The notes: generated by a model not told the origin, from the letters alone. Positions 1 to 63,330 are shown, numbered from the whole stretch's first letter. The stretch is DNA of 63,330 nt, filler included, from Stramenopiles sp. TOSAG23-2 (GCA_900128395.1; 44 parts of 44 records of this genome joined end to end with filler, not necessarily neighbours in it); one strand, 5' to 3'. Made by a program: numbers and translations.

Positions 1-11
1 ATCTGGGTGCG

Positions 12-1352
12 TTGATAAGTAGCAGTTCAAATCTTAATGGAGCTGTCACAAGTGGGACATATACTGACATTCCAGTGTGGCCTAGTACAGACAGTAAAGG
101 TGCACTTGCACGCTTAACTATCGTTGCTGGAAATAATGTTATCCATAGTATTACCGTAACAAACGCTGGATTTGGGTATAAAGTTGGCGATATTCTAACA
201 GTAGCTGCTGGAAGCATTCCTGGACGAACTGATGATATAACTTTCGTTTTGCAATCCGGAGATGTGGAAATTGGACCAAAGACAGACGAAGGGGAGCCTT
301 GGTGTGCATTTGAGACTAAAAATGATTATCCAACTAGGAAAGTTTTGTGCAAAGATCAAATACAAGCATCGTTGGGTGGTTGGCTAGCCCATGGAAGAGT
401 ACACACAGTAAAAGAAGGCGATGCACTACTTTCAAAGTTAGTTCCTCCTGAAGGCAAACATTGTCTTGCACTTGGTCCAGATAGCTCATATATTTCTCAA
501 AAAATATTAACACATTTCAAAGGCGATGATGCAAATCTGCGTGAGGTAACAATATCGTTTTCAGCAGCAAGCCGACCAGGAACTGGTACTAACACAGCTT
601 TAAGCGTTCTTGTAAATGATAACACCGTTTTTGGTCCGTATAATCCACCTGAGTCATTTTTTGAAGAAATTGACTTTTCGGTTACTGTAACGACGGCTGA
701 TTTGAATATAACATTTGTAAATAGTGGAATGGTAGGTTCAAATTTTGTTTTTATTGATAATATTAATCCTATGTCTTTTGAACCACAAGAATCGTATGGC
801 GAAGTTTTTGATCGACCTGCAACTCAAAGCTTGCGTTTACCTTTATCTGATCATGAAGTAGTAACCTCTATGTTGCCATTGTGGGGTGGTCGTCGTTCCT
901 TTTCCAAGTTCTTTGATGATATGAAAAATGGTAATGAAATTGACACTCCAGATCATTGGCAATCATCAGATACAAATACGATTTTCCCAAGTGCTATGGA
1001 ACGATTAGCATTTGGATATTCAGGCGGTAAATATGATTATTTTGAGATGTCAACTAAATTTGATTCAGCTGATCAAGTGTCTCCATGCAGCACTAGCAAT
1101 GCGGGTATCTCCGCCAACTTCGGAGATTTAGGGATTAAAAGATGTTGCACGATGCATGGGCCATTTTATCAACAAGAAGGCTCTTTGCTTCAACTTGTAG
1201 ATGTGCCTCATAATGGAACCGTCGCAATAAGAGTTCGGCTTAGATTATTTGCAGTAGGACAGTGGAATGCCAATGATAAAGCATATGTATATGTTGCACC
1301 TGGAAATAATATTGGTGATCAACAACCTTTGTCGTCTACTAAGGTATTGGTA
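12..1352 (+). CDS. Internal fragment of a large extracellular mosaic protein (phage-structural-like beta module plus DUF642/CBM-like module)
   Basis: Open across the contig. Motifs GTYTDIPV...SITVTNAGFGYKVGDILTV and YISQ...ISFSAASRP...ITFVN...VFIDNI. Confidence 0.6.
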
Positions 1353-1452
1353 NNNNNNNNNNNNNNNNNNNNNNNNNNNNNNNNNNNNNNNNNNNNTTAA
1401 TTAATTAANNNNNNNNNNNNNNNNNNNNNNNNNNNNNNNNNNNNNNNNNNNN
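1353..1452. other. Artificial contig-joining spacer N44-TTAATTAATTAA-N44 (first of 43; the last is 61902-62001)
   Basis: Identical 100-bp spacer roughly every 1.43-1.45 kb. It has stops in all six frames, ORFs are cut at it, and contig lengths fall steadily from 1352 to 1329 bp. Confidence 0.98.
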
Positions 1453-1507
1453 ATTGTTAATAATATTGTTTGCATGTTGTATTTGTTTTTGTTTTAAATG
1501 AATGAAC

Positions 1508-1527
1508 GTGTGTGTGTGTGTGTGTGT
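1508..1527 (+). repeat. (GT)10 microsatellite
   Basis: Read directly from the sequence. Confidence 0.9.
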
Positions 1528-1985
1528 AACTTGTTATTGAATATCTATCTCTCCATCTATTTTGTTTTTATATATAAATATTATTTTCAAACCGGGTGTG
1601 ATGGCACTCTGGCTCGCTGACCAGCTGTGATGCTGCTACTACTATTTTCAAAATATAGTAGTCTTATAATAGTAGCAATAATACATGGCATTGATTAGAA
1701 AGGCGGCTATCCCATATATCATACACACATTCTGTATTAAAGATGCAAATATAAAATAATAATATCCATCTTTTACTTACCCCAACTCTATCCCGTACCA
1801 CGCATGATTATATATATGATTAATAATAGATATTATCTTCTATCGATGATACATATTATTATTTGAATTTATTATTGGAATAAGTACTGTATATATTAAC
1901 ATTACAGATATATTTAGATGCATACATACATACATATAGAGAGATTAATAAATAAAGAATATTTTATTACATTACAAAATTAATC

Positions 1986-2804
1986 ATGAAATTATTATAT
2001 ATTTGTATTCTTGCGACTGTTATTGTTACAGCAATTTTATCACAACAAACTGAAGCTGTTCGTAGGTTGAAACGACAACATTTAAATTCTATTGTTGGTA
2101 AAGCTGTGAAACAAATTCTTGATGATAAAGAAGAAGGAGACGGCGTAGGTACCCGCAAGTTAGGTGTAACGAAAGCGGGTCTTTTAGGAGATGTAGCATT
2201 GACGGTAGTTTCAGGTTTTGCAACACAGGAAAATGGTAAGGATGTAGGCACTGCTGGTGAGACAAGAAATGTTGGTGAAAATATATATGGACCATTTGAA
2301 GCTGGTTTTGGTACGGCACAGGATATGGTCATAACTGGACAGTTAGGTTGTAATAAAGGTACAAGTTTGTGCTATTCTGAAGGTGGTACCGATGTGACAA
2401 TTGCTGAGAAAATATGTGCATATAATTGCAATATCAGTCTTCCAAGAACCGAAGGAGGTAAATATTATGGATTTCTAGATAATTGTGGTGGGCATACTAA
2501 AGATTACCATTATCATAAAGAATTAGGTTGTTTATATACCACAGCAGCAAATTCAAAACATTCTATCAGAGTAGCTGAAGTTAAGGCAAGTTCATCTGTT
2601 GGTGGGCCAGGTGGCACTGAAAAAGGCGGTGGATCTAGTGGCGGCGGTGGTAGTGGCGGCGGTGGTAGTGGTGGTCCAACTTGCTCGGATAATTCAACAC
2701 CAAAATGCCCTGATGGTTCTGCATTGAAAAAAACGCATCCTCCATGTACAGGGAAACCAGTTTGTGATGATGGTTCTGAAGCTACGAAGCCAAGTAGAAG
2801 ACGT
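1986..2804 (+). CDS. Secreted YHYH-motif protein with Gly-rich linker and CxDGS repeats (3' partial)
   Basis: Signal peptide MKLLYICILATVIVTAILS; LDNCGGHTKDYHYH; GGGGS linker; CSDNSTPKCPDGS and CDDGS. Confidence 0.7.
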
Positions 2805-2906
2805 NNNNNNNNNNNNNNNNNNNNNNNNNNNNNNNNNNNNNNNNNNNNTTAATTAATTAANNNNNNNNNNNNNNNNNNNNNNNNNNNNNNNNNNNNNNNN
2901 NNNNGT

Positions 2907-3332
2907 TCACATACAGTTCCGCATGAAAAGATTAGATGCACCATACCAGAAGGTATTGGACGTTCCCTTGATTGGAAAGTAGTTGTTGATAAACAACCAT
3001 CCGTTCGACCAACAACAAGTTATGGGAAACCAGAAATATACTTTATTACCCATGTAAGCAACACGACAAATGCAAAGCAAAGCGGGATTAGTATTGTTAA
3101 TGCCCATACTAGCGGCGGTGAAGAAATTAGAATTGTAGGAAAAAATTTTGGTGCATATATTGAATACCTTGAAGGTGTTTGGTATGGATGTAAAGGTGCA
3201 CTTACTTATAAATTTCAAAATTGTGTTTTAGAAAAGCCACATACCCAACTACGTTGTGAAACACCACCTGGAGTTGGTTCGTACTTGGATTTAATTATTG
3301 CTGTTGGTGGGCAAACGCAAGATTTAGCATGA
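2907..3332 (+). CDS. IPT/TIG-repeat surface protein, first part (absent from the ORF track because it has no start codon)
   Basis: Hand translation: IRCTIPEGIGRSLDWKVVVD...HTSGGEEIRIVGKNFG...LRCETPPGVGSYLDLIIAVGGQ, ending at TGA 3330-3332. Confidence 0.75.
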   Translation, partial: SHTVPHEKIRCTIPEGIGRSLDWKVVVDKQPSVRPTTSYGKPEIYFITHVSNTTNAKQSGISIVNAHTSGGEEIRIVGKNFGAYIEYLEGVWYGCKGALTYKFQNCVLEKPHTQLRCETPPGVGSYLDLIIAVGGQTQDLA

Positions 3333-4255
3333 AACAAACCCTTTATTAGGCGGTACTACGTATGGACAATATTCTTTCAAGATACATGGTAAATATTTAG
3401 GTACAATCGGTTTTGCAAGCAGTCCTGTTTCTAAACGACTTGTTCATATCATATTTGAAAGTGGGAGTACCAATAATAACTTTGAAGTTTTTGGAAAGGA
3501 TGTTCTTTATTCATCTGAGAGTAACGAAGTTGTCGAATTCAATATACCTGAGGGGCAAGGGCAACGCATTCGAGTAAAAATTCGCCATACTGCAATGCCT
3601 AATTCAAACCAATGTATGTCAGAAAGTGAATCTCTTTATTATTCTTACAAAGATCCAATGATTTCTAGAATTAAAGCGAGTCCAAATAGAACAACTGTGG
3701 TTGATAATAAATTTCCTGTTGTCTTATCTATGTACGGAGAAAATGTGGGCGATGATGGTATATATCCAAACCCAGTTGGCGTCTTTGATAACGGCGGTAG
3801 TTTTGGCAAAGCAAGTTCAATTGGAAGTGGAAATAGCTTAAAACTAAATAAAGTGGGTATTTATCGTGGAGTAGACCGCTTGTTGCACGCTGGAAATCTT
3901 ACAGTTAGTATCCAAAGTACGCAAACGTCTTGTGCCGCAAAATCGTATAGTCATAATAAAATTGTTTGTGACGTATCATTCCCAAGCGGGACGGAAATTA
4001 TTGGAGCTGCTATTGTCTGGGTTGGCTGGAATAATGCCATTAACTCACCATACAATAGTGGAGCGAATTGGTGGGTATATTCTACTGCAACAAATTGGAT
4101 CAAGGTAACCCACGATGAATATAACTTTCTTGAAGGAAAGTTTGGATTCGAAAATCGAGGAAAGTGTGATAAAGACAATTGTATTTGTACGTATTCCACT
4201 CAAAATCCAGTAACCTATATTCTGCCATCAAATATTTCAAAAACCATTTCATCTG
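3328..4255 (+). CDS. IPT/TIG-repeat surface protein, second part (different frame)
   Basis: Frame is open from 3328: GGTTYGQYSFKIHGKYLG...EFNIPEGQG...YYSYKDPMISRI...SYSHNKIVC. Confidence 0.7.
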
Positions 4256-4355
4256 NNNNNNNNNNNNNNNNNNNNNNNNNNNNNNNNNNNNNNNNNNNNT
4301 TAATTAATTAANNNNNNNNNNNNNNNNNNNNNNNNNNNNNNNNNNNNNNNNNNNN

Positions 4356-5706
4356 AGCTTTTCGTTTGAGGAAGGTGGGCGACGTGCAGCGTGGAACATG
4401 TCGATGAATCCATTGCGTTGGGACGTAGTTGGTTTTCGTGGTGCACCGGATAAAGATACGGCTGATGTTGACTGTATAGGGTTCTATGGACGTAAATTAT
4501 TTTTCGGTGAAGGATTAGTCGTTCAAAGTCCATGTGATGTTTCAAAATATTTGGAACTTCAAATGCCTACGGAAGATGATGTTTTACATGCAGATGATTT
4601 ACCTACGTTTAACGATACACTAAGTAGGGAAGAAGCGGAACTTTTGTTTTCATTTTTGACGGTTGATTACGTTCGATTACCATTGTTGCTAAATTTTTTT
4701 GCTGATAAAGACCGTGTTACATATTTATTTAATGCGGAACTTCAAAACCTTTTAAAAGGTATTTTATTTGAAGGTGGGCCATGGGTACCAGATTGGGAAT
4801 TACAACCTATCAAACGAGTTCCTGAACGACGAACATATAAACAAACTGTAAAAGAAGNNNNNNNNNNNNNNNNNNNNNNNNNNNNNNNNNNNNNNNNNNN
4901 NNNNNNNNNNNNNNNNNNNNNNNNNNNNNNNNNNNNNNNNNNNNNNNNNNNNNNNNNNNNNNNNNNNNNNNNNNNNCTGTAAAAGAAGAACGAGATCGTT
5001 TCTTGCGCGCAGAGCTACCTCCAAATAGAGAATTGTTAGGTACGAGTTCTGGTCTATTGATGAATGAGTTAATACATGCACCAGATGCGGTATTAAATCC
5101 AATTTTAAGAATGTTGTATTCGATAGAAGAATTAACTAAATCTGCAGTACACTCCCCAGATGCAACTTTCATTCTATATATGATATCTTTAATTTTTGAT
5201 GTTCAAAAATATATTAATTATGTAATAGGTAAAAATAATGTAAAAGATAGTAGTAATAGTAATAAAAACATGGCAGAAAAAATTTCAACATTGTTAGAAT
5301 ATAAAGACAAATTTCAAGCTTTTATGGAAACTACGGTTGCTAATGTCCTTAAGCGTTGGTGTGACGAGGCAGAGAATTTAAATGATATGCCAACTGCGTG
5401 TGTCATCCACGCGTATAATGCGATTTTATGGAGCCAATCAATTGACCAAGAAAATTCTGCTGCCATTAGTGAGGATTTAATAGTGAATGTGTTAGGCTCA
5501 TTGACTTTTGTCCGCAACTGGCATGGTTTTGGTATGGGTTTACTACGGTCTAATTTTGATAATACAACGGAGCCAATTGATCGATTGATTCGCTTTCTTC
5601 AAGCTCATGGTATTGATACATCTCGAACAGATCGAAAATCACTTGCAAAGTGGACAACAGGTGGGCGTCCATTGTATTTACGGGTTGGCAGAGAAGTTGT
5701 ACGCGC
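4356..5706 (+). CDS. Internal fragment of a giant protist protein, possibly DUF3638/DUF3645-associated; the internal N gap is spurious
   Basis: EDDVLHADDLPTF...ELLFSFLTVDYVRLPLLLNFFA...ELQNLLKGILFEGGPW. CTGTAAAAGAAG occurs on both sides of the gap 4858-4976, and merging gives continuous KQTVKEERDRFLRAELPP. Confidence 0.55.
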
Positions 5707-5806
5707 NNNNNNNNNNNNNNNNNNNNNNNNNNNNNNNNNNNNNNNNNNNNTTAATTAATTAANNNNNNNNNNNNNNNNNNNNNNNNNNNNNNNNNNNNNN
5801 NNNNNN

Positions 5807-7154
5807 GTCTTCTACATTGACAACTTCATCCATATTATTGTTTGAATCGCCCATCATCGTGTTGTTGTTATTGCCACCTGTAACACCTTCGTTTCTTAAA
5901 CGGTTCAATTTTTCTTCAATTTTGCCTTTGTTTGTATTGTCTTTTTCAGTTTTCTTTTCTAAGCTTTTGACCCTTGTTTGTAGCTCTTGTGTTTTAGCAT
6001 TGAAACTGGATACCAAGTTATTTACACTGATGTCATTCGATGATGGCAATGTGATAATATCTATCAAGTTTTTTTTACAATTTAAAATCGTTTCAATATT
6101 TTTTAAATCTTCGTCTACATTCTTTTCACCATCTATGATCGCTTTTCTTTTGGATTCAAAATGTGCTTCGTCAAAATTGAGTTTGCCAACTTCTATTTTC
6201 TTTTCGCTAATTTTCTCATCAGTACAATCATCAAAGTCGATTTTTCCTATTTTTGCGTATTCAAGGAAATTTTGTTGATATTTAAGTTCATCTTCCATTC
6301 TTTTGATTTCTTTTGGAAAAGCTTCTGTTTGTCTAGCTATGTCTTGAAGCTGTGGAGTTAACTCCTGTGTTCTTCGATTTAGCAAACCTCGTACATGTTC
6401 AGCAGTACGATTCTGTGGTTCAATTGGTGTACACAGCAAATCGTTTTTTTGTGTTATGTATTCACTAATAGTACCTAAGAATTTGTCTTTGGCTTCTCGG
6501 CAAGCATCCAGAATTTTTTTCCTCTGCTTTCAAGTCATTCTTGCTCTCCTGTTCTAGCTTCTTCAAATTTTTAATTTGTTCATCAAAATTGTCGAAAGTT
6601 TCTTTCATTTTCTTAGGATCTCTGGTAATAAAATCCATCAAATTGGATTCCATTTCCATATTAAACATCTCATTAATTTCATGATCTCCCAGTTTTTGCA
6701 CATAGTTTGCATTACTATTAGCAAGATCTTTAACTTTTTTACGAGCTTCATCGTTTGCTGTTTTAAATTTTGCACCATGTAACATTTTCTTCAATCCTTG
6801 TGTAGTAACTTTCACTTGCCTTCTCCCATCTAATGCTAGACTAAACATTGTCTTCAATTTTACCCCATTTGAAAGTGTAGACTCAATATGACTTTCGGTG
6901 TCAACGTGGGTGTCATTCGGCACATCTCTTATCATATTGATATTACTTTGTTTTGATGGTACAAATCCTGCCGATATCCCAATGCTGTTCATAAAAGCAT
7001 TCTTCCCGCTCATGTTTGTACCATATAAAAGGTTTACTGCTCCGAGTTCCTCTAGCTTCTTCTCTTCAACATGATTAGATACATTTTTTAATGTAATTTC
7101 ATTTAACTTGAAACCACTGTCATTTGAAACAGTAACTGCGCTACTGCTCGATTT
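5807..7154 (-). CDS. SMC/Rad50/SbcC-like N-terminal ATPase half plus coiled coil, split by a one-base frameshift (ORFs 6465-7013 and 5759-6439)
   Basis: FKLNEITLKNVSNH...VNLLYGTNMSGKNAFMNSIGISAG followed by coiled coil. Removing one base from the T7 run at 6514-6520 fuses the two ORFs. Confidence 0.6.
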
Positions 7155-7631
7155 GNNNNNNNNNNNNNNNNNNNNNNNNNNNNNNNNNNNNNNNNNNNNT
7201 TAATTAATTAANNNNNNNNNNNNNNNNNNNNNNNNNNNNNNNNNNNNNNNNNNNNTGTGTGGACATTCATTTTATTACAAAAATGTACGTATAATATATT
7301 TTAAAATTTACGAAGAGTATTAATATATGATATATCTATAGAGTAATATTTTTTTTTACGTGGTGGTGTGGTCTCCCTGCTGTCCATCAAGTATTACTGT
7401 AGGGTTTATAGCATCATCATAGCATTGTATAATGGCCTATATAAATATTATAAAAAACACGACTCGTATTATTATGAGTTGCAGTAAACTTACACACACA
7501 ATAACAAATACCCAAGAAAAAAAAAAACCAAAAGAAAACATGGAAAGAGAGAAATAACTATAAATCAAAATAACCTATATATATATCCATCAACGTAAAA
7601 TTATTTAAAATAATATCAAAAACTAAGCATT

Positions 7632-7919
7632 ATGAGCGCATTACGTAGAAAACGCGCCTCTTTGTATATCGAAGCGCAACGTAGAACAGAGTTTGAAAGG
7701 CATATTTTAACACAATTTGATGCTATGACCGGTCATTTACGATATCGTCAATATTTAGCTGATTATCCGGAACGTATTCCGCCTAAGAGTAATTCTGTTG
7801 TACCATATCGCTTTAGTGAACGATTTCCGGTTTACAATAACGAAGATATTGGTAATCAAGAAGGTGCTAATATGTGTCGAGCTTTCATTAATTCGCTTAG
7901 GATTGATCTAGAAACGTAA
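7632..7919 (+). CDS. Hypothetical 95-aa protein
   Basis: Complete ATG-TAA ORF, clearly more GC-rich than its AT-rich flanks; no family recognised. Confidence 0.5.
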   Translation: MSALRRKRASLYIEAQRRTEFERHILTQFDAMTGHLRYRQYLADYPERIPPKSNSVVPYRFSERFPVYNNEDIGNQEGANMCRAFINSLRIDLET

Positions 7920-8092
7920 CTCAAAAATAATACGGTTTGAACATTGGTAAAATAAAATGTAAAAAATAACACAAAAAATATAATTGTATTGACATACTGA
8001 ATGATAAATACTGATTATAAATCTTGTATTTAAATGTATTTAAATGGTACACGCGAGTAATACAAAAGCGATATTTGTTAATCGTATTTTTC

Positions 8093-8604
8093 GAACACGA
8101 CTATCGCACTACGTATATGTTATATATGTCGACTAAATTTATATTTTTATATAATATATATAAAAATAATGTAAGAAAGTTCTCTTCAAATATACTCTTA
8201 ATATAAAATATAAAATTAATCATTTTTTTATTTTTAAAATATATAAAAATCATTTTTTAAAACTTTTTTGATTTTAAAATCGTAAAATAAGAACACACAC
8301 ACACATACGTACATACAAATTATTCCTCGATATGTTGATCAATATCTTCAAAATACATGATAAGAACACGACTATCGCACTACGTATATGTTATATATGT
8401 CGACTAAATTTATATTTTTACGAGTATAAAAATAATGTGTAAAGAAAGTTCTCTTCAAATATACTCTCTTATATAAAAATATAAAATCATTTTTTAAAAA
8501 CTTTTTTGATTTTAAAATCGTAGAATAAGAACACACACACACATTAACATACATACAAATTATTCCTCGATATGTTGATCAATATCTTCAAAATACATGA
8601 TAAG
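8093..8604 (+). repeat. Imperfect tandem duplication (8093-8364 and 8364-8604)
   Basis: Both units start GAACACGACTATCGCACTACG and end AATATCTTCAAAATACATGATAAG; they differ by substitutions and indels. Confidence 0.9.
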
Positions 8605-8704
8605 NNNNNNNNNNNNNNNNNNNNNNNNNNNNNNNNNNNNNNNNNNNNTTAATTAATTAANNNNNNNNNNNNNNNNNNNNNNNNNNNNNNNNNNNNNNNN
8701 NNNN

Positions 8705-9338
8705 TATAATGAATGATAAGGAGGCATCAACAATTGCTAAATTGTGAAAAGAGCTATGTCATAAATACGATCCGTACAACAAAGTAATTACCATACGTGG
8801 TTGCTAACTTTTTCGTACGAATGTTGTATTTTATAAAATTAAAAATAGAATACGTAGATGATACACGTGTTTGTACTTTTTTTTTATTGCAACCAAATTT
8901 CAGATGCATCAGTACGAGAAGTACAAACTCGTATACGAACATACGTATTCGTACATACTATCATACATAGACGACACTATTCTCAACAATTCCCACCCCC
9001 TCACCCCCGTTTCTTCCTTAAAACTTTTCGATACCATCGTTGTAAATAAACAACTGCACATAATCTTTTATAATATAATGAATGATAAGGAGGCATCAAC
9101 AATTGCTAAATTGTGAAAAGAGCTATGTGTCATAAATACGATCTGTACAACAAACTAATTACCATTACATTTTTTATTTCCAAATTTCAGATGCATCAGT
9201 ATGAGAAGTACAAACTCGTATACATACTACATAGACGACACTATTCTCAACAATTCCCACCCCCTCACCCCCGTTTCTTCTTTAAAACTTTTCGATACCA
9301 TCGTTGTAAATAAACAACTGCACATAATCTTTTATAAT
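8705..9338 (+). repeat. Imperfect tandem duplication (8705-9073 and 9074-9338)
   Basis: Both start TATAATGAATGATAAGGAGGC; the first unit has extra internal sequence. Confidence 0.9.
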
Positions 9339-9380
9339 TTTGAAGTGATTGTAAATATTCCAACATGACATTTAAATCTG

Positions 9381-10053
9381 TCGTATTGTTCGTTGTTGTA
9401 GGCGACGATACCGCAGTACTGTTGTTGGATTCATCTGGTTTTTCTTCATCTGTTGATGATGTAGCACTCGGTCTGTTTGTAATTTCTTCACTACTATTAT
9501 CTTGTATTACTTCTGTTACAGCCTGATTATTATCATTCCTATCATTAGAACGATTATCATTTTCAATGTTCCTAGCAGCTTGACATCGATCGAAAACAAG
9601 CTTAACGATAATTACAGTAAAAAAGAATAAAATAGAAATACCAACAATGGCTTTGTACATAGAACGTGTAATCCACGGTGTACTTGGATCAAACAATTTA
9701 CGAATAAAGTCATTCCATCGTATTGTTCGTTGTTGTAGGCGACGATACCGCAGTACTGTTGTTGGATTCATCAGGTTTTTCTTCATCTGTTGATGATGTA
9801 GCACTTGATCTGTTTGTAATTTCTTCACTATTATCATCTTGTATTACTTCTGTTACAGCCTGATTATTATCATTGCTATCATCAGAACGATTATCATTTT
9901 CAATGTTCCTAGCAGCTTGACATCGATCGTAAACAAGCTTAACGATAATTACGGTAAAAAAAAATAAAATAGAAATACCAGCAATGGCCTTGTACATGGA
10001 ACGTGTAATCCACGGTGTACTTGGATCAAACAATTTACGAATAAAGTCATTCC
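9381..10053 (-). repeat. Two near-identical 336-bp copies (9381-9716 and 9718-10053) of a segment coding a transmembrane helix and Ser/Thr/Asn-rich tail
   Basis: DFIRKLFDPSTPWITRSMYKAI(V/A)GISILFFFTVIIVKLV(F/Y)DRCQAAR appears twice with scattered substitutions. Confidence 0.85.
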
Positions 10054-10153
10054 NNNNNNNNNNNNNNNNNNNNNNNNNNNNNNNNNNNNNNNNNNNNTTA
10101 ATTAATTAANNNNNNNNNNNNNNNNNNNNNNNNNNNNNNNNNNNNNNNNNNNN

Positions 10154-10185
<32 letters not shown>

Positions 10186-10598
10186 TTTATAAAAAATATG
10201 TATATGTTTTATGCTTTTGTGCTTTTGTTGGAAATATCACTGAATTAATTATTTAGGCATTTTATTTATTCCTTTTTAAGGTATTCTAATTCTCTTTGGT
10301 AAGAGGTAAGAATGAATTAGTCTGAGAATGAATGATGGATGTAGAATAACTATTTATATATGCATAATAAAGTATATAAAATCATCATATCATATATAAA
10401 AATTTTTATTTTAAAATAATATATATATATATATTCGTGCTTTTTTAAATATATAACATATATATGATGCTATACATGTCCATCATATATTTATATACAT
10501 GATAAATTTAACCACTCCAATGTTTGTCATTATAATATATCCTTCCTTTCGTGTTGCATCATCTCTGATATATTATACATATATATGATCTTAGCTCG

Positions 10599-11387
10599 TC
10601 ATCCTTGCAACGAAGATTCAACACGTTTAATCAATTCTTTTTTATTGCCTTGAGTGGACAATCCAAGCTTTTTTAAAACATGTTTCAAATCATTTGGTTT
10701 CATTTTTTTAATTGTTTTCTTATCAAGTTTAGTTAGGTCAATATCATCAGCATTTGATTTCTTTTTGCCTTTTTTTTTCTGATTTTTAGCATCTTTTTCT
10801 TTTTTCAATTGTGCAGCTTTTTCTTTCAAACGTATTTTTTCCAATTTCTTTTCTTCCGCTTCTTTCTTTTTCGCTTCACGTAATATTTTTAAATCCTCCA
10901 ATCGTTTTTGTTCCTCCAACAGTCTCAATTCAGCAGCTGTTAAATTTTCGTCTTTTGGATTTGAAGATAATAATTCGATTTGAAAGATCAAGGAATCGCC
11001 AGGCAAAATGTCTGGTGCCATGCCTTTCCCTTTACTGCCTTCTTGGCCGTATGCGTAATTACTTGTCAAAATAAATTTGGAAATTTCACCAACCTGCATA
11101 GATAATACTGCAATATCAAAGCCTTTCACTACTTGGCCTTTCCCGACTTGAAATTTAAAAGCTGATGAATATGCGGTACTGTCAAATTCTTCACCATTTC
11201 TTTCTAAGAATCCAGTGTAATTGACGGTACACATTTCACCATTTTTCACCTTTTCACCGCCATCTTTCTCATCTGCGGTATGACGTAAGATAATTTTCTT
11301 TACACCATCATCTGGTGTAATAGATACAAAGTTTAAATCGTTTAACTCATCATTATTATTATTATTTTCACTAGTTAACGAGGTCAT
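10599..11387 (-). CDS. FKBP-type peptidyl-prolyl isomerase with coiled coil and C-terminal SAP domain
   Basis: VNYTGFLE..GEEFDST..FKFQVGKGQVVKGFD..AYGQEG..LIFQIEL; SAP motif KKMKPNDLKHVLKKLGLSTQGNKKELIKRV. Confidence 0.9.
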   Translation of the reverse strand: MTSLTSENNNNNDELNDLNFVSITPDDGVKKIILRHTADEKDGGEKVKNGEMCTVNYTGFLERNGEEFDSTAYSSAFKFQVGKGQVVKGFDIAVLSMQVGEISKFILTSNYAYGQEGSKGKGMAPDILPGDSLIFQIELLSSNPKDENLTAAELRLLEEQKRLEDLKILREAKKKEAEEKKLEKIRLKEKAAQLKKEKDAKNQKKKGKKKSNADDIDLTKLDKKTIKKMKPNDLKHVLKKLGLSTQGNKKELIKRVESSLQG

Positions 11388-11603
11388 AAAAAAATAAATA
11401 TATATAGTATGTTGTTGCTTTTTATATTTTTGGATGTTTTTGTGTTATATATATATTGAAAGAAAGTATAATATACAATATATCTATTGATATCTCATCA
11501 ANNNNNNNNNNNNNNNNNNNNNNNNNNNNNNNNNNNNNNNNNNNNTTAATTAATTAANNNNNNNNNNNNNNNNNNNNNNNNNNNNNNNNNNNNNNNNNNN
11601 NAA

Positions 11604-12949
11604 TTGAGTGAAAAACGAAAGAAAATTAATGCAAAACGCAAGAAATTGGGCAAGTGTAAATTGGAGCATAAAAAACCGTCCCAATTGAAATGGGCAAAAG
11701 GTATAGAAAGAGAGAAACAGGCAAAAGGTAGATTTAACAGTCTCAATATTAGAAATAGAGTATTTAGACGTGGCAGATATATCATTACACCCCCAATAAA
11801 TCATAGCAGCCAAGGTGGTGACAAATCAATTACGGTAATAATTAACTTTTTGATCCGTCTTAGTATTATAGCCAGCCAAGCAAATGGCCAAGAGCTATTG
11901 GTTAAACGTTGTCTCGATTTATTAGGCAAGGCGTTGAAAGAATGGCCACTGACAAAAATTAAAAACTTTTCATTTATAAGACAGTTTACTAATAGGGTCT
12001 CATTGCAACGGAGTAGGTTGAAGGCATATAATCAAAGGGCTGCAGCAGCTGCCAGCGCGCAGAGCAACAATAGGGATAAAAATGATAAGAATGGAGGCAA
12101 ACCAAAAGGAAAGCCAAGAAAAAATAACGGGGCTAATCCTGCACACCAAGCAAAATTTGCTGCAGAAGATGCTGCAGAGGTTTGTATAAAAGTCAATCCA
12201 GTAGTATTCACAACGTGCCTACAAATTTTGAACACGGTATTACATTTTGCGAAGAAAAATAAATTTATACCAAGCAACACGACAGAGATAATGGCATTGA
12301 TTACACCATCCCTTCGTTGTATGTCCAGGTTAGATTATATGATGATTGATGATGCAGAGCTTGATATCCAAAATTATGTTGTTGGTGACTTTGTAAAAAA
12401 ATATAAAGAGAAATTGAAAAAGGAAGAATTGCACGGTAGGCAAAACACCAGCAGCTCTAGAAACGGGCAACCTATAAAAAAAGGGTATACAAGCAGTAGA
12501 TCGGGAAATGAAAACCAAGCAGAACGAAAGAGTCGGCAAGAATTAGTAGAATTGAATATTTCGTTTAGAGTATTTATATCAAAATTAATTAACGTCTATT
12601 CAATGACTAGTATGCCAAAAGAGTTTTCTACGTTTCGTTTTTACGGTTATCTAAGGGATACGTTAGAGGCTCGTGTGACGGAAGCGATAAAAGCACGAGA
12701 ATGTGTAATTCGAAATAAGACTAATACAAAAGAAGCAGAATTGAGGCCGGAAGAAGTCGGCCGCCGACAAACTTTGGAGGCCCCAGGACGTTTCCCTGCG
12801 TATTCTTCCTTGCAAACGATCGCAATTATATGCAAAAATCACCAAGTAACGATGTCTTATGCTTCCTCCGTTAACAAAATCATAAAAATGCTAGCGTTAG
12901 ATAAAACAGTATCGATGGTTGCAATGACTAGGCAAGAATCTAGAAACAG
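11604..12949 (+). CDS. TRRAP: TRRAP/Tra1 PIKK-family scaffold, internal fragment
   Basis: VIINFLIRLS...ELLVKRCLDLLGKALKEWP resembles the TRRAP segment VVNFLIRVA...LSRRCVNLLKTAL..WP. Confidence 0.7.
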
Positions 12950-13277
12950 NNNNNNNNNNNNNNNNNNNNNNNNNNNNNNNNNNNNNNNNNNNNTTAATTA
13001 ATTAANNNNNNNNNNNNNNNNNNNNNNNNNNNNNNNNNNNNNNNNNNNNTTTAAGTACAAATAAGAATACTAAATTTTCATAGGTGCCAAGTCCACATCT
13101 AGTACAGGACATATCATGTTGCTGTTGTAATTAATGAGGATCCTCTCTAGTTTTGTAGTAATACAAAAGAAGAATAATGGTATGTAAAAATATAAAGAGA
13201 AACACTAGCTGTAGCTCCTCGTATATGAAAACAAGAATCAAGTAAACGTATAGTCTCTAAATTGAAACATCACCTTT

Positions 13278-13607
13278 TGATACAACATTTCTCATTTCCA
13301 CAATATTTCGTATCATGAATGAACCACCGTTGAAGAAAAGAAAAGCATATAGAAATTCTGCTATGAATAATAATAATGAAAACTATAAAATTAAACAATT
13401 ATTTAATTGGCTATTAAAAAATAAAGGCTTTATTGATTTAAATGATACAACATTTCTCATTTCCACAATATTTCGTATCATGAATGAACCACCGTTGAAG
13501 AAAAGAAAAGCATATAGAAATTCTGCTATGAATAATAATAATGAAAACTATAAAATTAAACAATTATTTAATTGGCTATTAAAAAATAAAGGCTTTATTG
13601 ATTTAAA
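13278..13607 (+). repeat. Exact 165-bp tandem duplication covering the 5' flank and start of the SET gene
   Basis: 13278-13442 equals 13443-13607. The period is 55 codons, so the protein N-terminus appears twice in the ORF track. Confidence 0.92.
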
Positions 13608-14397
13608 AAGTATTGAAATATCACATACACAACAGTTAGGCTATCACCTAAGAGCTATACGTGACTTAGATCCAGGTATTACCATTCTTTCAGTGCCATC
13701 TAATTTAATGATAACATGGAAAACTATTGTAAATACTGATATTCGAAAAAACATATATAATAATAATAATAATAATGAAGTAGATAATGATGATAATTTT
13801 TCATTTTACAATCAATTATACAAAATTGAGATGGATCATTTATCAACATTAACAGGAGATGAACTGCTCAATGTCCATAGTGAAAAAACATTGAGTGAAC
13901 GTTTGAAACTTCTAGATAGGTACATTTCGGAAAAAACAGGTCGTGTGGCTCCTAAATTATTAAGTGACCATGGTTTACTAATTGCATACATTATTTCATC
14001 AAGATTTACAAACAAAACATTTCATGGCGAATATGCTAAATCTTTACCAGATCAATATAACACACCATTAACATGGAATAAAAAAGATCTTTCATTGTTG
14101 GGAAAATGTGTTTTAGGGCATAAATTGTTACAATCTGTCACTGCGCATATGACCATTTTGCTTTACGATTACAATATATTGAGAAATTGCGATAAGTATT
14201 TATTTACTTTAGAAAATATTATATGGGCTAGTGCTAGTATTCGTTCTAGAAATTTTGTTGCAAATGAAAAAATGATAGGTGAAAGTAATAATAACAAGAA
14301 AAGTATGAAAACAATTGTTCATGAACAGAACGTTGGGGTGATGGTACCTGTATTAGATTTGATAAATCATGATCCTGGTACTGTTAATATTACATAG
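13480..14397 (+). CDS. SET-domain protein lysine methyltransferase (Rubisco LSMT/SETD3-4-like), probably 3' partial
   Basis: LFNWLLKNKG, GYHLRAIRDL..ILSVP, YAKSLP, WASASIRSRNF, VMVPVLDLINH. Confidence 0.85.
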   Translation: MNEPPLKKRKAYRNSAMNNNNENYKIKQLFNWLLKNKGFIDLKSIEISHTQQLGYHLRAIRDLDPGITILSVPSNLMITWKTIVNTDIRKNIYNNNNNNEVDNDDNFSFYNQLYKIEMDHLSTLTGDELLNVHSEKTLSERLKLLDRYISEKTGRVAPKLLSDHGLLIAYIISSRFTNKTFHGEYAKSLPDQYNTPLTWNKKDLSLLGKCVLGHKLLQSVTAHMTILLYDYNILRNCDKYLFTLENIIWASASIRSRNFVANEKMIGESNNNKKSMKTIVHEQNVGVMVPVLDLINHDPGTVNIT

Positions 14398-14962
14398 NNN
14401 NNNNNNNNNNNNNNNNNNNNNNNNNNNNNNNNNNNNNNNNNTTAATTAATTAANNNNNNNNNNNNNNNNNNNNNNNNNNNNNNNNNNNNNNNNNNNNGTT
14501 GATATTCTCAACCAGTACTGTGTACCTGCTAATCCGTAAGTCGGTAGGAAAATATCATATACTTAAGTATAATCATTATTAGTCTAAATCATATACTTAC
14601 TATTATTATGATTAAGGTTAAAAGTGTTTTTATGAATAATATCTCTTTGATATCCTGGATATCTATACCAGGTATTATTTACGAGGTAAATATGGATGAT
14701 GATATTTGATTCTAATTCGTCGTCGTGTGCTCGTAGTTTTATCGTCTCGCTTATATTAGATTTATATTTAATACATATTATTTTATATCACCAGAGAGTG
14801 CGAGAGTGCTAGTAGTTTATTTTTTAGATTATTATTATTGGAGGATATTTAGGAGAAGCAGTTGCGATAGAAGCTTGCTTGCATTATTATTAGNNNNNNN
14901 NNNNNNNNNNNNNNNNNNNNNNNNNNNNNNNNNNNNNNNNNNNNNNNNNNNNNNNNNNNNNG

Positions 14963-15845
14963 AAGTGTGAAGTAAAGGAAGAAGAAAAACAAACAACGAA
15001 AAAAGGTATTGGTGTTGAACAAACAGAAATGAATTATCGTAAATCTACTATGCCTGAAGGTGAGGAATATTGGCAATTAGAAGGTAAATTTATGAATCAT
15101 TCTTTCCTTGCTGTATTGAATAAAGAACAAAGAGCTATAATGGCAGATCCAAAAAAACATGGATGTCCAACTAATATGGATGATATGGATAAAATATTTG
15201 GATTTATAAATTGTAATGCTGAACAAATACAAAAATATTATGATCTCATCGCTGCATTTAAAAATCCAACAAAATTATGTACACCTTTAAGACAAAAGTT
15301 TGGGTCAGAGAATTTAAGTAATAGAAGGAAAAAAGTACGTTTTACGGTAGGCACACACGTTAAAGTTCGAATTTCCAAATGCCACTATTTATATTATACG
15401 GTAAATATGAGGAGGCCAAGAGCATATCCGAATGGCCCATGGAAAGAATGTGTAATATTACACACTCATCCTCGTCAATCTCATTGGTGTCCTGGAGCTT
15501 GTGCTGCTTACATAGTATATATAAAAGAGGATAAAGAACCAACAATGATTTTTCAAGATGTTGATGATTGTATTGTTTTAAATAAAGAGCATTTGAAAAT
15601 ATGCGATTATTGTGGTAAAAACTCACCACAAAGAAGTACATCAAATAATAACAAGAATGGAAAAAAAAAGAAAAATTTAAAGTTGAAAAAGTGTAAACGG
15701 TGTCTTGAAACTTATTATTGTGACTCAAAATGTCAAAAGAATGATTGGGGATGGCATAAAAAGTTTTGCAAAGAAATTATTCTGGATGATTATTTCGAGA
15801 GTGATAGTGTAGGTCATAAATATTCGCTAGAGGAGCTTCAGGCAG
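14963..15845 (+). CDS. MYND zinc-finger protein (partial)
   Basis: CDYCGK...LKKCKRCLETYYCDSKCQKNDWGWHKKFC. Confidence 0.85.
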
Positions 15846-16319
15846 NNNNNNNNNNNNNNNNNNNNNNNNNNNNNNNNNNNNNNNNNNNNTTAATTAATTA
15901 ANNNNNNNNNNNNNNNNNNNNNNNNNNNNNNNNNNNNNNNNNNNNGGAAAAGGGATGGAAATAATTATATATCAATTATATATATTACACAACAAAGAAT
16001 TGGAGCAGTTCTTGACGATGATATCAAGTGTACTATTATTTCCTAAATGGTTATATTGTAATACTCCCTCTCCAGACGTTCACAATCACTTTTTATTATT
16101 TTTTATAATATATATAATTAATAATTTTTTTTCAAAAACTCATTTGATTTGCCATTGCATTTTTTCTCTATAGAGAATCTCATCAGTTCCATTAATGCTG
16201 TGTGTGTATAAATCCCCTTTCCCATATCTATTCTCCTGCTATGTCCATGTTAATGATAAAAAATGATATATATACGAAAAAAATATCATTTGGTGTAACA
16301 CGTAATGTGTTGATGAAGT

Positions 16320-16392
16320 GTCCTAGTAGCGCAACGGTTAACGCGTCTGCCTACGGAGCAGAAGATTCAGGGTTCAAATCCCTGCTGGGACT
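16320..16392 (+). tRNA. tRNA-Arg, anticodon ACG, eukaryotic type, intronless
   Basis: Acceptor GTCCTAG/CTGGGAC; anticodon arm TCTGC-CTACGGA-GCAGA; T arm CAGGG-TTCAAAT-CCCTG; no encoded CCA. Confidence 0.95.
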
Positions 16393-16400
16393 TTCCCATA

Positions 16401-16408
16401 TTTTTTTT
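16401..16408 (+). terminator. Oligo-T Pol III terminator for the tRNA gene
   Basis: T8 run 8 nt after the tRNA 3' end. Confidence 0.7.
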
Positions 16409-17081
16409 ATTTTTGAGATAAACATATCTTCTCACGAACAACAGCAATAAATTGTTTTGTCATTTCTTCATTTTCGATAATTTTGGAACGAAATGTAAAT
16501 TCAATATTATCTTTAGCACATGGTTTGATAGGTTTTTGATTTACCTTTAAAAAAAATTGTGGTTTTATTTTTAATAAATCTTCACATGTTTTTGTACCAT
16601 TTGTACCATCATTGTTGTCACCATCACGTTTTCTTTTTGTCCGCGGCGTGTGTTACGACTACTTTTTTGTTTTTTGTTTTCACATTTGTCGTTTCTTTAT
16701 TTCTATTTGTGTTTGTCATATCGCTCTATGTGCATTACGTTTATCTAATTTGAATTGTTCAGTCTCGTTGAAAATGAGAATGGTCATTTCGTTCACAGAT
16801 ATTCCTTCTTTCTCTTCGAATCCCGCAATGCTATATCGATCGTAAATCGTATTTTACCTTAACCTGATGATGGTCAATATGGTCAACTTCATCATCAAAG
16901 CCAAAATAAAAAGTTGCCCAAATAAGTTGAATTACAGAAGAAAACAGAAAAAAAAGATTTGATTGTGTTGTGAAAATATAATTATATAATTGCTGTTGTT
17001 ATAGCCATTGGAAGAAATAAAAAAAAAACAGAAAGATATAACCCCCCGCGGACGAATATTACATATATATATATATACGAA

Positions 17082-17292
17082 ATGAAAGTAAATAATCTAT
17101 TAACAACAACAACAACATATCTATTTATAGTTGTATTGATAATATTTACAACAACAAGTACATGTGCAGAAAAAAAAAAGAAGAAAAATTCTAAAACGTA
17201 TTTGGTTTTAGATATTGAAGATTATATCCAAATTACGGATTGGTTTTCACGATATGCATCCACTGTAGATCATAAACAATGGGAATTATTTT
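17082..17292 (+). CDS. Secreted SnoaL/NTF2-like protein, 5' part
   Basis: Signal peptide, then EDYIQITDWFSRYASTVDHKQW, resembling the first helices of SnoaL_4 domains. Confidence 0.55.
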
Positions 17293-17755
17293 NNNNNNNN
17301 NNNNNNNNNNNNNNNNNNNNNNNNNNNNNNNNNNNNTTAATTAATTAANNNNNNNNNNNNNNNNNNNNNNNNNNNNNNNNNNNNNNNNNNNNATTATTAT
17401 TTGAGTAAATTAAAAATAAATTATATGATGCGTAAATTAAATATAATATGCATCATACATTTTGTAATGCATATTCTTTTGACGCGTATACGAACTTCGT
17501 ATGATATCATATGCATACTATTTTTTTATAAAAAAATTACATATTTTTATATGTAATATATATGTAATTTTTACGAACTTTGTATATATATATATAACGT
17601 TTTCTTGATATATTTAAATTCGTACAAACTTCCAGTGTAAAAATATTTTTAATCGTGTGTATTATTGCACTATTACCACAAATATTTTATCAGTATATCA
17701 TACCACCTCTTTTCTTTTAAAAAGATGCAAATTCCTTTAAACCTTCTTCTCGCTT

Positions 17756-18712
17756 TTAAAGTTCTTTTTTTTCCTCATCTGAATCTTCTCCATCATTCTT
17801 TTCTTCCTCTTCGTCTTCATCATCATCATCGTCGTCATCATCATCATCAGAATCTCCTACTGCACTAGGATCTTCATCATCTGGGAAATCTGCCTCTTCA
17901 CAATATCCTTGCAATTCACTACAAACTTTATTTTGCAAAGTTTTAGTTAATTTTAAGCCAGATGTTTCCAATGATTTTCTTAATTTAATAGCACGAACTA
18001 ATACACTATTTTCTTCTGATAATGATTCACCAATCATGTCATCAATTAAATCATCACACAAAGTTTCAAGATATGCTGGGTCATCATGTCGAACAGAAAT
18101 ATCTCCACAAATGTCCAATAAAAGGTCGGATAAACGAGCACGTCTTGGTACAGGATTCTTTTCACGAATTAATAAATTATCAATGTCTGTAGTAACAGCT
18201 TTACAAGCTTCACATTTTGTTTTTTGTGGTAGTTGGTTAGACACCAATTTATCAGCCATATGGCCAATACATGCTTTGGTCTCCACGCATCCTTTACGTT
18301 TATGTTCCAAAACTACATTTCTTTCACCAGCGTTGCGCGTTCCTCGAAATCCACCAATGATTGCTTCATAATTATCTTGCAATAATTTCATACAACCCCA
18401 TTTCATTTTATCGCTATAATTTTCATAATATGTACCATTACATAAATCATCAGCAATTTTATTACCATTGATATTTTTATCTTCACTCATGCGGAATTCT
18501 CTAGATGCAGCGTAATCTTCAACAGCGCGATTGAACTGCTCTACCACTGTGATACATGCATGGCAGTAATCCCATTGTGTAATCTCAACCGATTGGACTT
18601 CCTTCTTCTTCTTTTTCTTCTTCTTCTTTTTTCTTTTCTTAGCATCTGTTATTTGTTGCATAGATAATAACAAAATTGCAAGAAAAATGAATAAAACAAT
18701 TGTTTTCTTCAT
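17756..18712 (-). CDS. Canopy/CNPY-like saposin-fold ER protein (two saposin-like domains)
   Basis: Signal peptide; YCHACITVVE and KCEACKAVT Cys patterns; acidic tail; C-terminal KKEL (KDEL-like). Confidence 0.75.
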   Translation of the reverse strand: MKKTIVLFIFLAILLLSMQQITDAKKRKKKKKKKKKKEVQSVEITQWDYCHACITVVEQFNRAVEDYAASREFRMSEDKNINGNKIADDLCNGTYYENYSDKMKWGCMKLLQDNYEAIIGGFRGTRNAGERNVVLEHKRKGCVETKACIGHMADKLVSNQLPQKTKCEACKAVTTDIDNLLIREKNPVPRRARLSDLLLDICGDISVRHDDPAYLETLCDDLIDDMIGESLSEENSVLVRAIKLRKSLETSGLKLTKTLQNKVCSELQGYCEEADFPDDEDPSAVGDSDDDDDDDDDDEDEEEEKNDGEDSDEEKKEL

Positions 18713-18952
18713 AATAATGTTTGTCAGTATGTATTATATNNNNNNNNNNNNNNNNNNNNNNNNNNNNNNNNNNNNNNNNNNNNTTAATTAATTAANNNNN
18801 NNNNNNNNNNNNNNNNNNNNNNNNNNNNNNNNNNNNNNNAAATTATGCGTAAATTAAATATAAAAAAAATTAAAGAATTAAAATATATATCATATGCATA
18901 TGATAAAAAAACAAATTTAAAATACGAGTACGGGGCGTATTATATATCATAT

Positions 18953-20185
18953 TCACCATCCTCTGTATTTTTTCTGGTATAAATTCCCATCATTAATAAC
19001 TAAGCCGACATCCATACTCATCCTTGAAATTGTATTTTTACCAGGCAAAGTTTTCAATTTCTGTTTATCAACAAGCTGTACAATATGCTCATATTTTTCA
19101 ATAAAAATATTAAGCATATTAACAATGACAATAAATGTTTCGTTTTGATTATTTCTGTTTCTTATCATTTTTTCCATATTGTTGCGAATATCATCTTCCA
19201 CGACTTTTTCTCCACTCCATATATCTAACATTAATCCGATTACATCTTCAAAACGTTTTGTTGATTGATTATTTGTCGCATTTTTGCCGAACCATGTATC
19301 CAAGATAGAGACATATTGATTGACAACATTTTGTTTGCGTTTCCTGCTTTGTATGCTACCACTACTGCTACCATTACTAAGATTCTCTTTTGCCTTTAAT
19401 TTTGCAAACCTTGACGAGCGTTTACCAGTCATACTTGTGCATAATTTTAAGAATTGATAATGAATGTTCTTTTCAGAACGTGATTCCAATACATATGCTA
19501 CATCGACAGTGCTTTGTGCTACATTGACATTAACAATTTTTGCTCTTCCACCAGGTAAATTTTCTCCCGGTTGTTTTCGCCATTTTACATCAACGTAATT
19601 TCCTACTTTATACATTTCTGTTGGCTCTCCATCCATTGAATTGGCATTACTATTATTACCATCATTATCATTATCCTTTTGCGGATGTATCTCTAAATCA
19701 ATTTGTTCAGCTAAAATTTCTAACAACATTGTTGATTTCTTTGCCTCAAATTTATCTTTACTATTGCATCCTTTCAATAAAAGTTCTAACACATGAAGAT
19801 TTGGGCACCAGCTGTTTTTATTTTTGCAAATAGGAAAGTTTTTATAAAAATCAACAATGCAATTATAAATTGCATATGCCATACGTTGTTTTCTTGTAGT
19901 TAAAAACCGTACAAATAATAAACATTGCATTTCTATTTGTGGAATTAAATCATCATTACTTAAAACATTTAACAAATGTCGAAATTTTATCAATTCATAT
20001 AATGTGCCTTCCGGTTGTAAACATGTAATACTTCCATGATATAATGATACAGGCCAAAATTGCGTACATTCTTCATCGTCTCGTTTCCACAATTTGTCAA
20101 AATCAAAATATACCATTTTTTTAACATTCTCGAGAGAGAAAAGTTCGACGGCGACGGGTGGTTTTTCTTTTTCCAATACAGTAAT
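18953..20185 (-). CDS. Hypothetical protein with Tudor/SH3-like domain (5' partial)
   Basis: YKVGNYVDVKWRKQPGENLPGGRAKIVNV...VDVAYVLE. Confidence 0.5.
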   Translation of the reverse strand: MTVLEKEKPPVAVELFSLENVKKMVYFDFDKLWKRDDEECTQFWPVSLYHGSITCLQPEGTLYELIKFRHLLNVLSNDDLIPQIEMQCLLFVRFLTTRKQRMAYAIYNCIVDFYKNFPICKNKNSWCPNLHVLELLLKGCNSKDKFEAKKSTMLLEILAEQIDLEIHPQKDNDNDGNNSNANSMDGEPTEMYKVGNYVDVKWRKQPGENLPGGRAKIVNVNVAQSTVDVAYVLESRSEKNIHYQFLKLCTSMTGKRSSRFAKLKAKENLSNGSSSGSIQSRKRKQNVVNQYVSILDTWFGKNATNNQSTKRFEDVIGLMLDIWSGEKVVEDDIRNNMEKMIRNRNNQNETFIVIVNMLNIFIEKYEHIVQLVDKQKLKTLPGKNTISRMSMDVGLVINDGNLYQKKYRGW

Positions 20186-21217
20186 NNNNNNNNNNNNNNN
20201 NNNNNNNNNNNNNNNNNNNNNNNNNNNNNTTAATTAATTAANNNNNNNNNNNNNNNNNNNNNNNNNNNNNNNNNNNNNNNNNNNNCGACAAAAGTTTAAA
20301 AAGCGGACGATAACTTAAACTTTTGAAACTAGTGATTGGCTATATTGCAGTTTTAGTTTATTCAGTTATTTATTTATTTATTTATACAAGTTCTTGAGTA
20401 AATTGACCAGTTCGATTATATGTTACTGCAGAATCATACTACGAAGTAATAATAATAATAAACTATCAATTTATAACTGTATTATTATTACGATTATATA
20501 TATATATATATTCTTTGGTATAACAATTATGTTGATGAATATTATAATTACAATAATAGTAATATACGAAGTTGTAATATTTATTTAATCAAGTTGTTTC
20601 GTTAAAATATATGTTTTATTATTATTAGTTTTTTTTCTAATCTATGTCTAATAATTGTATACAATAAATTAAAAAATAATATCTTCTTTGTATCATCATA
20701 CCGGCATAATAATCATATGCTATTGAACCATAAAGTTTTCACAGATGATATTTCCATTGTAAAAAAGAAGCACGTCGTGTATATCATGGAAGGCAAATCG
20801 GCAAAGTCAATCCTTGGTATTGATGAGCCCAAGCAAGCGGGGGTAAAGCGGGGGGGATATCGGGCTAGCTCAGTAACTAGCAAGCGATTACAAGGGGCTT
20901 GCCAAATCGAGGAAGGAGCAGTCCAATCCAAATAAAATGAATAAAAAAAGTGGAGGAACACGAATAATTACTTATGTATTTATATTATTCAACAACCTTT
21001 TATCTACTATAAAGCAAATTTGTATCGAAAAGATAAAATAGAAACATTTTATTCATTTTTATTTCCAAAAGTGTTTATAATACAAAAGCATACGACGTTT
21101 TCGAAAAAACATAACAAGAAACAACTAGTTACAAGACCTCATAGACGTGTCACGTATTTATAAGTGACGATCGATCAGATATTTTTTTATACGGTGCAAA
21201 GAAAATGAAGACGTCCA

Positions 21218-21597
21218 GTGTATCGACACCTCGATTTGGCACAAGATGATGTCGTAAATGTTGCGATGGTCTACGTCCAAGACGATATCCATCCAGACAA
21301 CAAAGATATTGTAGCCGAGTTTAAAAGAAACGCAAGATACATCGTCGATGATGGATGCGCGAGTCCGTTGTTCGCGGCGAAAGATATTTCGCTGCAAGAT
21401 ATAGCTGTAGATGGAAAGGAAGATGGAAAGAAGGAATGGGTGGCACTGGTGCAGTTGGACAGTACTTCCAAAGATGGATATTTACAAAATGAATTGGCCC
21501 ATTGCAAAACCTTGGATTATGTGCCGCAAACAAGGGTGAGCGTGGAGGTGAAGTTGCGAACCCCAACAAAAAAATATTGTACTCCGCGTATCTACGA
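21218..21597 (+). CDS. Hypothetical coding fragment ending in an inverted chimeric junction
   Basis: GC-richer open frame with no recognised family; bases 21598-21630 are an inverted copy of 21315-21347. Confidence 0.35.
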
Positions 21598-21845
21598 CGA
21601 CGATGTATCTTGCGTTTCTTTTAAACTCGGNNNNNNNNNNNNNNNNNNNNNNNNNNNNNNNNNNNNNNNNNNNNTTAATTAATTAANNNNNNNNNNNNNN
21701 NNNNNNNNNNNNNNNNNNNNNNNNNNNNNNTATATATATCATACTAGAATTATCATGAGTAAATTAAAAAATAAGTTATGCATTAATTAAATATACATAT
21801 GATATATACTCGTACGAAATTAATATTTTGACTCTCTCTCATTTG

Positions 21846-22559
21846 CTATACCGGGCTCCTGGTATGTGATAAAGCATCTTCCAACCTACGTAAAAATTTT
21901 AGAAATAAATTTTCATCATCTCTTGTATACGTATTTACCTCACCCATACGACCAATCTTATTTATAAGTTGTACGACACCACAAACTACTTTCGTTCGAG
22001 GATGTCTAATAACTCCACATAAAATTGATTTTGTACGAAAGCCAGTTTTTTTATCTATAGAGCGATTGAAGAATTTATTTCCATATGCATCTTTAACATT
22101 CAAACATAATCTAGTTTTACGCACATAACCTGCAATTCCACTATCCCATGGAATACGAATTTCTAATGGATCTAAAAAATGAGTCATCACATTTCTACGA
22201 GATTGATTAATAGTTATAATATCATTATCATGATCACTTGATACCATTTTTGCTACGCGTAAACGCAAGTAAGGTAGTAATGATCGTTTCTCTCGTTTTC
22301 TTCTATTAAATAAATTATTGCTTTCTGATCGTTTTAACTCTTTCACTTCGTTTGCCTGGTCTTGTAAATACGTACCAAAGTATGTACCTCTATGACGACT
22401 TTTATCACCATATTTTAAACGTTGTTTTGTATATTTTTTCGTCGATATCGGTGTAGTTATGATGTTATTATTGCTGAAAGAAGTATCGTCACCAAACGGT
22501 GATGATAATGGTGCCGTTTGTGGCCTTTTCATTGGGGATGAGGTTGGGGTGGCAAACAT
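21846..22559 (-). CDS. GAF-domain protein (cyclic-nucleotide PDE-type GAF)
   Basis: IRIPWDSGIAGYV..LNVKDAY..FNRSIDKKTGFRTKSILC..GVVQLINK..YTRDDE; likely start MFATPTSSP at 22559. Confidence 0.85.
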   Translation of the reverse strand: MFATPTSSPMKRPQTAPLSSPFGDDTSFSNNNIITTPISTKKYTKQRLKYGDKSRHRGTYFGTYLQDQANEVKELKRSESNNLFNRRKREKRSLLPYLRLRVAKMVSSDHDNDIITINQSRRNVMTHFLDPLEIRIPWDSGIAGYVRKTRLCLNVKDAYGNKFFNRSIDKKTGFRTKSILCGVIRHPRTKVVCGVVQLINKIGRMGEVNTYTRDDENLFLKFLRRLEDALSHTRSPV

Positions 22560-23374
22560 ATTTCGTGTATATGTATATATATATGTAATTGTACAAGATG
22601 ATATTGTTATGGGTAAATGTTGTCTGTGGGTATATAATATGTATTTGATCGGATCCTCTCCATAGGATGCATATAGCTTATATGTATTTCTATATATTAG
22701 AATATTGATATATATAATAATTGAAGCGAGAGTAAAGCAAAAAAACAATCATATATTTTAATAAATGTAAAGCTAAAGCACTATATATATAAATGTGTGC
22801 ATGTTAATGTGTCCAAATAAATAAATTTCCATTTTATTTTTAACCGTAAAATGCGAGAGCGAATATTCTCTCGTAGTATGTATAGAATACCAGGTACTAT
22901 ACGTATAACTACAAAAAACGTACAATGGAGGAATCCTTAAAATGAAAATTCCATTCTTTTTCTACTTAATTTTCTTCTGTGTCCGTCGTCCATCACATCT
23001 TTTCGGTATGTTGCGTACATATACCCAACAACAAATTTCAAATAGAATCACGTCAAAATAGAGAGTACATGAGCNNNNNNNNNNNNNNNNNNNNNNNNNN
23101 NNNNNNNNNNNNNNNNNNTTAATTAATTAANNNNNNNNNNNNNNNNNNNNNNNNNNNNNNNNNNNNNNNNNNNNAAGCCTATTCCATAGTAAGGGTGCTT
23201 TAACATGCAATTGAAACGTTGTTAGTAAACCTGGTAAAGTATGTTACTGACACTAAATTGTCATCAACTTACTCTAACAAAATAACAAAAGATATACAGA
23301 AATGGTATATAATTTTCCATATACTATATATATTTATAAAGAATTAAAATATAGAAAATAATCTACCGTTGATT

Positions 23375-24394
23375 ATGAAACGAAAAGCAACAACGAAATG
23401 CACACGTTCTGCATCACATGCAGGAAGTTGGTATACAGATAATCCAAAACAATTAAATAAACAATTAACTGGATGGTTAAATGTAGCAAATAAAACCTTG
23501 AATAATAATAATAATTTGAAGAAAACAAGTGGAGGAGCTAAAGCTATTATAGCACCCCATGCTGGTCTTTCATATTCTGGACCAACAGCTGCTTGGGCAT
23601 ACGGCGCTATTAATCCAAATAGATTTAAACATGTTTTTATATTAGGACCATCACATCATTATTATTTATCAGGTTGTGCATTATCAGCATGTGATACATA
23701 CGATACACCTCTTGGAAATCTAATAGTTGATCAAAATATTAATGTTGAACTAAGAAAGGAAGGTAACCATAAGATGTTTGATACCATGACGAAAGATGAA
23801 GATGAAGAAGAGCATTCAATTGAAATGCATTTGCCATATGTAGTAAAAATTATGGAATCTAATAAAAATTATACTGTTATACCAATAATTGTTGGCTCGT
23901 TAAACGTAGCAGATGAAATTAAATTTGCTGATATCTTACAAAAATATTTCGATGATCCTGAAAATTTATTTGTAATTAGTAGTGATTTTTGTCATTGGGG
24001 ATCTCGTTTTTCGTTTCAATTCCATGATGAAAAATTTGGTGAAATATATAAATCGATTCGATGGCTTGATCAACAAGCGATGGAATTGATTGAAAAACAA
24101 GATGCAAATGGTTTTCGTGCTTATTTGAAAAAATATCGTAATACTATATGTGGTCGTAATCCAATATCTTTAATGTTACAATTGATTAAAAGATCGAAAT
24201 TAACTTTTAATGTTGAATTTACTAATTATGCTCAATCAAGTCAATGTATACGTATATCAGATTCAAGTGTTTCCTATGCATCTTGTATTGTATCTGAAGT
24301 AGCCGCAACTAATACTAATGATAAAGATTTTAACGGAGGTAGTGGTAGTAGTAGTAGAAGTAGTAGTAGTCAACGAAGTAGCAAAAACAAATGA
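23375..24394 (+). CDS. MEMO1: Protein MEMO1 (AmmeMemoRadiSam B family)
   Basis: RSASHAGSWY, IIAPHAG, LGPSHH, EEEHSIEMHLPY, SSDFCHWG, NTICGRNPI, SSVSYAS. Confidence 0.95.
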   Translation: MKRKATTKCTRSASHAGSWYTDNPKQLNKQLTGWLNVANKTLNNNNNLKKTSGGAKAIIAPHAGLSYSGPTAAWAYGAINPNRFKHVFILGPSHHYYLSGCALSACDTYDTPLGNLIVDQNINVELRKEGNHKMFDTMTKDEDEEEHSIEMHLPYVVKIMESNKNYTVIPIIVGSLNVADEIKFADILQKYFDDPENLFVISSDFCHWGSRFSFQFHDEKFGEIYKSIRWLDQQAMELIEKQDANGFRAYLKKYRNTICGRNPISLMLQLIKRSKLTFNVEFTNYAQSSQCIRISDSSVSYASCIVSEVAATNTNDKDFNGGSGSSSRSSSSQRSSKNK

Positions 24395-24618
24395 TTTTAA
24401 AAAGATAATTGAAGAGTATATACCCCGCCGCGTGTTATTTCTTTCTTCTTACTTCGTAAAAAATTAAAAAGTATTTTTTTAGAGTGTAAAATATTATTTT
24501 TATGATGATACATATTTTNNNNNNNNNNNNNNNNNNNNNNNNNNNNNNNNNNNNNNNNNNNNTTAATTAATTAANNNNNNNNNNNNNNNNNNNNNNNNNN
24601 NNNNNNNNNNNNNNNNNN

Positions 24619-25081
24619 TCTCACATTTTATTGGAGGGGGTGGACAAGGTTGTTCCGCTGAAGCACCATCTCCCGTTATTTCAGGCCACATGCATTTACA
24701 TGCTAATAGTTTCCCCTCACCAACACGACTTTGACTACGAAAACGTAAAAAAACATCTTTCAAAAATGTTTTTGCTTTTTCTGCAGTAGCAACAGATGAT
24801 ACTTTTTTTTGCCTCACCGTTGACATTTTCTGTTTATAATTTTCCTCTGCTTTTGCAATTTTATTATTTGCTCTATTTGTATTTCGATAGTTATTATTAT
24901 TATTATCATTATTTGCAGTATTCATATATTGATTTAGTTTATCTATTTTCATGCCATGTTGACGTAGTAAAGAATAGTGCCTTGTTTTTGTTGTTATTGG
25001 TTGTCCATTAATACGAAGAATAACAACATTACAAAAATATACAATAAATACCAACAGTTTTAACAGTATTGTATTTACCAT
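24619..25081 (-). CDS. Secreted hypothetical protein (3' partial)
   Basis: Signal-peptide-like MVNTILLKLLVFIVYFCNVV; Cys/Pro segment at the contig end. Confidence 0.55.
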
Positions 25082-25907
25082 CTTGAGTTGATTTAAAAAA
25101 AGTAATATCAACAAATACAAAAGTTATACACTTTTATCTTCTATACTTACAACAATGATGTAAAAATTGATATACACGATTTTGTAATATTAAACTATAT
25201 CAATCAATTCTATTATCTGTTTTTAAATTTGATGATGTTTTATAATCTTTCCCCACAATAATATATAATAGTCCCCAGACTTTTACCTTTTTTTTACTAT
25301 TACTCCTCAGACTACTATCTTTTTCAACACTTTCTTTTTTTTTTATAACCTTCTGGCTTCTGCTACACTAGACAAAATCTAGCCGGCTAGCATCAATTTT
25401 TTAAGATCAGCATCCCTTGTAGGCCTGTGTGGATGCTACAACAGTACAGTATTACTATATACATGTAATAATGAGTTTAAGTTGAAAAATGATTCTGTAG
25501 CACATGCTATTATACTGTACTGTATGTCCATATCTTGCAACTTCTTGCCTTGTTGTGTGGTCTCTATGGCAGATTAAGATAGGACTCTCTGTGATTTTAC
25601 AGTACGTATAGGTACAGTACAGGTAGTGATCTCTGGCTTTTATTCTTCTGCTGCTCGCCGCAAATAAATCGCAAAAACATATATTTATTATCGGATTATA
25701 ACCATTCTTACTTTATACACACACAGCTTATCGATACACAAAAGTGCATGCCGCAAAAAGTTGTATATTGTATAGAGCACATTGCACCGTTTACTTTTAC
25801 TAGTTATATAATAGTAATACACATTGCATCGCAATAATACAATTAATACTAACACAAAACCAGTCTGATATATTATACAACATAATTATAATCATTTTTA
25901 AGAAAAC

Positions 25908-25962
25908 ATGCCGCCTAAAGGTTGGAGGAAAAATAGAAATGCAAAGAATGGTGCTGAACAAA
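25908..25962 (+). CDS. 5' end of a divergent gene (MPPKGWRKNRN...)
   Basis: AAAACATG context and open to the contig end. Confidence 0.45.
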
Positions 25963-26464
25963 NNNNNNNNNNNNNNNNNNNNNNNNNNNNNNNNNNNNNN
26001 NNNNNNTTAATTAATTAANNNNNNNNNNNNNNNNNNNNNNNNNNNNNNNNNNNNNNNNNNNNAATAGTATATCCATGTAGTAATGGAATAGTTTGGGTCG
26101 TCTGTTAGTATGATTTTAGTATACAAGGAGAGAGAGATGGGAATACCTTAATTAGGTATTTTATACGCTTTCTCTTTCTATTGTTTTTTCTACAGTATAT
26201 ACTCCTACCTACGACGTACTCCTATACAGTAAATCTCACATCATTTTTCTTCAGTCCCACTTTTTTTTTTTTTCTTTTTGTTGTGTGCGAAAAGATACTG
26301 TGATGATGTATTTTTTATATTTATATATATATATTTATAGATTCAATAAATGATGATTGAACGGAATCATAACAAAACAAGAATAGAAAAATTAATATTG
26401 ATATCATTGCTTGTTATTATTTTTAGTATTACATTTATTAAAGAAAAGAAATCAGAAGAAAAAT

Positions 26465-27265
26465 ATGGCAGATGTTGTATTATATGAAAAGCGTGGACAT
26501 GTTGCAATATTCACACTAAACCGCCCGAAAGCAATGAATGCTGTCTCTGGTGAAGTCAGTCAAATGATGGAAATGTATTTAGATCAATTCCATGCAGATG
26601 ATTCTTTATGGGTTGGTATCATATGCAGTTCCCACGATCGTGTGTTTTGTGCTGGTGCTGATTTAAAAGCTGTTAATTCTGGTACTCCGATCGCAACTGC
26701 GAAAGGTGGTTTCGCTGGATTAGTTCAATATCCGCTTAAAAAACCTATGATTGCGGCCGTAGATGGTGCAGCTTTAGCTGGTGGATGTGAAATTTGTTTA
26801 GCATGTGACTTAATTGTAGCAAGTACAAAATCACGTTTTGGTGTCCCAGAAGTAAAACGTTCATTGATACCAGCAGCCGGTGGTTTATTCAGATTGCCGC
26901 AAAAATTACCACACCGTATTGCTATGGAATTAATTTTAACTGGAGATCCAATTCCAGCAGAGAGAGGATACAATTATGGATTTGTAAATCGATTATGTGG
27001 TCCTGGTGAATCATTGACGGAGGCATTGAAATTAGCGGATGCTATCGTTGCGAATGCACCAATAGCAGTACGTGAAGCAAAAGCATGTGTTGACCAGATT
27101 AGGAATGAGGGGATGGATGATGCTGCTGCCTTTAAACGCAGTAACCAAGGTATGGGGATGCTATCAAAAACACCTGATTTTAAAGAAGGTCCAAGAGCAT
27201 TTATTGAAAAAAGAGATCCAGTATGGACAGGAAAACCCGCACCGCCAAGAAAATCAAAATTATAA
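26465..27265 (+). CDS. Enoyl-CoA hydratase/isomerase (crotonase) with peroxisomal PTS1
   Basis: TLNRPKAMNA, FCAGADLK, KPMIAAVDGAALAGGCE, FGVPEVKR; ends SKL-stop. Confidence 0.93.
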   Translation: MADVVLYEKRGHVAIFTLNRPKAMNAVSGEVSQMMEMYLDQFHADDSLWVGIICSSHDRVFCAGADLKAVNSGTPIATAKGGFAGLVQYPLKKPMIAAVDGAALAGGCEICLACDLIVASTKSRFGVPEVKRSLIPAAGGLFRLPQKLPHRIAMELILTGDPIPAERGYNYGFVNRLCGPGESLTEALKLADAIVANAPIAVREAKACVDQIRNEGMDDAAAFKRSNQGMGMLSKTPDFKEGPRAFIEKRDPVWTGKPAPPRKSKL

Positions 27266-27767
27266 TTTACAATTTACATCGTCGTGCAAAACTGTGAGAT
27301 GAGGAGATGAGAGATTTTTGTCCCTTAAAAATTATGAACGTGTCGATTGTCGATTTAAGTGCCAAGTGCCGTGAAAGGCAAGGACCCCTGCCCTGAATTT
27401 ATGTACNNNNNNNNNNNNNNNNNNNNNNNNNNNNNNNNNNNNNNNNNNNNTTAATTAATTAANNNNNNNNNNNNNNNNNNNNNNNNNNNNNNNNNNNNNN
27501 NNNNNNAGTACTATAAGCGTCGTCGTTGAATACGTTTGACATGATGTATCAACTATACAACATAGTCGGTTGGTTGGTCAGTGTCAAGAGTAATGCCATT
27601 CACAATCGTCATGCGGTCGCGTCTCTACATCCAGTTCAGTGGGTAAATAAACAATATTCGCATCTTTAAGGGAAACTTCGGCTGCGATCTCCCAGATCTC
27701 GAAATTTAATCCGGCGTATTAGTATGGTTGTGAATAGTGAATAGTGTGTAGTGTGTCGCATTGCTAC

Positions 27768-28007
27768 CCCTCTAAACCGTGAGAAAAATGTACACTTAAC
27801 ACTATTCACATAGGGGAAATATTCATCAATATTCATCATTTTTTCTATATTTTCGGATATTTGCTATTTTTTCCAAAATATATGAAAAATAAAATTGGCA
27901 TTTTAGAAAACGATATTTACATATTTCCACATATTTCCCATAGTGAATAGTGTTAATAAGTGCACAGTTTTGTGATGTTTTGTTCAGTTTTGTGATGTTT
28001 TAGAGGG
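27768..28007. mobile_element. About 240-bp foldback/MITE-like element, possibly piggyBac-derived
   Basis: CCCTCTAAA (27768-76) pairs with TTTAGAGGG (27999-28007), which is followed by TTAA. A perfect 14-bp inverted pair lies at 27796-27809 and 27943-27956, with a further inner hairpin. Confidence 0.55.
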
Positions 28008-28441
28008 TTAATAGCACTGCTGTCGTCATGTCGTAATGTCGTCATTATCTATTAAAAAAAATGAAAAAAAGTACGGTTACATCTATAATAGCGCTGCATA
28101 GCACTAAACTAGCTACGACAATTCGACACCATATGACATATGACATAAAATCGATCTGTAACATCATATAAAATTATATATATATATTTTAATAGTTATA
28201 GGAAGGAGGGGAGACTTCATTTCTTGTTGTGCTTTTGTAGAAAGTATAAATACTAAGTGTACATCAGTAGATAACAACGGTGTATATTGAAGTATTTAGA
28301 GAGATAAATTTAGATTAAATAACAACTTGCTGTGTCGTATATTGAAGTATAACGCGTATTACTAATCAAACGAATGTTTCACCTATATATTTATCCCCAC
28401 CAAATACTAGTTATTCTAGTAGTAGTAGTAGTGGAGATAGT

Positions 28442-28771
28442 ATGACAAATAGTAGTATTACTACAAGTGGTGGTAGTCATGAGAAACAGATGATGGCAAT
28501 CAATCGTAGTATTGAAAATGTTCATTCTTCTTCTACTTTCAATAATGAAACAGTGACTAGCATTATACTTCCAGCTATGTTAATCGAGGAAAATGATTTT
28601 GCAGATAAGGTATACAATTCACCACCACCTGCTGAGGAGGCAACTGGTAAAAATAATAACATGATGAAGCTTGGAATTCGTGGTTCTAGTAGTAGTATTA
28701 TTATTAGTGATGATGGGAATACTACTGCAGTGAACAATGATAGAAGTGGAGGTGAGGAAATATGGGTGTGA
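28442..28771 (+). CDS. Hypothetical low-complexity protein or first exon
   Basis: 109-aa Ser/Asn-rich ORF; no family recognised. Confidence 0.35.
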   Translation: MTNSSITTSGGSHEKQMMAINRSIENVHSSSTFNNETVTSIILPAMLIEENDFADKVYNSPPPAEEATGKNNNMMKLGIRGSSSSIIISDDGNTTAVNNDRSGGEEIWV

Positions 28772-28952
28772 GGGGTCTCCGGTGAGAACACTGCCGAGAG
28801 CCGAGAGTGAGTGTGTCTAAGTCAAGAGATCGAGGAGAGCTCAGAGAGAGNNNNNNNNNNNNNNNNNNNNNNNNNNNNNNNNNNNNNNNNNNNNTTAATT
28901 AATTAANNNNNNNNNNNNNNNNNNNNNNNNNNNNNNNNNNNNNNNNNNNNCT

Positions 28953-30292
28953 CTTTCGTATCATCTGCCGCCTCTAACCCTAAAAGTGCCCTTGCTTTGT
29001 TTATGTTTATCCAAAGTATGGGAAAAATACTTTCAAGGTCAAAAAAGTGCATTGGATCATGGAATTGCAAATGAGATTGTAGCTAAATATTTGAATGATG
29101 ATTCACCAGAAGTTAGGGCAGCTGTAGTATATGCTGTTGGTACATTAGTATCTGTTGATAATGTTGAAGAACGCACTGTACAATTAGATGAATATACCAG
29201 GAGGGTGTATGAATACAAAGCATTAGAAGCCTTAACAAAGGCACTAGCATTATGCCAAGATCTAAGCGTACTTGTACGGCATGAACTGTTATTAGCATTA
29301 TCTAGACTTTTTTATCACCCAAGACATTTAATAAAGTTACAACTTGTTGCAAATAGTTTAGAAAAAATGGAGAAATTAAGATCCGAGGTAATGATACCGA
29401 AAAAAATTAGTAAAAAAGCAAGGGCACTTTTAGGGTTAGAGGCGGCAGATGATACGAAAGAGGATGATGCATCTAGTGGTAGCAGCGGTAACCAAGGTAT
29501 AAAGAATACCGAAGAACCTGTTTTAGACCCACTGTTGCTAGAGCAGAAAAATTTAGAAAAAGTAATTGGAAGTACTGAAGCTACACAATGTTACATAAAC
29601 ATATGGAAAGTAATAGTTCAAATGGAGAAAAACGATCCATTCGAAAAGATCTCAAATTTATCTAGTTATTTATTACGACAACTTGATGTAAAGGCTGAAT
29701 TTGTGGAAACTAGAAGAAGGAGTGGGGGTGGCGATGGTAGCGGTCCACCACCACCATCGACTTTGAAGCGGCAAATGTCGGCGCCTAATTTGAAAGGCAG
29801 CGCCTCTAAGTTAGCCACATTAACTTCCTCTAACATATCAGCCCAGTCCAAAAACGGTACAAATAGAAACAAGGATGATAAACAAAATTTGCCTAATCAA
29901 CGAGTTTTAAGCCCTTCCAATGAAACATATGATGATTTGACAAGAAGCCAAAAAGAAAATGTCGTAAAAGCTAAAAGAATGGAAAATGAAGCAGGTGTAT
30001 TTTTTCGTTATTGCTATCAACGATTTTCACATCCCTTATTATTGCAATCTGAAAGTAAAGAATTGAAGGTTCAATTTAAATTTTCTAGCCCTAGTAATGA
30101 TAATGAGGATGAATGGGACGCATTGAACGAGGACAATGTACATTACGATTGGCTAAGAAAGCGTAACAGGAAAATTGTCAAAACTGCTATGACAATGAGA
30201 GCGGAGAAATCTAGATACAACAATACGCCAAACAATGGGGCAGAAGATGGTTTGAATATTTCAAGCATGATGGTTGATGTTGAAAATTTGAG
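28953..30292 (+). CDS. RPTOR: Raptor/KOG1 (TORC1 subunit), HEAT region
   Basis: LCLCLSKVWE..LNDDSPEVRAAVVYAVGTLV, DLSVLVRHELLLALSRL, IWKVIVQMEKNDPF. Confidence 0.85.
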
Positions 30293-30547
30293 NNNNNNNN
30301 NNNNNNNNNNNNNNNNNNNNNNNNNNNNNNNNNNNNTTAATTAATTAANNNNNNNNNNNNNNNNNNNNNNNNNNNNNNNNNNNNNNNNNNNNTAAAAAAA
30401 ACTAAAAATACATTTCTAATAATAAAATTTAATACATGTCTCTCTCTCTCCCTCTCGGAATAAAAAGAAGAGATATTTAAAAGAGACCACATTTTACTGC
30501 ACACTTTTACTCTCCACAGATATAACACACAGAGAGAGACATACACA

Positions 30548-31637
30548 CTACTTCTTTTTTAATATATCCTTCATCAACCTCAACGCACCGACACCATAAC
30601 CACCACCAAATATTTGATAATGATTTAAATGATGATGTAATTCATACAACATCGAGCGACGTTCAAATCCATCTTCTTTAGGTATAACAGAATGATATGC
30701 CTTCCAAAATGATGTTCCAAAACCTCCAAACATCTTCGCAATTCCTAAATCAGCTTCATGATGTCCATAATACACAGCTGGATCAAAAATAACTGGTATA
30801 TCATTATCAGTGATGGAACCATAATTTCCACTCCATAAATCCCCATGCAATACTGATGGTACAATATCTTCAATTATCATGGAACTAAATAATTCAGGTA
30901 ATCGTTTCATTAATTCAGAACCAACTTGTTGAATTTCGTTATCAGTTGGAAATCTTTCTTTTATAACTGCTAATTGATCGCCTAATCTATAATCTCTCCA
31001 AAATTCAACCCAATTTTGTGACATTTTATTGATATCATTCAATTGTCTTCCAGCACCACAACAACCATCTATCGGAAAACCATATGCATTATAATAAACA
31101 TTGTCATCATCATTGTTATTATTATTACTATTATTACTATTACCAGAAGGAGGTTCTTTTTTAAAATTATATGCATGCATTCTTGCTAATCCAGTACCTA
31201 GTTTAGCAGCTGTTTTATTTGTATTATGTTTTATATCCATATATTCAACACAGATATACCCAANNNNNNNNNNNNNNNNNNNNNNNNNNNNNNNNNNNNN
31301 NNNNNNNNNNNNNNNNNNNNNNNNNNNNNNNNNNNNNNNNNNNNNNNNNNNNNNNNNATAAAATTGGTTCTGGTACATATAAAAAATTTCCATCACATCG
31401 TTTTCGTAAATGAGCTAATCCTTCATATTCATATTGATGTAAGCTTGAACCTTTAAATGTGGACCCACCTTGACCTATTTTTATAAATATTTTTTTATAA
31501 TTATAATTATTATCTGTTGACGACGATGATGATGTTGACGATGACGATGATGGTATTTGATAACAATTCGATGAAATTTTTTTTAATCTATCATGAATAT
31601 TTAAATGTTTTTGTATTTGTTCTTCAATCGATCCCAT
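30548..31637 (-). CDS. Fructosamine/ketosamine-3-kinase (spans internal gap 31264-31357)
   Basis: IFIK..EYEGL..VPEPI, LGTGLARMH, WVEFWRDYRL, PSVLHGDLWSGN, FDPAVYYGHHEADL. Confidence 0.93.
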
Positions 31638-31864
31638 GTTTGATTTTGTTATTTTGTTACTTTCAATTATGTTTCCTTATCATCCTAATATACCCATAGA
31701 TTCTAGCCTCTAGACTATATATATTTTCTCGTCGNNNNNNNNNNNNNNNNNNNNNNNNNNNNNNNNNNNNNNNNNNNNTTAATTAATTAANNNNNNNNNN
31801 NNNNNNNNNNNNNNNNNNNNNNNNNNNNNNNNNNTGTCTCTTCTGTTCAAATTACTACTAATAA

Positions 31865-32281
31865 CAGACAACAAAGGACATCTGCAATACAATCAAAATA
31901 CACGCAAAAAAAAAACATATACAATTCCAATACACCTTTGATCTACAATTCCCACCATTGTACACCAGCAAACAAATATACATACACCAAATAATATCAA
32001 ATCTCCTCGGAAATGCAATCAAATATACACATACAGGACACATTAAGATTCATACCCAAACATACCACAAAAAAAACAAAATCACAATAACAGACACAGG
32101 AATAGGCATATCCAACGAAAATCTCTCCAAAATCTTTAAACCATTCTCACAAATTGATCCCAACCAAAACGGTATCGGATTAGGATTACACGTCACACAA
32201 GAACTCGTAAAAGATCTAGATGGCACAATTAATGTACAATCAACCCCCGGTAAAGGAACCACCGTTGAAATAATCATCTAA
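31865..32281 (+). CDS. Histidine kinase HATPase_c C-terminal fragment (5' end disrupted)
   Basis: N box QIISNLLGNAIKYT, G1 ITDTGIGI, F box IFKPFSQ, G2 GIGLGL, STPGKGTT. Frame open from 31865 with TAA at 31862. Confidence 0.88.
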   Translation, partial: QTTKDICNTIKIHAKKKHIQFQYTFDLQFPPLYTSKQIYIHQIISNLLGNAIKYTHTGHIKIHTQTYHKKNKITITDTGIGISNENLSKIFKPFSQIDPNQNGIGLGLHVTQELVKDLDGTINVQSTPGKGTTVEIII

Positions 32282-32487
32282 TCCCGTTGTTGTTCTATAA
32301 ACAATCTCAAATCACCCAACGTGTCCAATAACTTGCTCCTTGAATCATTAATTGGTATACTATTATACGTCTCTATTATATCCAAAAAAAAACCCACCGG
32401 ATCCACCATTTCACACCCCTTTGTCTTTGCATACACGTTTGGATGATACAATGTAATACACTTTTTCCTAAACGAATTCCTAAACAT
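32278..32487 (-). CDS. Small hypothetical protein on the virus-like contig
   Basis: 69-aa ATG ORF that overlaps the kinase stop by 4 bp and fills the space between neighbours. Confidence 0.55.
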   Translation of the reverse strand: MFRNSFRKKCITLYHPNVYAKTKGCEMVDPVGFFLDIIETYNSIPINDSRSKLLDTLGDLRLFIEQQRD

Positions 32488-32552
32488 TTCTGTACCTGAT
32501 TAATAGACCTTTTAAAAATCAATATTTTTTTATACGTAGATTGTATACAAAG

Positions 32553-33176
32553 ATGTCTGAAGAAAAGAACGTAGTCATCTCTGGAGATCTCACTCTTGTA
32601 CTCCCAGATAGTACCGATGAATTCGGATGGGGAGATCTGACCGTTGAACGTAAAGCCTACATTAATGGAACAGCAGACGCCACAAACTCTACAGATGCCT
32701 CACTTATCGTAGCCGGAGGTATCGGTGTTACAAAAAGTATTCTAGCAGATCTAGATCTTACAATCGACGGTCATTCACAACTTGATCAAGTCACCATCGA
32801 CACATCAGTCGCACAAACACTCGTCACAGGACCCAATGCTGTAGATATCTCTGTCGGTGCCGCCTCACAATTCGTTAGCACAGGAGGAAATATGACCGTT
32901 AGCGCCACCACAGAATCAGTTATCCTGTCTGGAGGAAAAACCGACCAGACTGCCGTACAAATCACCAGTACCAACGCCGCTGGTGGTATCCAAATCCAAT
33001 CCGGAGCAACCGGAACAGTCGGAGTCACCGGAGGATCCGGAGGATTCACTGTTGATACCCTCTCTGGTGGAGCTATCAGTCTCGACGCCATTGACGCCGC
33101 AAGTAACTTTACCATCGCCACCAGCGGAGCCGCACAAAACCTCAGCCTCGGAATCACCGGAGCCACAGACTCACTT
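32553..33176 (+). CDS. Fibre/structural-like beta-repeat protein of viral type (3' partial)
   Basis: DATNSTDASLIVAGGIGV motif and Gly/Thr/Ser/Ala-rich beta repeats; C-ending codon bias unlike the host contigs. Confidence 0.55.
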
Positions 33177-33276
33177 NNNNNNNNNNNNNNNNNNNNNNNN
33201 NNNNNNNNNNNNNNNNNNNNTTAATTAATTAANNNNNNNNNNNNNNNNNNNNNNNNNNNNNNNNNNNNNNNNNNNN

Positions 33277-34299
33277 CTATCCAGGCGTTTTTGTTTGTAT
33301 GAAATTGAGTGGGCAATTGAATTTAAAAAACCTATTATTGTAGTAGTTGAGGAAGATAATAGATTTTTTTCTTGGGAATTAAAAAGATGGAAGACGGACA
33401 TGTGTACAAAAGTTTTACAGGATACAAGTGGCGTTGCAAAAGCAATGATTGAGATTTTAAAATCAAACCTAAAACTTGATAGTGGCACTGTGAAAGACAT
33501 GGAATTGAAGCTTGATTGCATATTTCCAAAAGGTTTATGGACAAGCGATTGGTTACAGATTCCCTACAAAAAATGCTGCGTTGAATTTAAACAAGTCCAT
33601 GATTTAATTGAACAACATTGCGAGAAGGAAATTATGATTCCATTTCAACGACGTCAATATGAAGTTGCACCAATGTTAAGGCATATTGTACGGCGGGCGG
33701 GAGAATTAGGGTGCACATGGGGACAACATGTCCCATTGGATAGAAAATGTATATTAAATGCTCGACTTGATTTAAACAGGGAAATTTATGTAGTATCTCA
33801 CCCAACTAATGGGGAAAGCATGCGAGAAAAAGTACTATCAAAGTTACAATCGATAATGATGAAAAAAGATGGAAAACTTTCCATAAAATTTAAAAATCAT
33901 GCAACTGTTAAAGACAGTTTACACAAATTTGCATTAGTCTTTTTAAGTGCAGGGATTAGTGACATTGGCGAACATCTGAATGCTCTACATGATGTGGTTC
34001 GTTTTGCACCAAATAAAGTCATATACGTGTATTCAACAATGGATGGATGGCATTATGATCCACAAAAATGTCTTGATTTTAAATTTCTATCAGAAAAAGC
34101 AAAAGAAGCAAAGGGGGATGGGAGATATAAAATGATTTGGAATTCAATTACTGGTCACGAGGCATTGCAATATAGGACGTCAAAAAAATCAAAAGAAACA
34201 GACTTTTCTTATCAAGAAGATTCCTTAGCATTGGAAATATTAACGCGGATGAAATATAGTGTCTTGGAATCTTCCGGTAAAACCACCTTAATTATGTAG
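33277..34299 (+). CDS. TIR-domain protein (end of a TIR_2-like domain plus a second degenerate TIR-like domain), 5' partial
   Basis: LSRRFCLYEIEWAIEFKKPIIVV fits SxxCxxExxxAxxxxKxIIxV; later FALVFLSAGI...VIYVY...HEALQYR. Confidence 0.65.
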   Translation, partial: LSRRFCLYEIEWAIEFKKPIIVVVEEDNRFFSWELKRWKTDMCTKVLQDTSGVAKAMIEILKSNLKLDSGTVKDMELKLDCIFPKGLWTSDWLQIPYKKCCVEFKQVHDLIEQHCEKEIMIPFQRRQYEVAPMLRHIVRRAGELGCTWGQHVPLDRKCILNARLDLNREIYVVSHPTNGESMREKVLSKLQSIMMKKDGKLSIKFKNHATVKDSLHKFALVFLSAGISDIGEHLNALHDVVRFAPNKVIYVYSTMDGWHYDPQKCLDFKFLSEKAKEAKGDGRYKMIWNSITGHEALQYRTSKKSKETDFSYQEDSLALEILTRMKYSVLESSGKTTLIM

Positions 34300-34717
34300 T
34301 TTTTCCGTACTTACAATGCTATTTACCTGCGCTATACTATAATCATCAAAAAACTTTTATAGTAGTATATTTACATATTTACTGTATTCAATTTTCTTTA
34401 TGGAGTGCACAAAAATAACACGCACCAAAACACTCCCCACACAATCTCAATCTCACCATTCTCGAGTGTCATAATACATCTGTGAAATTGTACATGTTGT
34501 GCAACAACAACTAGTAATAAAATTTCTGCAATTGCTTACTTTTTTCTCTCCACGCTTTGCTTTATATTTATTTCTATAAATCGTTAATATTGTGGCAATT
34601 ATCAAGCTACCAAGTTCNNNNNNNNNNNNNNNNNNNNNNNNNNNNNNNNNNNNNNNNNNNNTTAATTAATTAANNNNNNNNNNNNNNNNNNNNNNNNNNN
34701 NNNNNNNNNNNNNNNNN

Positions 34718-36058
34718 ATAGTACAACTCTTGGATTAAATGGAAAATATTATTTGTACAAATTATATATGTACGAATTTATTGAAAATTGGATCCAATTT
34801 AGTAATTTAATATCAATTTATTTATGTACATTACCAATGGCGTGGAATATGATCTTTTATCTTGTACTTATCTTGGAATCAACATATCGTTGTAAATTAT
34901 TTTATAAACTAATATGGGGAACCAATATAAATATTGGTATTAGCGAACGTAATTTTCAAATTATTCTTGACATATTTGTGGATAATTTTTTTTTATATGT
35001 ACCCCTTGCTTTGTGTTTGACATATAGAATGCATATATCTACTATGGAGCTTCTTCAAATTGTGTTGATGCCTTCCTTCTCTTTGCTTGGAAAATTACGA
35101 TCTATATTTAGGCAAATTCTATATGACAATGTCGTATCAAGTATTGTAAAGAAAGAACAGGAACATGCTAAATTAATAAATAGAAATAGAAAATCAATAT
35201 ATAGCACTAGTAATCACAGCAGCACAATCGAAAGGTTGCAAAATAAATATTTCCTAAGGAAGGCAAAACTAGTCGTGTTTGGTTTCAGTTTTGTTTATGT
35301 TTTATCTTTATTATTCCTTGCTGTTGCCCAATTAGCTTCAATATCAAAATTAAATACTTGCAATGATATATTGAATGTAGATGATGATGATGATGGTAAT
35401 ATATGGAAAGAAAATTGTAAAATTCAAATACCATATTGTAAACGCTTGTTTGATCCAAAATGCAATTGTGTATATTTACATGTAGAACATAAATTAAATT
35501 TAACTAGATTACCTGATAATATTGTAAACGAAATGGACGGCTTAAGAAAAGTTGTCATTAAAAATTGCAGTTTAAAATCATTTCCTGCCAATATGGAGCA
35601 ATTGAAAAATATATTTATATTTGAAGTTATATATAATCAATTAAACGATTTTAATATTGATATTAGTAAATGGGGCAGTTTGTTCATTTTACGTTTACAN
35701 NNNNNNNNNNNNNNNNNNNNNNNNNNNNNNNNNNNNNNNNNNNNNNNNNNNNNNNNNNNNNNNNNNNNNNNNNNNNNNNNNNNNNNNNNNNNNNNNNNNN
35801 NNNNNNNNNNNNNNNNNNNNNNNNNNNNNNNNNNNNNNNNNTAACATTACAAATTATGATGTAAATGCACTATGGACACATAAAAGTGTTTATGCAATCG
35901 AAATATATAACAATATTGGTTTCAAAGCACCTAGTAGTGATGTAAAGATTAATATGCCTTCATTGCTTGGGCTGAATCTTATGAATAATGAAATGCCGTT
36001 GAACATCAATTTTAACACAGAAAATTTTCCAAATTTGAAGTTTTTAATATTAAATGGA
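34718..36058 (+). CDS. Multi-pass membrane protein with Cys cap and leucine-rich repeats (spans gap 35700-35841)
   Basis: Several hydrophobic helices, CKIQIPYCKRLFDPKCNC, then LxxLxIxNxxL repeats. Confidence 0.75.
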
Positions 36059-36158
36059 NNNNNNNNNNNNNNNNNNNNNNNNNNNNNNNNNNNNNNNNNN
36101 NNTTAATTAATTAANNNNNNNNNNNNNNNNNNNNNNNNNNNNNNNNNNNNNNNNNNNN

Positions 36159-37498
36159 AACTTGTGCTTGCCCATATGTTAATGATGCTTTACTATGTAT
36201 CACACTTTTCCCAAACTTTGTGTTAACAATAGCACCATCTAATGTCATTTCCCATATGACGGAGAAGGAAAAGCGATCTACTCCGCTTACTAATGAACAT
36301 AATGTCGTAGTTAAAAGTCCCGGCAACATATCAAGCCGGCGATCGACAAGGTATGTACTAGTCGAACGAGATGCAGCTTCTAAATCAATCGCAGTTCCAG
36401 GTTTTACAAAATTTGTAACGTCAGCTATATGCACACCGACTTCACAATTGCCATTTGGCAACAATCGATAATGTAAAGCATCATCGATATCTTTACATCC
36501 AGGTGGATCAATGCTACAAACATGTAAATGTCTTAAATCCATACGCCCTTTCATATTTTCCTCGGTAACTTTCCAATCCTTTGGTGGTAAACAATTCATA
36601 ACATTTTTAGAAAATGCTGCAGTTGGTATCTCATGTTCCAATAAAACAACTTGCGTTTCCGTTTCCCTATCACCAATTTCACCAATTGTTTTTAAATAAT
36701 GGCCTACTGGATACATACTATTAATACCCCATCCATCTAACGCAACTAATATTCGTTTTCCGATTAAATTTTTCGTTTGTTTTGAATATAAATATATTCT
36801 TGGTATTCTAGCATCAACAGGTACAAATAATGATCTTCCTTTCGGATCATTTAAACTTGATGGTAAAATTGAACCACAAAATGGACGTAAATTTCTACGT
36901 ATGATTCCAACCACTTCTACGTATATAGTTTCTTCTTTATTATCATTAGTAGATACATTGGAAGATGTCATAGCGCCCATTTGATCATTATTGGTTTGAT
37001 TTTTCTTTTCAATGTTATTATTATTATTATTATCATCATCTTCCTTCTCTAGAATCTCATTGCTATCAATATCATTTGTAATATCATTATCATCTCCATA
37101 TTGATCCCACATTTTAAATTGAGTTGCTTTTGGATTATCCATCATCCAACGTTTTTCTTTCATATTGTTTTGTTCTTGTTCTTCCTTTGTCAATATACGT
37201 ACAGCAACTAAATCACCATCAACAGCTCTATTTCTAGATATAAATCCATTAATTTTTGCATAAAACCCAAGTTTCGAGGAACGCAATGCTATATTTGCTT
37301 CTAATGGAAAATTTTTATCTACACGTATTTTACCTTTATAATACGTTCCTAATTTTACACCTTTCTCAATATCTGATAATGATTTATATGCTGGATATAA
37401 TATATTTTCCCCATTCTGATCACCAGCTCCTCCTCCAGATCCTTCTTCTTCCCGATCCATTAATCCTTCTGTATGTGCTAACATTTCTAACATTTCTG
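36159..37498 (-). CDS. DIS3: Exosome catalytic subunit DIS3/RRP44 (RNB family), internal fragment
   Basis: NRAVDGDLVAV, CSIDPPGCKDIDDALH, EVGVHIADV, STYLVDRRLDMLP. Confidence 0.95.
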
Positions 37499-38031
37499 NN
37501 NNNNNNNNNNNNNNNNNNNNNNNNNNNNNNNNNNNNNNNNNNTTAATTAATTAANNNNNNNNNNNNNNNNNNNNNNNNNNNNNNNNNNNNNNNNNNNNTT
37601 TTTTCGATACTTTCGTTTTCTTCTTTTTGGGCATATTATTGAAATTTATAATTGAAATTTTAAAAAATTGATTTACAAAAAAACCAATAATAATAAGTAA
37701 ATATATATATACGTATATATATATGTATGTACGATGTAACACCAATAGTATATAATCAAAAAGGTTTATTGGTTCCTTACTAAAAAACGACTGTTAATGA
37801 TTTTTCGATATTTTCTATCAATATGTTTTCTATTGTTCCTTTCTCTTGTGTGCTGCTTGTACAGGTATAGAGAAAGGATATATCGATAGATATCTATTTT
37901 GATATTTTTTTGATATTTTGATGATCGATCGAAAAATCCGAAAATATTATATAGGTATTTTAAAGATATTAGTATACAAACAATACAACTTATAAAAAAT
38001 TATACCACCAGTCTTTTTTCTTCCGCCACTA

Positions 38032-38935
38032 GTCGGCCGTCTAACGTGAATGTTCTTATGTGTAGTGTTATTTTTGGACATATTTTAAGGTAAAATGTTA
38101 TTTTCAAGGCCTGTGTAGTGCTAATTGCATTTTTTTGCTGATGAGAACATTTTTTTTTGATGAAGAAGAAATGTGTTTTTTGTTGGGAATATAGATTGTT
38201 CATTTAACTATGCATTTATATTTAATACATTAAATGGAAAAAGATATTATCATAAACTAAAAAATTAAAAGTAAAATTTAATTTTATATTACCTAAAATT
38301 TTAAATATATTATCTAAACATGTATTCAAAACATCTCCCACACCAAACATATCATTGTTATAAAAAATACATATGATTTCATAACAATATATTTACGCTT
38401 GTGTGCGTGGTTATTTTGTCATACAAATGAAGAATATAACAATACACACTATTGGTTTTTAAAAAAGTAAATTTGAATTTAAACCATTTAAATGATCAAA
38501 AGTTCGTTTTGAATAAGTTGAAACTGAGGGGAGTTAACAGGTACCTCAATAGCTTGTCTGATGGATGTAACCCTCACTTAAATGTTCCAATTCTGAGGTC
38601 CCTGTTAACTATTCCCAGTTTCAAATTATCTCCAATTTAGTATCTACCTTTTCTCCCATTGGTCTTGCAAGTGATGTATCTTTTGCATGTATTTAGCATG
38701 TATTAAATATTTTAACATTTGCATTAAAAAATTTGTAAGTACAAAACCTACCATTAGAATAGCATTAGAGCTTTTAAAAATAAAGTGTATTACTATTGAT
38801 AAATATATGGACCAATTTGATGTAAATATTAATTTCATCGAGTTAGCACTACACAGGCCTTGAAAAAGACGGTTTACCTTAAAATATTCCCCAAAATAAC
38901 ACTACACATAAGAAGATTGACGTTAGGCGTCCGAC
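38032..38935. mobile_element. About 900-bp non-coding element with 93-bp imperfect terminal inverted repeats
   Basis: 38032-38124 versus the reverse complement of 38843-38935: 82 of 93 identical, ungapped, by hand alignment. Confidence 0.75.
38513..38629. repeat. Internal 36-bp imperfect inverted repeat with 45-nt loop
   Basis: 38513-38548 versus 38594-38629: 30 of 36 complementary. Confidence 0.8.
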
Positions 38936-39038
38936 GCTNNNNNNNNNNNNNNNNNNNNNNNNNNNNNNNNNNNNNNNNNNNNTTAATTAATTAANNNNNN
39001 NNNNNNNNNNNNNNNNNNNNNNNNNNNNNNNNNNNNNN

Positions 39039-39142
39039 CCCATTTTTCCACCAAGATAATTACCAGTATATAATGATGCTGTTCCGACACCAAACGCAAT
39101 TCCAACACCACCGATTCTTAATAAATTTTTTGTTGAAAACAT
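39039..39142 (-). CDS. 5' end of a gene (MFSTKNLLRIGGVGIAFGVG...)
   Basis: ATG open to the contig end, with a hydrophobic Gly-rich stretch. Confidence 0.45.
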
Positions 39143-39640
39143 GGTATTATAATCTTGCGGTTAATTAATGATTAACAACCGTTCTTATGATAATTCTCAT
39201 TTTCTGTATATATGTATATTTGTATGCATATATAACGATCATTTATTATTTATATTCATTCTGTCTCCTTATATTATAAATATTCTATATGCAGCAACCA
39301 TAGGAATAGTAGTATTGTTGTTGTGATGATTATTTTTTACCAACGTTTATTTGGTTGGTATACACATATCCAATCGTCGCATGATAATTTAAAAGGTGTT
39401 ATATACAACACCCATACGGATGCAAGTACAATAGTATATATTATCATCCAACACAACTACGATCAATATCATTAATCGCTTGATACATCTCATAATAAGT
39501 TGTAAATGTATTTTGAACAAGTGGCAACAACAATAACTCATTTGCATTTTTATTATTAGATATATATTCCAAATTTTTATTCATAATACATGCAACAATA
39601 ATTGTTATTAATACCCATAGTAGTCTCATCGTCGTTCAAC

Positions 39641-39642
<2 letters not shown>

Positions 39643-39676
<34 letters not shown>
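39643..39676 (+). repeat. (GT)17 microsatellite
   Basis: Read directly from the sequence. Confidence 0.92.
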
Positions 39677-39679
<3 letters not shown>

Positions 39680-39972
39680 TGCAGTGTGATATTTTTTTAA
39701 ATGCAAATGAATTTTTCTGTTTCATTCTTTTGCAATTTATTATTTTTTTCTTGTAATTTGTGTTTGGAATTGAAATGTTTTGTATATATAATGTGCGTGT
39801 GTGATGGACCCCAAATTCAAATTTAAATTATTCTAAGACCTATATATACCCCTTAAATACAAAAAAAATACAAAAATATTCATTACAAAAGTATTATAGT
39901 ATACAGAGAGAGTAAATTTGAAAACAAAAAAGAGGAACACATATTTTTTTATTGTGTTTGCAACACAAGCAG

Positions 39973-40378
39973 TGTAATTTGAATTTATAATTTTATGTTT
40001 TTAATATTTGGGCTTAGTCACTTCAGTGTCACTGCATTCAAATACGCCCCGTACATTGAAAATATAAAAAATTACGAACTGTACGGGAAGTATTACGAAT
40101 GAATCGTATGATATCTTTTTACAACATCTCCTCTCCCCCACCATTCACACATTTAACAATATCCAAGCCATCGATATTTGTACTATATAAATGTAATTTG
40201 AATTTATAATTTTATGTTTTTAATATTTGGGCTTAGTCACTTCAGTCACTGCATTCAAATACGACCCGTACATTGAAAATATAAAAAATTACGAGAAGTA
40301 TTACAATCGTATCTTTTTACAAAATCTCCTCTCCCCCACCATTCACACATTTAACAATATCCAAGCCATCGATATTTG
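39973..40378 (+). repeat. Imperfect tandem duplication (39973-40180 and 40192-40378)
   Basis: Both start TGTAATTTGAATTTATAA and end CCATCGATATTTG; they differ by indels and substitutions. Confidence 0.9.
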
Positions 40379-42030
40379 NNNNNNNNNNNNNNNNNNNNNN
40401 NNNNNNNNNNNNNNNNNNNNNNTTAATTAATTAANNNNNNNNNNNNNNNNNNNNNNNNNNNNNNNNNNNNNNNNNNNNTAATGCATAACTTATTTTTTAA
40501 TTTACTCATGATAATTCCTACTCTCCAGAAAGAGTACATTTTAATATTTTTTAATATTTTTTATATATATATACGCGTATATTTTGAGTAAGAGAAATAA
40601 TATATATTATATTTTGAGAAGGTAAAAAAAATGAAAATGTCTGCTGTAATATGCATACAAATAATGCGTATGTCATATCATATGATATGATATCATACAT
40701 TGCATTATGATATGATACGCGTATAATATCATTACTCGTTACGAAGTACGTAGAATATTTTTCAATTAGTATATATGTGCAGTAATCAGATATGATACGA
40801 CGCTTCGTATAAGACATTACTGTCCTATAGTATCATATAATATCATAGTCGCAAAATATTTTCAGTATAAATCATACATATGTCAGTATGATATATCAAG
40901 TGTATATACTTACGGGAGTAAAAAAAACTTTGTATATAAATTATGTGTAAGAGAAAATTTTTATATATATTTTTATATTATTGTGAGAGAGATATTTTTA
41001 CCTCGTTCTCATATATATCTTATCTCTTCTTTCTCTAGTTATGTCTCTCTACTTTTTATTGCTGGACATTTTTTTTTTAGCAGCATCTTCATATAATTTT
41101 AACCATTATCACGTAATAATAATACTAGTAATATGTTCTGAATCAGTATATCTCTCGCTTGATGATGATGCACTTTCAAGTCCTGGCATGTCAGCATAAT
41201 TTTCCACGATAATTGTTTGCTTCTTTTGCAAACGTTTTACCAGAGCTTCCAGCTCGCTTATTCTTGTTTGAGCTAGTCTCGCCGATGCTTCATTTCCCTT
41301 TTGTTGTCGTTGCCTTGACCATAACTGTACTACTTTGTATAGTATTACGATAACTCGATAATCAGACTTATAATAAATAATCGATTGGTACTATACAAAT
41401 AACATGTATTGTGTTCATTTCCATGGACAATTAATGTTGGTGCTTTACGTATGTATATTGTAAATGTGTTCATTTGTACTTGTACTGTTCATTTTATCTT
41501 AATTATAAACTTATCCAGTTATGTATTACTACTTGTGACAGTCTTAAAGTCGCGTTACATTTGGTGCGTCTAAAAGGCTGTCTTACATTACGTATTAGCG
41601 CCTATACTATTCTTTAGATATTAAGGTATATTGGTCGACAGTTTTCATCAATACTTTTGGGCAAGCGGGCAAGCATTATCTGCAATGGCAATGCCATGCC
41701 AAGTGGTTGGTTTTCTATACACCAGGTACACCACAGGTATTAATACCAGTATTTAATTTAATATAATTGAAATAATACCTACTGTAGGTAACGAACTACA
41801 GTGAATCAATTTAAAATNNNNNNNNNNNNNNNNNNNNNNNNNNNNNNNNNNNNNNNNNNNNTTAATTAATTAANNNNNNNNNNNNNNNNNNNNNNNNNNN
41901 NNNNNNNNNNNNNNNNNCTTTCAGGCGTTGATCATGTTATCTTGTGGCATTAAGAAATTAACACACTGCAAAATTGTTGTATGTGCTGTGGCGTTTTTGT
42001 ATAAAAATACCTCTTTGCCAATTTATACGT

Positions 42031-43254
42031 TCATGAATATCCCCCACCATACGTATTAATTAAATATTTTACAACATTTTGTATACCAATACGCATTTTT
42101 TTATCTACTTGTTCACCATTATCTAATGTTTTATCAAATGTTTTAGCACTAATGACAAATTCAATACCATTTCCATCATGCAATGGTAAACATACATATC
42201 CATTTAATGTTACTTCGTATTGTTTACGAATGGATGAATATCCAAATCCTAATTTACTAAATATACGCCAATCATCTGTCGTTTGATTTAAAAGCATTTT
42301 ATCATCAATACCTAATTGTAAATAAACATCGGAACTCATTGACATGCCACCATATTGTAAAGATGGGAAATAGGTTGAATTTATTGCACCATAAAGTATA
42401 TTTTTACTATTTTCCCATTCAAAATATTCATTATTGATTTGATTATTATCTTCTCTGGAAAATATAATACGTCGTAACCATTCTGCCATTGTAATAGAAC
42501 TCATCGTATTTGATAATGGTGGTATTGGTGTTGGATCTGGTATGATCTTTTGAATGATTTGATGATGATGGTAAGGATTGTACAAGGTATTTGTAAATGT
42601 ATATTCTAATGGTGGACTTGGTACTGGTTCACCATAATTACCACCAAATGTTTCCATGGATGATGCACCTAATATTTCATGTATAAATTGATTTGCATGT
42701 TTATGCCCACCAATGGAATGGTAATATGCACCAATTCCATTTGATGTTAACTTCTTAGTTGTATCATACGATGTAACAATTGTCATTAAATCGGATAATG
42801 TCACATTCGTTTCCTTACCAATCTCATACATTGATAAATTAACTTTATGACCTGCATTATGACCTGCATATATTTTAGATGATGACCATGTTTCATGTGG
42901 ATCTTTCGCATTTTTACCAATATATCGTATTTTATAGCTATCATAATTTGATGGATCGCGTTGAATAATACCAATAGCTATTGAAAAATCATTTGTAGTA
43001 GTATCAATATTATTATTTGAGGAAAAAAGAATATGATTTAATTCAGTCTCATTTATAATGATATTTGATATATTTGTGGATGGTGGATAAAATGATGGTT
43101 CAACTGTACGACGATCGATATGTTTAAACGATGGACATTGAAAATCTCGATTGAATAGTTTTGGAAATTGTTTTTGACATAAACGATCATCTAAACCAAT
43201 CAATGCATCTTTTTCATGTTTTGGACCACACCAATTTAATTTTTTTCTTAATTC
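42031..43254 (-). CDS. Hypothetical protein, possible beta-lactamase/transpeptidase-like fold (5' partial)
   Basis: Long ORF; WSSSKI (SxxK), TSNGIG and FSKLGFG occur in the order of the three penicillin-binding-protein motifs. Confidence 0.4.
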   Translation of the reverse strand, partial: ELRKKLNWCGPKHEKDALIGLDDRLCQKQFPKLFNRDFQCPSFKHIDRRTVEPSFYPPSTNISNIIINETELNHILFSSNNNIDTTTNDFSIAIGIIQRDPSNYDSYKIRYIGKNAKDPHETWSSSKIYAGHNAGHKVNLSMYEIGKETNVTLSDLMTIVTSYDTTKKLTSNGIGAYYHSIGGHKHANQFIHEILGASSMETFGGNYGEPVPSPPLEYTFTNTLYNPYHHHQIIQKIIPDPTPIPPLSNTMSSITMAEWLRRIIFSREDNNQINNEYFEWENSKNILYGAINSTYFPSLQYGGMSMSSDVYLQLGIDDKMLLNQTTDDWRIFSKLGFGYSSIRKQYEVTLNGYVCLPLHDGNGIEFVISAKTFDKTLDNGEQVDKKMRIGIQNVVKYLINTYGGGYS

Positions 43255-43872
43255 ATNNNNNNNNNNNNNNNNNNNNNNNNNNNNNNNNNNNNNNNNNNNN
43301 TTAATTAATTAANNNNNNNNNNNNNNNNNNNNNNNNNNNNNNNNNNNNNNNNNNNNATTTGAGATGGGAGTTAAATTGGAGAAAAATGGGGATAGAGTGT
43401 GGTGTGATTAAATTATTAAAAAAGGGTTGTTTTTACAAAATAAACTTTTCTTTTTTTGAAATTAAAAAATATGTGAAAAAATATTCTTTTATTACCGCGC
43501 CCTTAAAATACACTCTCTTGACACTATGAAACATTTTAATTATCTATTATATTATGTCAAAAATATATGGTTTTTATATATATATTTTACTCATATTATT
43601 TTCTTGCGAATTGAGTATTGAGCATATTACTTTAACACGGAGAAGTGTAAAAATATTATAACTTTATCAATCTATTTTACTCACAATATATGAAAGAAGG
43701 TACATCTCCATTTAATTTAAAAAAAACACTACGGCATCGTATTTTTTAGAGTATGATAGAGAGTGTATTACACACACTTTTAAGAAGAATACGAAATACG
43801 TACATTTACGTACTATGGGAAATGTCAGAGAGAACCCCACAACACCCCATATCACACCAAATATTTATTTTT

Positions 43873-44693
43873 TCACTTCTTTCCCCTTGGTCTACGTCCA
43901 GGACCTTTCTTTTTTTTCACTAATTTACGTGCTTCTATTTGTTTCAATGCTTTTCTTCTACGTTTTTCTTCTTGTGAATATAATATTACCCCAGGGAAAC
44001 CACTACCCTTGGTCTACGTCCAGGACCTTTCTTTTTTTTCACTAATTTACGTGCTTCTATTTGTTTCAATGCTTTTCTTCTACGTTTTTCTTCTTGTGAA
44101 TATAATATTACCCCAGGGAAACCACTATGTAATTGCCCTTTTGTCCAATCATTATACCATTGCACATCTTCCGGTTTACATTTACCTAAATAATCAGCAA
44201 TTTCTTGTTTTAAATCTTTTAATTTTATTTTCGCTTCTATACGTGCTGCATGTTTCATTCGATATATACGATTTTTTGCTTGTTTAATTCGTATTCTACC
44301 TTGTATTTTCAATGCCATTGCTTCTCGTTCCTCTTCTTTACGTTTTTGTTCTTGGTGGGTATAAAGTTTCCATGTATCAAAAAATAAACTTTTCTCATTA
44401 AACAGTAATCTAGTGATATATATTATCGGACCAATTTTACGTATAACTTTTGCAATTGATAATTCACGTTTACGTACAAGTTCTTCTTTTTTACCTATTT
44501 TTTCCAATTGTGTTTTATCATACATACATGTTAAACTAGGTCGATCATCACCTAATAATTTGACATATTTTTCTTTCAATTTATATTTATCAAAATCTTG
44601 CATGGAATCACGTGGCCGTGTCCATGATGTATTATCCCCTTCCTCGTTAATGTAATATACTCGTGGTGGCCTACCTTGTGTACGAAATAATGT
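43873..44693 (-). CDS. WW- and IQ-motif protein (5' partial; C-terminus interrupted by a duplication)
   Basis: RVYYINEEGDNTSWTRP (WW-like) and ALKIQGRIRIKQAK (IQ). Removing one repeat copy gives ...RRPRGKK-stop at 43873. Confidence 0.65.
43884..44127 (+). repeat. Exact 122-bp tandem duplication
   Basis: 43884-44005 equals 44006-44127. Confidence 0.92.
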
Positions 44694-44795
44694 TTNNNNN
44701 NNNNNNNNNNNNNNNNNNNNNNNNNNNNNNNNNNNNNNNTTAATTAATTAANNNNNNNNNNNNNNNNNNNNNNNNNNNNNNNNNNNNNNNNNNNN

Positions 44796-46134
44796 AGCAT
44801 TGCCTTGAACGTACTTTCTCGACCAGTAATAGAGCAAGAGGCGTCACGTCGTCGGCGTTTGCTTGGTTTGCCTGGAGAAGAGACGATCAATTTATTCTGC
44901 GAGGTAGCGGAGATGCCATACAATTTGACCGCAAATTGTACACAAGGAAACACTACATATACATGCAGTGGAGAAACTAAAGGCTCTATCACTGTAAAAT
45001 GTCCTGTCCTGGTCGTTCGTCCAGTTTGTGTTTACTGGAACACTAATAGTAAAACTTGGGCTACAGATGGATGTTCAGTGAAGCAGGATCGAGGAAATGA
45101 AGTAGTTTGTGCATGTAACCATTTGACAGACTTTGGATCTAAATTTAAAACAGTATTTTCAGAAACAGAATCGATCATCGCAATGGATGCATTAAACCCG
45201 GAAAAGGGTGGCAAAAAAATTGAAAATTTTGATGACTTTGCTAATCTAGTTGCTCAAAATTCTTTAGTGTTTATAACCGTCCTAATTCTCTTAATCGTTA
45301 TCTTTTGCGCTTTGTTCCAAGGACATTACAAAGATACTCACGAAAAGTGGAGGCTTCAATTGAAAACAGAAAAGTACCGAAAGTTACTATTCTCGTCATC
45401 AAAAGGAATTGTGCATGATCCATCAAAACAGCCAGATTTTTCAAAAGAAAAATTATGGAATCAGTTTATTTTTGGCATGAAGAATTTCCATCCTGTGCTA
45501 AGCATTTATTACACGCACTCGTTGACTATCTCTCGGCCTCAGCGTATAATGGCATTGATGGTTGTCTTGCTGGTCAATATGTTTTTTGATGCTATGTTTT
45601 TTCAAGTCAGGCACCCGGATCCAAATGCAACGGCTGATCCATTTGAAGCGTTGGTATTTGCTATGATTATCTCATTAGTCAATGTTCCCATTTGCAAATT
45701 TTTTGAATCAATGTATATTTTAGCAGGGTCGGCATATGCAGCTCATGTTCGTTATGAAGTTGAGGCTGAATTTGCTTTAAAAACAAAAGGATTAACATTT
45801 CTTGCTAAAGTAAGGCGACGAATAAAAACGAAAAGAGATGCTGAAGATTACATCCGCCTTGTGGAAGGATATTCTCGAGTAGTAGAGAAAAAGCTAGTCA
45901 AGGCACGCACACAGCAGATCATTGCTCCAACTGAAACTCCCCATGCAAAAAGCGCTAGGAAGAGGATTACAGCTTTACGGGAGGATTACAAAGTTCTATT
46001 TGCTCATAAAAAAGCTGCCTATAAGAAATATTTTGTAAAATTGAAAGACGAGAAAGTCTATCAAGGAAGAGTTACATACGCTTTGTGGGAGGAAGCAAAA
46101 GCAGAATTGCAAGCTGCAAAACGTTGTTGTGTAA
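44796..46134 (+). CDS. GPS/GAIN-domain polycystin-1-like membrane protein, internal fragment
   Basis: CVYWN...WATDGC...VCACNHLTDF; first TM helix; HPVLSIY...SRPQRI as in PKD1-like TM2. Confidence 0.85.
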
Positions 46135-46853
46135 NNNNNNNNNNNNNNNNNNNNNNNNNNNNNNNNNNNNNNNNNNNNTTAATTAATTAANNNNNNNNNN
46201 NNNNNNNNNNNNNNNNNNNNNNNNNNNNNNNNNNTTTAATAATTCGTTATGTGCATGTATGTATATATTATGTCATTGATCCATACATACCAGCATAAGT
46301 ATACTCACACGATTCTATTTATTTGTTGAATTTCAAATTTGCATTTGCTTTACATTTGCGTGCATTTTAATTTATAATAAAAATAATATTATAATATCAT
46401 CATCATCATCATCCTCCATATTAATATTATTATATACAGTATGTTTAGGTGCCAGAGGCTTGGCCAGCTGGCCAGCTGATGGCCAGGTTTGCCAGGGTTT
46501 TTGCCTTTTGCCCTTCTTCGAACTTCGAAGAAAATTTGATGATATTTTCTCCTATATGCATCTATCAAAAAGGTACAATATTATGTATACTCATGTACTA
46601 ATTGTACTAATTTAGTATCCTCACCTACTAAGCAAAGACAAATTATGATCATATCAACGTGCTGTACATATATCACATATTTGTAAGTACATACAATATA
46701 TATATTTATGTCATATTAGTTGTTGCAAGCAGTTTAGTAAAAATGCAAGTTATTATTATATATATTCTAGATATATATATATAATATAAGTTTACATTTT
46801 AGTCATAATCGTCTGTATCTATTCATACACCCTGTATATAATATTATAAAACT

Positions 46854-47129
46854 ATGGGATCTGGAACTTCATCCATACAGCATTATCAACAACAACAACG
46901 AAATGCCGCGTATTTAGTGCAGCCAAACTATAATAATAATAATTATACTAATATGAATCAATTGCAACAGAACCAACTATATCAACAGCAAATGCAACAG
47001 AACCAACTATATCAACAACAAATTCAACGGCAGCAATTGAGACAGCAGCAACTGATTCAGCAACAAGCAGAACAGCAAAGACAACACTTGCTAAATTTCT
47101 CGGTAGAAAAAGAACAAGGAAGCGTTTAG
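46854..47129 (+). CDS. Small Gln-rich protein with N-myristoylation motif
   Basis: MGSGTS start and two QQNQLYQQQ repeats. Confidence 0.55.
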   Translation: MGSGTSSIQHYQQQQRNAAYLVQPNYNNNNYTNMNQLQQNQLYQQQMQQNQLYQQQIQRQQLRQQQLIQQQAEQQRQHLLNFSVEKEQGSV

Positions 47130-47671
47130 TAAAAAAAATTGTTATTCAACAATGTTGGTAATATGCGATTGTAATGTAAACAAGACTTAAGCTTGCAATA
47201 ATTTATAATAATAACGTAGATACAAATGTGAAACAAAACTTAAACAACTTGTTATATTGTGGGTATGTGGGTATAGTTTCGCCATTACGCCTCGTATTTT
47301 CTAGAATTGTATAGCTAATTAACATAACACGTTTGTACGTATTAGCATGGAGTTAGTATTACTGTATCAGACACACACCGTATACGCTCCTCGTAGCCCA
47401 ACAACAGAGAAAGTTAAACAAGTCGATGATGTGTGATCATCATCATCAAAAAAAAAACCAATCAATAATTTAAATTAAAATTGGATTATACAAAAACAAA
47501 AAAGTATCCGGATATGTACAGTTTTATAGTAAAAGACAAAATGTGTATATATATATTGTGTGTGTTACAACNNNNNNNNNNNNNNNNNNNNNNNNNNNNN
47601 NNNNNNNNNNNNNNNTTAATTAATTAANNNNNNNNNNNNNNNNNNNNNNNNNNNNNNNNNNNNNNNNNNNN

Positions 47672-49005
47672 TTCCTCTTTTTCTTCTTATTTGATTGTGG
47701 TGAATTTAATGGACTTTTATTACTACCATCCTCATCATCTTCCTTGTAATCATCTAACTTTAATTCTTTATTTAAAAATGCTTTCTTCTTTTCCAATGTA
47801 GCAATACGATTAAATTGTGTTTCACTCATACCAATACTACTCCAACCTAAACATTCATAATGTCGTATTTTCAGTGCTACTTTACCCAATAATGGTTTTG
47901 AACCATTAATTATATATGAATCATCAAATAAAAAATTAATTGCAATTTTTTTATCCAAAATAGCAATATCCACGTTCCTTGTCGTATGATCTGGTTTTTC
48001 ACCAAGTTCATATAACATTTCCGTAACTTGTTCTAAACATGTTGCACGTTTACCTACTTGTACACTACCTCGACTTTGTATAGTTTGTCTTAACCAACTT
48101 TGAAAATCCGGTGTACCTCTACAATGACTAGCCTCATTTGCTAAAACATCATCAATCGTCAATAACCATTTTAATTGTTTATCAGCAGCTGATCTAGTTT
48201 TTTCAATTACTTTCCATGCATTATCAAAAAATAAATTTTGATATAATTTTAATGCACAAAAATCAGCAGTCATATCAATACTTTGTGCATAAGTTAATTT
48301 ATCAACAATGTATCCACATTGTCTTGCCAACATAATTTCCCTATCTTTATTCAATAATTTACCAGGACCTTTTATTGATTTTGCATTTCGTATACCATTT
48401 GCAAATCTAGCAAATGCATTTGTTAAAACACGTAAAAACTCTGCATTATTTTTAGGCAAGAGAATATCTGGATCTTTCTTCGCATCTTCTTCTTCGTCTT
48501 TATTTTCATTATTTGTCATATTTACATTATCATTATCATCAAAATTTAATTGTTTTTCAATTGCTGTTTCCAATGTTTTCTGTCCGTTATTATTATTATT
48601 ATTATTATTTATATCATCTTGACGCATGCTTTCTTCTAATAAAAGATCGCTAGATGCTGCAGTATTAGGTCTTGAACTATTATTATAACGATGTGAACCT
48701 TTTGTTGATGGACGGGATTTACTATTATTATTACTACGTGTTGATTTTGTTGTAGATGGACGTGATGCATGATGACTACTATTGTTATTTTCATCATCTT
48801 CATCATTTGTACCATATTTTTCCATATTTTCTAAAATTGCAAATGCTTGTTCTACTAACGATATCATACATTGTGGTTCATAACGTAAAATCGAACATGC
48901 TAATAAAATATTTGCTACTTCCTCCGGTATTAAAACATGACACCAATACTCTGTTCTATCATCTAAATTTTCCGTAAAACGGGCATGATATAAATTTAAT
49001 TTACC
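47672..49005 (-). CDS. FASTK/OPR-like helical-repeat protein with C-terminal RAP domain (partial)
   Basis: PEEVANILLACSILRYEP upstream in frame; VDIAILDKKIAI...LLGKVALKIRHYECLGW. Confidence 0.7.
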
Positions 49006-49172
49006 AANNNNNNNNNNNNNNNNNNNNNNNNNNNNNNNNNNNNNNNNNNNNTTAATTAATTAANNNNNNNNNNNNNNNNNNNNNNNNNNNNNNNNNNNNN
49101 NNNNNNNTTTCCAAAATTTGATTATTTTGAATTTCCTCCGAGTGGTTTCGCCTTGTAAATTGTATGATCTTT

Positions 49173-50321
49173 TTATAATCGACTTGGTACTTGATTACCA
49201 ATTTGACCCATGCGTTGTAAATTTTTGATTAAGCCATCCAATAACATTTTCGTGATATCTTCAGCAGACAAAATTTCATTGATCCCGCCAATTGCTTGAC
49301 CGGCTTGAGCTACATCAACTGCATCATTCCATGGTTTAGTATCGTTGCGCACATCGTTCCAAAATCCTTTGTTACTTTGTGGGCCTACAAAGAAACCACC
49401 TTTTGGGACTTTTTTCCCAGGCATATATTCTCCTGATTTATATACGTGGGAAATTGGTACAACGCCTTTACCAAGTAAGTCACGCATTTCCACTTCATTT
49501 TGTGCCCAGTAGTCATTCATTTCATTTTTAATTACACGCAATGGACGCCCGGAATAAATCTCAATACGACGAGTATCTGCACTTGTAGAATCAATGATTT
49601 TTTGGCGATATCCAGGTGTTGAATTGGCTTCAAAGGATGCTAAATAACGTGTACCAACCCAAACACCTTCTGCACCTAATGCAAAACATGCACTGACACC
49701 ACGGCCATCAAAAATACCACCACCGCCAACAAGAATCGTATCCGTACCAGCTAACATATCTGCACATTGAGGCAATAAAACCAATGTAGAAATATCACCA
49801 CTATGTGCACCACCTTCACCGCCAGTAGCGCAAATAATATCAACACCAACTGCAGTTGCTTTTTTCACATGTTTTGGATGCCCAGCCATGTTCATGACTA
49901 GCATGCCATTTGCATGCATTTTTTCAACCACCCATACAGGAGGAATACCAACTGCGCATACGAATAATGGTACTTTTTCTTCAATCATCATATCCACTAA
50001 GTTACCAAGTTGACCACCTGTATAGTCTTTATTGGTTTTACGTGCATTACCACCAACTTGTGGTAATAATAAATCAACACCAAATGGCAATGTACCAGCA
50101 ATGGAATTGCCTGGTTTTAACATTGATTTCAATTTTTTAATTTCTGCACGTAACCCATCGACAGTCATCCCAATTGCACCTATGGTACCGATACCACCTG
50201 CATTTGAGACGGCAGATGCTAAATCTGCTCCAGTGACATGGCCCATGCCAGCTACCATCAAAGGATATCGGATGCCTAGTTTTTTCGTTAATGCCGTTTC
50301 AAATTTTTCTGGTAAATTCAT
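49173..50321 (-). CDS. Nitronate monooxygenase/2-nitropropane dioxygenase family, with PTS1
   Basis: LGIRYPLMVAGM, AVSNAGGIG, GGEGGAHSG, GGGIFDGRG..LGAEGVWVGTRY; ends SRL-stop. Confidence 0.92.
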   Translation of the reverse strand: MNLPEKFETALTKKLGIRYPLMVAGMGHVTGADLASAVSNAGGIGTIGAIGMTVDGLRAEIKKLKSMLKPGNSIAGTLPFGVDLLLPQVGGNARKTNKDYTGGQLGNLVDMMIEEKVPLFVCAVGIPPVWVVEKMHANGMLVMNMAGHPKHVKKATAVGVDIICATGGEGGAHSGDISTLVLLPQCADMLAGTDTILVGGGGIFDGRGVSACFALGAEGVWVGTRYLASFEANSTPGYRQKIIDSTSADTRRIEIYSGRPLRVIKNEMNDYWAQNEVEMRDLLGKGVVPISHVYKSGEYMPGKKVPKGGFFVGPQSNKGFWNDVRNDTKPWNDAVDVAQAGQAIGGINEILSAEDITKMLLDGLIKNLQRMGQIGNQVPSRL

Positions 50322-50542
50322 CTTGATCGTATGTTGTTATTATTATTTCTTTATATATATGTATGTGATTGTTATATATGTATATATAATATATATATAT
50401 GTTTCTCTCTGTATCTGTCTGTAAATGTAATACACGAACTTGNNNNNNNNNNNNNNNNNNNNNNNNNNNNNNNNNNNNNNNNNNNNTTAATTAATTAANN
50501 NNNNNNNNNNNNNNNNNNNNNNNNNNNNNNNNNNNNNNNNNN

Positions 50543-51065
50543 CTACATTGCCTGTACCAGCTTCACCTTTTGTTCGCAGCATAGCGCAACCTTCAGCGAC
50601 ACGTCGTAATGCCTCTCCTAAATTACGGCAACCGCATACAAATGGCACTCCGAATGTAGTTTTATCGATATGATTATCTTCATCTGCCATGGTCAATACT
50701 TCTGATTCATCAATAAAATCAATTTCAAGGGATTCCAAAATTTGTGCTTCAACGAAATGTCCAATTCTTGCCTTTGCCATGACTGGTATAGTTACAGCAT
50801 CTTTGATCTTTTGAATCATTTCAGGATCAGACGCCCTTGCAACACCACCATCCTCACGAATATCAGCAGGTATACGTTCCAACGCCATGACAGCAACTGC
50901 TCCAGCTTCTTCAGCGATACGTGCTTGTTCTACATTCATGACATCCATAATAACACCACCTTTTAACATTTTTGCTAAGCCAGATTTGGTTTTGAATGTT
51001 GCAACTTGTGATTTTGATACGGAATGCCCGTTTGTAGTTCCGTTAGTTTTTGAAATTTTTGACAT
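50543..51065 (-). CDS. PDX1: Pyridoxal 5'-phosphate synthase subunit PDX1 (3' partial)
   Basis: [55 protein letters not shown]. Confidence 0.97.
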
Positions 51066-51701
51066 GATGATTTAAATAATATGTATTTTGTCGGTACAAT
51101 TTATAATTCTGTGATATGTAAGTTATTGTATATAGAGTGTAAAGTTGGGTTATGTGGTCCTTTATATGAAGATATATATATGTTTAGTATATACCAGGTA
51201 TATAGTGTATAGTGTTTTTTATTTTTTAGTAGCGTGTATAGCTGTGGTGGGTGGTGGGTTGTACAGATCCACGATGGTAATAGTATAGGTAAATCATCAA
51301 TAAACCACAGGTGTAAGCTGGTAAGTTCGCGTCGTAGAGATTAGAGATTCTTAGATCTTTGTGAGATCGTGCCATCTGGCCATCCAGCCACATCTAGCTT
51401 ACTCTCGTGCCTAGTTATTCTTATATACTTTAACTTATTCGAAATATTCTTCCGGTACCTAGGACCTAGGATTACGGTACAGTATAGGTCCAATGGTACC
51501 TTATAACCTTATAATATAATCCTATCATCCTATTACTATTATCATCAAGTGTATACCAACAAGAAGCAAGCGCAATATGCACACGGAAAGATTATCGATT
51601 GTGCAGCTTACAAGAAGTTGAGAAGTGTGTCACTGAAGAATCAAATAAACAGCAAGAAGAAAATATATATACACATCTACATTCAAATAAATAAAAACAA
51701 A

Positions 51702-51877
51702 ATGAAGATGCCAAGAAGGGGTTTGATGACCCCAATTGAATTTATAGAGGCGACGAAATATTTATTTCAATTAGGTGCGAAAAAGTATCCATTTTCAGCA
51801 AGAGTATTGCCAGTAGTTGCATTTACTGGATTGGGATTAGTTTGCATGGAATTTAGTAACCCAACAAATAATAATAA
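51702..51877 (+). CDS. 5' end of a gene divergent from PDX1
   Basis: AAAATG start MKMPRRGLMTP with a hydrophobic segment; open to the contig end. Confidence 0.5.
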
Positions 51878-52340
51878 NNNNNNNNNNNNNNNNNNNNNNN
51901 NNNNNNNNNNNNNNNNNNNNNTTAATTAATTAANNNNNNNNNNNNNNNNNNNNNNNNNNNNNNNNNNNNNNNNNNNNCATTATAATGCACGAGGTTTGAT
52001 AGTAAAATATGTGTAATTTGTACTTATTAGTATAATAAATTTTATTTGTCCCTTGGAGTCTTTCTCATTATATTCTAATAGTATAGTATAGTATTTATTC
52101 TATTTATATATAAAACTTTTTATGATGTTTTGATATATATGTGATAATTGTAGATTTGCTCTACTGTCATTCTCTCGCTCTATCATTCCTTTTCTCTCTC
52201 ACTTTCTCGGGCTGATAGTATGCCGATGTTTGTGTTTTGTTGTGATAGTGGCCTCTTCTATTTCCTAATACGAAATATACAATAAGAGGAACAACCTTGC
52301 GACATTGGAGGTTTTATAAAAATGGTAAACCAATCATGGC

Positions 52341-52907
52341 TTAATCTGCCATGGCTGCTTCACAACCTGCTGCAGCTGAGAAGAAACGTTTACAAGCACT
52401 TTTCACACTTTCTGTGTTCTTGCATGCTTTGAGCAAAGTCTTCAATGTTCTTTCGCCTGTTTTACTCTTCTTGCCATCTTTGTCTTCATACATAGGCAGA
52501 ATTTCATTGCACTTCTCTTTTTGTCTCTTTTCAAACTTATCCCTTGATTCCCCTTTAAGTTCATGAAGTTTCCAGTGTCTGTGATCACAAATATCTTTTG
52601 CAGCCGCAGCACAGTTCAGTGATTCGTCATTTTCTTTGGCGAGCTTTGCTTCTTTAAATACTTTCTTATTCCATGTAATTTCTTCTTCCTCCTCCTCTTT
52701 GACATCTCTGGCGGCAAATCTTCGAATAAGCTTCTTTCTACCTTCCCTTATGCATTCGACGCGTGCAATGGATGATTTTTTATCACCAAGTTTTTCTTCG
52801 CAGTCGTCTGTTACCTTTTTCATAAATACTCTCATAGCACTTGGAGTCAAGGCGGTTGTTGTAGCAACGGCAGCTGCTAAAACGAACAAAGCTAAAGTTA
52901 GTCGCAT
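52341..52907 (-). CDS. Small secreted Lys/Glu-rich Cys-containing protein
   Basis: Clear signal peptide MRLTLALFVLAAAVATTTA; complete ORF. Confidence 0.7.
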   Translation of the reverse strand: MRLTLALFVLAAAVATTTALTPSAMRVFMKKVTDDCEEKLGDKKSSIARVECIREGRKKLIRRFAARDVKEEEEEEITWNKKVFKEAKLAKENDESLNCAAAAKDICDHRHWKLHELKGESRDKFEKRQKEKCNEILPMYEDKDGKKSKTGERTLKTLLKACKNTESVKSACKRFFSAAAGCEAAMAD

Positions 52908-53437
52908 TGTGAACGAATTAATTTGTGTACTAAGCGTTTTCTTGTTGAATTTGTGTACTAAGCGTTATCTTGTTCCGTGTTTACCCGTTCTACCTAATAG
53001 ACCTAAACATTTAACCTAGTCACCTGGAAGCCCCCCTTTTTTTCCTTTTTTTATCTATACGAGGTCGTATGTCTGTTCAAGTATATACGTTATAATATAT
53101 AAATTATTGTCATTTGATAGTGAGATCTGGAGTTGGTCAAAGCCAATTTATAAAAAAATAATGACTAATGGCCACGAGATAGCATGGTTACAATTTGCTA
53201 GCTCTAGCTGGGCTAGCATATACACACCAATAGTAATGCTATTCCATGCTAAGTTCAAAATTGGCCGTACCAGACACACAGCATGGGCTAAAAAACATCA
53301 ATAAATTATATNNNNNNNNNNNNNNNNNNNNNNNNNNNNNNNNNNNNNNNNNNNNTTAATTAATTAANNNNNNNNNNNNNNNNNNNNNNNNNNNNNNNNN
53401 NNNNNNNNNNNTAGACAAGTGGAATAGCCAATTAGGT

Positions 53438-54744
53438 ATGAAGTCAAGTTGGGTAACATTTCAATGGCAACAACAACAAACAAAATGTCATAAAACTGCA
53501 TTAAAGACTATGACGTCATTTGTTGCTGACGATGTAAAAAAACATATGCGTAAAATAAGAGATGACGCTAAATTGTATAATAATGAAACCATGAAGGAGG
53601 CATCTCAAAAATACCAAAGGGGCAGATTAGAGAAACATAATAAGCAGATTTTGAAACGATTGTTTCTTACAACAAGACTGTTAGACCATTATAAAAAATC
53701 AAGCTGTAGTGTCATACCTACTATAACTCCAACCAATGAAATCTGGTTAGGGCAACATAAACGTGGATATGAAGCTTTGGTATTTAAATGCAGGAAATAT
53801 AATTCTCAAAATTTAAAACTACATAAAGCAGAGATCAACGTATTAAAACATTTACAAAATGTACATCCACATATTATAAAACTCGTAGATTCAATTGATC
53901 TATTTAATATTGACACATATCATGGTCGTCGATGCATATTGATGTATGATTATCAAAGCAATGGTAGTTTAGCCGACAGCTTGCCATCTAAAGGTGGCTT
54001 TAAAGAGAACATAGCGCGAACATATTTCACACAAATTACGAATGCTGTTGATTTTTGTCATAGAAATCGTATAACGCATACTGACTTATGCTTGGAAAAT
54101 ATTTATTTAGATCACAATTTTAATGCAAAATTGGGAAGTTTTAAAAGTGCGATATACGGTGGTATTGCTCAAAATTTAAATTGTGCACATGTACAAAATA
54201 ATGAAGTGTACACAATGGATCCAGATATTGATATAAAAAATTGGAAAGGTACATATGATGCTACACAAGGTGATATATGGTCTCTAGGAGTTGTTTGTTT
54301 TGTATTACTCACCGGTTACCCACCATTTAATCGTAGCGCTGGTAAGAATATGTGCTGGTGGATGAATTCATTATTTGAAGGGGAAGCTGGACGTGAACGA
54401 TTTTGGCACAATCAAAAATTAATTGGTTTTAAAGCACATAATGCAATATCATTGCTCGAGCGATTATTGGCAGCTGAACCTAAGAAAAGAATTACCGCAT
54501 ACCAAGCTAAGCATACCAATTGGGTCAAAGAATATGATGTGGCAAAACCATCAACGTTAAAAGCATATATGAAATCTTTTGTTCCCAAATTAAATGGGTT
54601 AGGACTAGACGGCCAAACGTTTCGACAAAATGAAGCGTACGACTCAAGATTAAGTGGCAAAACTGGTACAGAAAAATACGTATACTTATATAAAAACGGT
54701 GTAAAGGATAAAAAGTTTGATAATATTAATCGATCTTCTATTGC
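53438..54744 (+). CDS. CAMK-like protein kinase fold, probable pseudokinase (3' partial)
   Basis: HPHIIKL, GSL, ARTYFTQI, HTDLCLEN, AKLGSF, DIWSLGV..LLTGYPPF. Confidence 0.85.
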
Positions 54745-54844
54745 NNNNNNNNNNNNNNNNNNNNNNNNNNNNNNNNNNNNNNNNNNNNTTAATTAATTAA
54801 NNNNNNNNNNNNNNNNNNNNNNNNNNNNNNNNNNNNNNNNNNNN

Positions 54845-55022
54845 TCGCTACTATACCCAAGTTGTACTTGTTTTGCATGTAAAACTCAAATGATCCACCA
54901 CCAAAAAAAGGGGACGCAATCGTATCAAATGACTTTATAACAAAATGTAATGATATAATCTCATCCAATTTCTTACAAGCACGCGTCTTACCCCCAGGAT
55001 AACGCAACGGTGACTTGTTCAT
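54845..55022 (-). CDS. Dam/D12-class N6-adenine DNA methyltransferase, 5' part
   Basis: MNKSPLRYPGGKTRA...SPFFGGGSFE (SAM-binding motif I). Confidence 0.9.
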
Positions 55023-55105
55023 TTTATTATAACTGTATAATGTTTTTTCAATATTTTTTCCAATCCACGGATTAACACCATAATAATTATATATTATCAC
55101 ATTAG

Positions 55106-56014
55106 ATGAATGTGTTATCAATCGCAACCGATTGTTCAGGTATTGAAGCACCCATACAAGCTCTCTTACAAATGAAAATCAAATTTAAACATAAATGGTC
55201 ATCAGAAATTGACCCCTTCGCTAGACAATCACTCTTGGCAAACTACAAACCAGAAACATTGTATACAGATATCACACAAAGAGACCACACTAAACTACCA
55301 TACGTTGATATATATGTTTGTGGATTCCCATGTCAACCTTTTTCATCTCTAGGTAAACGTCTTGGAACAAACGACAGCAGAGGAAATATAATGTTACATT
55401 GTATAGAAACCATCAAACACTCTAAACCTACTCTATTTATACTCGAAAACGTAAAGAGATTCAAAACTATTGAAAAATCACAACCATTCAACTTTTTAAT
55501 ACAACAATTAGAATCATTAAACTACAATGTCGCTCATTTTGTACTAAACACCAAAGATTATGGCTTACCACAAAATAGAGAACGAATATACATCATAGGT
55601 ACGTTAAAAACATCAAACTTGACATCACCTGTTAATCCTCCGAAAACAGTTCCCATGAAACCATTAGAAGATGTTTTATCAAATTATTATTTGCAAACTA
55701 CGATATCTCCATCACTTTTGAAAAATTTAAATAGAATAACAGATAAAAGAAATTATATTGTTACACCTTTTACCTTTTCATCTATTTGTACAATCTCACC
55801 AACCCTGACCACAAATTGTATGAAATTCTATACAACACAATATAAAAGATATTTGATAATCAAAGAATGTCTTGCTTTACAAGGATTTCCAATAAACTTT
55901 AAACAAGTTGTTAGTAATTATCAACTTTTTAAACAAATAGGTAACTCTATGAGCGTTCCTGTACTAGTACACATCTTTAAACAAGTAAACGTCAAAAAAC
56001 TCACTAAAAAGTGA
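55106..56014 (+). CDS. C5-cytosine DNA methyltransferase, single-domain, complete
   Basis: TDCSGIEA (I), GFPCQPFS (IV), ILENVK (VI), PQNRERIY (VIII), ECLALQGFP (IX), QIGNSM (X). Confidence 0.95.
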   Translation: MNVLSIATDCSGIEAPIQALLQMKIKFKHKWSSEIDPFARQSLLANYKPETLYTDITQRDHTKLPYVDIYVCGFPCQPFSSLGKRLGTNDSRGNIMLHCIETIKHSKPTLFILENVKRFKTIEKSQPFNFLIQQLESLNYNVAHFVLNTKDYGLPQNRERIYIIGTLKTSNLTSPVNPPKTVPMKPLEDVLSNYYLQTTISPSLLKNLNRITDKRNYIVTPFTFSSICTISPTLTTNCMKFYTTQYKRYLIIKECLALQGFPINFKQVVSNYQLFKQIGNSMSVPVLVHIFKQVNVKKLTKK

Positions 56015-56039
56015 GTTCTTAAATTACCTTAGACGAGGT

Positions 56040-56174
56040 TTACAAATGTGTTTTTTGAATAATTTCTAGAGCTTCTTTAGATAAACAAGTGTATCTCTGA
56101 TGGTTTCTAGAAAACACTAGATTATATTTTCTATCTGATTTTACTAACTCGTCATGTTGAGACTTTACATTATC
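56040..56174 (-). CDS. 3' end of a convergent hypothetical gene
   Basis: Hand translation DNVKSQHDELVKSDRKYNLVFSRNHQRYTCLSKEALEIIQKTHL-stop, 25 bp from the methyltransferase stop. Confidence 0.5.
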   Translation of the reverse strand, partial: DNVKSQHDELVKSDRKYNLVFSRNHQRYTCLSKEALEIIQKTHL

Positions 56175-56289
56175 CTNNNNNNNNNNNNNNNNNNNNNNNN
56201 NNNNNNNNNNNNNNNNNNNNTTAATTAATTAANNNNNNNNNNNNNNNNNNNNNNNNNNNNNNNNNNNNNNNNNNNNTAACTTTCTATAT

Positions 56290-57608
56290 TCAACCTCGTC
56301 TCTCCTCTTCTTCTTCATTCCCATTGCACCATTCTATAAAACTTTCCAAGTCATCATTGTTCCATTGTTTTATAGTATCGTCGATAAATAATTCAACAAA
56401 TGTTTCATCCTTATAATTTTTTCGCATCAATACTAAATGGTTCAAATTCGTTGCATCTACTAATAATTTATTACAATACAATTCGTAAAACATTGTGTTT
56501 AGTTGTACATGTTGCATAAATTCGACATCTTTCTTCATCCTGATCTTCAAACGATTATTCACATATTCTAAGAAATTATGCTGATTTAAAAAATCTACAT
56601 GTTGTGAGATTTTATATTCCCATATCAAACGAGTAACTTGAGTATCTAACGTTTGAAATATTGCATTTATGCCAATCCCAAGCCTATAATAAGCTGAAAT
56701 TAATGCATCGCCACGTAAAATAAAAAGTTGCTGCTTTTTTCTTTCATTATTATTATTATTATTATTATTGTCATTGATTGTAATCAATTTACTTGGTATT
56801 TCAGCTGTTCTTGTTGACATTGTATGGTATAAAATGTGTTTTTTAGCATTGATATCACTACCTTCGTTATCATGAATATTCATTATCTTTTTTCTCAAAT
56901 CATATTTATTTTTTAGTAATAGATCATCATCAAATTTAATTAAAAAATTAGTCAAATTAACTAAAATTTTATATGGAAAAAAATCTTCATCTAGCTCACC
57001 GTCAACCTCATTATGAAAAAAATGTATCTTAGAAAATTCATTTGAAAACAAGATTTGCATTTCACAAAATGGCTCATTGAAACGTTTGAAAACGGAAGTT
57101 ATACCTTGAAAATAAAATGATGTAATAAATGGACTATAAACAATTCCGGTCTTTGGATCCAATCTAAGCGATGGACATTTATTATTTCTTTCTAATTTAT
57201 ATGCAAGAATTATTGTTGCTTGTTCCAAATTTTTATCGTTATTCGGTAATGTTGCTAATAGATTATTGCTGTTACTATGCAATGGTTGAAATACATTAGA
57301 TTGGTTGTAATTTATGTTTAAATATTTTCTTACTATCGACTTTGTGCCATCGCAACCATAAATAATTTGGAATTTATTTAAATATTTCTTATCTGCATCA
57401 TTTTTTATTGGATCAAATTCTTTATAGTCAATTATTAAAGTAGATGGTTTTTCAGCAGCAGTAGCTGCGGATATGATAAATGCAAGTAAAGAAAGAAAAT
57501 TCTCAAGCATGTAACATTGAATTGTATGTATACCTTCAACTTCTTCTACATAATTCACATTATATGGATATCCCCACGCATTTAATTTATTAATAGTTGC
57601 AATGTACA
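56290..57608 (-). CDS. FAD-dependent monooxygenase-like protein (5' partial)
   Basis: IIYGCDGTKSIVRK (DG motif) and LRGDALISAYYRLGIGIN (GD motif). Confidence 0.7.
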
Positions 57609-57708
57609 NNNNNNNNNNNNNNNNNNNNNNNNNNNNNNNNNNNNNNNNNNNNTTAATTAATTAANNNNNNNNNNNNNNNNNNNNNNNNNNNNNNNNNNNN
57701 NNNNNNNN

Positions 57709-59040
57709 GTCCAGAAGAAGGTAATAATGGATTGCTATTGGTTGGCATGTTTGCTGCTGCAATTATTGTGATTGCATTGATGGTAATGTCTCAAATTTCG
57801 AAAGGTAGCCATGAACGTGAGTTACAATTAGCACATGCACAAGAACATAATAAAGATATGGATAAAGCACATGCAGAAGCGGAAAAAGAAAAAGAATTGC
57901 AAAAGCAATTAAGCAAAGCAAAAAGTGATGGTAGTGAAAAAGAGAATGATGGCGATGACACAACGGGGGAGGAGGATGATAGCAATGGTGAAAAGCCTAT
58001 ATCCTTAGTGGATATTGAGTTTCAAGGTAAATCATCATCAAAATTATTAACTGCAAAAAGTTCGTATTTTTCCGTTGAACAAGGAAAAAACGATATATAT
58101 CAATCGGTTTTACGATTAGCAGAATTACAAAAAGAAAATGGAACTCGATCTGGAAAATTAATATCACATAAACAAATTCTTACTGGAATGGTTCGCATTT
58201 TCTTTTCTTACATGCAAGTATTGGCATTAGCACGCTCATTACCAATTGCATGGCCAACAGCAGTGGAAAATATTTTAGATACGATGGCTACATTTTCAAG
58301 TCCTAGTTTATCATTAACTTCCGTAGATTGTGCTATTTCTGGTAAAAAACCGGATGAATTACAAAATGTTGGTGCAATTTATGTCAAATTTTGGATGACC
58401 ATGTTAATTCCAGTATTAGCTGTACTTGGGCCTTTATTTATTTGGGGTGCATATTATAGTTTGGGAAATATGATTTATCAAACGGATAGAGGGGAAGGTT
58501 GTTGCTTCAAATCAATGGTAAAAAACAAAGGAATAACGAAAAACCAAGCAAGTAAAATCAATATCCAAAAACTACGTGAAAAAACGATTCGACGATTACA
58601 AGTTAGTTGTATTGTTACCCTTTTCTTGTTTTATCCAACAACTTGTAAGGGTGTAGTAAAAATGTGGGCTTGTAAAACATATGGTACTTTTACATATTTA
58701 GTAGCAGATCTGTCAGTAGAATGCTATAAAGGGGAACATAATTTATATGTCATCATTGCAACGTTTTTTTTCTTTGCATATTGCATTGGAATTCCATTTT
58801 TAGCATATAAAGTCTTAAGCCCATATCTACCAGGCATTCATTTCAATCCAAGACAACCAATTTCTGAAATAAATCCACCAAGTAAAAAAAAATATACGGA
58901 GAAAGATAGAAAAGAATTATTAAAAATGAAATTAACTGCTGCAAGTGTGTATGGTTTCATGTGGCAAGGCTTTCAACAGAAAGGGTTGGCACCATACTGG
59001 GAAGCGGTAATTATCAATTCAAGAAAATTAGGATTGATCA
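57709..59040 (+). CDS. Multi-pass membrane region of a large protist surface protein
   Basis: IFFSYMQVL..WP..SVDC..FLFYP..C..YLVADLSVECY..YWE. Confidence 0.7.
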
Positions 59041-59140
59041 NNNNNNNNNNNNNNNNNNNNNNNNNNNNNNNNNNNNNNNNNNNNTTAATTAATTAANNNN
59101 NNNNNNNNNNNNNNNNNNNNNNNNNNNNNNNNNNNNNNNN

Positions 59141-59254
59141 ATTGTTTGCTTTTAATGCTTCACCAATACTTTGTACATCAGTAATATTATTATTATTTAG
59201 CCACAATTTCGTTAATGTCTTGTTTGTTTTTAATGCATCACCAATACTTTGTAC
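59141..59254 (-). CDS. RI/NLRC3-type leucine-rich repeats (26-aa unit), out of frame with the upstream ORF
   Basis: Hand translation VQSIGDALKTNKTLTKLWLNNNNITD-VQSIGEALKANN, running off the contig. Confidence 0.85.
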
Positions 59255-60066
59255 AATTTTAATCCATCAATTTTCATACCTTGTAATTTTAATGCACGAT
59301 TGTTTTTACTAAATTCTTCTAACAATTTCATTTCCATTTCCTCCCGATTTGCTTCCGATTTGTCAGATTTATTTTGTAATGCTTCAAGTGTTGCAAACAT
59401 ATCATTTAATTTACAGTTTTCTAAATAATCATTGATATTTCGAATTTGATCTTTGATATTACGATTTTGTGCAATCGTCACTGTACTTAAATCTGCTTGT
59501 AAAATATCAATTGCATTGGTAACATCAATATTAATTTTATCATATTCCTTATGAAATGAAACACCACCAAGTACACGTTTAACTTTACTTTGTTTGGAAT
59601 ATGTTTCAGCCAATTCCTTTAAACGTTGTACATGTTCATTTAATCGATTTAATACTTCAATATGATCTTGGGTAAATGCATTTTTACGATCGAGATGAGC
59701 ATATTCATGGGCACAGATACGAATAATTGTTTCAATACCTTTACATCGAATAGCTGCACGTTTGCATTTTTCTTGGTTGGCATTTTCTGTTAATGCAATT
59801 TCATAAACTGCTGCACATGTTGAGAAAATGAGACCAATAATTGGAGTTGCCGTGATGGTTTTTGCAACAATTGGACCAACTAAATTTGCTGCATTGATTC
59901 CAAGTTCTTTTGCAATATCTGCTACTTGTTTCACATTTTTCAATGTTTTTGTACTAACATCTTTAACATGTTTTGTTGCAACATCTTTCACATTTTTCAA
60001 TGCGTTCGAACCAGCAGTTTTAGCAGTTTTAGCGTGTTTTGTTGCATGATCAACGAATTCCGACAT
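59230..60066 (-). CDS. MLKL N-terminal four-helix-bundle-like protein
   Basis: PIIGLIFSTCAAVYEIA...NQEKCKRAAIRCKGIE...LNRLNEHVQRLKELAETYSKQSKVKRVL...FHKEYDKINIDV..AIDILQ; likely start MSEFVD at 60066. Confidence 0.7.
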   Translation of the reverse strand: MSEFVDHATKHAKTAKTAGSNALKNVKDVATKHVKDVSTKTLKNVKQVADIAKELGINAANLVGPIVAKTITATPIIGLIFSTCAAVYEIALTENANQEKCKRAAIRCKGIETIIRICAHEYAHLDRKNAFTQDHIEVLNRLNEHVQRLKELAETYSKQSKVKRVLGGVSFHKEYDKINIDVTNAIDILQADLSTVTIAQNRNIKDQIRNINDYLENCKLNDMFATLEALQNKSDKSEANREEMEMKLLEEFSKNNRALKLQGMKIDGLKLYKVLVMH

Positions 60067-60571
60067 GTCTTTGTAGTGATGAAAAGTTCTGTTTCTTTTT
60101 TGTTTCAAATAAAATATATTTTCACTTATTGTTTTTGAATATAAAATCGTATTGATTTGTATATTTATGCTTTCGTTTCTTTCTTTTATACAGTACACTT
60201 TTCCCTGGGGTTGCCATGGGCTTGACTTGATCTATTTATTATTTTAGATTAGAAATTAGATTCTATGTCCTTTAATATAGATGTTAGATGTGTGTGCAAT
60301 CCTGGCATCAATCTGGCAATGGTATGTGCATGTAAAAAAATATAAAAGCATGGATTTTTTCATTTTCACAATAACAATATTTTAATTTAGCATGTAAATA
60401 CAATGTAAATGTGCACAGAAAATGATAACAATATCCAAAAAATCCACGTGCGTTGATGGCCAGTCAACGTANNNNNNNNNNNNNNNNNNNNNNNNNNNNN
60501 NNNNNNNNNNNNNNNTTAATTAATTAANNNNNNNNNNNNNNNNNNNNNNNNNNNNNNNNNNNNNNNNNNNN

Positions 60572-61901
60572 GACAAGCGTGACCTGATGCACCTTTGCCA
60601 TTATTACATCGACATTGGCGTTTCCGGCAAAATGTTTCACTGCCATAAGGAAATAATGAATATCCATCATGACAAGTTGCACAGGCTTCCATATTATCTC
60701 CATGACAATGATCTATATTCTTACCAATTTCACCCCCAAAGCATTTACATTGTCGTTTCACACATATATTTGTAACCTTATCAGCGGTTGCAGGTGCTAT
60801 ATGTTTCGCTATTTTATGAGCAACACTTTTGCCTGCTACCTTTAGCGCTTTACCGGCAGAATCTACCATGTTCCACCCATTATGCTTACCGCGTTCTATA
60901 TAATCGTCATCAGTAAATGGTCCATTTGGTGAAGTAGTATCACCCCATTTCAAACGAGTTTTAGTTTCACTCAAAGTCATTGTTTTTGTTTCAAGCAATG
61001 CCAACATATATCCATGTTCTCTATCGCATGCTACGCAATGGTAGTGATCATGTTTATGGCAATCCGTGAAATATGCAGCTGTACCATTCTTACATTTACA
61101 TTGATTTTCCTTGCAGTGACTACCATCTAGTTGGACTGATATACCATGTGGTTCGTGATAAAAATCATTACATCGACACCGGTCATTTACATGATGACCT
61201 AGTACAGGCGTATCTGTATGACCTTTTGCATCACATTTAATACATTTATGGTCTTTTAAATAATAACCAGAGTTGCACGCTACACATAATTCGCTGGATG
61301 GACCGATTCCTTTAAAACCAGGACAAGCGTGACCTGATGCACCTTTGCCATTATTACATCGACATTGGCGTTTCCGGCAAAATGTTTCACTGCCATAAGG
61401 AAATAATGAATATCCATCATGACAAGTTGCACAGGCTTCCATATTATCTCCATGACAATGATCTATATTCTTACCAATTTCACCCCCAAAGCATTTACAT
61501 TGTCGTTTCACACATATATTTGTAACCTTATCAGCGGTTGCAGGTGCTATATGTTTCGCTATTTTATGAGCAACACTTTTGCCTGCTACCTTTAGCGCTT
61601 TACCGGCAGAATCTACCATGTTCCACCCATTATGCTTACCGCGTTCTATATAATCGTCATCAGTAAATGGTCCATTTGGTGAAGTAGTATCACCCCATTT
61701 CAAACGAGTTTTAGTTTCACTCAAAGTCATTGTTTTTGTTTCAAGCAATGCCAACATATATCCATGTTCTCTATCGCATGCTACGCAATGGTAGTGATCA
61801 TGTTTATGGCAATCCGTGAAATATGCAGCTGTACCATTCTTACATTTACATTGATTTTCCTTGCAGTGACTACCATCTAGTTGGACTGATATACCATGTG
61901 G
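60572..61901 (-). CDS. Cys-rich furin/EGF-like repeat surface protein containing a 750-bp-period duplication
   Basis: CxCxNG..C..CxxCxxGYxL repeats; 60572-61151 matches 61322-61901 and the frame is preserved. Confidence 0.75.
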
Positions 61902-62001
61902 NNNNNNNNNNNNNNNNNNNNNNNNNNNNNNNNNNNNNNNNNNNNTTAATTAATTAANNNNNNNNNNNNNNNNNNNNNNNNNNNNNNNNNNNNNNNNNNN
62001 N

Positions 62002-63330
62002 TATAGCCCATATTTGCACCCAAACCAAAACGGCAGTGTAGTTCCATTTTTTAATTCGCTGGTTCAAATTGTAAAAGATAAGTGTAGTAGATAATTTTTT
62101 CTCTTTTTCAGCCTCCATGCCTTTCCCATCAATTGTGAAATCGTATGCGCATGGTATAGATTTACGAAAACATTGATTTATCAAGCTTATAAGATAGAAT
62201 ATTAAATATGCCCATCCAAAGAATAAGACAAGCCAACCTTTCATCGAATCGTATTTTCCCATTGCAGCCAATCCCTTGTTCTTTTTTAAGTCTTGCTCTA
62301 ATGATCGCCAACCTAAAGATGCAGCTAAGAAACCGCATGCAGCAAAGCATCCAAATATAGAGAAAGTCATCAAAATATCAGCTAATCCTGAGTTTGCCAT
62401 ATTCAATGCCGAGGCTAGGTAAAACCCAGTAAAGCAAACTATTAGCAAAAAGCCGAATATTTTCATTAAGCGGTTGGAGCTTTTTTTTACCCCTGCTAAT
62501 ACATATGAAAGCGTTAACGATATACAGCCAAAGAACCATGCGACGAATGCAGTGCCAAGCATGCTAAAGTATAGTAACAAAGAACCTAATTGACATGCAG
62601 TGTCTTTCTTGTCTAATGGTGACCATACTTCACATGCCGATTTGTTAAATCGTAATCCAAATATTTCTTTATCGTAATATGGTGCAGTTTTAAGACCAAT
62701 GCAATCTCGATAATCCGATGATATTTTGCAAAGTGGCCCTGGTTTGGAGCAGTAAGAATAAGATTTAGAACTAATTTCATACTGAATATTTGGTGTGCAA
62801 TAAAGTCGATCGTTTAATTTTAACCTTGCTGCTGTCCAAGTACTAGCATATTCTGATGTCCACACGATCCACCAAACCAGTGATACAATTCCAGCAGTGA
62901 AATACGTTTGAGATACGGCTGCTAAGAAATGCGATTCATGTAAGTTGTTCAGGAACAACTGTTTGCAAATGGCAAAATATGCTGGAACAAACAAATAAAA
63001 TATGAATAGCGGTAACTGTGGCCTTGAGCTTGCCATTGTCCATATGCCAACATTGACTGATAACATCGTAAGTCCTAATAGTAAATTCTTTACTATTTTC
63101 CAACATCCTTTCCAATAGGAAAAATCGAATAAGTACAATATAAATAATAACAACATGCCACCACCTATTGCAAAAGTAGATAAAAAGGCACTTTCCTTCA
63201 GAACTGTTAGCAATTGGATACCATAACCTATTTGTGTGAATGCGAAACCATATATTAAAAATGGAATACCACACATTGCTAATACCATGAAGTAATATTT
63301 TACTTTTTCCACTACTTCTAAATCTTCGTA
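62002..63330 (-). CDS. Multi-pass membrane protein with a Cys-rich loop (partial)
   Basis: About ten hydrophobic helices in an ORF open across the contig. Confidence 0.7.

What the first reader, a model, noticed from the sequence alone, without database searches (positions are those of the whole stretch)
59141..60066. MLKL-like cell-death domain abutting RI-type LRRs: candidate NLR-like immune protein in a protist
Seen: a 278-aa ORF with a four-helix pattern stops at 59230. From 59254 the -1 frame, missing from the ORF track, reads as 26-aa RI-type LRRs to the contig end; that frame has a stop at 59267-59269. Known: MLKL, RPW8 and HeLo-like bundles are membrane-disrupting effectors, and RI-type LRRs are sensor modules of animal NLRs. 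Inference: one effector-plus-sensor gene, with a middle section (possibly an NTPase or kinase) lost by deletion or chimerism.
Basis: partly seen in the sequence, partly recalled or inferred. Interest (0 to 1): 0.72.

Follow-up and report, generated by a model that had tools for sequence, protein, structure and literature searches.

The report
Protist MLKL-like kinase gene with LRRs
This short contig holds the start of a marine protist gene that elsewhere joins a necroptosis-type membrane-killing domain, a working-looking kinase and immune-receptor-type leucine-rich repeats in one protein, but here the middle of the gene has been skipped, probably when the contig was assembled.

Summary
A 278-codon minus-strand ORF (60066 to 59233, stop at 59230-59232) is followed, in another frame, by 39 codons of 26-residue RI-type LRRs that run to the end of a 1331-base contig. 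[quoted passage not shown]

A 98%-identical gene model, P0045 (824 aa), shows the native order. It is a four-helix bundle, brace, TKL kinase with catalytic motifs intact, K/E-rich coiled coil, then the conserved cap that opens this organism's LRR cassette.

The window contig leaves that gene after codon 271, at 59253-59255. It lands out of frame in an internal LRR unit and skips at least 516 codons. Other datasets carry the unskipped form.

The join itself is not a working fusion. It is most likely an assembly or amplification artefact, less likely a dead allele.

In related contigs the same LRR cassette follows TIR-helicase, kinase-TIR, ankyrin and MLKL_N heads. That suggests a combinatorial receptor repertoire, but its function is inferred only.

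The parts
59887..60066 (-). Codons 1-60: Lys-rich N-terminal extension with an internal repeat of about 22 residues (ATKHAKTAK...NVKDV / ATKHVKDVS...NVKQV)
   Evidence: Translation. Modelled as a helix at low confidence, pLDDT 38-53. The start codon is supported by the N-termini of relatives.
59482..59874 (-). Codons 65-195: MLKL_N / HeLo-type four-helix bundle, carrying the family motif NQxKCKRAAxRCKGIETIIRICAHEY
   Evidence: Pfam MLKL_N on residues 79-190, 26.6 bits. The family profile against human MLKL N-terminal-domain structures gives E 7.9e-10. Model pLDDT is 85-98 here. VIA scores are AtMLKL3 Z 10.6, human MLKL Z 10.1 and mouse MLKL Z 9.8. Invariant residues are listed.
59254..59481 (-). 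Codons 196-271: first part of the helical brace that leads to the kinase in the native gene
   Evidence: Identical to P0003 except C218S, and to P0045, up to residue 271. The relatives continue LL(L/M)EKHR....
59253..59255 (.). Breakpoint: 2-3 bases (TGT on the minus strand) that fit both parents
   Evidence: Gene-type contigs of runs X1 and X4 align only down to 59253 (table 8). LRR-type contigs have loose ends behind 59253 or 59254 (table 7). LRR units of the loci align up to 59255.
59141..59253 (-). About 1.5 RI-type LRR units (78 bases, 26 residues each), read in the frame shifted by one base, cut by the contig end
   Evidence: Summed contig depth here is 10^3 to 10^5, against about 8-9.5 on the gene in the same runs (table 2).
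59230..59232 (-). TAA that ends the gene's frame seven codons after the breakpoint (YKVLVMH*), a by-product of the join
   Evidence: Those seven residues are absent from all relatives.
59267..59269 (-). TGA in the LRR frame just upstream of the breakpoint, so neither frame is open across the join
60067..60471 (-). AT-rich 5' flank of the gene, variable between strains (several small indels)
   Evidence: table 4, shows indels at 60333-60429 in runs X4 and X7.

Best explanation
The contig carries the promoter side and the first 271 codons of a gene of an AT-rich marine microbial eukaryote. The native product, read from a 98%-identical gene model, has this order:
- a Lys-rich N-terminal extension;
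- an MLKL-type four-helix bundle, the membrane-permeabilising 'executioner' fold;
- a helical brace;
- a TKL-group protein kinase with all catalytic motifs;
- a K/E-rich coiled coil of about 160 residues;
- a conserved cap followed by RI-type LRRs.

In the window, the sequence jumps after codon 271 into an internal LRR unit. That skips at least 516 codons and shifts the frame, so no 4HB-LRR protein can be made from it. The jump is most likely an assembly or amplification artefact at a very high-copy repeat. I put this at roughly 60:40 against a real, dead deletion allele of the source strain.

Proposed mechanism (inferred, not shown): the LRRs bind a trigger. This activates the in-cis kinase, which would play the part RIPK3 plays for MLKL. 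Phosphorylation loosens the brace, and the released four-helix bundle oligomerises and permeabilises a membrane, giving cell death or another membrane response to infection.
For: Shown:
- MLKL_N homology. Pfam scores 26.6 bits for the ORF and 37.4 and 36.8 bits for P0001 and P0002. 26 of 38 family members match at E<=0.001. The family profile hits seven MLKL sequences in PDB at E 7.9e-10 to 1.1e-6, and the next unrelated hit is at E 0.009.
- Fold. The top VIA hit is AtMLKL3 6ka4 (Z 10.6, rmsd 2.5 A, 119 residues). The top Foldseek hit is MLKL 6zvo, with probability 1.00 but E only 0.05.
- Native continuation. P0003 is 225/227 identical and P0045 is 265/271 identical, both up to residue 271 exactly. 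Both then read LLEKHREMANAK... into a kinase. P0001, P0004, P0005, P0048 and P0058 do the same.
- Kinase. In P0045 the Pfam kinase spans 358-620 with GRGSFG, HRD, DFG and SPE. For P0001 the nearest solved kinases are CTR1, RIPK4, ZAK and RIPK1.
- LRR end. The last 38 residues of P0045 are the cap ..KWEKEFDGKTEVxL..KNLTDEDALAIGELLKTNN. That cap opens the LRR arrays of L004, L012, L013, L014, L015 and L010b. Residues 701-824 of P0045 align over 112-143 columns with the pre-LRR region of L012, L014, L004 and L013, E 1e-15 to 1e-22.
- Non-native join. No frame is open across it. The cap is absent. Contigs of two DNA runs (X1 2011 nt, X4 1065 nt) stop matching at 59253 while 1280 and 239 more of their own bases remain. 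LRR-type contigs diverge at 59253/59254 in the other direction. The LRR part has 10^3 to 10^5 summed depth against 8-9.5 on the gene.

Inferred: every step of the mechanism, by analogy with MLKL, AtMLKL and Pm13 (passages read in 10.1101/681015 and PMC10951266).
Against: - The LRR end of the native gene rests on a single gene model, P0045, which stops inside the cap before any full LRR unit. Its exon structure could not be seen.
- Whether the window's LRR units come from this gene's own 3' end or from another of the many LRR genes cannot be told.
- Pfam MLKL_N is 0.4 bits under the gathering score for the window ORF itself, and P0045 gave no MLKL_N row at E<=0.01.
- The fold match does not stand above unrelated helical bundles. 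A designed protein scores Z 10.5, and no Foldseek match reaches E<=0.001.
- A contig that ends a hundred bases into a repeat is also what a true adjacency would give.
- A natural ORF with MLKL_N directly followed by cap and LRRs exists (L015), so direct 4HB-LRR genes are not impossible in this lineage.
- No functional data exist for any member.
Confidence: 0.72

Rival explanations
1. The join is real DNA: a strain-specific internal deletion or illegitimate recombination between the brace region and an LRR unit, leaving a dead allele (pseudogene).
For: - Related LRR-cassette genes do decay. L014 has an in-frame TAA inside an LRR, and L015 has two one-base frameshifts.
- The brace segment EEFSKNNRALKLQGMKID aligns weakly in register with an LRR unit, with a one-base gap that would account for the frameshift. 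That could favour recombination.
- Both parts lie on the same strand in head-to-tail order.
- Contigs commonly stop just inside a true neighbouring repeat.
Against: P0003, P0045 and the contigs of runs X1 and X4 carry the uninterrupted form at 98-99.5% identity. The same weak homology and 2-3 base overlap would equally favour template switching in vitro or a wrong path through an assembly graph.
Confidence: 0.28
2. The contig encodes a working short protein in which the four-helix bundle is wired directly to LRRs, made through an unusual splice, a programmed frameshift, or a one-base sequencing error.
For: L015:2893-3591 is one ORF holding MLKL_N (family profile E 3.6e-18, Pfam 26.3 bits) followed by cap and LRRs. 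One extra A in the A4 run next to the join would put the LRRs in frame (read).
Against: - The A4 run is the same in the kinase-type gene. Contigs of X1 and X4 align without gaps down to 59253.
- The join lacks the cap that 6 of 14 LRR-bearing ORFs show in full form.
- Of 36 GT/GC-AG pairs that would open a frame, none keeps both the conserved brace residues and a whole LRR unit.
- L015 itself lacks the first helices and is frameshifted.
Confidence: 0.04
3. The native gene is only four-helix bundle plus kinase, as in wheat Pm13. The cap at the end of P0045 would then come from a gene model that wrongly fused a neighbouring LRR gene, and the window's LRR tail would be an unrelated chimeric partner.
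For: - Only one model shows the cap.
- The other relatives with a kinase either stop inside it (P0001, P0003, P0009, P0043, P0048, P0058) or carry other repeats: P0002 has ankyrin, P0008 has WD40 plus ankyrin.
- 0 of the 43 proteins retrieved up to that point (P0001-P0043) contained this LRR type.
Against: - The coiled coil plus cap of P0045 matches, as one block of 112-143 columns, the region that precedes the LRRs inside single ORFs of L012, L014, L004 and L013. So the coiled coil already belongs to the cassette, and it follows the kinase directly.
- In those loci the cassette never starts a gene. It always follows a head domain.
Confidence: 0.12
4. The protein is real, but the four-helix bundle is not a death executioner here. 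It may tether the kinase to a membrane or the cytoskeleton, so the protein is an ordinary LRR-kinase signalling component.
For: Plant MLKL immunity can be separated from cell death, and AtMLKLs associate with microtubules (abstract and passages of 10.1101/681015). Helical bundles are a common arrangement (note).
Against: The sequence-profile link is specifically to the MLKL executioner domain. The same LRR cassette is attached to TIR domains and helicases, which are typical of immune effectors.
Confidence: 0.25

Closest known systems
Pm13 / AelMLKL of Aegilops longissima (wheat powdery-mildew resistance kinase fusion protein)
   Same: N-terminal MLKL_NTD four-helix bundle, helical brace, and a C-terminal kinase that keeps the residues needed for catalysis (passages read in PMC10951266; motifs in P0045, P0001 and P0002).
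   Different: The passages read for Pm13 describe no LRRs or other repeat domain after the kinase. The protist protein adds a coiled coil and an LRR cassette, and its paralogues add ankyrin or WD40 repeats. Sequence identity to plant or animal MLKL bundles is only about 8-16%.
Animal MLKL (necroptosis executioner) with RIPK3
   Same: Four-helix bundle, brace and TKL-group kinase fold in the same order. The profile-to-PDB match is E 8e-10. The kinase's nearest solved relatives include RIPK1 and RIPK4.
   Different: MLKL is a pseudokinase activated in trans by RIPK3 (passages read in PMC12881547). Here the kinase looks active and sits on the same chain, and a sensor-type LRR domain is attached.
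Plant MLKLs (AtMLKL1-3)
   Same: Best structural match of the bundle: 6ka4, Z 10.6, rmsd 2.5 A over 119 residues. The layout is HeLo, brace, kinase-like domain.
   Different: The AtMLKL kinase-like domain lacks canonical catalytic residues and is followed by a serine-rich tail, not LRRs (passages of 10.1101/681015).
NLRs with HeLo-, RPW8- or CC-type heads (fungal HeLo-NLRs, plant RNLs and CNLs)
   Same: A membrane-targeting helical-bundle effector at the N-terminus and a repeat sensor at the C-terminus of one chain (passages of PMC12881547). The LRRs are of the RI type used by animal NLRs.
   Different: There is no NACHT or NB-ARC NTPase. A protein kinase and a coiled coil occupy the middle.

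Membership tests
Pfam PF22215 MLKL_N (MLKL/HeLo-type four-helix bundle) | Score at or above the curated gathering cut-off (27 bits) | tested here: inconclusive
   The window ORF scores 26.6 bits, E 4.8e-6, which is 0.4 bits short. Close relatives pass: P0001 37.4, P0002 36.8, P0018 43.7 bits. 26 of 38 family members match at E<=0.001, best 6.4e-43.
Pfam PF22215 MLKL_N (MLKL/HeLo-type four-helix bundle) | Sequence-profile homology to solved MLKL N-terminal domains | tested here: met
   The profile of 38 family members against PDB gives human MLKL N-terminal-domain chains at E 7.9e-10 to 2.7e-9 and mouse MLKL at 1.1e-6, over about 115 residues. The next hits, at E>=0.009, are ankyrin repeats from the long members.
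Pfam PF22215 MLKL_N (MLKL/HeLo-type four-helix bundle) | Four-helix-bundle fold superposable on MLKL | tested here: inconclusive
   MLKL chains rank first: VIA gives 6ka4 Z 10.6, 6ux8 Z 10.1 and 4btf Z 9.8; Foldseek gives 6zvo probability 1.00, TM 0.64 on the target. But unrelated bundles tie (8tlp Z 10.5), and no Foldseek E is at or below 0.001.
MLKL proper (bundle-brace-pseudokinase) | C-terminal kinase-like domain after a helical brace | tested here: met
   Not present on the window contig. It is present in the 98-99% identical P0003 and P0045, and in P0001, P0002, P0008, P0009, P0048 and P0058.
MLKL proper (bundle-brace-pseudokinase) | The kinase domain is catalytically dead (lacks HRD/DFG-type residues) | tested here: not met
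   P0045 has GRGSFG, HRD, DFG and SPE. P0001 and P0002 have HRDLK..N and DFG. The protein is therefore an MLKL-like kinase fusion, not an MLKL orthologue.
NLR (NOD-like receptor) | Central STAND NTPase (NACHT or NB-ARC) | tested here: not met
   No NTPase family appears in the ORF, in P0045, or in the 11 relatives scanned. The middle domain is a protein kinase.
NLR (NOD-like receptor) | C-terminal LRR sensor domain | tested here: inconclusive
   The window has 1.5 units, out of frame. P0045 reaches only the cap of the LRR cassette. Full arrays of the same cassette in the loci hit RI, NOD2 and NLRP LRRs.
RI-type (ribonuclease-inhibitor-like) LRR | Repeat of about 24-29 residues with the LxxLxLxxNxI...L..aLk.N..L pattern; matches to RI-like LRR models and structures | tested here: met
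   The period is 26 residues, 78 bases. The tail gives LRR_6 and LRR_4. For L013 and L001, phmmer finds ribonuclease inhibitor at E 6.6e-14 and 4.4e-11, and 5irl/5irm at about 1e-15. That 5irl/5irm are NOD2 is recalled; the table calls them 'Uncharacterized protein'.
This lineage's LRR cassette (coiled coil, cap, LRRs, conserved tail) | The array is opened by the cap ..KWEKEFDGKTxVDL..KNLTDEDALAIGELLKTNN | tested here: not met
   The cap is present in 6 of the 14 locus ORFs examined (L004, L010b, L012, L013, L014, L015), with partial forms in L008 and L016, and in P0045. The window's LRRs start inside a canonical unit (VQSIGDALK) with no cap.

The most novel reading that the evidence does not exclude
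This protist lineage runs an innate-immune receptor repertoire built on one exchangeable sensor cassette (coiled coil, cap, RI-type LRRs). That cassette is grafted onto alternative heads: a TIR-helicase head, a helicase head, a kinase-TIR head, an ankyrin head, and a head that is an MLKL-type executioner plus an active RIPK-like kinase. The last would be a whole necroptosis-like pathway (sensor, kinase and pore-former) fused in a single polypeptide of a unicellular eukaryote, with a kinase or a helicase taking the place of the STAND NTPase of NLRs.
Probability: 0.35. Interest if true: 0.8.

Novelty: new variant of a known kind. Interest (0 to 1): 0.62.

Why it matters
MLKL-type executioner domains are known from animals, plants and fungi. 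They are paired there with a pseudokinase (MLKL, AtMLKL), an active kinase (Pm13) or an NLR NTPase.

A unicellular marine eukaryote with bundle, active TKL kinase and NLR-type LRRs in one chain would give a self-contained, testable model. It could show how ligand sensing, phosphorylation and membrane permeabilisation are coupled. It would also push necroptosis-like logic outside multicellular lineages.

The shared LRR cassette on TIR, helicase, kinase and MLKL_N heads points to domain shuffling as the generator of receptor diversity in protists.

My searches of the held library found no description of a bundle-kinase-LRR protein or of this cassette. Those were a few keyword searches, not an exhaustive survey.

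There is also a practical lesson. In fragmentary assemblies, contig ends inside high-copy LRR repeats can fake domain adjacencies.

Tried and rejected
- Whole genome: none is held for this window.
- Paralogues inside the window: tblastn found none, for either the ORF or the LRR tail.
- Intron rescue of the join: 36 GT/GC-AG pairs give an open frame. Each removes conserved coding sequence or part of the LRR, so none is credible. No change of genetic code helps, because both frames carry TAA and TGA stops.
- Bridging contig: none of the listed contigs of four runs (X1, X4, X7 DNA; X16 RNA) spans 59253 with 31 or more bases on both sides. Most of the 577 further pieces were not shown, and contigs cannot prove absence.
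- Expression: an RNA contig of X16 (376 nt, 59345-59720, 2 mismatches) hints that the gene is transcribed. DNA carry-over is not excluded.
- Collection scans:
  - Alignment A1 was too diverse to scan with.
  - With A2, no relative was confirmed in metagenome contigs (589 pattern matches), viral contigs (28) or genome contigs (25).
  - The 30-base string spanning the join has no exact match in genome contigs or viral contigs.
- Protein searches: the 'longer' search found only P0001 and P0002, neither with LRRs. phmmer with an LRR array found 0 of the 43 proteins P0001-P0043. Proteins P0044-P0058 were fetched later; only P0045 was checked, by BLASTP.
- Second structure model: P0001 (546 aa) had pLDDT 66.9, pTM 0.43 and a brace at pLDDT 42-56. 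The domain packing is unreliable, so the model was not searched or used.
- L006: one of the 16 loci found with the 24-base LRR pattern. It is 43% GC, encodes an IclR-type bacterial regulator and has no further LRR unit. I set it aside as an unrelated match.
- Earlier findings of this scan: three look-ups returned nothing.
- N-terminal parts of L001, L013, L005, L003 and L016 matched no Pfam family or solved structure.

Full report
**What the window is.** The 63,330 bases are 44 contigs of about 1.33 kb, ordered by length and joined by N spacers. Pfam hits on their ORFs include Tra1, a Dis3-type RNB nuclease, Memo, a GPS motif and SAP-FKBP. These show an AT-rich eukaryote, 24-41% GC per contig. 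The finding lies in contig 59141-60471.

**The observation.** On the minus strand, an ATG at 60066 opens 278 codons that end at TAA 59232-59230. In the frame shifted by one base, the last 39 codons before the contig end read IVQSIGDALKTNKTLTKLWLNNNNITDVQSIGEALKANN, with TGA at 59269-59267 just upstream. A 33-base core recurs after 78 bases, which none of 100 shuffles reproduced. Pfam gives LRR_4 E 1.5e-4 and LRR_6 E 0.036 for this short piece, and MLKL_N E 4.8e-6 (26.6 bits, cut-off 27) for residues 79-190 of the ORF.

**The N-terminal domain.**
- A search of 1.84 billion representatives found 38 relatives at E<=0.001, 11 of them at <=1e-10. Most are metagenomic fragments.
- Of the 38 sequences aligned (the ORF and 37 relatives), 26 match MLKL_N at E<=0.001.
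- A profile of that alignment hits human MLKL N-terminal-domain structures at E 7.9e-10 to 2.7e-9 and mouse MLKL at 1.1e-6. Nothing unrelated scores better than E 0.009.
- The AlphaFold model (pLDDT 78.2; 85-98 over most of residues 70-260) is a helical bundle followed by a long helix.
- Its best VIA match among 48,161 chains is Arabidopsis MLKL3 (Z 10.6, rmsd 2.5 A, 119 residues). Human and mouse MLKL score Z 10.1 and 9.8. The best Foldseek match is the MLKL executioner domain.
- Unrelated helical bundles tie with these scores, and no Foldseek E reaches 0.001.
- I therefore rest the assignment on sequence profiles and treat the fold only as consistent.

**What the gene really continues into.**
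- P0003 (391 aa) is 225/227 identical to the ORF up to residue 271 (...GMKIDGLKL). It then reads LLEKHREMANAK... into a kinase N-lobe.
- The window instead reads YKVLVMH and stops.
- P0001, P0004, P0005, P0048 and P0058 (60-69% identical to the ORF where measured, for P0001, P0004 and P0005) all continue as P0003 does.
- Looking up P0003's 90% cluster gave P0045, an 824-residue eukaryotic gene model. It is 265/271 identical to the ORF from Met1.
- P0045 carries a protein kinase at residues 358-620 with GRGSFG, HRD, DFG and SPE. A K/E-rich coiled coil follows (about 630-785). The model ends with DIKWEKEFDGKTEVNLDGKNLTDEDALAIGELLKTNN.
- The kinase of the paralogue P0001 is closest to CTR1, RIPK4, ZAK and RIPK1 among solved structures, that is, the TKL group.

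**The LRR cassette.**
- An exact 24-base pattern from the window's LRR unit found 16 metagenome loci. Fifteen of them, at 27-34% GC, hold 2-10 tandem units 74-92% identical to the window's unit. The sixteenth, L006, is a 43% GC bacterial-looking contig that I set aside.
- No other part of the window matches these loci.
- In single ORFs the arrays follow very different heads:
  - L014: TIR plus a ResIII/DEAD helicase. An in-frame TAA lies inside the LRRs.
  - L004: a ResIII/Schlafen-type helicase.
  - L012: kinase plus TIR.
  - L007 and L010: ankyrin repeats.
  - L001, L005 and L013: unknown domains.
  - L015: an MLKL_N domain of this same family (family profile E 3.6e-18; Pfam 26.3 bits).
- Six of the 14 ORFs examined open the array with the cap ..(Y)(M/I)KWEKEFDGKTxVDL..KNLTDEDALAIGELLKTNN, and two more have partial forms. 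This is the sequence at the end of P0045.
- Residues 701-824 of P0045 (coiled coil plus cap) align as one block of 112-143 columns with the pre-LRR regions of L012, L014, L004 and L013, at E 1e-15 to 1e-22.
- L014 and L015 also share the array's C-terminal tail (...NNQLSDNMKSQLKAI.QYK.DGSNGYQQVK).
- Full arrays hit ribonuclease inhibitor, NLRP and Roco LRRs, and 5irl/5irm. I recall 5irl/5irm as NOD2.
- So the native gene is most simply read as bundle, brace, active kinase, coiled coil, cap, LRRs. The cassette is a shared, exchangeable module.

**The join in the window.**
- Contigs of four public runs were laid on the contig.
- A 2011-base contig of X1 and a 1065-base contig of X4 match from 59253 upwards at 99.3-99.5%. 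Each still has 1280 and 239 bases of its own beyond that point.
- LRR-type contigs match 59141 to 59253/59254 and then continue differently.
- Summed depth over 59141-59275 is 10^3 to 10^5, against 8-9.5 on the gene.
- LRR units of the loci align up to 59255, so 2-3 bases (TGT) fit both sides.
- The join is out of frame in both directions. It enters a canonical internal unit without the cap. It skips residues 272 to at least 787 of the native protein.
- The brace segment just before it aligns weakly, in register and with a one-base gap, with an LRR unit. That could have guided template switching in vitro, a wrong assembly path, or illegitimate recombination in vivo.
- I cannot separate these without the source reads. 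Because the uninterrupted form is what three independent sources show, I favour an artefact at about 60:40 over a dead allele.
- A working direct bundle-LRR protein from this contig is unlikely, about 4%. L015 shows that such an arrangement has arisen in the lineage, although that copy lacks the first helices and has two frameshifts.

**How it probably works.** This is inference from MLKL, AtMLKL and Pm13; I read passages of 10.1101/681015, PMC10951266 and PMC12881547. The bundle is held inactive by the brace and the kinase. The LRRs receive a trigger, and the kinase, active and on the same chain, phosphorylates the switch region. The bundle is then released, oligomerises and permeabilises a membrane. 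Paralogues that replace the LRRs by ankyrin (P0002) or WD40 plus ankyrin (P0008) fit a sensor role for the C-terminal repeats. None of this has been tested.

**Comparison and novelty.**
- The closest known protein is wheat Pm13, which has MLKL_NTD, a brace and an active kinase. The passages I read describe no repeat domain for it.
- Animal and plant MLKLs are pseudokinases. This family fails that defining feature, so it is MLKL-like but not an MLKL orthologue.
- It is not an NLR, because it has no STAND NTPase.
- Five keyword searches of the held library found no bundle-kinase-LRR protein and no description of this cassette.
- I rate it a new variant of a known kind. The interest lies in the native architecture and the cassette repertoire, not in the contig's join.

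Noticed in passing
L014:88-3723 (+), L004:1-3057 (+), L012:530-2551 (+): The same LRR cassette follows TIR plus a ResIII/DEAD helicase (L014), a ResIII/Schlafen-type helicase with a weak CHAT match (L004), and kinase plus TIR (L012). These are NLR-like three-part layouts in which a helicase or a kinase stands where the STAND NTPase would be.
   Followed up: partly
L015:2650-3591 (-): One ORF holds an MLKL_N domain of this family, lacking the first helices, followed directly by cap and LRRs. The last two LRR units each carry a one-base frameshift, so this copy looks like a decaying gene.
   Followed up: partly
L014:3043-3045: A single in-frame TAA lies inside an LRR unit (...TNKRLE*LYLDNNNITD...), between the helicase ORF and the rest of the array, which are in the same frame. 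It is either a pseudogene mutation or a sequencing error.
   Followed up: no
window 60572-61901: This contig repeats itself. About 575 bases from 60572 recur from 61326, so the cysteine-rich ORF (CxC-rich, furin/VSP-like look) reads the same roughly 250 residues twice. It is either a tandem gene duplication or an assembly loop.
   Followed up: no
window 59887-60066 (-) and P0006, P0058: The four-helix bundle is preceded by a Lys-rich, probably amphipathic repeat region. It is much longer in the paralogues P0006 and P0058. Run X1 has extra contigs and loose ends there (59906-60040), so copy number or length varies.
   Followed up: no
run X1 and RNA run X16, loose ends behind 59254 (table 7): In one LRR gene, the unit that matches the window is preceded by ...GCGTAAGTTAATATTTTG, then TACAAAG. 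Read as a 23-base GTAAGT...AG intron, splicing would give ...GFAIGDALKTN. This hints at very short introns at the entry of some LRR arrays, but the RNA contig still contains the stretch.
   Followed up: no
P0001, P0043, P0058 C-termini: Three prokaryote-style gene calls of paralogues all leave the kinase after ...EIPWKGL and read VS.. into junk. This fits a conserved intron (GTnAGn would read Val-Ser) in the kinase C-lobe, and it suggests that these contigs are genomic DNA without an intron at codon 271.
   Followed up: no
L006:2281-3090 (+): A 43% GC contig encoding an IclR-family bacterial regulator holds an exact 24-base match to the LRR pattern but no LRR unit. The match is unexplained and is probably chance.
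   Followed up: no
window 55106-56011 (+), 44796-46133 (+), 53414-54742 (+): Other contigs of the window encode a C-5 cytosine DNA methyltransferase (E 2e-60), a protein with a GPS (GPCR proteolysis site) motif, and a further protein kinase.
   Followed up: no
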